The notes under the pieces are model-generated. The model was not told the DNA's origin. It saw only the letters and a list, made by a program, of their open reading frames with translations, and searched no databases. From Nematocida ausubeli (Eukaryota), in NCBI RefSeq assembly GCF_000738915.1, contig NW_026515640.1:62001-84012 (forward strand): a DNA stretch of 22,012 nt, in the 5' to 3' direction. Position 1 is the first letter of the stretch. Every line of letters begins with the position of its first letter. This document shows, piece after piece, positions 1 through 22,012 of this stretch. The translations under genes and the position numbers were made by a program.

Positions 1-1428
1 TTAGTCATACACGGAGCATATATCTTATGCAGAGACAACATAACAGACAATAATATCCTGCATAATAAGAAGCTTAAGCTAAAGATAGTATTTGGCTGCT
101 GGTTCTTTGAGATGATTCCAGTGGGCATACAGATATCTGGATATATCCCATGGGCACGCACTATACTTGATAGAATATTCGTGTGTGGCTTCCTGTCGAT
201 TCTTGCTCTAATTGGGAAGGGAATTCTGATAGAACTGTTCCGGGAAAGATTTCTCTCTGGGAGTCTGAAGGACAAGGCAAAGGACGTGGAAATTAAGAAC
301 AGAATCATTAATACCATGCGGGAGTACTGCTATGAAGAACAAAGTGAAGAAATTGAGCAAAGACTTTCTTCTTGCTTCTTGGTGAGCTGCTTGAATGGAG
401 ACGAAGATGATGCCAGCCAAAATAATAATGAAGGCATGGACTTCATAAAGGGAGATGTGGACAGTGTCATAGGAGACGTATTCACTAAATCTATCTTTGA
501 GAAAAATCAAATGACACAGCATGAGATCCTGTCACTCGCCAGGGACGTATTCACAAAGTGCTCAAAGAACCAGAAGTACATCACATTCAATGACTTCTGC
601 GAAATATTCCCAAGCTCTCAGGCAGCCATCCAAGCATTCCTGTACTTTGACATCTCAGATGATAAAAATATCTCAAGGAAGGAGATACGTGATACACTCG
701 GTATGTTCCACTACAACAGAAAGAACCTTCAGACAAGTTTCCACAGTTTAAATAACTTCATTGTAGTACTTGATAACTTAGCCTTAATTGTCACAATAAT
801 CCCACTTATTGTGCTATATTTAATTGTGCTTGGTTTCCCTGTTAAGCAGCTCCTTGCATTCTCACTGAGCAGTGCCCTTATCCTGAACTTCTTCATTAGT
901 GGAGTTGCAAAGGACTTCTGGCTGAATACGTCCTTTGTCATCACGCACCCATACGACATAGGAGATGACGTGATAATTGATGGAAAGGACTACGTTATTT
1001 ATAGGACAAGTCTCTATAAGACGGAAGTACTTGCAATTGACGGAGGAAAGATCTCTTTCCTGAACAAGGCCCTGTGGAATAAGAGCATCATAAATATGAC
1101 ACGTGCCCCGCATAAACTCATCCATATAACATTCAGTCTGACCCCACTTATATCCAAAGAGAAGTTCAAGGTCATGAAGAAGCACATCCTGCAGTATCTT
1201 AGGGCAAAGAATGACATATTCTACGAGACATTCACAATTCAGTCAGAGACAGAGACAGTCTGCAAGATACAAGGGCATACATGTGTGCTTGTCACTAGAT
1301 GCAGATCACTTGGTAGTAAAATGGCTAAATTAGAGCAGAAAATAGAGCTAGTAAGATATCTGAAGGAACTGCTGAAGGAGCTTAAAGTAGAAGGGCCTGC
1401 GCCAAAGGCAAAAGAGAAGAAGAAATAG
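1..1428 (+). CDS. MscS-family mechanosensitive channel, eukaryotic Msy1/Msy2-like with EF-hand; 5'-truncated by the window
   Basis: Frame is open from base 1, before the track start at 112. Contains the HPYDIGD MscS beta-domain motif after TM helices and an EF-hand-like FDISDDKNISRKE. Confidence 0.88.
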   Translation, partial: LVIHGAYILCRDNITDNNILHNKKLKLKIVFGCWFFEMIPVGIQISGYIPWARTILDRIFVCGFLSILALIGKGILIELFRERFLSGSLKDKAKDVEIKNRIINTMREYCYEEQSEEIEQRLSSCFLVSCLNGDEDDASQNNNEGMDFIKGDVDSVIGDVFTKSIFEKNQMTQHEILSLARDVFTKCSKNQKYITFNDFCEIFPSSQAAIQAFLYFDISDDKNISRKEIRDTLGMFHYNRKNLQTSFHSLNNFIVVLDNLALIVTIIPLIVLYLIVLGFPVKQLLAFSLSSALILNFFISGVAKDFWLNTSFVITHPYDIGDDVIIDGKDYVIYRTSLYKTEVLAIDGGKISFLNKALWNKSIINMTRAPHKLIHITFSLTPLISKEKFKVMKKHILQYLRAKNDIFYETFTIQSETETVCKIQGHTCVLVTRCRSLGSKMAKLEQKIELVRYLKELLKELKVEGPAPKAKEKKK

Positions 1429-1465
1429 TTCTGGTTCTTTGTGTTGAAAGGAGGTTAAATTTAAA

Positions 1466-1536
1466 GTGTGTCAGAACCTTACCACTCATCAATACTCAGA
1501 CTGGGGCGGCTTTTATCTTCATCCACAAGTTACACT
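1466..1536 (-). ncRNA. Box C/D snoRNA, predicted guide for LSU rRNA P-loop 2'-O-methyl-G (snR67/SNORD31-like function)
   Basis: Minus strand, in order: C-like TGGATGA (1525-1519), guide GCCGCCCCAGT (1510-1500), D' CTGA (1499-1496), C' TTGATGA (1492-1486), guide GTGGTAAGGTT (1485-1475), D CTGA (1474-1471), terminal stem AGTGT/ACACT. The D' guide is complementary to the conserved LSU sequence (A)CUGGGGCGG. Confidence 0.8.
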
Positions 1537-1754
1537 CAACATAAAAAATATTTTTATTTATAGTTTTATTTTTCCAGAAGAATTCTTTTTTAATTTAAAT
1601 AAAGACTGTTAGTTGTATTGTTATATTGTGGGTTTATACCATTATAGTGTGACTTTATATTGTGGGTTTATACTGTGATTATTTCTCGTTATAACCCGAA
1701 TTCTTGTTATGTATGGGTATTAAATAAACAAATCCTGCTATAACTGGTGCATCG

Positions 1755-2270
1755 CTGACTAACATAATTCTTTAATTTTGCTAGCCTATATTCCCGTATA
1801 TAACCTAGACTAACATAATCTTTTTTTATAAATCGACAACCCCATTTTCCCGTATATAACCTAGACTAACTTCCCTTCATTTTTTTTAATTTTACTAGCC
1901 CATATTCCCGTATATAACCTAGACTAAGTTCTCTTCATTTTTTTATAAATCGACAACCCCATATCCCCGTATATGACTATGACTAACATAATCTTTTTTA
2001 TTTTACAAATCGACAACCCAATATTCCTGTATATGACTATGACTAAACACTATATTCTCATGTATAAATCACTCCAGTATATGACTATGACTAAATACAA
2101 AATATTCCCGTATACACAATAGACTAAACAAATTACTCCAGTATATACAATAGACTAAACATAATATTCCCATATACAAAATACTCCCGTATATGACTAT
2201 GACTAAACACAATAGACAAAATATTCCCCATATACACAACCACACAATATACACAATATACTAAACATTC
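1755..2270. repeat. Degenerate intergenic tandem repeat
   Basis: Recurring ATATTCCCGTATA, TAGACTAA/TGACTAA and AAATCGACAACCCC blocks. Confidence 0.8.
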
Positions 2271-2302
2271 CCGTGTGCATCTGATTTATTCTTTCTGTAC
2301 GC

Positions 2303-2956
2303 TTAGACTGCCACTTCATTCCCAAGGACAGTTATTTCTTCTGTGCCTCCTTCTGTTATGATCATCATCCGGACGCATCCACCAGATGAATTATCCCGGT
2401 ATATCGCATGGGAAACCATCTTCCTGACAAATTCAACTGCCTCTTCCTTTGTCATTCCCTCCTTGAAGGCACTGTCCCCAAGGCCCGTGATGTACGATGA
2501 CCCAGACCCAGCCACTGACCAATTCTGCTCTATTAGTGCCCCACCCAGTGGAATTGAGAATATGTGACCACCTGTTTCATCTACACCTGCCACTATAAAC
2601 CCAGCCATAACCCCTTGGTCAGTCGCATCCCATACTATCTTCTTCATGGAGACAGCCACGTCCTTAACAAGAGGCCTTTGACTATGGCAGAATACTCCCA
2701 TATTCATTATCTTTTTCGCATATTCTGAGATTGCTTGTGTATCTGCAGCTGATCCACACCTGCAAGTGTATACATTATCCATGAGTTTCGTGATCTTCCT
2801 GCTGACCCTGTTTGATACATATGTCCCCATTGATGTCCTGGTGTCAGCCCCTAAAATAACCCCATCCTTATATTTCACTCCAATAATTGTCGTCCCTAAA
2901 CTCACTGCCTGATTATTTCCTGCACTTTCTTCTCCATGGGAACCTTCTCTTAGCAT
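2303..2956 (-). CDS. PRE3: 20S proteasome subunit beta-1 (Pre3/PSMB6)
   Basis: Propeptide ends at VSLG/TTIIG (catalytic Thr1). Motifs GADTRTS, GSAADTQ, GSGS and RDNSSGG present. First ATG at 2956; the track start at 3004 is non-ATG. Confidence 0.92.
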   Translation of the reverse strand: MLREGSHGEESAGNNQAVSLGTTIIGVKYKDGVILGADTRTSMGTYVSNRVSRKITKLMDNVYTCRCGSAADTQAISEYAKKIMNMGVFCHSQRPLVKDVAVSMKKIVWDATDQGVMAGFIVAGVDETGGHIFSIPLGGALIEQNWSVAGSGSSYITGLGDSAFKEGMTKEEAVEFVRKMVSHAIYRDNSSGGCVRMMIITEGGTEEITVLGNEVAV

Positions 2957-2982
2957 ATGCAAATAAAAACACAGAAATATAT

Positions 2983-3321
2983 ATGAGCATAGTGACCATA
3001 CCAACCCTCATGAAAGAGTCACAAAGCATATTTGAAGAAAGTATCCCATCTTCATTGTATGCCCGCATACCAGAAGCAGATTGGACTGAAATAATTCGAG
3101 ACCTGAATATGTTTATGACTAAGAGACAAGACAGACTTATATTCCGAGTACTTGCTCCTGTTGTAATTGGTAATATTATGAGGACATGTATACAGATATA
3201 TGTGGATATTCAGGTGACTAAATACTTAACCAAGAAGAATCTTATTTTAAGTCACAGTGGCATATATATACACCACCCTAAGGATAGACAGTATGCAGGA
3301 CTGGATATTTCCATGGAGTAG
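2983..3321 (+). CDS. Erf4/Golgin-A7 family protein (DHHC palmitoyltransferase accessory subunit), putative
   Basis: 112 aa from the ATG at 2983. Patterns F-x3-IP-x2-L-x2-RI-x4-W-x3-I-x2-LN and C-terminal GIYIHHP-x4-Y-x-GLDI resemble the Erf4 domain. Recognised by eye, not by HMM. Confidence 0.6.
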   Translation: MSIVTIPTLMKESQSIFEESIPSSLYARIPEADWTEIIRDLNMFMTKRQDRLIFRVLAPVVIGNIMRTCIQIYVDIQVTKYLTKKNLILSHSGIYIHHPKDRQYAGLDISME

Positions 3322-3357
3322 ACTAATTAATACTAATAAACTTTTATTTTGAAAATA

Positions 3358-4098
3358 ATGCACAGTCATGAACAAGAACTAAGGCCATATGCATTTGCAG
3401 AGGCACCGAAACAAGTGCACTCACAAGGATATGTGACAGGCACAAGTATACTTGCTGTGAAGTATAAAGATGGTGTAATGGTTGCATCTGATACGCAATT
3501 ATCTTATGGTTCTTATGCTAAGTATAAAAATATTGAAAGAGTTGGGGCTGTCTCAAAGAATATATTCTTGGCTACATCTGGGGAGTACAGTAATTTCCAG
3601 GAGTTGATAAAAAATCTTCGGATTCAAATAAATCCACCTGGTGATAAAGAGGTATTTTTAGGGCCACGGGAGTGCTTTAAGATGGTAAGGAATTACATGT
3701 ATGAAAAAAGGTGTAAGGGTAGGCCTGAGATGAATACTCATGTGATTGCTGGGATTGAGGAAGTTCCTGCTAAGGGTACCCTTCCTTATGAGGATGATCA
3801 GAGTGGGAAATTCTTGGGGGTTGTTGATCACTTAGGGAACTTTTATTTTGACAATGTTGTTGGGACTGGGTTAGGGGCTCACTTGGCAATTCCTGTGCTC
3901 CGGGCTAGGATTGGGACTAATTTAGATCTCCCAGAGGAAGAAGCTTATAAGATTCTGACTGAAGCCATGGCCACTTTGTGCTACAGGGACTGCAGGGCAT
4001 CAGATACAATACAGGTCTCAAAAGTCACAAAGGATGGCATCACCATATCCAAGCCATTTGTGCTGAGTACGTCCTGGGATATTGCAAACATGATTTAA
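3358..4098 (+). CDS. PRE4: 20S proteasome subunit beta-7 (Pre4/PSMB4)
   Basis: Motifs VTGTSILAVKYKDGVM, SYGS, SGEYSNFQ and LCYRDCRAS, plus the C-terminal W. First ATG at 3358. Confidence 0.92.
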   Translation: MHSHEQELRPYAFAEAPKQVHSQGYVTGTSILAVKYKDGVMVASDTQLSYGSYAKYKNIERVGAVSKNIFLATSGEYSNFQELIKNLRIQINPPGDKEVFLGPRECFKMVRNYMYEKRCKGRPEMNTHVIAGIEEVPAKGTLPYEDDQSGKFLGVVDHLGNFYFDNVVGTGLGAHLAIPVLRARIGTNLDLPEEEAYKILTEAMATLCYRDCRASDTIQVSKVTKDGITISKPFVLSTSWDIANMI

Positions 4099-4129
4099 AA
4101 TAAACGATTTACTGTTATTCGGGGTATTA

Positions 4130-4375
4130 ATAGGTTATTTATAGGTTGTGGATAGATTGTTGGTATTATGTGGTTATTAGTTGTTAATATACCGTTAAAT
4201 ATGGTTTTTAGTGGGTAGATATACCGTTAAATATAGTTGAATATGGTTATTAGTTGTTAATATACGGTTAAATATGGTTATTAGTTGTCTATATACAGTT
4301 AAATACGGTTATTAGTTGGTAATATTCGGTTAAATATGGTTGAATGTGGTTATTAGTGGGTAATCTACCGTTGAA
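4130..4375. repeat. Degenerate tandem repeat, unit about 31 bp
   Basis: Repeated GTTAAATATGGTTATTAGTTG units. Confidence 0.8.
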
Positions 4376-5517
4376 TACTTTCGGGATTTGGGTAAATATA
4401 ACAACTCCTAGAGACATGTACAAGCATAATATAACCCGATATATTTAGAGTATCCCGAATATTCTTAATTTTCTTTCAATTTTAAACTATCCACAAATTA
4501 TATTTCTACAAAAACATATTGCAGACTTTTTATTCTGCACTCAGATAGAGATAATTATTCACTCCAAAGAATCCGTGTAAATTTAAGTGCAAATTGACAG
4601 GAGTAAACAGAATATAAGTATACAATGGAATTAGTCTGAGAATAATTGGTAGCCCACACAATATATATCTGGGTTATATTCAGTATAATAATCCGAGTGA
4701 AGACAAGATTCTTCGTATTTTCACATGTCACTAGTAAGAAATATATTGAACATGAATAAAAAGACAAAGTATATTCACCAAGTGATAAGAATAAAATATA
4801 CTTGATAACTACCTCTATCTACTACCCAGTTAATTTATACTAATTCTTCTCTGAATATTACTTCTCTTTTGTACCGTCAGTCTTTTAGTTTTTTGTAAAG
4901 AATTTAACACGAATTCACTCAGAAGCACAAAGGCACTAAATAGTACGGGAAAATAAACAGTCAATAAAAATACGTTAATATAAGCCAAGAATATCCTAAG
5001 ACTAATAGGATAAGACATGATAATAGTGATAAATATTCTGCCTAAGATGGAAATATGACAAGATAATACTGATAAATAGAATTTACCTCTGTACTATGCA
5101 AAGAATTTTCTGCAAATTCCCCAAGAGACAAGAATTTAGTTAATAGTTAAGCAAGAATAATTCAATAGATATATTTTCATTAAAAAATAGTGATAAATAC
5201 AACAGGAAAATACTCTTATTATAAAGATACCCATATATACCCAATATATACCTGTATATACCCAATATAACCCGAGTTTCCTAGTAGTAATATATCCCTA
5301 TATCCCTATATCCCCAATATAACCAGAATTACAAAAAACAAATTGATTTGTCCGTTATAAGATACTTCAATCATACAGTGTACTTCTTGTGGTGTTTCTA
5401 TTAAATAGTCATTCATTTGATTGGTGTAACATGAGATAGTATTTTCCTGAAGGAAATACTTATTGGTTTACTGTGTTACGTTTACAAAGTGACACACTGT
5501 AGATCATTTCAGACGAT

Positions 5518-6426
5518 ATGCAGGAATCAAAGGAAGTCAGCCCAGAATCATCTACTAAAACAACAGAAAACGATAAAACCACAATGCACAATAGTAAACC
5601 CAATGAAATTACACCACAAAGTAACCCGAATACACAAGAGCCTAAGGTTAGCCCGAATAAGCACTCAGACTCATTCAAGGAAACAGAAGAGTCAAAACCC
5701 TTTCACATGGCAGAAATCTCAGACAAAGAGAAATACTCCCAAATAAAGCAAGAATTCCAAGGAAAGAGTCCACTTGAGAAACCAATGGAATTAACAATGA
5801 AGCTCTTTGTGAGCAGGTGGTTTGAAATATTATTTGATATTTCTTTATTCATTGGGATTTTAATCCCAGAGAACTATGAATTTGGTCACATACTGTATGA
5901 AAGGTATATTTACCATGGGATAAAAACAAAGTCATACAAGGATCATTCTGCTTCTGAATTATTTGACTTAATTTGCCCAATAATTGAAGGAATTGTGTGC
6001 TTCTTCCATACGGTTATCTTTGTATTCGAGTCATTCATTGGGATTGAAATCCCAAATGGCCTGATGATCTCCATTTACACCTCACATCTCACATGTCTAT
6101 TGATCTTATGTCACGTTGAAATTATAGACAGAAAGAAGACCTTGCAGCACCATCCCATTATAACCTACTCAATAGAACTACTTGTCCTTGTACTTTCCAT
6201 CTTTATTACAGTCTCTTACTTTAAGACACACGAGAAATATCAGTCTGTCTTGATGATATCCACAATTCTAACACAATATTTATGCAGGACACTAACCCGT
6301 CTTGTCTCTGCAGAGCATAACCAATTCCGTAATAGACTTAATAACTATGCCACTAGAATCCTATTATTTATGTCTCTGTGCTTTTTGGTAATTCTCTTTG
6401 AACTCTGCCATATATACTTTGTATAA
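5518..6426 (+). CDS. Hypothetical multi-pass membrane protein
   Basis: 302-aa ORF with a hydrophilic S/T/E/K-rich N-terminus followed by about 5-6 hydrophobic segments. Stop lies 15 bp before the next ATG. Confidence 0.75.
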   Translation: MQESKEVSPESSTKTTENDKTTMHNSKPNEITPQSNPNTQEPKVSPNKHSDSFKETEESKPFHMAEISDKEKYSQIKQEFQGKSPLEKPMELTMKLFVSRWFEILFDISLFIGILIPENYEFGHILYERYIYHGIKTKSYKDHSASELFDLICPIIEGIVCFFHTVIFVFESFIGIEIPNGLMISIYTSHLTCLLILCHVEIIDRKKTLQHHPIITYSIELLVLVLSIFITVSYFKTHEKYQSVLMISTILTQYLCRTLTRLVSAEHNQFRNRLNNYATRILLFMSLCFLVILFELCHIYFV

Positions 6427-6441
6427 AATTCTTAACTTTTA

Positions 6442-7119
6442 ATGGGCGCAAATTCAAACGACAAGCTGACAGCACCAGAATTAGAGAAAGAACTTTCAAA
6501 GATGAAGATTCAACCAGCCACCACAGACACATCAGATGATGACTCTGATTTTGTCCCAGTAGGTTTCGATTACGATGGGTTTAATACACTAGCAGCAGGA
6601 ATTCACCACTTAGAGAAGCCAGAAACCACAGGACAAGCACAAGCAGACACACTTTCCTACGAGATGCTTCTGGCTCGTATTGAGAAATACTTGAAACCAT
6701 CAGACATAGAGATAGAAAGTAAGACAAAAATACCTATATCCATAAGAAGAGACGGAGCCACTAAGACATCCATTAATATAACAGAAATATGCAGGGTTAT
6801 ATGCAGGGATGTATCTCACCTTAGACAATTCATTGAAGTAGAACTGTCAGTTAATTGCTCAATAGACGGGGAAGAAAGACTTGTTATTAAGGGAATATTC
6901 CCAGAAGCACAATTACAGAAGGTAATCCGGAACTACATCAAGCAATATGTTTCATGTGGAGTATGTGGTTCATTAGAGACACTTTTGCAGAAAGAAGATA
7001 AACTTCTTTTTAAGAATTGCACGGCCTGCAATGCAACACAATCAGTTAATGCGATACAACAGGGTTATAAGGCCCTTACAACAAAGAGATCTGTTCTAAG
7101 GCGGAAGGCAGCAGAATAA
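6442..7119 (+). CDS. SUI3: Translation initiation factor eIF2 beta subunit
   Basis: SYEMLLARI helix, core with RLVIKG and YIKQYV, C2-C2 zinc ribbon CGVC...CTAC, and C-terminal GYKA..KR. Confidence 0.9.
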   Translation: MGANSNDKLTAPELEKELSKMKIQPATTDTSDDDSDFVPVGFDYDGFNTLAAGIHHLEKPETTGQAQADTLSYEMLLARIEKYLKPSDIEIESKTKIPISIRRDGATKTSINITEICRVICRDVSHLRQFIEVELSVNCSIDGEERLVIKGIFPEAQLQKVIRNYIKQYVSCGVCGSLETLLQKEDKLLFKNCTACNATQSVNAIQQGYKALTTKRSVLRRKAAE

Positions 7120-7141
7120 ATACTCATTGTTTTTTTTATTT

Positions 7142-7561
7142 ATGGATTGGTCTGATTACTTCAGCACGTACATGCAGCTGCCTGGGACAATAAAGGAGGG
7201 TGCCTTAGTATATGAATATTCTGTGATAGCACAAGACACAAATGAAATATTCCTGGAGGAGACTGTAATAAGACAATTATGGCAGGATACTAAACCAAAG
7301 GAATCTGTGGTAATTAAGGGTTCAAAGTATCTTTATATTAAGGATATTGTTGATGAACAAGATGGGTACTCTATAAGTTTATATCAAAAAGTAAAGTCAG
7401 AAGGAGAAGATCCAGAAGAAGCAAATGGATTATTTTCTGCCAGGATGGATACTTTATTATGGGTGGGTACGTTTAATAATAACCAGAAGACGCAGGTTAT
7501 TTCATTTGTGGAGCCAATTGCCTCACACATATTCACGCATATAGTGCAAAATGAGGAGTAA
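7142..7561 (+). CDS. Profilin-like actin-binding protein
   Basis: 139 aa. N-terminal MDWSDY (cf. MSWQxY), SVIAQ and VVIKGSKYLYI match profilin patterns. Confidence 0.65.
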   Translation: MDWSDYFSTYMQLPGTIKEGALVYEYSVIAQDTNEIFLEETVIRQLWQDTKPKESVVIKGSKYLYIKDIVDEQDGYSISLYQKVKSEGEDPEEANGLFSARMDTLLWVGTFNNNQKTQVISFVEPIASHIFTHIVQNEE

Positions 7562-7599
7562 ATAAATGCGAAATATTTTAGGTAAAGGGAATTCGGGTA

Positions 7600-7945
7600 T
7601 TTATGGGGTGTTTGTGGGGTATTTGCGGACTGTTTGTGGGTATATTCTGTTTTTTAGTGGTATATTCAGTTGTTTTAGTGATATTTTCAGTTGTTTTAGT
7701 GGTATCTGTGGTTATATTCTGTTGTTTTAGTGGTATATATGGACTACTTTACACTAAATACAGTTATTTTCAGTTATATTTATAATATATTCTGTTGTTT
7801 TAGTGGTTATATTCTGTTGTTTTAGTGGTATATATGGTTGTTTTTATACTATATTCAGTTATTTATGATTATTTTTATACTATTTATGGACTACTTTTAC
7901 ACTAAATACAGTTATATTCTGTTATTTTTATACTTTTTATAATAT
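7600..7945. repeat. Degenerate T/G-rich tandem repeat
   Basis: Repeated ATTCTGTTGTTTTAGTGG, and a duplicated GGACTACTTT(T)ACACTAAATACAGTTAT. Confidence 0.8.
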
Positions 7946-8243
7946 ACTCACTCTTTACACTCCCTTACTATAGTATATATCCCTTGATACTAGTGTATTT
8001 TTAGTAAGATTTAATGGAGTGCCCGAAAATACGTCATAAATTAAGAGATTTAATCTATTGCACCCTGGGGAATAGTCCTTCCTATGGGACTGTTCCTTTA
8101 ATTAAACAATTTCTAGTGAATTTCCATGGTGTGTTATAATTGGTCACTGGGATAATTCTCTCCTGCTAATTATTTCTAAATGGAAGAGGCTTTTATGCTG
8201 TGTCTAATTACGGGTTATAAATAGAAAAGAAAATTTGCAGAAA

Positions 8244-9095
8244 ATGGAAAATATTCAAGACTGGGTGCAGCTGGTCATAAAAGAAGAAGTTTCAGTCAGG
8301 GAGATAACTAATGCACTTGAAACGGAAAAGATAGAAGCACAAAGTATCTTGGAAATACTCTTCTTAGACTACTTAAAAATAAAGAAGAGAGAGTTAAATC
8401 TGGAAACCATTCGGTACGCAGATAAAAAGACAGAAATCGCAAGAGTAATAGAGGAATGTACAGAATATCTTAAGGCAATGCAGGAACTAGCCAGGAATAA
8501 AGAGATTTCCATAGGGGATAAATTATCCATGCTTATTGAGAAGACAGTAGAGTCTGGGTATATTATAAAAAGAGAAGAAAAGATATACCTATCCCAGGAG
8601 AAAGAGAGAATAAAGAATAAGCTAGCAGAAGCACCCTCTATAGGAATAGCACTAGTATATATAAGCATATCTCTTCTTACAAGACTAGAGATGATTAAAA
8701 TAGAAAAGAGTATTTTGGAATTACCACAAGACACACAGGAAGGGAAGTCACCCAGTAAGACAAGTATGCCCTTATCTGTGCACAAAGTACCTACGTCATC
8801 CCATCCTATTAGGATAACAGGGCAAACCAGCCAGGAAGATATTCAGAATATGCTCAGACAAGAAAATTCATACACAATGACAATAGAGCAATACGGGGAA
8901 AGAATGATGAAAATAATGGAAGACCAAGGACTATCACTAGCTCCATCAGAGGTAGCCTCAAATGAGCCAGAAGATGCAGACATCCTAGCAGACTTAGAGC
9001 CAGCCATAAAAAAGGCCCAAGAAGAGCAAGAGAGACAGAAAAAAGAGAAAGACGATCTATGCTATGGAGATGGAAATAGAATAGGGCGCAAGTAA
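8244..9095 (+). CDS. TAP42/alpha4 (IGBP1)-like PP2A-associated protein, putative
   Basis: Helical N-terminus, YTMTIEQY (cf. PTMTxxE) and C-terminal DD...GDGNR, as in the TAP42 family. First ATG at 8244. Confidence 0.62.
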   Translation: MENIQDWVQLVIKEEVSVREITNALETEKIEAQSILEILFLDYLKIKKRELNLETIRYADKKTEIARVIEECTEYLKAMQELARNKEISIGDKLSMLIEKTVESGYIIKREEKIYLSQEKERIKNKLAEAPSIGIALVYISISLLTRLEMIKIEKSILELPQDTQEGKSPSKTSMPLSVHKVPTSSHPIRITGQTSQEDIQNMLRQENSYTMTIEQYGERMMKIMEDQGLSLAPSEVASNEPEDADILADLEPAIKKAQEEQERQKKEKDDLCYGDGNRIGRK

Positions 9096-9119
9096 ATTTG
9101 TTAAAGTAAAATAAAGAGT

Positions 9120-9415
9120 AAAGAAGTTATAATATAGTTATAATAAAGAAGTTATAATATGTTCATACTTGGGTTGATTATGTGAATATTGGTATTAAGT
9201 GAGTATTAAGTGAGTATTGAGTGAGTATTGGTATTGGGTGAGTTTTAATGTGATTATTGAGTGAGTATTGAGTGAATCTACTTAAATATTGACAAAATAC
9301 ACTTAAATACAACTAAATATTGACAAAATACAACTGAATATAACTGAATATTACATAAATCTACATAAATACAACCAAATATTGACAAAATATTACATAA
9401 ATACACCCGAATATA
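9120..9415. repeat. Short degenerate tandem repeats
   Basis: GTGAGTATT units followed by AAATATTGACAAAATAC units. Confidence 0.75.
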
Positions 9416-9689
9416 AGTGAACAGCTTTTATTTTTCTAGTAGAAATATTTTCGTGATTAGCAGAAACCTTTTGAGTTTTCCTGCCTGCACTAGATTATAT
9501 TCAAGCAGTAGATTTACTGTGATATTTTGGGAGGACAGAATGCATCATAATTTAGTCACAAATACATCTATTAATGAAGCACAGGAGACTAACAAGTACT
9601 ACTAAGTCAGAATATAACCCGAGAATATACTAAGATATACCAAGATATAACCCATCTGTGCTTTTCATACAAAAACAGTTGTATTTTAG

Positions 9690-9922
9690 TCTACTACTAC
9701 TACTAGACAAAGAAATATTCTACTACTACTACTAGACAAAAAAGAAATATTCTTCTTTCTACTACTATCAAGAAATAAAATATTCTAATACTACTACCAA
9801 GAAATCCTACTACAGCAACCAAGAAATAAAATATCTACTACTACTACTAAGAAATAAAATATCTTCTACTACCAAGAAATCCTACTACCAAGAAACCCTA
9901 CTACTACCACCAAGAAATATAA
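9690..9922. repeat. CTACTA/CCAAGAAAT degenerate minisatellite
   Basis: Repeated CTACTAC...AAGAAAT units running up to the Sec22 stop. Confidence 0.8.
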
Positions 9923-9923
9923 A

Positions 9924-10562
9924 TTACCGCATGAAGAAGTACAGTATAAGGAATAATACAATTAAAATTGCAGCATAAAATACATATTGCATTACAACTG
10001 CCTCTACATGCATCTTTCTGCTTTTCTTTCTGAATTTCTCTGAGATATTCTGTAGTTTATGCCCAAGCATCTCTAGTTGTTCTATCTTATGGCCTCTTTG
10101 TAGTACATTTGTGTAGTTCTGTATGCATACTTCTTTTGTCTCTTTGAGTGTCTCTAGTGTCTCTTCTAGTCCTTTGTCCTTACTGTATCTCTTACTTTCT
10201 TCTTTAATTATATCTTCAAAGCGTATATACGACATATTACTGGACAGGTCTTCTCCATACTCTTTCTCAAATAAGTCCTTCAGTCTCTCAAAAAATAGTG
10301 AAATTGATGTCTTAGAGAGACCTATTTCAACTGCACTCAGGATTATGATACTTTTAAACTGCTTGAAATATATTACTATTCCTTCTTCTGTTGATTGCGT
10401 ACTGCAGAATTGTGTTTCATTTGGGAATTTATCTGGGATACTTGTCATATCATCCAGGACTTTCGTATGTTCACTCTCAAAGTATCTGGAGAGAGGGCAC
10501 TCTGCAGATACGATTATCCTGTTGTCAGATTGTCTCACTATTTGAGTAAACAGAATGGCCAT
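9924..10562 (-). CDS. SEC22: Sec22-like longin R-SNARE
   Basis: Longin N-terminus, YIRFEDII (cf. PYxFIxFD), SNARE motif NVLQRGHKIEQL with zero-layer Arg, and a C-terminal TM anchor. Confidence 0.8.
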   Translation of the reverse strand: MAILFTQIVRQSDNRIIVSAECPLSRYFESEHTKVLDDMTSIPDKFPNETQFCSTQSTEEGIVIYFKQFKSIIILSAVEIGLSKTSISLFFERLKDLFEKEYGEDLSSNMSYIRFEDIIKEESKRYSKDKGLEETLETLKETKEVCIQNYTNVLQRGHKIEQLEMLGHKLQNISEKFRKKSRKMHVEAVVMQYVFYAAILIVLFLILYFFMR

Positions 10563-11016
10563 TGAATTAATGAAAAAATATTTCTATGAATATATGGGAA
10601 TATATGGGAATATTTAATGTAGAAGAGAGTGTTTTAATGGAAGAGAATGGACAGGTGTAGATTATGACTAATTTTAATGGGTAGAAATATTCGGGTTATA
10701 TTTTAGTATATATGGGATAAATGTGTATTTATGGTTGATCTTATAAGATATACTCATGGGTACTATTGTATTCACAGCCTAATTACTGTTATATTTCATA
10801 CTCTTGGTTCTAGTAGTACAAATAGACTAATATTATGAGATATAACAGATATTCCCAAATGGGAGCAATGTTACAGATAGGAGATAGTGTTCTAGGATAG
10901 TATTATAAGGTAGTAGTAGATAGCCAGATAGTAGTAGATAGTTGTCACTTAGTAATATCTTTTGTATTTTTGTTGAATATTTCTTACTGTAGACATTTCA
11001 CTCCTTTAATATTTTC

Positions 11017-11174
11017 TGTTTCCAGTCTCTCTACTACTACTAGTAATAATAATTCTCTCTAGTAGTAATAATTTTAAATAATTATTTGTTTTCAGTCTCT
11101 CTCTACTACTAGTAATCTACTAGTATTAATAATTCTCTATAGTAGTAATATTTTTATTTTTCTTGTCGACAACA
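11017..11174 (+). repeat. Degenerate, internally duplicated solo-LTR-like relic
   Basis: Starts TGTTTCCAGT (LTR sense start TGTTGCCAGT), contains TAGTAGTAATAATTTTAAATAA, and ends TTTTCTTGTCGACAACA, identical over 17 nt to the reverse complement of 19831-19847. Confidence 0.55.
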
Positions 11175-11434
11175 AAATTATATCTAGTCACCTTCTAGTA
11201 CCAAGAATATTTTGGAGAATTAAAAGTAGAGATAGAACCTCTTTTGGTCTTGGAATAAAAGTGGAATATATTTATCATTATGATATACTGTCTAGTATGC
11301 GGTCTTGATGGTGCCTTCTAAATTATCTCTTGGTGTAGTATACTCTATTTATTATTTTAATTGTGTGCACTAACGGGGGAAGGGTATATTTGTAATTTAG
11401 GCTGTATTTAGTCAGTTCTGGTTATATCCTTGTA

Positions 11435-12094
11435 CTACCTCTTCTTGTATACGCACGGCTTGAAGGGTATTTCTGGCAGGGTTTTCACTCTCTTTGATGT
11501 CTTTTTGAAGTTGAAGAAGCAGAAGAAGTTGCTCTCCAGGTCCTTTGATAGAAGGGAGAATCCGTGCATGGACATTGGCCTTATAAATTGGTCTATTTTG
11601 TACAATCTACTTCTTACTTCAATTATTTTCAGTAAACCGCCTGGTTTAAGTATCCTGTATGCCTCTTGGATATAGTCACTCGCATTGTTTCCCATGAGAG
11701 AGAGACAGAAAATCACTACATCAACGGATTCTTGGTCAAGTGGTACATTCCTTATGTCTGCTTGAGTGATGAAATTATTTCCATCTGGTTTTGCTAAGTC
11801 GAATGAGTGGATTTTTCTGTCTGGGAATCTTTTTGCAATTGCTGCATCACCGCACCCCATGTCTGCAATTATGTGGGTTGCATCTACATTTATTAGCTGC
11901 TTTATGACTCTGTCTACTGGGTTAAATGGCCATTTTGCTGCTTGTTCCCTGTACCCTTCATGATACTTTTTGAATAATTCTGGGTCAATATTCTTCTCCT
12001 TCTTTCTGTACAGGACTTCATTTAAAACTCTGAATTTTGCTCCTTTAAGGCTTCCCTCCAATTTCTGGAGAATCTTCTTCTTTTGCTTGTCCAT
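11435..12094 (-). CDS. RRP8: Rrp8/nucleomethylin rRNA m1A methyltransferase
   Basis: Motifs GAKFRVLNE, YHEGYREQ, WPFNP, IADMGCG, FCLSLMG, EVRSR and PCVYKKR. Likely start is the ATG at 12094. Confidence 0.93.
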   Translation of the reverse strand: MDKQKKKILQKLEGSLKGAKFRVLNEVLYRKKEKNIDPELFKKYHEGYREQAAKWPFNPVDRVIKQLINVDATHIIADMGCGDAAIAKRFPDRKIHSFDLAKPDGNNFITQADIRNVPLDQESVDVVIFCLSLMGNNASDYIQEAYRILKPGGLLKIIEVRSRLYKIDQFIRPMSMHGFSLLSKDLESNFFCFFNFKKTSKRVKTLPEIPFKPCVYKKR

Positions 12095-12238
12095 GAAAAT
12101 TTTAGCTGAAAATTCAATGAATATGAATAAATTCCAGTAACTCAGGATATATATAAATAGAATAAAAGAGTATAAAGTGCATATAAATACTACAAGCATA
12201 CAATATACATGAAAATATCAAAAAACCACTTAAAGAGA

Positions 12239-12565
12239 TATACAGTAGTAGACTAATTATAGTGGGAGTATACAGTAGTAGACTAATTGTAGTGGGAATA
12301 TACAGTAGTAGACTAATTGTAACAGGGATGTACTTTAATTTAAATTCATGAGAGTAATTTTCTTCCCATAGACTAAATTCTAGTAGACTAAAATATTCCC
12401 CATATACTAAAATGTCTTCATATACTAAAATACCTTCTAGTATACAGTAGACTAAAATACCCTCTAGTATACAATAGACTAAAATACCCCCTAGTATACC
12501 ATAGACTAAAATATCTCTCGATACCCCCTAGTATACAACAGACTAAAAACCTCTTGATACCCCAA
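12239..12565. repeat. Tandem repeats: three 30-bp units, then TAGACTAAAATA units
   Basis: TATACAGTAGTAGACTAATT at 12239, 12269 and 12299, followed by degenerate TAGACTAAAATACC units. Confidence 0.8.
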
Positions 12566-12687
12566 ATACTTTTATTTTTCCATTAAATATTTCTCTCCCT
12601 CTCTCCCTCTCTCTCTCGCTCTCTTCCTCTATAACTCTATAACCCTTGAACTTACAAATCACTATATCACATAATATTATTTATTAT

Positions 12688-12966
12688 TTAATCTAAGTCA
12701 TCCATTATGCTTGTTCTACTTCTGTATACGAATGTTGTCTTTTGCTTTTCCGTTTGCTTTATGATTTTAAGAAAATCTTCATTGCTTATTTCTTGCACGT
12801 GCTGTGTTCTGTATATGTCACAAAGTAATCCTTCTATTTTGTAATATCTCTCTAAGTCAACTGCCTTTATGTTTAGGAGTCTAGTAAGGGACTCTTTACT
12901 AAGAATGTGCCTAACAATCTTTTCTGTTATATTTTCCTTCTGTTCTCTCTCTTCATTGGTAGTCAT
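12688..12966 (-). CDS. PDCD5/Sdd2-like dsDNA-binding family protein
   Basis: ILSKESLTRLLNIKAVD (cf. IL-x3-A-x2-RL-x2-I-x2-V), IEGLL, ISNEDFLKII and an acidic tail. An alternative ATG lies at 12981. Confidence 0.75.
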   Translation of the reverse strand: MTTNEEREQKENITEKIVRHILSKESLTRLLNIKAVDLERYYKIEGLLCDIYRTQHVQEISNEDFLKIIKQTEKQKTTFVYRSRTSIMDDLD

Positions 12967-12990
12967 TACGAAAAAAACCATTTCATTTTT

Positions 12991-13722
12991 ATGGAGAGAA
13001 ATTACGCAGAGACAAGCGGCAGTGCACCAGGAGGATATACACCAGAGAGGGTCCCTGAGATGGACAAAAACTTAAGAATATATCTTAGGAAGGAGATTCG
13101 TAATTACACAAGTGAGAACCCAGATGAAATAATCTCAAAGATAGAGCTAGTCAGTCACGAAGCAAATCCAAAGGAGCAGCTGCTGAATATTCTGCAGCCT
13201 GTCTTTGAGGACAGAACTCAACTATTTGTGAACAGATTATTTGGCTACCAGAAGAGAGTGTGCAGAGATGGTGCACACTGCAGGAGACCAGGCTGTTACT
13301 TCAAACACCCTTCAGTTGGTCTCCCTATGATGGAAATAGACGAGAGACCTGCAATATCACCTAGAGAAGAAAGATTCCATGGGGGTGCACCAAAGGCCGT
13401 CTTAGAAAGACAAAGAAAAATCATTGATCTGTTAAGCAGACGGACAGATTTACCGGCTGATGCACAGTCACTCATTGAGCAACTCAGGAGGCTTATATGC
13501 AGGGGGCCCAGGGGAAGCCAAGGGGCTGAGCATCTGTCAACCCGCTTCATTATCAATAACAGGCAAGAGTGGATGACAAATGAACACCTGCACACATACC
13601 CTGGGGTCATTCGGGTTTCTGAAAATGGAACTATAGAGTGTGCTACTAGAGCAGATGCAGAAAGAGTATTTAATATGATCTATAAGATAGATAAGAACAG
13701 CCATCCCACCTGGATAGAATAA
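12991..13722 (+). CDS. PWI domain plus CCCH zinc-finger RNA-binding protein (RBM26/27- or Nab2-like)
   Basis: PWI-like segment ending VFEDRTQLFVNRLF, finger C-x5-C-x4-C-x3-H (CRDGAHCRRPGCYFKH), and a degenerate RRM-like C-terminus. First ATG at 12991. Confidence 0.7.
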   Translation: MERNYAETSGSAPGGYTPERVPEMDKNLRIYLRKEIRNYTSENPDEIISKIELVSHEANPKEQLLNILQPVFEDRTQLFVNRLFGYQKRVCRDGAHCRRPGCYFKHPSVGLPMMEIDERPAISPREERFHGGAPKAVLERQRKIIDLLSRRTDLPADAQSLIEQLRRLICRGPRGSQGAEHLSTRFIINNRQEWMTNEHLHTYPGVIRVSENGTIECATRADAERVFNMIYKIDKNSHPTWIE

Positions 13723-14089
13723 ACTATTTGTTCCCTTCTGTGGTTTTAATTTTAACAAATCAGGTTATACTAGGCTGTTATAAGGTTGTGCATGGAATTC
13801 TTACGCAAGGAATAAATATAATCTGAATATAGTTGATTTTCATGGGATATCAAGGATATCACAGTATATCCCGTATATAAAGTGACTTATTAGTGTATAT
13901 TTATGTTGTAAATATATTCTCATAGATATTCTTGTGCTAAAATGTCATCATTATTCATAAGAATATCACAGTTATCACAGTCATATGCAGTGATAAAACA
14001 TAAATATCTTGAGAGATTACACCTATTAGGTTTATATTTGGATTATATTTGGGTTGTATTTGGGTTATAACGTAGTCTCATTTGGTTAA

Positions 14090-14322
14090 TTATTCACTGG
14101 TATTCACTGATATTTAGTGATATTTAGAGTATTTTTAGTGATATTCATTGAATTTAGTCTAGAATACTAGCATGATATTTAGTGAATTTAGTCTAGAATA
14201 TTATTCACTGATATAACCTGAATAACCCGAATTTATAATAGCATTCACTGATATAACCCAAATACTAGAATATTATTCAGTGATATTTAGTGATATTCAC
14301 TGATATTTAGAATATATTCAGT
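14090..14322. repeat. Degenerate repeat with units in both orientations
   Basis: ATTCACTGATAT and TCAGTGATAT/TTAGTGATAT units. Confidence 0.7.
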
Positions 14323-14721
14323 GAAGGATAGTTTACTAAGATCCTGGTAGGGAAGGATATCTATGAAAATCTATTGATTAGAGAGAATAAAACAACAAGA
14401 TAGATGGTCTCTTAAGAAGGCTATAATACTTCTGTCTAGAGCATAATATGCTTACAGTAGACTGCTCATCTAGAATTTCAATAGTTGAAATAAATCCTAT
14501 AGTATGTCTAGATAGAACTACTGTGTAGTGACTTTCAATTGTTTCCCTGCAATTCTCATGTCCCAAGGGAATTCCTTTGATATATTTATTACTTCTTCTA
14601 TTTTACTTATATTTATCAATCTACATATACTCTCATTATTATTTCTTATTGTCTTTCATTTCATAAATCTAATTAATCTTTCATTTTCTTATCTATTTAT
14701 AATATTAATATTTGCAGATTC

Positions 14722-15306
14722 ATGAAGAAACAGAAAACAAGCATACGTACATTTCTCATTATTTTCGCATACATTGGGATGAGTGTCTTACTGTATACGT
14801 ATATCCCAAATTATAGAATACATTTCATTACAAGAAATGAGTTCAGCACACGGAATACTCGACCAATTATTTTGTACTCTCAGAGAGACCTTTCAAAGAT
14901 ATACGAAAAGTGCACTTGCTGGATTAATTGCACGTGTATTTCTGGCTCAGTGGATTATTTGCTTAAATCATCAGATATTCTACTGCCAGATGTAGATGTA
15001 TTAATGCACTCTCCATTTGACATCTCCTTAATACTACAGCACAAAATAACAAAAACACCAGTTATTTTACAGAAAGATCATATATACGCATATACATCGC
15101 ATAAATTCATCGATTACATAAAGATGTTCAGATATTTCTTTGAAGGAATATCCTATTTTGCACTCTCTGAGATGCAGAAGCATTGCAACATCAAGATAAT
15201 TACATATTTATACATAATTATGTGTGTACATATGGTAGTAGCAAAGTATAACAGCAGAAGGCGCAGTAGAAAGGCAGTATGCATGGAAGAACTGCAGGCA
15301 CTATGA
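14722..15306 (+). CDS. Hypothetical membrane-anchored protein
   Basis: 194-aa ORF with a basic N-terminus followed by a hydrophobic segment, and a second hydrophobic segment before a basic C-tail. Confidence 0.65.
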   Translation: MKKQKTSIRTFLIIFAYIGMSVLLYTYIPNYRIHFITRNEFSTRNTRPIILYSQRDLSKIYEKCTCWINCTCISGSVDYLLKSSDILLPDVDVLMHSPFDISLILQHKITKTPVILQKDHIYAYTSHKFIDYIKMFRYFFEGISYFALSEMQKHCNIKIITYLYIIMCVHMVVAKYNSRRRSRKAVCMEELQAL

Positions 15307-15319
15307 GGTTTCTGGGATT

Positions 15320-15660
15320 TAGGGTTATATTGGGTTATATCTAGTCGGGTTATATTTTAGTTATATCGGGTTATATTCTAGTTATATTCTAGTATATTTT
15401 GGTTATATTCTTGTTATATTTAGTTATATTTTAGTATATTTAGTTATATTCAGTATATTATTTTGGTTATATTCTTGTTATATTTAGTATATTCTAGTAT
15501 ATTCTAGTTATATTCTAGTAGATTCTTGTTATATTTAGTTATATTCTCGGGTTCTGGTTATATTTAGTTATATTCTAGTATATTTTAGTTATATTTAGTA
15601 TATTTTGGTTATATTCTAGTATATTTAGTATATTTTGGTTATATCCTGGTATGTTCTGGC
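15320..15660. repeat. GTTATATT/TAGTATATT minisatellite
   Basis: Dense 9-12 nt degenerate units directly after the stop codon. Confidence 0.85.
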
Positions 15661-15846
15661 TACATTTAGAAAAGTGAATTATTCATGAAGATGCATATGA
15701 AGGATATTCATGCAGGAATAGTAGAATTATAGTAGAATTATGACAGAATTAAATAGTTACTCTTTTAGGCTGGTTGACTTTATAATAATATTCTAATTTT
15801 ACTCTATATTTGTTCACAGTTATTTACAGTCTATTTTAATATTATT

Positions 15847-15918
15847 TGTTGCCAACTAAGAAAACTAAAGATAAAAATTTATTTAAAATTACTACTATAT
15901 ATAGAGCCACTGGCAACA
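15847..15918 (-). repeat. 3' LTR (72 bp)
   Basis: TGTTGCCA...TGGCAACA 8-bp terminal inverted repeat; identical to 19754-19825. Confidence 0.96.
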
Positions 15919-15927
15919 TCCCCCCCT
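15919..15927 (-). other. Polypurine tract
   Basis: AGGGGGGGA directly before the 3' LTR on the minus strand. Confidence 0.88.
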
Positions 15928-16071
15928 AGAATTTTCAATACTTTTTTCACCTTACTGTGGGGGCCTCCTTGCTCTTTTTGTCTTCCTACTTCCTCTGACT
16001 GCTTGTTTCTTCCACTCTTTCTGTCTGTCCGCTCTCTCTCTGCTTTCGTTCTAAATAAATTAAAAATTTCT

Positions 16072-16788
16072 TCACTTGACTACTTCTGTGCAATTCTTTG
16101 CTATGTGACCTTCCTTCTCGCACTTAAAGCACTTTATGCTTTTCCCGCTACCTCGACTGTCTCTTTTGCCCTGCGTTGTTTTATCTCTTTTGGTCTCCCT
16201 GTCCATCCTGATAACCTCCTGTTTGAACTCCTCCATGTCTCGTTTCAACAACTCGTCCTTCATCATCAATCTCCTCATCTTCATGTTCGACCATCCTCGG
16301 CACATACACTTCTTGATTTCTTTCTGACTTATTCCTCGCTTGTTTCCTACTTTTTCCACACGCTCCAACCAATCTTTCATCGACTCTCCTACGTCTTGTA
16401 GTAACTCTGGCATTTCCTTCTGCTCTGCACTCATAAAGTTCTTCACAACTTCTTCCTTAAACTCGACCCATGTCTGTGGTGGCTTCTTCTCACCGAACTT
16501 GTTTCCCCACCAAATCCATATCTCTTTCTCCATTGTGTCTCTTGGGTTTTTCATCACCTCGTCTCCCTTGCCTTTTCGGTCCACGTCCTTTATGTCCAGC
16601 TGCAGTGTCTCTCGTGTTATCCACTTTCGACTCACCTCTTCCTTTGCTATCTGTACTGTGTAACTCAGCTTTTGTTGATCTGTGTTTCCTTCCTCTGTTA
16701 CGTCGTCCTTTGGTCTTCTACCTGTCATGTTTTTCCCTCTTGCAATTTTCTTTTTATACTTGTCTTTTCCCGGCATCTTCTCTTTCAT
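16072..16788 (-). CDS. gag: Gag-like protein (capsid-like region plus CCHC zinc knuckle)
   Basis: WW...TWVEFKEEVVKNF and LLQDVGESMKDWLERV match retrotransposon gag/MHR-like patterns. CFKCEKEGHIAKNC is C-x2-C-x4-H-x4-C. The ATG overlaps the pol TGA (ATGA, 16788-16785). Confidence 0.88.
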   Translation of the reverse strand: MKEKMPGKDKYKKKIARGKNMTGRRPKDDVTEEGNTDQQKLSYTVQIAKEEVSRKWITRETLQLDIKDVDRKGKGDEVMKNPRDTMEKEIWIWWGNKFGEKKPPQTWVEFKEEVVKNFMSAEQKEMPELLQDVGESMKDWLERVEKVGNKRGISQKEIKKCMCRGWSNMKMRRLMMKDELLKRDMEEFKQEVIRMDRETKRDKTTQGKRDSRGSGKSIKCFKCEKEGHIAKNCTEVVK

Positions 16789-19525
16789 ATCACCTTTCTT
16801 TTGATCCTCCTATGACTGATCTTACTCTTCTTGCCTGTGTCTGCTTCTGTCACCAAGTATGTTCCTTCCTCTGTCACTCTGTCTACCTTTCCCTCCTTTG
16901 GAAATCTGTCTTGTTTCTTGTTCTCTGGCTTCTTCCTAAACCACACTGTCTCGCCCTCCTTTGCCTTTGCCTCATCCTTTTCCTCTTGAAATCGCTTCCT
17001 TGCGTACTCCCCCTTTGCTGAGTTTTTCTCTCTCAAAATGTCCATTCGAATGTCTCTGTCTGCCCGTCCTTCCTCTGCGTCCTTCTGTCTGTGTGTATAC
17101 CCGCCATTGCCTGCGTTTTCCCCCTTAGTATACTGTGCCTGCGCGACCCTCCCTGGTGCGTCTTTTTGTCTGTTCTCATACCCGCCATTGCCTGCGTTTT
17201 CTCCCCTAGTATGCTGTGCCTGCGCGACCCTCCCTGGTGCGTCTTGTTGTCTGTGTGTATACCCGCCATTGCCTGCGTTTTCTCCCCTAGTATACTGTGC
17301 CTGCGCGACCCTCCCTGGTGCGTCTTGTTGTCCTTGTGCTATCTCCCATGCCTCGTTTGGCTTCATCCCTATCTCGTCGTGTCTTCGACCGTTTATTGCG
17401 TTCTCTATCCGCTGCACTCTGTCCTTTAGCTCTCCGTCTGTCCCTATCTTTCTGTATATCTCCCATACTGACTTTATGACTCTCTCCACTCTCCTCAGTG
17501 TTGCATGTACCTCTATTGATCCTCTGTAGTTCTCTATCCCTGTTTTCTCCAAAAACCTCATCCACTTGTCTGCTACGTACTCTTTTGCTGTATCTGTCAC
17601 CAGCTTCTCTGGCTTCCCTCTTGTCTGTATCCACTCCTCCATTACTGCTATCATGTCTGCTGCTCCTCTGCCCTTCTTTGCTCTCACCATCACAATCCGC
17701 GTGAAATAATCCAGTACGCACACTAAGTTGTGTTCCTCTACCGGCCCCATCACGTCCATGCCAACCATTTCCAAAGCCTTCCCGGTTTCAATGAATTTCC
17801 CTTTTGATATGCTTCTCTTCTGATTGTTTTTCTGGCATTTTTCGCAGCTCTTCACCTTCTCCAAAAGGTCTGTCTTCAGTCCTACCCACGTGCTTTCCTG
17901 GTCTGTCTCTATCCAGTCCCTCATCTTCTCCATGCCCCCATGGCCTGTCTCTTCGTGTGCTCTGTTCATTATGTCTGTCTTCATTCTTGTCTTTATTAGT
18001 CTTCTGTCTAGCCCGTCGGCTCCCTCGATCCACGGTGTCCCGTTCTTCCATTGAATTCTCACCCAATACTTGCTCTTACTTGATATCCCGTACTCTGTCT
18101 CTCGCTCTGTTGTCTTCTCTACGTCCATCTGCTCTCTTCTGGATAGTGCGTCTACTGCTGTCATCTCGCTTCCTTTTCTGTACTTCACCACCATGTTAAA
18201 ACCATCTATTCTGTGCATCCACCTCTGTATTCTCTCACTCCCGAACTCCATTTTTCGGTTCCAGCACTCCAATGCTCGGTGATCCACAATCACTGTAAAC
18301 TTTCGTCCCCGCAAATAATGCTCATACTTCTCTATTCCCAGCACCATTGCATACAACTCTCTTTCTGTGATTCCATAGTTTCTCTCTGCGCTCTTGAACT
18401 TGTACGACCCAAATGCTATGATTCTCTCATTCCCCTTTTCGTCTATCTGTGATAATATCCGCCCTGCGGCCACCCCGCTTGCGTCCGTTGTAAGTACTAT
18501 CTCTCGTCCGTCCACCCATGTGTCCAACTTTGCTGTTGCAAACTCCTCCTTTAGTCTCTCTACTGTCTCCTTGTCTTGCTGTCTCATCTCAAATTTGCTG
18601 CCCTCCTTCATCTTGTCATATAGCTCGGCTGTTTTATTGGCAAAATCTTTTATATACCGGCTATAGTGATTTATGAATCCTAGGAATCGTCTCAGTTCCT
18701 CTTTTGTCTCTGGCATTGCCCATCTTCGCATTTCCTCTACCTTGTCTTCTTTTGGCCTACCTGTCTCTCCGTTGATTATGTGTCCTAATGCCAGTACCTC
18801 TTGTCTTCTATACTGCATTTTCACCTCCTTCACTCTTAAGTCTGCTTTGTCCAGTCTTCTCATAACTCTGTCCAGATTTTCATCGTGCTCCTTCTCCGTG
18901 TTGCCGTATACTATGATGTCGTCTAAGTACACCTCGCATCCGTTTCCGATCACTCCGTCTAGCTCCTTGTCCATGATTCTCTGAAATATCGCTGGTGAGT
19001 TCTTGTACCCCATCACCAACCTTTTGCACTGGTATAACCTGTTCTTCAACTTGAATGCTGTTTTCTCTCTGCTGTCTTTGTGTAACCTTATCTGGAAGTA
19101 TCCATCCTTTAGATCTAATACTGTGAACCATTTCTTCTGCCCTACCTTCACGAGTATTCCCTCAATCTCTGGCAACGAGTATTTGTCATCCTCCACTATT
19201 GTATTTAGTTTTCTTAGGTTTTGGCACAGCCGCAGTGAACCATCCGGTTTCTCCACTATTTTCACTGGGTTGCACCACCTTGACCTTGATAACTCAATCA
19301 CTCCTTCCCTAAGCAACTTGTTTGTCATTTCGTCTATTTTTTTTTGTCCCACTCCATTGGTAGTTTCCTTCCCCATGACTGGTTTATCCTCAACCCTGGC
19401 GGTGTTTCTATCTGCACCTCTTCGCCTTGGTATCCCTGTGATGGTTCCATTGAGAACACTCTCTTCCACTTCTTGACTAACTCTTCTTGCTTCATGCCTT
19501 CTGCAAAAACTTCTTTGTCTTTCAT
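16785..19525 (-). CDS. pol: Pol (RT-RNase H-integrase) without protease; N-terminus split by a frameshift at A9 (19345-19337)
   Basis: RT: LDLKDGYFQI, GYKNSPAIFQ, YLDDII. RNase H: TDAS, ERELYA, VDHRAL, DALSR. Integrase: H-x4-H...C-x2-C and D, D-35-E (GMDV, VTDT, RVER). The upstream 63-aa ORF 19525-19334 supplies a typical RT N-terminus. Confidence 0.92.
17076..17332. repeat. In-frame 81-bp tandem repeat, about 3.2 copies, in the integrase linker
   Basis: CCCGCCATTG at 17100, 17181 and 17262; encodes QQDAPGRVAQAQYTRGENAGNGGYTHR units. Confidence 0.95.
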
Positions 19526-19738
19526 CTGTCTTTAATCTTGAATCACTCTCTCCTCCTCTTTTTGATCTTTAGTCCCAGATTTGAGAGTACTCAGTCCGAT
19601 ACTATCGGCAATCTTATACTTCCTCCTTTCCCCTCTCCTCTGTACAAGCGGCAATAATATAATGAGTCTGTTATTGATCTAGCTATTCTTATAGCTTTTC
19701 TACGTCAACTTGACCCGAGCTTTGCGCTACTCTTTAAA

Positions 19739-19753
19739 CCTGTCAGGACGCCA
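19739..19753 (-). other. tRNA primer-binding site
   Basis: TGGCGTCCTGACAGG abuts the 5' LTR and is complementary to a tRNA 3' end ...GGACG-CCA. tRNA identity not established. Confidence 0.8.
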
Positions 19754-19825
19754 TGTTGCCAACTAAGAAAACTAAAGATAAAAATTTATTTAAAATTACT
19801 ACTATATATAGAGCCACTGGCAACA
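19754..19825 (-). repeat. 5' LTR (72 bp)
   Basis: Identical to 15847-15918. The sense strand carries a TATA-like CTATATATAG and AATAAA. Confidence 0.96.
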
Positions 19826-19830
19826 TTATT

Positions 19831-19890
19831 TGTTGTCGACAAGAAAACTGAAAATAAATTTATTTGAAATTACTAGTATATAGACTAACA
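19831..19890 (-). repeat. Diverged solo-LTR-like copy (60 bp) abutting the TSD
   Basis: TGTTGTCGACAAGAAAACTGAAAATAAATTTATTTGAAATTACTAGTATATAGACTAACA aligns end to end with the LTR and keeps TGTT...AACA termini. Confidence 0.75.
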
Positions 19891-20425
19891 ATAAGAAATA
19901 TTTGACTAAGATCCTGTTATATTTGGACATATCCTTAGGATATATCTTGATAATCACGACTAATTAACCAATCTTGTGCTAATAGAAGTATTCAACTACA
20001 TTGCAAGTGAATTGATTTAATTACCAATTAGATTCTCATAGTGCCCCTGTGTACTTTGTTGGATGAAAATACTGGTTAATTAAAGAATGCTCATAATGGA
20101 TCTTATTGGTCATGGAAATTAGCATATAAATGGGAAATTAAGAAGGCAACAAGTATGTTAGCTGTGGGACTATAAGGTTCTCATAATTAGGGTTATTTTT
20201 ATGTTAATTTATCCGTAAAATATATATATACTTACAGTGCATTAAAGCAAGAACTGCTGCCTTCTAAGGGTGTATATAAGTGATTTTATTTTGGTTTTTG
20301 AATAATCCGTTACTAAAATTAATAATTGGTTCATTTATATTCACTGATTATTTGTTGATCCAGAGTCTGTCTATTGGTGCATTTACCCCGTCCCGTATTA
20401 ATACGATTCAGCAGCAGAAAATCAA

Positions 20426-22012
20426 ATGAAGTCATCACTCTCATCAGATTCAGTTAAATTTCTGAGAGTTTTTTCAAAGAACCATTCAGTTCCAGAAAAA
20501 AGACGCACAAGATCAAAAGAAAAAGAAGAAGCAAAGTGCCTTTCAGAATTATCCAAATACTTAAAGGAACTATCACATCTAAGCCAAAAAGTACAAAGAA
20601 GAAGTATTTTATTACAAAGTGGTGCAAGCCAAATAGAATACATTTCATCATCAAAGGACCCAAAGATGCTCAGAAAAATCCTCAAACTAAAACTAACCCT
20701 TCTAACAGAAAGAAAAGACAGACTCCTTCAAGAAATATCAGATGTCTTCAGATATTTATCCAGCCAGAAAGTCCTTCTAGAAGGATCTAGTAGCAGTGGC
20801 AGCAGTATTTACGATGTAAGCAGTCTATTAGGAAGCAGTTCAAGCGCATTAGGAAGCAGTTCAAGCACTATTGAAAGAACTTTGTCTTCATCAAATTCAT
20901 CAAATTCTTCCAATTCATCAAGTTCTAGCCAATCTAGCCACTCATCTTCCAATTCATCAAGATCAAGACAATCTAGCCACTCATCTTCCTCTCCATTATC
21001 ACTCTCTTCACTCTTGCACTTGCAAAGTTCTCTTAACCATAAAGTACTTTTGCACTATTCAAGGTACAATAGTACTCTCTCTGAGATAGAAATATTGATC
21101 GAAGACTCATCAATCAGCAAGGCAGATAGGAAGATAATCTATTCTGTTTTATTTCCATCGTACTCTAATGATAGTCTTAGTATTCTTACAAAGGGTCTTA
21201 GGTCTATTTTCGGGTCACGTGTCTGCTCTGCCTCAAATTTCTGTAAGGAAATGATCCGTAAGAGTAGTTCATCAGAGATATATCTCTCTAATATGTCAGA
21301 TAGATTCGAGATATTTTCTTGTTATCTTTACTTCTTACGGCATAATTCACTCCTATCTTCCAGTTATATATTCGGGGTAGCAAGCACTTTATGCTATTCC
21401 TTATACAGTACCACACAATTACCACTGCCTACAGTACTAAGTATATTGCTAGTAAGTGGATTAGGAATAGTTTTATTCGGATGGTCATCATTTGCAGTGA
21501 TAAATGTATTCTTCAGGTGGACACTAGGACAAAGTATCATAAGTGATGGGTCTAGCCTTTCTAGTAGTAGTGGGTCTAGCTTATCAGATTCTAGTCTGTC
21601 TAGTAGTAGTAGATTGTCTAGTAGTTCCAGTAGTCTGTCTAGTAGTAACAGTGGAAGTAGTAGTAAATTATCTAGTAGTAATGGAAGTAGTTCTAGTAGT
21701 AGTCTGTCTAGTAGTAGTAGTAACAAATTATCTAGTTCTAATAGTAACAAGCCATCTAGTAGTCTATCTAGTAGTAGTAGATTGTCTAGTAGTAACAAAT
21801 TATCTAGTAGTCTATCTAGTAGTCTGTCTAGTATCCTGTCTAGTAGTTCTAGTAGTAGTAGTAACAGAAATAGTTTATTCAGCAGCAGTAGTAAACCATC
21901 TAGTAGTAGTTCTAGCAATATTTTGTCTAGTAGTCTACCTAGTAGTCTATCTAGTAGTAGTAGTAAACCATCTAGTTCTAGCAGTAGTAAACCATCTAGT
22001 TCTAGCAGTAGT
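20426..22012 (+). CDS. Serine-rich hypothetical membrane protein, 3'-truncated by the window (at least 529 aa; absent from the ORF track)
   Basis: Manual translation from the ATG at 20426 (MKSSLSSDSVKFLRVF...) has no stop before the window end. It has a coiled-coil-like N-terminus, a Ser tract, a hydrophobic block near 21360-21510, then poly-Ser repeats. Confidence 0.8.
   Translation, partial: MKSSLSSDSVKFLRVFSKNHSVPEKRRTRSKEKEEAKCLSELSKYLKELSHLSQKVQRRSILLQSGASQIEYISSSKDPKMLRKILKLKLTLLTERKDRLLQEISDVFRYLSSQKVLLEGSSSSGSSIYDVSSLLGSSSSALGSSSSTIERTLSSSNSSNSSNSSSSSQSSHSSSNSSRSRQSSHSSSSPLSLSSLLHLQSSLNHKVLLHYSRYNSTLSEIEILIEDSSISKADRKIIYSVLFPSYSNDSLSILTKGLRSIFGSRVCSASNFCKEMIRKSSSSEIYLSNMSDRFEIFSCYLYFLRHNSLLSSSYIFGVASTLCYSLYSTTQLPLPTVLSILLVSGLGIVLFGWSSFAVINVFFRWTLGQSIISDGSSLSSSSGSSLSDSSLSSSSRLSSSSSSLSSSNSGSSSKLSSSNGSSSSSSLSSSSSNKLSSSNSNKPSSSLSSSSRLSSSNKLSSSLSSSLSSILSSSSSSSSNRNSLFSSSSKPSSSSSSNILSSSLPSSLSSSSSKPSSSSSSKPSSSSSS

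What the first reader, a model, noticed from the sequence alone, without database searches (positions are those of the whole stretch)
15847..19825. LTR retroelement with inverted gene order: pol before gag
Seen: on the minus strand the order is 5'LTR, PBS, ~210-nt leader, RT-RNaseH-IN, gag-like ORF (capsid-like motifs plus CCHC knuckle), PPT, 3'LTR. Established: Ty3/Gypsy, Ty1/Copia, Bel/Pao elements and retroviruses place gag 5' of pol. Inference: identical LTRs, an intact TSD and correctly placed PBS and PPT suggest the element transposed recently in this layout, rather than being scrambled after insertion. A Gag-Pol fusion is impossible here, so Pol packaging and Gag excess need another mechanism. 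I do not recall this architecture being described, but could not search.
Basis: partly seen in the sequence, partly recalled or inferred. Interest (0 to 1): 0.92.

Follow-up and report, generated by a model that had tools for sequence, protein, structure and literature searches.

The report
Retrotransposon with pol before gag
A jumping gene in a nematode-infecting microsporidian carries its enzyme gene in front of its coat gene and has no protease, the reverse of the textbook order; this copy's enzyme gene is broken, but the layout likely marks a small lineage that would have to build its particles without the usual coat-enzyme fusion.

Summary
Window 15847-19825 (minus strand) is a Ty3/gypsy-type element of Nematocida ausubeli. 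Its order is: 72-bp LTR, PBS-like site, RT-RNaseH-integrase, a 238-aa capsid-plus-zinc-knuckle gag, PPT, identical LTR, inside a 5-bp target duplication. The gag ATG overlaps the pol stop (ATGA).

Misassembly is unlikely: two other assemblies give the same flank-[gag]-pol tag order and a third holds the parts on one contig. An 89%-identical gag on another contig also has integrase-tail DNA directly upstream. A second Nematocida species has a Pol that starts at its own Met at the RT N-terminus, four distant gag relatives are stand-alone ORFs, and no gag-first sibling closer than about 40% was found. Gag-fused relatives are single-ORF gag-(PR)-pol, so the layout is derived.

No DNA of a distant family member was seen, so lineage-wide order is inferred. 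How Gag is expressed is untested. Ten literature searches found no such layout.

The parts
19826..19830 (-). target-site duplication, 5' copy (AATAA)
19754..19825 (-). 5' LTR, 72 bp, TG...CA, 8-bp terminal inverted repeat; TATA-like word at LTR position 16 and AATAAA at position 36
19736..19753 (-). primer-binding-site-like sequence (starts TGG, abuts the LTR); 18-nt length nominal, priming tRNA not identified
   Evidence: same position and similar start in relative L108
19743..19754 (-). three-codon mini-ORF (Met-Ala-Ser-stop) at the LTR/PBS junction, where the relative L108 reads on into gag; inferred relic of the old 5' gag start
19334..19525 (-). pol N-terminal segment, 63 codons and a stop; homologous to the RT N-terminus
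   Evidence: phmmer E about 1e-5 to the pre-RT region of relatives; 65% identical over 49 aa to P0209
19337..19345 (-). A9 run at which the pol frame breaks
16785..19376 (-). pol main frame: RT - RNase H - integrase with a C-terminal tail shared with relatives; no protease; its first residues, ahead of the A run, belong to the wrong frame
17076..17332 (-). three in-frame repeats at 81-bp spacing inside the integrase tail; two in P0002, none in P0003
16785..16788 (-). ATGA overlap of the pol stop and the gag start
16072..16788 (-). gag, 238 aa: poorly predicted N-terminus, capsid (about 56-213), CCHC knuckle (220-233)
15919..15927 (-). polypurine tract abutting the 3' LTR
   Evidence: near-identical tract in L108
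15847..15918 (-). 3' LTR, identical to the 5' LTR
15842..15846 (-). target-site duplication, 3' copy (AATAA)

Best explanation
This is an integrated, frameshifted copy of a Ty3/gypsy-type LTR element with pol before gag and no protease, and it likely belongs to a Nematocida lineage that transposes in this layout. Shown: the order LTR-PBS-RT-RH-IN-gag-PPT-LTR, the target duplication, the capsid and knuckle, the absence of a protease, and gag copies at other places in other strains. Inferred: the 5' LTR drives a full-length RNA whose first long ORF gives one uncleaved RT-RNaseH-integrase protein. Gag is made as a finished capsid-nucleocapsid protein that needs no cutting. Pol would enter the particle by holding on to the RNA that encodes it, or by a non-covalent contact with Gag, instead of by fusion. 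The host has no splicing, so Gag most likely comes from a short second transcript starting near the end of integrase (my odds 50%); stop-restart at the ATGA overlap is the close rival (35%), supply from other elements the remainder (15%). Origin (inferred): from a single-ORF gag-(PR)-pol ancestor, through a tandem or gag-pol-gag stage that lost the 5' gag and protease.
For: Layout and termini. Gag identity: ESM feature hits to Retrotrans_gag and Ty3_capsid clusters at 0.94-0.95; an 8-sequence profile hits Arc capsid at E 1e-8; ranks 1-17 of the wide fold search are all Gag/Arc capsid domains (best Z 7.6, rmsd 3.6, 89 aligned); 21.5 bits against a profile of the N-terminal regions of 7 relatives, best of 30 shuffles -1.7. 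Same site in other assemblies: tags NEAUS05_2407 (pol) and _2409 (flank gene), NEAUS07_2365 and _2363, one tag free between; NEAUS06 pol and gag pieces on a 171,310-bp contig that also holds flank genes. Other places: ERTm2 gag is NERG_00217 while this locus is NERG_00530-00540; NEAUS03 gag (88.7%) and an RT piece are neighbours (_1651, _1652) on a 24,293-bp contig, the flank genes on a 43,674-bp contig. The 13-aa N-terminal extension of that gag matches the DNA of the integrase tail (6 of 6 residues in the gag frame, 4 of 5 in the next frame). P0209 of Nematocida sp. AWRm78/79 starts with Met within two residues of the window's pol start and runs on into RT. P0148, P0149, P0150 and P0155 (30-37% identical) are stand-alone ORFs of 189-223 aa. 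P0149 and the 57%-identical pol P0003 both list a 3,591-bp contig. No gag-fused pol above about 40% identity among the 120 listed of 347 hits. No splicing in Nematocida (PMC3514677, passages read).
Against: No DNA of any family member outside this window was seen; the order in P0003/P0149 cannot be read from protein records, 627 nt are left over on that contig and either order fits, and short contigs of collapsed elements can look permuted (L052 and L084). All four alleles at this site carry or imply the pol frameshift, NEAUS06 gag is in two pieces, and the NEAUS03 and AWRm78/79 copies are decayed: no intact copy is in hand. The Met of P0209 could be a chance start in a decayed copy. The 50 nt before the gag ATG are not host-like (T 14% against 24-54% in 13 host genes), which does not favour an internal promoter. 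With only the six closest gags the Arc hit falls to E 0.03; Foldseek gave no match under E 0.001; Z under 8 is middling for helical bundles and the N-terminal capsid lobe is barely tested.
Confidence: 0.7

Rival explanations
1. A rearranged, non-autonomous derivative confined to N. ausubeli: one shuffle put gag behind pol and removed the protease, and the product is copied in trans by ordinary gag-PR-pol elements of the same genome.
For: No intact copy seen; pol broken at the A9 run here and, by their annotated start, in three other assemblies. Canonical gag-PR-pol elements exist in Nematocida (P0021, P0024). No protease in the element.
Against: No gag-first sibling above about 40% identity. 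RT, RNase H and integrase motifs are kept against the 57% relative. The free-standing Pol start in a second species and four stand-alone gags at 30-37% identity point to an old split of gag from pol.
Confidence: 0.22
2. Same lineage, but Gag is made from the full-length RNA by ribosomes that stop at the pol stop and restart at the overlapping AUG; an unfused Pol does not spoil capsid assembly, so no Gag excess is needed. (A rival for the expression step only; its confidence is conditional on the best explanation.)
For: Exact ATGA overlap; no T-rich tract before the gag ATG; single-ORF relatives already make Gag and Pol from one frame. Stop-restart at AUGA is known from fungal victoriviruses (recalled, no call).
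Against: No stable structure in the 60-150 nt before the gag ATG (z -0.45 to -0.03). In the NEAUS03 copy a 1-nt difference upstream would shift the pol stop off the overlap (inferred). Restart after a long ORF is usually inefficient (general knowledge).
Confidence: 0.35
3. Assembly artefact: a collapsed gag-pol element was linearised or mis-joined into a pol-gag order.
For: It happens: 2 of 80 unrelated gypsy loci showed a knuckle only downstream of RT, and both are contigs with terminal direct repeats, that is circular assemblies. Reads could not be examined.
Against: Here both ends join non-element host DNA through one target duplication, and the pol stop overlaps the gag ATG with no PPT, LTR or PBS between. 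Other assemblies give the same neighbour order, and a diverged copy has the same junction.
Confidence: 0.03

Closest known systems
Microsporidian single-ORF Ty3/gypsy elements (Parisot et al. 2014, PMC4202319: passages and supplementary Table S1 read; example seen here: L108 = P0006)
   Same: RT-RH-IN order; nearest gag-fused relatives by RT tree; LTR of about 70 bp with TG...CA; similar PBS start and PPT; homologous capsid.
   Different: They are one polyprotein gag-(PR)-RT-RH-IN whose frame runs through the PBS. Here that frame stops after three codons, pol has its own start, and gag is a separate ORF behind integrase.
Saccharomyces Ty3 (Metaviridae)
   Same: Best solved match of the pol family profile (7q5b, E 1e-129; 4ol8, E 2e-110); Arc/Ty3-like capsid and one CCHC knuckle.
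   Different: Ty3 is gag then PR-RT-IN joined by a frameshift and cut by its protease (recalled); this element has the reverse order, no fusion and no protease.
Foamy viruses and hepadnaviruses (recalled, no call)
   Same: Pol is made apart from the capsid protein and is packaged through the RNA, not by fusion: the kind of mechanism proposed here.
   Different: Both keep the capsid gene 5' of pol; foamy Pol comes from a spliced RNA and has a protease; hepadnaviruses have no LTR or integrase.
LTR elements with an extra 3' ORF (env-like ORFs, recalled; knuckle ORFs in L086/L095; the unchecked gag-pol-gag note e1-7177856)
   Same: An ORF between integrase and the PPT.
   Different: They keep a 5' gag; here the 3' ORF is the only gag.

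Membership tests
Ty3/gypsy LTR retrotransposons (Metaviridae) | Two direct LTRs with TG...CA ends and a short target-site duplication | tested here: met
   72-bp identical LTRs, 5-bp duplication
Ty3/gypsy LTR retrotransposons (Metaviridae) | tRNA primer-binding site behind the 5' LTR | tested here: inconclusive
   TGG-starting site in the right place and like that of L108; no host tRNA set was available to match it
Ty3/gypsy LTR retrotransposons (Metaviridae) | Polypurine tract before the 3' LTR | tested here: met
   15919-15927
Ty3/gypsy LTR retrotransposons (Metaviridae) | RT-RNase H-integrase order and Ty3-type RT | tested here: met
   quick tree
Ty3/gypsy LTR retrotransposons (Metaviridae) | Gag with capsid fold and nucleocapsid knuckle | tested here: met
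   the C-terminal capsid lobe is the part best tested
Ty3/gypsy LTR retrotransposons (Metaviridae) | gag lies 5' of pol | tested here: not met
   gag is 3' of integrase; the leader has no gag or protease remnant (best -1.2 bits)
Ty3/gypsy LTR retrotransposons (Metaviridae) | Aspartic protease between gag and RT | tested here: not met
   profile from 29 seeds: best -3.5 bits in six frames, against 19.6-52.9 bits for 7 non-seed close relatives
Ty3/gypsy LTR retrotransposons (Metaviridae) | Forms particles and transposes through an RNA | not testable with these tools
   only inferred, from the target duplication and gag copies at other places
Microsporidian single-polyprotein Ty3/gypsy clades (PMC4202319) | One ORF for gag and pol | tested here: not met
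   two ORFs in different frames
Ty1/copia | Integrase before RT | tested here: not met

The most novel reading that the evidence does not exclude
An autonomous LTR-retrotransposon lineage, spread over several Nematocida species, that has reversed the gag-pol order, dropped the protease, and builds particles from a free capsid-nucleocapsid protein and one uncleaved RT-RNaseH-integrase that is packaged through its own RNA: a third way, besides frameshifting and splicing, to set the Gag:Pol ratio, in a host without a spliceosome.
Probability: 0.55. Interest if true: 0.88.

Novelty: new variant of a known kind. Interest (0 to 1): 0.78.

Why it matters
Gag-before-pol with a Gag-Pol fusion is the textbook way for LTR elements and retroviruses to set stoichiometry, package their enzymes and time maturation by proteolysis. 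A lineage that transposes as pol-gag without a protease would show that the order, the fusion and the cleavage are all dispensable, and would give a 4-kb natural system for asking how Pol enters a capsid and whether RT and integrase work uncleaved. Annotation tools that expect gag first would miss or mis-call such elements.

Tried and rejected
No whole genome was held and no reads could be examined, so copy number, the empty site and expression were not seen directly. No DNA of the family was found in viral contigs or prokaryote genome contigs; one search gave three loci, of which L108 is a canonical relative. The one metagenome scan used broad patterns, covered 3 of 64 parts, and returned only generic gypsy loci (38% identity or less).

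A programmed frameshift at the A9 run was considered because the run is followed at once by a stop. It was set aside: no stable structure follows within 60-90 nt (z -1.0 to +0.6; -2.2 only with a 110-nt window), and P0209 is continuous there. It is not excluded, since P0003 also starts just past this point.

A protease relic in the leader was tested and not found. Splicing was rejected: no GTAAGT word on the sense strand, one GTGAGT inside gag, and the host lacks splicing. The single-sequence fold was unusable (pLDDT 43); Foldseek on the better model gave Arc and PNMA2 capsids as the top five rows but none under E 0.001, and nothing clear in the viral library. The sigma-70 scan does not apply to a eukaryote and was ignored. 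The careful tree did not finish; only the quick tree is quoted. P0147 (repeat) and the knuckle-only hits were dropped as uninformative. Five short motifs of this element are absent from the Parisot supplement (one of its two files could not be searched; the sequence file is listed as An. algerae consensus sequences).
Full report
1. What is in the sequence. The window is Nematocida ausubeli: neighbour proteins and the element's proteins fall in clusters named for that species. On the minus strand, 19825-19754 and 15918-15847 are identical 72-bp repeats with TG...CA ends and an 8-bp terminal inverted repeat, both flanked by AATAA. A TGG-starting site abuts the 5' LTR and a purine tract abuts the 3' LTR. 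Between them lie RT, RNase H, the integrase zinc domain and core, and then a 238-aa ORF whose ATG overlaps the pol stop as ATGA and which ends just after a CCHC knuckle, 153 nt before the 3' LTR.

2. Two things to add. First, pol is broken. After a three-codon mini-ORF at the LTR/PBS junction there is no ATG until 19525. The 63 codons from there match the pre-RT region of relatives (E about 1e-5) and are 65% identical over 49 aa to P0209, but stop right after an A9 run (19337-19345); the rest of pol is in another frame. Three other assemblies annotate pol from the same out-of-frame ATG at 19376 (P0139 on two contigs, P0002), so the break is probably real and shared. P0209 is continuous there, so I read it as a mutation. 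Second, there is no protease: a profile built from 29 seed sequences scores at best -3.5 bits in six frames of the element, against 19.6-52.9 bits for seven non-seed close relatives.

3. The downstream ORF is a gag. ESM features place it with Retrotrans_gag and Ty3_capsid clusters (0.94-0.95, but only 139-149 shared features). A profile of eight homologues hits Arc capsid at E 1e-8; with the six closest only, E 0.03. P0155, a family member, passes Pfam's Retrotrans_gag cut-off (30.4 bits). The model made from the alignment (pLDDT 67, pTM 0.48) has Gag or Arc capsid domains at ranks 1-17 among 48,161 chains (best Z 7.6, rmsd 3.6, 89 aligned), mostly over residues 122-210; Foldseek found nothing under E 0.001. 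The ORF scores 21.5 bits against a profile of the N-terminal regions of seven gag-PR-pol relatives, against -1.7 for the best of 30 shuffles. Each line is moderate; together they agree.

4. Not an artefact, and not a single copy. NEAUS05 and NEAUS07 have pol and the orthologue of the flank gene (14722-15306) two tags apart, with one tag free between; the identical gag is on three contigs, its tags hidden. NEAUS06 has pol, two gag pieces and flank genes on a 171,310-bp contig. In ERTm2 this locus is NERG_00530-00540 but the only gag in the cluster is NERG_00217 (97.9%). In NEAUS03 the gag (88.7%) and an RT piece (95%) are neighbours on a different contig from the flank genes. The 13 extra N-terminal residues of that gag match the window's DNA just upstream of gag, which encodes the integrase tail: six residues in the gag frame and four of five in the adjacent frame. 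So a diverged copy elsewhere has the same integrase-gag junction. That other strains lack the element at this site is inferred from annotation only. As a control, of 80 unrelated gypsy loci 45 had a knuckle only upstream of RT, 2 on both sides, 2 only downstream and 31 none; the 2 downstream-only contigs have terminal direct repeats and are circular assemblies. The window differs: host flanks, one target duplication, and no LTR between pol and gag.

5. Beyond the species. The closest pol (P0003, 57%) has neither gag nor protease in its ORF and groups with the window's pol at 100% SH-aLRT in a quick tree of 49 rows chosen from the hits. P0209 of Nematocida sp. AWRm78/79 (68%) begins with Met two residues from the window's pol start, though that copy is truncated after RT. 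A full HMMER search with gag gave 55 hits; the four closest non-self capsid matches (P0148, P0149, P0150, P0155; 30-37%) are stand-alone ORFs of 189-223 aa, three ending at the knuckle, and N. parisii holds a 63-84 aa fragment. P0149 and P0003 both list a contig of 3,591 bp: probably one element with two ORFs, order unseen. Among the 120 listed of 347 pol hits of 474-1511 aa, no gag-fused protein exceeds about 40% identity.

6. Direction of change. Gag-fused relatives are single ORFs. L108 is a complete example: 67-bp LTRs, an ORF that starts in the LTR and reads Asn-Met-Ala through the PBS into gag-PR-RT-RH-IN, and a near-identical PPT. Ten of 12 full-length relatives have Met/Leu-Ala-Pro/Ser within their first 11 residues. 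The window reads Asn-Met-Ala-Ser-stop at the same place. Five of those relatives (P0010, P0012, P0014, P0016, P0017) also show no protease. I infer that the 5' gag and protease were lost and a gag of the clade's own type came to lie 3' of integrase.

7. How it would work. Shown: anatomy and integration marks. Inferred: transcription from the 5' LTR (TATA-like word at position 16, AATAAA at 36), tRNA priming at the PBS, plus-strand priming at the PPT, integration by the element's integrase. With no protease, Pol would act as one RT-RH-IN chain and Gag as a finished capsid-nucleocapsid protein. Pol cannot ride in on Gag, so it would be packaged by binding its own RNA or Gag; foamy viruses and hepadnaviruses do the former (recalled). 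An unfused Pol would also not spoil the lattice, which relaxes the need for Gag excess. Nematocida has no splicing and makes mostly discrete transcripts with short UTRs (PMC3514677, passages), leaving an internal transcript (50%), stop-restart at ATGA (35%) or supply in trans (15%). The sequence gives no positive sign of an internal promoter (T 14% in the 50 nt before gag, 24-54% in 13 host genes) and no structure before the overlap.

8. Literature. Ten searches (listings read) found no pol-before-gag LTR element; five phrasings of the order gave 0 papers with 'retrotransposon', and the one 'pol-gag' hit means a fusion protein (passage read). PMC4202319 (passages, supplement parts 1, 51, 52) describes microsporidian Ty3/gypsy elements as one polyprotein, counts 6 LTR families in Nematocida sp., and lists at most one ORF per An. 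algerae consensus. PMC10393165 has no occurrence of 'transpos', 'retro' or 'LTR' in its main text; PMC7313128 none of 'gag', 'Ty3' or 'Nematocida'. Subscription journals, Repbase and GyDB were not searchable, and unseen supplements (for example of PMC3514677) may list this family.

9. Verdict. Real, and derived from microsporidian Ty3/gypsy elements, but failing two defining features (gag first, protease), so it works like a Ty3/gypsy element without being a regular member. Lineage-wide order and autonomy are likely but rest on protein records. New variant of a known kind; interest 0.78.

Noticed in passing
window 19831-19890 (minus strand): A 60-bp TG...CA-bounded sequence like the element's LTR ends exactly at the target duplication, so the element sits 5 bp from an older LTR-like remnant; the remnant's own flanks do not match.
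   Followed up: partly
window 11059-11176 (plus strand): Two further LTR-core-like stretches; one shares 28 nt at 93% with the remnant at 19829-19856. Possibly decayed solo LTRs of a related family.
   Followed up: partly
proteins P0010, P0012, P0014, P0016, P0017: Single-ORF gag-RT-RH-IN relatives with no detectable protease: protease loss may be wider in microsporidian-type gypsy elements, and how they free Gag is unexplained.
   Followed up: partly
protein P0003: The 57% relative is annotated from a Met just past the point where the window's pol breaks; either a gene-caller choice or a second break at the same place.
   Followed up: no
L086:5428-6891 and L095:4121-5470: Gypsy elements with a normal gag and an extra 450-488-codon ORF with two CCHC knuckles directly behind pol; no capsid family hit.
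   Followed up: partly
L052 and L084: Contigs with terminal direct repeats that show a false pol-then-gag order: a trap for anyone screening for this layout.
   Followed up: yes
L108: A complete microsporidian-type gypsy element filed in a bacterial MAG, evidently a contaminant contig.
   Followed up: partly
window 17076-17332: In-frame 27-aa repeats in the integrase tail vary in number between strains (3 or 2) and are absent from P0003.
   Followed up: partly
window 20426-22012 (plus strand): A very serine-rich open frame of over 529 codons runs off the window.
   Followed up: no
window intergenic stretches, e.g. 15336-15655, 4146-4377, 1765-2264: Degenerate short tandem repeats fill several intergenic regions.
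   Followed up: no
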